DNA of 21,104 bases from a virus: positions 1 to 21,104 of the IMG/VR virus record IMGVR_UViG_3300031260_000113; one strand, 5' to 3'. A program made the translations under genes and the position numbers. The notes beneath the pieces were generated by a model. It did no database searches. It was not told the origin of the DNA and saw only the letters and a program-made list of their open reading frames with translations. This document shows positions 1 through 21,104 of the stretch, one piece after another (the stretch's first letter is position 1; every line of letters begins with the position of its first letter).

Positions 1-349
1 ACAAGATTAAGGTCTGTAACATCAATCCAGTATTCAAAATGTTCTCAGCTGTTTTTTCCCACCTCTTTTTCATGACAACCTTGTCCATTCCTGGAGTAAA
101 TGGATAATCCAGGGGAACGGTGTATTCTGGTTTTAACGTCTTCTGAATATTGAGGACCCGCTCTTCCTTCAGGATGCTCTTTTGAGAATTTTTGAGGGCG
201 CTGTAGGCTCCGTTATCAAGAAAAAGTTTATTATAGTCATATTCTATCTTGGGGTCTTCTAGATGATAGTAGTTGATAACACTGTCCATCACATAGTTAT
301 GTTTCAGTTTAATTGATTTGTTTGGGGTTTCTCCTGCCCAGTATTTCAT
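1..349 (-). CDS. TGT-fold (queuine/archaeosine tRNA-ribosyltransferase-like, DpdA-like) guanine transglycosylase, 3'-partial; absent from ORF track because it runs off the window
   Basis: Manual translation from ATG 349: MKYWAGETPNKSIKLKHNYVMDSVINYYHLEDPKIEYDYNKLFLDNGAYSALKNSQKSILKEERVLNIQKTLKPEYTVPLDYPFTPGMDKVVMKKRWEKTAENIL... LFLDNGAYS and IQKTLKPEYTVPLDYP match the TGT motifs hhhDSG(A/G)(F/Y)S and Q..h.PD....LD.P. GC 137/360 = 38% over 1-360. Confidence 0.72.
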   Translation of the reverse strand, partial: MKYWAGETPNKSIKLKHNYVMDSVINYYHLEDPKIEYDYNKLFLDNGAYSALKNSQKSILKEERVLNIQKTLKPEYTVPLDYPFTPGMDKVVMKKRWEKTAENILNTGLMLQTLIL

Positions 350-391
350 TATATTTCAGCCCTTATACCATTTTTTTGTGCAGGTGGTGGG

Positions 392-412
392 GGTGGGGGT
401 GGTGTCCCCACC
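392..412. other. GC-rich hairpin (GGTGGGG-7 nt-CCCCACC) overlapping the stop of the 144 aa gene, inside a G-tract-rich stretch
   Basis: 392-398 GGTGGGG is the exact reverse complement of 406-412 CCCCACC. No U-tract follows on the minus (sense) strand (A7 instead), so terminator function is doubtful. Confidence 0.45.
394..405. repeat. Dispersed motif TGGGGGTGGTGT, copy 1 of 3
   Basis: Identical 12-mer at 394, 2049 and 2387, all intergenic. Copies 1 and 3 share 14 nt plus an upstream TGCAGGTG. Confidence 0.8.
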
Positions 413-846
413 TATAGGAGGTCTAGGATTTTTTCTTCAAGCTTTCTGCGCGTGTTCTCCATGAGGAGTTTTTCTTTCACCTCCCCGTCTAGTTCTTCTA
501 TGTATTCTTGGAGGATCCTCCTCGCTTTCTCTGAGTCTTTGGCGAGGAAGATCTTCTCTATTGTCTCCTCCCATCCTCTCTGGTCTTGGAGGGTGTGGTG
601 GAGGATGGTGAGGGGGTTTTGGATTGTTTCCCATTCTCTCCCCTGGGTTTTGACTCTGATGCTGATGCGGAAGGGGATGGTATATAGGGTGTGGATGAGG
701 ATGTCCACGGGCCTGGTTGGGTTTCCTGTGCGGAGTCTTATTATGTCGGCGTTGCTCTCTGCTCGGATGATTTTCTCCGCGTTCCTCCGTATGAAGTTCT
801 GGAAGTCCTTGTCTTTTCGTATTCTTCTTTTGATGGGTTTTTTCAT
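412..846 (-). CDS. Hypothetical protein, 144 aa (MKKPIKRRIRKDKDF...), basic N-terminus and helical acidic C-terminus
   Basis: ATG 846 preceded by AAGGAGGAAACC. The 35 upstream codons in the ORF track are low-complexity and belong to another gene's frame. Confidence 0.85.
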   Translation of the reverse strand: MKKPIKRRIRKDKDFQNFIRRNAEKIIRAESNADIIRLRTGNPTRPVDILIHTLYTIPFRISIRVKTQGREWETIQNPLTILHHTLQDQRGWEETIEKIFLAKDSEKARRILQEYIEELDGEVKEKLLMENTRRKLEEKILDLL

Positions 847-980
847 GGTTTCCTCCTTCTCCTTCTGGGTTCTAGTCTCCTGCGTTTGGGTGGTTCCTGG
901 TGGGTGAGGCGGAGTATGAGGCTGGCTATGGTGGCGGTGAGGATGGTCCATGTGAGGAAGAGTGTTCCTGGTGGTGTCAC
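843..980 (-). CDS. 45 aa single-pass membrane microprotein with poly-Arg tail (MTPPGTLFLTWTILTATIASLILRLTHQEPPKRRRLEPRRRRRKP); not in ORF track
   Basis: GTG 980 overlaps upstream stop (GTGA), GGAGGT 7 nt upstream, TGA overlaps next ATG (ATGA). Fills the gap exactly; codons end in A/C like its neighbours; hydrophobic stretch aa 7-25. Confidence 0.78.
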   Translation of the reverse strand: MTPPGTLFLTWTILTATIASLILRLTHQEPPKRRRLEPRRRRRKP

Positions 981-1639
981 TGGTATGACCTCCGGGGTCG
1001 TGTGTGTTGTATTGGTGTCATGGCGTTTTGGATGATTGCGTCTGGGTCTTGCTTGATCAGCTTCTCCCTGCGTCTCTGTATCTCCTTCTTGGTGTTCTCC
1101 ACGAGTTTTCCGCCGTGTCGCTGGATGTCTCCTAGGGTGATTTGTTCGGGTGGTTTTCCTGTTGTCTCCATGCAGATCCTCCGGAAGATTTCTCTGGGGT
1201 CTTCTCCGTGGCTTTCCTTGTATTTCGTGAAGATTTCATCGTATTCGCATGCTTTGAGGGCTCTGATGTTGTTTATGCCGACGTTGGGGCTGATTCCCAG
1301 CGTGCGGCTGCTGAGTGTCCTGGTGAAGAATCGGCTTAGGAGGTCGAGTAGGAGGATTTCGAAGATGGTGGGTCGTGGTCCGCGTCCTCCGTGTGGTGTG
1401 ATGATTTTCCCGTCGATGCGGACGCGTGGTTTCTGTTTTTCTTCCGGTGGGAGGTTTCTGAGTGTCTCTGAGACCAGGGGGATGTTTGTGAGGAGTATGT
1501 TCGCTATTTCTGGTTCTGTGTAGCCTTCTCTGTAGAGTTGGATGATTATTCTCTCTCTTTCCCGTGCTGTGATCTGTTCTGGGTTGGTGAGGGGTAGTTT
1601 TGGGGTTGGTGGGGTGAGGTTGAGTCTTATTTTCGTCAT
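977..1639 (-). CDS. Helix-turn-helix DNA-binding protein, 220 aa
   Basis: ATG 1639 with GGAGGAGAGTGA upstream. ERERIIIQLYREGYTEPEIANILLTNIPLVSETLRNL is HTH-like, followed by GGRGPRP and a second weaker HTH-like segment (RTLSSRTLGISPNVGINNIR). Confidence 0.75.
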   Translation of the reverse strand: MTKIRLNLTPPTPKLPLTNPEQITARERERIIIQLYREGYTEPEIANILLTNIPLVSETLRNLPPEEKQKPRVRIDGKIITPHGGRGPRPTIFEILLLDLLSRFFTRTLSSRTLGISPNVGINNIRALKACEYDEIFTKYKESHGEDPREIFRRICMETTGKPPEQITLGDIQRHGGKLVENTKKEIQRRREKLIKQDPDAIIQNAMTPIQHTRPRRSYQ

Positions 1640-1644
1640 TGGGC

Positions 1645-2019
1645 TCACTCTCCTCCTTCGCTGTGGTGTATGATGATTTCTAGGATTTCTTGTGGTCCGC
1701 GTAGTTCTGTGACGATTTCTTCTTCGATGAGGGTGGCTTTTAGTTCCTTGTTTTCTGTGTAGATTGTTATGGTTGCTCCGGTGGGGAGTGGTAGTCTTCG
1801 GGGGCCTCCTTCCTGGAGGATGCTGGTGATTGTTTCTTCTGGTCTTTTGTTTACCTTTATGGGTGTTGGTTGGTACCCTATTTTCTCTAGGTTCTTCCTG
1901 AGTTTTTCTTGGCGTTCTTCTCGGACTCTCCGGATGTTTCCTCCGGGGAGTTTCAGGTACAGGTTTCCGTTCTGGTCCTGGTAGAAGTGGACCAGGGTAT
2001 CTGTCTCTTCCCATGCCAT
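1645..2019 (-). CDS. Hypothetical protein, 124 aa (MAWEETDTLVHFYQDQNGNLYLKLPGG...), first gene of the leftward unit
   Basis: ATG 2019 with GAGGTGA SD about 5 nt upstream (alternative GTG 2028). Stop lies inside the SD of the next gene. Confidence 0.8.
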   Translation of the reverse strand: MAWEETDTLVHFYQDQNGNLYLKLPGGNIRRVREERQEKLRKNLEKIGYQPTPIKVNKRPEETITSILQEGGPRRLPLPTGATITIYTENKELKATLIEEEIVTELRGPQEILEIIIHHSEGGE

Positions 2020-2048
2020 CGGTTTCACCTCTCCTTTTTTTCTTTGTG

Positions 2049-2060
2049 TGGGGGTGGTGT
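2049..2060. repeat. Dispersed motif TGGGGGTGGTGT, copy 2 of 3
   Basis: Exact match, just upstream of the SD of the 124 aa gene. Confidence 0.8.
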
Positions 2061-2097
2061 GTGGTGTTCCCCCGTCTTCTTTTTCTGTTTCTTTTTG

Positions 2098-2112
2098 TAT
2101 ATATTTTTTTTT
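2098..2112 (-). promoter_or_regulatory. Putative archaeal promoter (A-rich BRE + TATATA) for the leftward genes
   Basis: Minus strand reads AAAAAAAAA-TATATA-C, about 80 nt upstream of ATG 2019. Predicted start site near 2073. Confidence 0.45.
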
Positions 2113-2346
2113 GTTTCGGTGTTTCTGGGATGGGTTTATATGTGCCAGGGATTATATAGATTCTCATGGTGGGTTTGGGGTGTTGCGCGGCTGCTTTTTT
2201 TTGGTTTTGTGGTGGGTTTCCCCTCAGTCTGGTCTCTCCATGATGGTGTCACCTCCCCTCGGGATGTCTGATGAGAGCCGCGCGATCCCCCCACCACTCT
2301 TTTTTTTGTCCCCTGCTATCCTTTTTTTCCTCTTTTTTGTGTGGGT

Positions 2347-2380
2347 CCTGGAGGTCATCTTGCAGGTCATCCTGCAGGTG
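2347..2380. repeat. 12-bp tandem repeat, about 2.8 copies (CCTGGAGGTCAT CTTGCAGGTCAT CCTGCAGGTG)
   Basis: Read directly from the sequence; 1-2 mismatches between units. Confidence 0.85.
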
Positions 2381-2386
2381 TGTGGA

Positions 2387-2398
2387 TGGGGGTGGTGT
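2387..2398. repeat. Dispersed motif TGGGGGTGGTGT, copy 3 of 3
   Basis: Exact match, between the 12-bp tandem array and the palindromic TATA. Confidence 0.8.
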
Positions 2399-2403
2399 CC
2401 ACG

Positions 2404-2411
2404 CATATATG
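2404..2411. promoter_or_regulatory. Palindromic TATA-like element CATATATG, candidate late-operon promoter, possibly bidirectional
   Basis: Perfect 8-bp palindrome centred about 24 nt upstream of GTG 2432, the spacing expected for a leaderless or short-leader archaeal transcript. Confidence 0.45.
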
Positions 2412-2431
2412 TGTAGAGGGGGATTTGGGTA

Positions 2432-2899
2432 GTGTATTCTCGGCGTAGGGTTTGTGTGCGTTGCGGGGAGCTTATCCCCCCGTCTCGGAGGAAGTATTGT
2501 CCTGTTTGCGCTGTCCTGGTGAGGCGGGAGCAGAAGCGGGAGTATCAGAGGCGGTATCGGCGCTTGTTACGTGGTCTTGGCCGGGAGGGTTTGGGTGAGG
2601 GCAGGTTGGGGCCTCATCGGAATCCTGATCATCGTGTGGAGGCTGGGGTGGTTCGTCGGGAGCTTCGCAGGCTTCTTGGGCGTTCTAGTAGTGGTTTTCG
2701 GGATTCTCAAGTGTCCCCGGGGCCCTTGGCGATTCCTCCTCCTGTTTGGGGTTCGTGTCCTGAGTGTTTTTCGGATCAGGTGTTTTGGGATCCGCTTCGG
2801 CGGGAGTTCTCGTGTCAGGACTGTGGGTTGGTCCTTTCAGGGCCTTATGAGTATTCTGCGGGGTTTCGGGTTGATTTCCCGTGGGGGTTGATTATTTGA
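2432..2899 (+). CDS. Double zinc-finger protein, 155 aa: N-terminal CxxC..CxxC finger with Arg-rich helix, C-terminal TFB/TFIIB-type zinc ribbon
   Basis: CVRC-x11-CPVC followed by RREQKREYQRRYRR. CPEC-x15-CQDCGLVL matches the TFB ribbon pattern CPECG..x15..CxxCGLV. Confidence 0.8.
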   Translation: MYSRRRVCVRCGELIPPSRRKYCPVCAVLVRREQKREYQRRYRRLLRGLGREGLGEGRLGPHRNPDHRVEAGVVRRELRRLLGRSSSGFRDSQVSPGPLAIPPPVWGSCPECFSDQVFWDPLRREFSCQDCGLVLSGPYEYSAGFRVDFPWGLII

Positions 2900-2918
2900 A
2901 GCTTTTTGAGGTGATGAT

Positions 2919-3173
2919 ATGGTTTTTGATTGGAGAAACGTGAATGGTTGGCTGAGCACGTACGTTCTCGGGTTTGTTGTGGTTTTTGAGGGTCTACTCC
3001 TGTCTAATCCTGATCTAGGGGTTCGTCTATTGGAGGATGTTGGTTTAGGTGCCTACGCGCCCCTTATCCTGAGTCTAGCGGCTTTTACGTACGATTTCCT
3101 GTATCCTCGTGCTTCTCATCCCCCTTCCAATTCCTCTGCCGCTGATGATGACGGTCCTGATGAGGGGGCATAG
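2919..3173 (+). CDS. Small two-TM membrane protein with acidic tail, holin-like candidate, 84 aa
   Basis: GAGGTGA SD; hydrophobic segments about aa 14-29 and 43-62; C-terminal DDDGPDEGA. Confidence 0.6.
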   Translation: MVFDWRNVNGWLSTYVLGFVVVFEGLLLSNPDLGVRLLEDVGLGAYAPLILSLAAFTYDFLYPRASHPPSNSSAADDDGPDEGA

Positions 3174-3220
3174 CAGCCTCCTCAGTTCTGGTTTCTAGGA
3201 TGAGGTGCGTGGAGGTTCTG

Positions 3221-3523
3221 ATGGTGGATCGGAAGCATGAAAATTCCTGTTTAAATGAGAAGAGGATTGAGCGGATTGAAGTGAACCTGGAGTCGCTCCG
3301 GGAGGGTTTTTCGGAGTATAAGAAGGTGAACAGCGTCCAGGATGAGCGGATATGTGATCTGAGGGCTGATCTCGCTGAATACATGGAGGAGATGAAGAAT
3401 ATGAGGCGGAGCGTCCTCCTCCTTGAGGGGACTATAAATGAGATGCGCTGGGTCCTCAAAATCTTCATTGGGACGATGCTAGCGGCTATCGTGAAGGATC
3501 TCATCTTCCTTGGTTTCAGGTGA
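3221..3523 (+). CDS. Coiled-coil protein with C-terminal TM helix (XhlA-like architecture), 100 aa
   Basis: ATG 3221 after GGAGG (ORF-track ATG 3200 less likely). Heptad-rich body; ends WVLKIFIGTMLAAIVKDLIFLGFR. Confidence 0.65.
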   Translation: MVDRKHENSCLNEKRIERIEVNLESLREGFSEYKKVNSVQDERICDLRADLAEYMEEMKNMRRSVLLLEGTINEMRWVLKIFIGTMLAAIVKDLIFLGFR

Positions 3524-3537
3524 TGGTGGTGATCAGT

Positions 3538-4134
3538 GTGGACGTGGACTGGGGCCTGGTGGAGAAGGAGTATATTCATGGGGTGACGCGGGAGGATGGT
3601 TCTATCGTCTTCCCAACCCTGAAGGATCTCGCTGCGAAGCATGGGGTTTCATATCATGCTGTTCTGAAACGTGCGAAGGAGGAGGGTTGGGGTAGCCGGC
3701 GTGAGAGGGTTCAGGAGCGTGTGAAGATTCATCTGGATCGTCTCAGGGCTGATCAGATCGCGAGGAGTATCGCGGGGATGGATCTGATCTTCTTCGAGAC
3801 GAGCATGCGCCTAGCTCTCCTCTTGGGGGAGCATGTGGATCTCCTCCGTCAGAAAACGAGCCAAGGGGAGCTTGTTAGGAGTTCAGAGTTCTATAACATC
3901 TCCTTGGCCCTTAAATCCGCCTATGAAGTTTCCAAGGCCTCATTGGAGGATGGTGATGATGGTAAAGCTAAACCGGGCGGTGGGAAGGCAGCTAAATCCT
4001 CATCCGCTAAGTCCCGGCCCGTCACTGAGGTGAAGGAGAAGGCTGCGAAAGACCTGATGAAGAAGCTGATGAAGGAGAAAACAGAGAAAAGAAAGCCCCG
4101 TGTGATCGAACTGGAGGCGTCAGATGCTGATTGA
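3538..4134 (+). CDS. terS: Terminase small subunit (about 198 aa; alternative starts 3520/3523)
   Basis: DWGLVEKEYIHG...TLKDLAAKHGVSYHAVLKRAKEEGW is a typical TerS N-terminal HTH. Overlaps the terL start; GGTGA SD before GTG 3538. Confidence 0.8.
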   Translation: MDVDWGLVEKEYIHGVTREDGSIVFPTLKDLAAKHGVSYHAVLKRAKEEGWGSRRERVQERVKIHLDRLRADQIARSIAGMDLIFFETSMRLALLLGEHVDLLRQKTSQGELVRSSEFYNISLALKSAYEVSKASLEDGDDGKAKPGGGKAAKSSSAKSRPVTEVKEKAAKDLMKKLMKEKTEKRKPRVIELEASDAD

Positions 4135-5530
4135 GGTGAAGGACCCTGCCGAGCGGGTTGAGAGGAAGATGGAGGTCTTCAGGGAGCTGAAGGAGAAGGG
4201 GGAGTACGATTTCCTTGACGAACACCCCAGGGAGTCCGTGGAGGCCTTCATTGAGGGGATAATCCTGAATGAGTTCATCCCCACCATCCCCACGCCGAAG
4301 CAGGCTCTTTTCCTCCTATCTGATGAACCTGAGGTCCTCTACGGTGGAGCGGCTGGTGGTGGGAAGTCCGAAGGTCTTCTGATGGCAGCATTGCAGTATG
4401 TTCACGTGGAGGATTATCGTGCGCTTCTCCTTCGCCGAAACTACCCCGAGTTAACCCTCCCTGGTGGTTTGATCGATCGTGCGCATCAGTGGCTCCACAG
4501 TACTGATGCTGAGTGGGCTGGTGAGAAGAAAACGTGGCGTTTCCCCTCCGGAGCCACATTGACGTTTGGTCATATCGACGTTGACCGTGATAAGTACAGG
4601 TATCAGTCCACTGAGTTCCAGTTCATCGGATTCGACGAGTTGACTGAATTCACGGAGCACCAGTACCTTTTCCTGTTCAGCAGGCTCCGTAAGACCTCTG
4701 ATAACCCTGTACCTCTCCGTATGCGGGCCGCGACGAACCCCACGGGCTCCGGGCTCCGCTGGGTCCGTAAACGGTTCATATTGGATGAGGAAGCGCATTT
4801 CATCCCCGCCACGTTCCGTGATAACCCCTTCCTTGATTCAGGGTACTTGGATTCCTTGAAGAAGCTTGATCCGATAACAAGGCGCCAGTTGAAGGATGGT
4901 GATTGGATGGCTGAGGAGAAGGGCGGGCTCTTCGAGGAGAAATGGTTCCAGCGCTTCGCACTGGATCCCCCGAACCTCCTGCGGAGGGTCCGGTTCTGGG
5001 ATATTGCCTCCACGCCTCCAGGCGCGGGGAAAGACCCGGATTGGACCGTGGGGACCCTGATGGGTGTGGATGCGAATGGATACTACTACGTCCTTGACGT
5101 GGATCGTTTCCAGGCCAGCGCGAGGGACGTGGAGGAGCGTATACTCTGGAATGCTGAGAAGGATGGTCAGGACACGATCATATTGATCGAGCAGGAGCCA
5201 GGGGCCTCCGGGAAGATGATAGTCGATTATTTCAAGCGGAAATTGGATGGGAAGATCGTGTATGGTGTTAGACCTGTGAAGGACAAGTTTCAGCGTGCCA
5301 GGCCCCTGAGCAGTTATGCTGAGGCCGGTAGGGTGTTTGTGCGGGATGCTCCGTGGAGTGATGACTTCCTCTATGAGTTATCTGTCTTCCCACGCCATGG
5401 GGTGCATGATGACCAGGTGGACAGTGTCTGCGGGGCCTTCAATTACCTTATTCAGCGCGGAGGGTCCGATCTGGCCGTCTACGGGGCTGTGACGCGTGGA
5501 AAAGGACGTTTTGGGCATGAGGTGACATGA
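4124..5530 (+). CDS. terL: Terminase large subunit (Terminase_6/6C type), 468 aa
   Basis: Walker A YGGAAGGGKS, Walker B FIGFDELTEF, RAATNP motif, nuclease motifs FWDIAST and HDDQVDS. Confidence 0.96.
   Translation: MLIEVKDPAERVERKMEVFRELKEKGEYDFLDEHPRESVEAFIEGIILNEFIPTIPTPKQALFLLSDEPEVLYGGAAGGGKSEGLLMAALQYVHVEDYRALLLRRNYPELTLPGGLIDRAHQWLHSTDAEWAGEKKTWRFPSGATLTFGHIDVDRDKYRYQSTEFQFIGFDELTEFTEHQYLFLFSRLRKTSDNPVPLRMRAATNPTGSGLRWVRKRFILDEEAHFIPATFRDNPFLDSGYLDSLKKLDPITRRQLKDGDWMAEEKGGLFEEKWFQRFALDPPNLLRRVRFWDIASTPPGAGKDPDWTVGTLMGVDANGYYYVLDVDRFQASARDVEERILWNAEKDGQDTIILIEQEPGASGKMIVDYFKRKLDGKIVYGVRPVKDKFQRARPLSSYAEAGRVFVRDAPWSDDFLYELSVFPRHGVHDDQVDSVCGAFNYLIQRGGSDLAVYGAVTRGKGRFGHEVT

Positions 5531-21104: not shown

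Follow-up and report, generated by a model that had tools for sequence, protein, structure and literature searches.

Start of a DpdA-like gene at the end of a methanogen virus contig: a candidate for DNA modification with host preQ0

Does the short, low-GC reading frame at the left end of a virus contig belong to an enzyme that would place a modified guanine in viral DNA? The window, by which we mean the whole stretch of DNA analyzed, is the entire 21,104-base IMG/VR record IMGVR_UViG_3300031260_000113, which is classed as linear and about 59% complete. A reading of this DNA from its letters alone (the sequence-only reading) had pointed to an open reading frame here with two aspartates of the tRNA-guanine transglycosylase (TGT) type. 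We found this frame on the minus strand at 2 to 349, with D45 in LFLDNGAYS and D81 in PLDYP. The low GC content with an abrupt break that had been described is also present: GC is 38.5% in 2 to 349 versus 55.5% in 412 to 21104, and the break falls between 350 and about 450. Our answer, held with moderate confidence, is that window 2 to 349 is the start of a virus-borne gene for a DpdA-like DNA transglycosylase that uses host preQ0. That the substrate is DNA, that the base is preQ0, and that the gene counters restriction are inferences. The features at the left end are listed here.

2 to 349, minus strand: 5' part (codons 1 to 116) of the DpdA-like TGT-superfamily gene, with its ATG at 347 to 349, cut by the left end of the contig
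215 to 217, minus strand: codon for Asp45, in LFLDNGAYS, which pairs with D95 of 1IQ8 and hardly varies among 137 relatives
107 to 109, minus strand: codon for Asp81, in PLDYPF, nearly invariant in 137 relatives, the counterpart of Asp130 of ArcTGT/DpdA
36 to 39, minus strand: +2 insertion, sense-strand TTTT versus TT in five relatives (AAAA versus AA on the other strand), after which the frame shifts (after codon 104)
350 to 411, minus strand: spacer that separates the DpdA-like gene from the leftward gene block; its sense strand has a C-rich motif, with another copy at 2373 to 2409, and an A7 run but no oligo-T; this junction is common to the sister lineage

The 116-residue product of the window reading frame (P0001) can be aligned in frame with its relatives over codons 1 to 104 and amounts to about the first third of a single-domain TGT-superfamily protein of about 349 amino acids (aa). 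The counterpart of Asp45 is the general acid/base Asp95 of ArcTGT and bacterial DpdA, that of Asp81 is the base-recognizing Asp130 of the same enzymes, and the two residues are 36 positions apart, versus 35 in ArcTGT and bacterial DpdA (PMC10164549). Further details of the sequence-only reading were borne out as well. The DNG found where DSG is usual is a feature of the subfamily, which has LDNGAF/Y, while the consensus of the wider family is LDSGGF. Just 44 residues precede the first aspartate: D45 corresponds to Asp95 of Pyrococcus horikoshii ArcTGT, and residue 1 of the structural model described below corresponds to ArcTGT residue 34. No oligo-T lies between the stop of the upstream reading frame (412) and the ATG (349), which agrees with the reported absence of a U-tract.

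By itself, the fragment scores low against family models. It matched phrog_887, "queuine tRNA-ribosyltransferase," weakly (E 3e-4). Against the Pfam TGT model (PF01702), with a gathering cut-off of 26.3 bits, the fragment reached 12 bits, and its full-length relatives P0003 and P0004 reached 19.1 and 29.6 bits. TIGR00432, the ArcTGT equivalog model, has a cut-off of 350 bits, and the fragment scored 11.3. PADLOC models gave no match for the fragment, P0003, or P0004.

Full-length relatives give a clearer picture. A search for longer proteins with P0001 returned about twenty homologues of about 349 aa, with E values from 1e-57 to 1e-18. Since full-length homologues match at E 1e-57, the homology of the window reading frame is well beyond chance. 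The best homologue, P0003, is a 348-aa protein encoded on the chromosome of Methanothermobacter sp. EMTCatA1, with 89% amino acid identity over residues 1 to 104. P0004, from metagenome contigs of a sister virus lineage, is 81% identical to the window fragment. In the 20 close relatives, D45, D81, a GFGSSP loop (residues 189 to 194), D209 (motif STDS), and C264-x-C266-xx-C269...H293 are invariant. A profile search of 1.84 billion representative sequences gave 389 relatives at an E value of ≤1e-3, and we aligned 137 of these. D209 is invariant in this alignment; D45, D81, H120, the three cysteines, and H293 are each conserved in at least 90% of the sequences, and the GxGSSP motif is kept across the 20 close and the 137 distant relatives alike. 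Relatives in Asgard, Nitrosopumilus, and Bathyarchaeia genomes share 40 to 49% identity.

The same 137 relatives were scanned for domains. PF01702 was matched by 130 of them at an E value of ≤1e-3 (best, 8e-34), a further domain was found in none, and the PUA and C1 to C3 tRNA-binding domains were absent. When the PDB was searched by sequence, P. horikoshii ArcTGT was the sole match (E 2e-4); in that alignment, D45 pairs with Asp95, D209 with Asp249, and each zinc ligand with its counterpart. In the reading we favor, the full gene encodes a compact, zinc-containing TIM-barrel guanine transglycosylase of the TGT superfamily.

We then compared structures. An AlphaFold2 (AF2) model of the full-length relative P0004 built from the 137-sequence alignment had a pLDDT of 91.4 and a pTM of 0.90; it superseded an earlier AF2 model from 20 close sequences, in which the pLDDT was 66 and the N terminus was unresolved. 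The structural search placed the catalytic domain of ArcTGT 1IQ8 first (Z 27.1; root mean square deviation, 3.3 Å over 303 residues), with residues 1 to 349 of the model lying on residues 34 to 362 of the chain. Bacterial TGT 3UNT (Z 23.9), QTRT2 (Z 22.6), the DNA preQ0 insertase DpdA 7UI4 (Z 21.6 over 284 residues, 18% identity to the P0004 model), and Cap10 (Z 19.1) were further matches, and generic TIM barrels came after the TGT-type folds, at Z 13. Because the scores to TGT-type folds run from Z 27.1 to Z 19.1 and then drop to Z 13, a P0004-type protein is, by its model, a compact TGT-superfamily barrel. The model has no equivalent of about the first 33 residues of ArcTGT or of the three C-terminal tRNA-binding domains of that enzyme. 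The missing N-terminal residues are those that form the lid of TGTs (PMC10164549). With 44 residues before the first catalytic aspartate, the family offers a minimal TGT barrel that would be useful for structural work.

Is the window copy itself intact? The extra TT at 36 to 39 is unique to the window among six aligned alleles, and the last 12 residues of the window fragment (LNTGLMLQTLIL) are out of frame with respect to all homologues. The codons for D209 and the zinc site fall past the contig end, behind this frameshift, and are seen in the relatives only. With the closest alleles as a proxy for the missing sequence, the shifted frame meets a stop near codon 128 to 149, before Asp209 and the zinc site. 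The window copy may thus be broken or misassembled. If the insertion is real, the window copy would be a dead remnant: translation would end at about codon 130 to 150, the product would have neither the nucleophilic aspartate nor the zinc site, and the virus would gain nothing from it, whatever the role of the family in other settings. The uniqueness of the TT and the early closing of the proxy frame speak for this account, as does the failure to find the window's allele on an independent contig, with none among proteins of 63 to 203 aa and its exact 33-mer absent from viral contigs. However, the extra TT belongs to a T-run only 35 bases short of the contig end, a place where assembly errors are most to be expected. 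In addition, the 103 codons that precede it are free of stops and are under purifying selection: dN/dS over these in-frame codons is 0.10 to 0.16 against the two closest alleles, with dS at about 0.4 to 0.5. Any inactivation would therefore be very recent. All four sister-lineage contigs, moreover, carry an intact 349-aa gene. We regard a dead remnant as less likely than not, but as a real possibility for the window copy.

For an intact gene of this lineage, we asked which known enzymes it most resembles. Phages, haloviruses, and Sulfolobus viruses are all known to have DpdA enzymes that place 7-deazaguanines in DNA. With tblastn against GenBank phages, the best matches were the genes annotated "queuine tRNA-ribosyltransferase" of STSV1, STSV2, and STSV4 (25% identity, E about 1e-14), followed by cyanophage and Sphingomonas phage genes. 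The family profile aligned to STSV2_15 by hhalign at 98.9% (E 1.5e-17), phrog_887 matched P0003 at E 2e-12, and structural neighbors in BFVD were DpdA-type proteins from phages, among them Vibrio phage nt-1 and Cellulophaga phage phiST. The sequence-only reading had proposed a DpdA-like protein that is not a housekeeping tRNA TGT and had suggested a profile comparison with DpdA and ArcTGT. The comparison came out in favor of this proposal: hhalign gave 98.9% for the DpdA STSV2_15, and the score against the ArcTGT equivalog model TIGR00432 was far below its cut-off (11 bits versus 350). The relatives are also about 349 aa long with PF01702 only, and the closest viral homologue is the DpdA of STSV2.

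The DpdA proteins of STSV1 and STSV2 resemble the window protein in being short, single-domain, TGT-like proteins of archaeal viruses, and they are its best viral sequence match. STSV-2 encodes DpdA and a stand-alone ArcS catalytic domain (ArcS2, DUF5591), and its DNA contains dCDG, a 7-deazaguanine (PMC10516641). The two systems also differ. STSV2_15 has no cysteine at the columns of C264, C266, and C269 in the hhalign alignment, and the gene order in STSV2 is dpdA and then arcS2, whereas the virus of the window is without arcS2. An ArcS2 homologue does adjoin the cellular relatives of the window gene, with 29% identity to STSV2_16 (E 2e-16). Methanogens make 7-deazaguanines, in contrast to the crenarchaeal host of STSV2. 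That crenarchaeon has been described as not making them (PMC10516641). Since lone viral dpdA genes have been reported (PMC10516641), the absence of neighboring pathway genes does not exclude membership in the DpdA group.

More remote are the phage enzymes DpdA1 and DpdA2. CAjan DpdA and nt-1 DpdA2 insert preQ0 into DNA after replication and give protection from restriction (PMC6884629, PMC10516641), and when nt-1 DpdA2 is coexpressed with ArcS2, dG+ results (PMC10516641). Like the window gene, they are virus encoded and TGT-like, and they are its structural neighbors in BFVD. Unlike it, many such phages carry FolE, QueD, QueE, and QueC, none of which the virus of the window has, and the sequence similarity is remote. 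Bacterial DpdA is known by three aspartates, a CxCx2Cx22H zinc site, and a missing lid (PMC10164549). The structure 7UI4 shares with the window family its fold, the three aspartates, this zinc site (x23 in the window family), and the lack of an N-terminal lid, and the cellular relatives of the window gene, as in the bacterial Dpd system, are also found in defense-type operons. The large Ins8 helical insertion of bacterial DpdA is absent from the window family, and the N terminus of the window family is about 50 residues shorter. The distance from the nucleophile to the zinc site is 55 residues in the window family versus 112 in the bacterial enzyme (PMC10164549). Among the cellular operon neighbors scanned, there was no Pfam or PADLOC match to DpdB or DpdC.

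Could the enzyme act on RNA instead? Sequence alone does not tell a DNA from a tRNA substrate, and the closest solved structure, ArcTGT, is that of a tRNA enzyme. Canonical ArcTGT modifies tRNA position 15. An enzyme of the window family acting on host or viral tRNA would insert preQ0 or another base and so tune translation during infection. The catalytic aspartate and zinc ligands do align with those of ArcTGT 1IQ8, and the best NCBIfam and Pfam names are, like that structure, tRNA transglycosylases. However, the family is without the C1, C2, and PUA domains and the N-terminal lid of ArcTGT, and its score against TIGR00432 is a small part of that expected for an equivalog. The gene is found in viruses, mobile elements, and defense islands and not in housekeeping contexts, and no tRNA is encoded in the window. 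On this evidence, a tRNA substrate is quite improbable.

The reading that we favor, a virus-borne DpdA-like gene, depends on the gene being part of the virus. The remainder of the window is organized as follows.

412 to 2400, minus strand: small genes of unassigned function, of which the DpdA-like gene is the last member; collinear with and 82 to 88% identical to contig L009, where four genes of 119 to 225 aa are called
2432 to 2899, plus strand: zinc-ribbon (TFIIB-type) protein, the first gene of the rightward block (PF08271, E 9e-8), also present in L009
3520 to 20895 (about 3,200 to 20,900), plus strand: siphovirus structural module with small and large terminase, Mu-type portal, MuF-like protein, tail tube, tape measure, and Dit-like protein

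The matches within the structural module included terminase phrog_979 (E 4e-119), Portal_Mu (E 2e-31), tape-measure PHROGs, and SPP1_Dit. Because the entire window had no megablast hit among GenBank phages and the best matches of the portal protein were to Bacillus phages at about 25% identity, the virus has no cultured close relative. We located relatives in assemblies. The 10.2-kb contig L009 is collinear with window 1 to 2987 at 85% identity and has an intact 349-codon gene at the same junction. Contigs L010 and L011, from other samples, and L111 have an intact gene at this junction as well, and the four contigs form one lineage. G001, a sister record of 29,184 bases, shares 93% identity with window 1518 to 21104 and runs 9.6 kb further to the right. 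L009 and L111 match both ends of G001, and the map closes as a circle of about 34 kb, a size that agrees with CheckV completeness estimates. In this map, the DpdA-like gene is the last in the leftward block and is convergent with the end of the rightward block. A search of IMG/VR for relatives carrying the gene found none; the carriers came from metagenome contigs.

The remaining account, that the gene is host DNA in an integrated provirus flank or a chimeric virus/host join, is extremely unlikely and was rejected on the circular map: the window piece and a gene on the Methanothermobacter chromosome share 89.7% identity, the chromosomal homology begins precisely at the ATG, and the GC content is sharply unlike that of the virus, but the same junction recurs in four independent sister-lineage assemblies, those contigs run into the genes at the right end of G001 so that the circle closes with the gene inside, and neither a tyrosine integrase nor a tRNA gene was found. 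On present evidence, then, the gene lies inside the virus; the sequence-only reading had named a position in host DNA outside the virus boundary as a refuting outcome.

Several other observations were made on this map. An imperfect direct repeat, 84% identical over about 37 bases and G-rich on the plus strand, occurs at window 379 to 416 and 2373 to 2409; the two copies flank the leftward gene block, and the copy beside the DpdA-like gene is kept in the sister lineage. A 396-aa reading frame in that block (977 to 2167, minus strand) overlaps other reading frames, and the first half of its product is very basic and rich in Pro, Thr, and Arg. It is probably overcalled, because L009 has three smaller genes there (119, 124, and 225 aa). 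A 240-aa Cys/Trp/Gly-rich reading frame in a gap of L009 was judged spurious. In the 1,439-aa tape-measure gene, a 1.1-kb segment (15298 to 16405) is 68% identical to G001, between flanks of 93 to 94% identity, and is a swapped or fast-evolving cassette. Assemblies break around the DpdA-like gene: it is cut by the end of the window, and the 4.8-kb segment that holds it lies between the two ends of G001. These breaks may come from near-identical alleles in host and virus reads.

The sister record also bears on the host. G001 encodes a pseudomurein endoisopeptidase at 23467 to 24501 (L098:9467-10501; Peptidase_C71, E 5.5e-58), and therefore the host belongs to the Methanobacteriales, the pseudomurein-walled methanogens. 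The host genus is probably Methanothermobacter. Four genes of unassigned function (136, 182, 282, and 723 aa) follow the endoisopeptidase gene on the same strand, the last with a faint AAA_16 match.

The sequence-only reading had called for a look at neighboring que and arcS genes, which we carried out on the window, G001, and the bridging contig. There were no queC, queD, queE-type, or arcS genes: no QueC, PTPS/QueD, radical SAM, or DUF5591 (ArcS) match occurred in the window or G001, and the reading frames of the bridging segment had no Pfam match. The host must therefore supply any substrate. If the gene does encode a DpdA-like DNA transglycosylase, the compact enzyme would act on double-stranded viral DNA after replication. 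It would insert a 7-deazaguanine drawn from the host archaeosine pathway; because the virus is without que genes, this base would probably be host preQ0. The modified base would then shield viral DNA from host restriction. Several points count against this reading: the virus is without the ArcS partner found in the cellular and RecT-element contexts described below, the +2 insertion, if real, removes Asp209 and the zinc site, the closest solved structure is a tRNA enzyme, PADLOC gave no match for the full-length proteins, and the fragment falls below the Pfam cut-off.

How did the virus come by this gene? Upstream of the ATG there is no DNA homology to the host chromosome; it begins with that codon. 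The DpdA-like gene is low in GC wherever it is found (37 to 43%). At the nucleotide level, the window piece is 89.7% identical to the host (Methanothermobacter) allele and 90.0% identical to the allele on a short contig, L012, in which no ArcS gene lies upstream. However, it is only 77.9% identical to the sister-lineage allele, though the flanking genes are 86 to 91% identical. With identity of about 90% to the host and L012 alleles but 77.9% to the sister virus, and with dN/dS of 0.10 to 0.16, the pattern fits a mobile, selected gene whose alleles pass between virus and host pools. Alleles repeatedly exchanged with the host gene pool would fit these comparisons better than one fresh capture. 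The suggestion that the gene was recently acquired is accordingly right only in part: the junction is shared by a virus lineage with flanks of 86 to 91% identity, and dS against the host allele is about 0.4 to 0.5.

The closest host relative lies in an operon, found also on other contigs.

L003:8689-18456 (EMTCatA1 chromosome), also on L101, L102, and L103: ArcS2/DpdA-like/NurA/HerA operon

On the chromosome of Methanothermobacter sp. EMTCatA1, the DpdA-like gene overlaps an upstream gene for a 197-aa DUF5591 protein by 4 bp. The stretch LPCAAIKPYYNSPIH in this protein fits the ArcS motif PC-X3-KPY-X2-S-X2-H exactly. The order of the operon, which recurs in four contexts, is a protein of about 250 aa, ArcS2, the DpdA-like protein, a protein of about 263 aa, an AAA ATPase of about 1,100 aa, a protein of about 180 aa, NurA, and HerA. 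The genes around it are defense genes. In EMTCatA1, it comes directly after DISARM DrmA (E 0) and DrmB (E 1e-171), and McrBC follows it; in other contigs, the surroundings include GmrSD, an N6 methylase, and SNF2 helicases. Methanobacterium formicicum BRM9 has an ArcS2/DpdA-like pair with a different downstream set, including a 1,579-aa helicase. The operon looks like an undescribed archaeal modification-plus-effector defense system. A pair with the same 4-bp overlap also ends a low-GC element on L013 (1 to 11047; also on L014 and L015), together with RecT, a Cas4-like (Cas_VVA1548) protein, a metallophosphoesterase, and an 872-aa protein. This RecT element is probably another virus or plasmid with the full ArcS2/DpdA-like pair.

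Because the window gene shares about 90% identity with a host copy located in a defense island beside an ArcS2 partner, the viral enzyme may specifically copy the self-mark of the host ArcS2/NurA/HerA system. A wider proposal, which we put forward tentatively and think unlikely, starts from an undescribed defense system of archaea whose self-mark is a 7-deazaguanine. The virus would have taken over the gene that sets this mark on DNA, would still be exchanging alleles of it, and, by making the marker itself, would pass its DNA off as that of the host and escape the system. The members of that system would be a clamp-like protein, ArcS2, DpdA, the protein of about 263 aa, the AAA ATPase of about 1,100 aa, the protein of about 180 aa, NurA, and HerA.

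The kind of system, a viral DpdA, is known, lone dpdA genes included; we found no literature report of a viral DpdA in viruses of pseudomurein-walled methanogens. If the DNA-modifying reading is true, this virus lineage would modify its DNA with a tRNA-modification precursor supplied by the host and would need a single gene for it, with no pathway encoded in the virus. The identity of about 90% to a defense-island host gene leads to a testable hypothesis, that the virus may be in competition with its host for one DNA mark. The protein of about 250 aa encoded upstream of ArcS2 (L003:8689-9414) had neither a Pfam match nor a PDB sequence match. By language-model features, it resembles viral PCNA/sliding-clamp clusters (score, 0.95), and if it were a clamp, this would be an argument for a DNA substrate.

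Follow-up and report, generated by a model that had tools for sequence, protein, structure and literature searches.

A TFB-type zinc ribbon fused to a basic zinc-finger module upstream of the packaging genes in a virus of methane-producing archaea

Archaeal TFB recruits RNA polymerase by means of its zinc ribbon, which engages the polymerase dock domain, an established interaction (PMC7289017). In TFB and TFIIB proper, the ribbon is N-terminal and followed by a B-reader/B-linker, and contacts with TBP and BRE DNA are made by a pair of cyclin-fold repeats (PF00382). Sulfolobus TFB3, a truncated cellular TFB paralogue, activates DNA-damage genes in concert with other factors, and its ribbon is essential (PMC6101594). 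Among archaeal viruses, the full-length TFBs of Italian rudiviruses and Asgard viruses and the RIP protein (ORF145) of ATV act on or imitate the TFB-RNA polymerase interface (PMC9501531, bioRxiv 10.1101/2021.07.29.453957). RIP contains no zinc ribbon; it plugs the DNA channel and mimics the B-linker by topology only. In bacterial siphoviruses, late activators of the RinA/ArpU type are encoded just upstream of terS and act on the bacterial sigma/RNA polymerase system.

The gene studied here encodes a 155-aa two-module zinc protein and lies in a window (the whole stretch of DNA analysed, 21,104 nt) that is a 21.1-kb linear IMG/VR virus contig (IMGVR_UViG_3300031260_000113, estimated completeness 59%). 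Like TFB3, its product carries a TFB-type ribbon without a DNA-binding core. TFB3, however, is cellular, crenarchaeal and damage-induced, with an N-terminal ribbon and a C-terminal coiled coil, whereas the window protein belongs to a methanogen virus, places its ribbon at the C terminus beside a zinc-finger/basic-helix module, and has no detectable homology to TFB3 outside the ribbon. The comparison with TFB3 drawn in the first-pass annotation thus survives as a loose functional analogy but not as membership of a TFB3 type, the domain order being reversed and the partner domain different. Full-length viral TFBs retain the cyclin core, unlike the window protein. With RinA/ArpU-type activators it shares the position of a small, here putative, regulator gene immediately before a packaging and morphogenesis operon, in the absence of any sequence or fold relation. 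The two-module architecture occurs in none of TFB3, the full-length viral TFBs and RIP, and in the literature we found no discussion of ribbon proteins from methanogen viruses.

The window contains a siphovirus morphogenesis module encoding, in this order, TerS-like, TerL, Mu-type portal, MuF, tube, chaperone, tape measure and Dit proteins. Among Methanothermobacter viruses, psiM2 and psiM100 have TerL proteins 54% identical to that of the window and PhiF3 has one 46% identical, and the source is a tailed virus of methane-producing archaea. A megablast search of the whole window against phage records returned no match. The zinc-protein gene, two small ORFs, the TerS-like gene and TerL follow one another with short gaps or overlaps (Table 1). 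The small ORFs show no similarity to psiM2 ORF7, and similarity between the window TerS and psiM2 ORF8 is marginal (E 0.022).

Both upstream neighbours (412-951 and 977-2167) are on the minus strand. An alternative gene order using the plus-strand ORFs 452-907, 900-1523 and 2048-2416 was rejected, as these frames yield junk rich in Phe/Ser/Leu/Cys/Trp; opposite-strand and overlapping ORFs look non-coding. Since the left-hand genes run on the minus strand and the plus-strand frames that overlap them are junk, the zinc-protein gene is the first of the rightward cluster. It had been described as the first gene of a late operon: its place at the head of the rightward structural cluster, behind a 264-nt divergent region, is borne out, while its "late" class is an assignment from gene content alone.

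The nearer leftward gene (977-2167) is a 396-aa ORF whose N-terminal half is extremely basic, of low complexity and rich in R/K/P/T/H, with a helix-turn-helix-like stretch (...YREGYTEPEIANILL...) in the C-terminal half. This ORF has no match in Pfam, PHROG or NCBIfam.

The zinc-protein gene is real and conserved. Three homologues of 86-96% identity occupy the same genomic position on other metagenomic or viral contigs, and an exhaustive HMMER scan of 1.84 billion representatives identified 67 relatives at E<1e-3; species-representative genomes yielded no close relative of the 155-aa protein. Across four close copies, pN/pS is 0.15-0.5 in the ribbon module and 0.85-1.9 in the linker, so that on these small counts the ribbon is under the strongest purifying selection within the protein. 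Third codon positions of the gene are 88% G/T and 3% A, compared with 62% G/T in TerL, a bias in keeping with the strand-linked excess of G and T over the left 3 kb (GC skew 0.23-0.25, AT skew about -0.55).

The divergent intergenic region holds several conserved elements. A tandem repeat within it contains the palindrome CCTGCAGG, has only one distant, two-mismatch match elsewhere in the window (6040-6052), and is a candidate operator in the divergent promoter region. A palindromic TATA-like box lies closer to the GTG start and belongs to the end of a 30-nt G-rich element that is repeated, one copy standing at each end of the leftward block. In minus-strand orientation, this element may equally be a leftward promoter for 2-349 and 977-2167.

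Table 1 Coordinates of the zinc-protein gene, its flanking elements and related genes
Feature	Record	Positions	Strand	Details
Divergent intergenic region	window	2168-2431		264 nt; conserved in 5 relatives
Tandem GTCATC(C/T)TGCAGG x2	window	2354-2378		13-nt repeat, also given as GTCATCCTGCAGG; conserved in five relatives
30-nt G-rich element	window	2380-2409; 387-416
Palindromic TATA-like CATATATG	window	2404-2411		invariant in five relatives; about 24 nt before GTG
Purine-rich SD-like GAGGGGG	window	2416-2422		9 nt before GTG, between TATA-like box and GTG
Zinc-protein gene	window	2432-2899	+	GTG start, TGA stop, 155 aa, two-module zinc protein
N-module zinc finger C8-x2-C11-x11-C23-x2-C26	window	2453-2509	+	treble-clef-like; AF2 pLDDT >90
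Arg-rich helix	window	2510-2581	+	residues 27-50; AF2 helix spans 24-50
G-x-G-x-L-G-x-H-R-N-x-D ... E ... E-L-R-R-L motif and second helix	window	2594-2680	+	residues 55-83, conserved
Variable Pro/Ser-rich linker	window	2693-2752	+	residues 88-107; low pLDDT; pN/pS 0.85-1.9
TFB/TFIIB-type zinc ribbon CPEC-x15-CQDCGLVL	window	2756-2836	+	residues 109-135; found by Pfam, PDB profile, hhalign and fold searches
Beta tail SGPYEYSAGFRVDFPWGLII	window	2837-2896	+	residues 136-155; family-specific; packs on ribbon in AF2 model
Hydrophobic ORF, 84 aa	window	2919-3173	+
Coiled-coil ORF, 107 aa	window	3200-3523	+
TerS-like gene	window	3520-4134	+
TerL	window	4124-5530	+
ORF6-family gene	psiM2 (L009)	3379-3732
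ORF6-family gene	L095	7482-7934
ORF6-family gene	L098	7389-7844
ORF6-family gene	L102	1683-2102
Ribbon-plus-tail ORF, 70 aa	psiM2 (L009, NC_001902.1)	3736-3948		unannotated
Ribbon-plus-tail ORF, 71 aa	psiM100 (L094, NC_002628.3)	~2007-2226 (locus)		unannotated

Translation confirms the C-terminal ribbon claimed in the first-pass annotation, with TFB spacing and exactly at C109-L135, and likewise the N-terminal four-cysteine finger and Arg-rich helix. AF2 models the finger-helix unit and the ribbon with its tail at pLDDT >90, the linkers being disordered. The ribbon shares with archaeal TFB and with eukaryotic TFIIB and Brf1 (PF08271, 1pft) both the C-x2-C-x15-C-x2-C spacing and the non-cysteine consensus (CPEC-S...D..R.E..C..CGLVL). 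Residues 109-135 score 32 bits against PF08271, Zn_Ribbon_TF (E 9.2e-8; gathering cut-off 29 bits), with all four zinc-binding cysteines present, and the next Pfam family, S27e, falls below its own threshold at 1.6e-3. A six-frame family search places the same domain at 2753-2836 with 32.1 bits, and relatives score up to 44 bits. When a family profile of 39 members was run against all PDB sequences, the best match was the Pyrococcus furiosus TFB ribbon 1pft (E 9.1e-10), more than five orders of magnitude ahead of eS31, the runner-up at 4e-4, and of eS27; full-length TFBs were weaker matches of the profile. Alignment of 35 ribbon-only relatives with four full-length TFBs by hhalign gave a probability of 97.8% (E 1.2e-12) over 36 columns.

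Fold comparisons gave the same grouping. Foldseek against the PDB ranked 1pft, TFIIB and Brf1 first, although the best E (0.025, for 1pft) is not significant. In a fold search independent of Foldseek, using the model of a 70-aa relative, 4 of 48,161 chains reached Z of at least 2, and all four are TFIIB-family ribbons; their Z is only 2.5-2.9 because the domain is tiny. Against BFVD, Foldseek returned a sole match, a 139-aa unnamed viral protein that is probably PhiF3 ORF6 (E 2.3e-5). All 14 ribbon positions conserved at 66% or more in the viral family (C,P,E,C,S,D,R,E,C,C,G,L,V,L) hold the TFB residue, and the x15 spacer is kept in 29 of 42 viral ribbons. Grouping with non-TFB ribbons, the outcome that would have spoken against the original proposal, was looked for, and every profile and fold test instead returned the TFB/TFIIB type. 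Taken on these comparisons, the C-module is a descendant of the archaeal TFB zinc ribbon, and the earlier term "mimic" is better replaced by homologue.

The remainder of the C-module departs from TFB. The hhalign alignment to TFBs ends with the ribbon, beyond which a tail of consensus Y-x-A-G-x-x-I-D-x-P-W-G-L, often at the very C terminus, is modelled as extra strands on the ribbon sheet. This tail is unlike the TFB B-reader: where TFB has a GPEWRAF-type B-reader/B-linker, the viral protein has Y-x-A-G...P-W-G-L, and the ribbon that precedes it is C-terminal instead of N-terminal. The C-module as a whole (residues ~105-155) is acidic, with a pI of 4.1. As had been noted, there is no cyclin-fold core; PF00382 is absent (E<=1) from the protein, from the window and from a 29-kb, 81%-complete relative (G001). 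The protein thus has neither the N-terminal ribbon with B-reader/B-linker nor the two TBP/BRE-binding repeats of TFB and TFIIB proper. Matches to PF08271 above the cut-off also turn up in 8 of the 14 control genomes, only 4 of them archaeal, and domain membership alone is therefore no proof of dock binding.

The N-module (residues 1-87) contains 23 Arg and has a pI of 11.6. It matches phrog_13750, a family of unknown function, over residues 18-81 (E 3e-6), as do 10 of its 14 stand-alone relatives (best E 6e-28), and the H-R-N-x-D motif with the second helix is the hallmark of these stand-alone proteins of ~90 aa. No Pfam family and no significant PDB relative was found for it, the best PDB match being to U1-C/eL24-type fingers (E 0.054). 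The finger itself shows sub-threshold likeness to the NinG N-terminus and DUF2116, and resembles the accessory fingers of NinG/Rap and HNH-endonuclease PHROGs (E 1e-6 to 4e-7). Assignment as an HNH/NinG-type nuclease was rejected: only the ~40-residue zinc finger aligns, below threshold, and neither a catalytic beta-beta-alpha-Me or NinG nuclease core nor any other nuclease domain was found in Pfam, NCBIfam or PHROGs.

Matches to the protein are of three classes: those with both modules, N-modules on their own (~90 aa) and C-modules on their own (50-125 aa). An HMM of each module was run over all fetched loci to score presence and absence. In the window lineage, in PhiF3 and in L012, a contig of an archaeal virus that encodes a histone, the modules are fused; in L011 they are two distinct genes within a single cluster. 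Judged from this distribution, the 155-aa protein is a fusion of two separable modules, each of which also occurs as a gene of its own.

Every Methanothermobacter virus lineage sequenced so far has the C-module. PhiF3 ORF6 (QGZ14583.1), whose GenBank note already names pfam08271, has the same C-module and tail at the same place upstream of the terminase genes, and also has an N-terminal zinc finger and basic helix, but without the H-R-N-x-D motif. In psiM2 and psiM100, ORFs of 70 and 71 aa consist of ribbon and tail and lie between ORF6 and ORF7, a short way ahead of TerS/TerL; for the psiM2 match, tblastn gives "no annotated feature". In both viruses the ribbon module stands by itself (psiM2 lacks the N-module throughout), and the ORF6 gene is instead its direct upstream neighbour. 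The C-module further occurs in L012 and in L095-98, whose terminase belongs to a different family. Its distance upstream of TerL is 0.9-2.7 kb in the window, its close relatives, PhiF3, psiM2, psiM100, L012 and L095-98, across two terminase types. Neither module was found in 80 TerL-anchored loci from species-representative genomes, mostly bacterial, with TerL 30-57% identical to that of the window. The C-module seems, on present genomes, confined to archaeal viruses.

In L102, an IMG/VR contig resembling psiM2, three genes follow one another at 1484-2318, encoding a zinc-finger/basic-helix protein, an ORF6-like protein and the ribbon protein, so all three partners can co-occur as one cassette. 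Just upstream of ORF6 in PhiF3 (L101, 4131-5833), ORF4 and ORF5 contain many CxxC pairs and are annotated as "putative redox proteins"; they look like zinc-finger arrays and not like thioredoxins, with a weak DUF7573 match as the only match of ORF5.

Our best explanation, to which we give a probability of about 0.42, is that the protein is a virus-made two-module transcription factor, an RNA polymerase-directed regulator of late genes. We favour it because the ribbon keeps the full TFB consensus, is apparently confined to archaeal viruses and holds a constant place before the packaging and morphogenesis genes. The C-module would most likely still bind host RNA polymerase at or near the dock site, with the conserved extra tail giving it properties of its own; this tail takes the place of the B-reader/B-linker and may alter the docking surface. 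The very basic N-module would most likely anchor the ribbon, either on nucleic acid or on a factor bound at the promoter. Between them, the two modules might bring RNA polymerase to the packaging and morphogenesis genes, or hold it there, as a late-gene switch of presumed timing and direction. There is no intergenic gap between the gene and the next ORF, and the protein would therefore act on its own operon or elsewhere. As psiM2 and psiM100 have the ribbon without the N-module, the tethering domain is not universal, and the proposal that a basic N-terminus binds promoters while the ribbon recruits RNA polymerase does not extend to the family as a whole.

Proximity to the terminase genes fits a packaging role equally well, given that the gene always adjoins TerS/TerL. 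The protein could be packaging-associated or otherwise non-transcriptional, its TFB-derived ribbon now binding DNA, RNA, terminase or a portal component, for example by assisting recognition or cleavage of the packaging site, in the way of the HNH-type helpers found beside terminases. The extremely basic N-module, the resemblance of its finger to the accessory fingers of NinG/Rap and HNH-endonuclease PHROGs, and the occurrence of PF08271-type ribbons outside TFB proteins are all consistent with this. However, the protein has no nuclease motif or domain, and its ribbon preserves the TFB consensus well beyond the cysteines. The ribbon also accompanies two different terminase families, and its absence from all 80 reference TerL loci, mostly bacterial, fits an archaea-specific partner. 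We regard a packaging-associated or other non-transcriptional role as rather unlikely, while giving it real weight.

A polymerase-binding ribbon need not activate. Occupying the dock, it could compete with host TFB as a decoy and shut off TFB-dependent initiation, of the host or of early transcription. Global RNA polymerase inhibitors are known from archaeal viruses, RIP of ATV among them (PMC9501531), and both the fully TFB-like consensus and the 70-71-aa ribbon proteins of psiM2 and psiM100, which have no detectable DNA-binding module, would suit such a role. These viruses encode neither an RNA polymerase nor a full TFB, however, so that a pure competitor would block the viral late genes too, and the repeated fusion or linkage of the ribbon to partner modules suggests targeted and not global action. 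We find a decoy improbable. Similarly doubtful is the idea that these viruses have their own minimal initiation or late-switch factor, in which the ribbon and its new tail would seize the dock and the cyclin core would have been swapped for partner modules (the zinc-finger/basic-helix module here, an ORF6-type protein in psiM2). In part without need of host TFB, such a factor would steer the host RNA polymerase towards late promoters, or else modify the enzyme close to the RNA exit channel as phage Q proteins do.

In psiM2, psiM100, L095-98 and L102-105 the gene immediately upstream of the ribbon gene is ORF6-like, which raises the idea of a split "mini-TFB": its ribbon would work with a second protein, from the psiM2 ORF6 family, that is like a cyclin repeat. 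In a language-model atlas, all named families listed close to an ORF6 homologue have PF00382 TFIIB (scores 0.83-0.86), a lead only, and the ORF6 family may be a single TFIIB cyclin repeat. Direct comparison by hhalign of the ORF6 family with TFB is not significant (probability 0.6%), and the family has no PDB sequence match. Moreover, neither the window nor the 29-kb relative has an ORF6-like gene or a PF00382 match, and in the window virus the N-module takes the place of ORF6. A split factor is hence, to us, very unlikely. That the gene is a chance ORF with accidental CxxC pairs in G+T-rich DNA can be dismissed, for although the strand has a strong G+T skew, with 88% G/T at third codon positions, distant homologues share the architecture, the Pfam match is above threshold, selection is purifying and the AF2 model is confident.

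To our knowledge, almost nothing is known about the timing of gene expression in tailed archaeal viruses, and we know of no late-gene regulator identified so far in a methanogen virus. Such a regulator has a concrete candidate in this conserved viral protein, in which the polymerase-docking piece is all that is kept of TFB. The comparison also corrects the annotation of the reference genomes psiM2 and psiM100, both annotated so far without a ribbon gene. Cultivable systems are at hand in psiM2 with M. marburgensis, PhiF3 with M. thermautotrophicus and the psiM100 prophage. If dock binding is true, the protein would be a natural probe of the TFB-RNA polymerase interface and would join TFB3 as a second, independent example of regulation by a TFB fragment that lacks the core.
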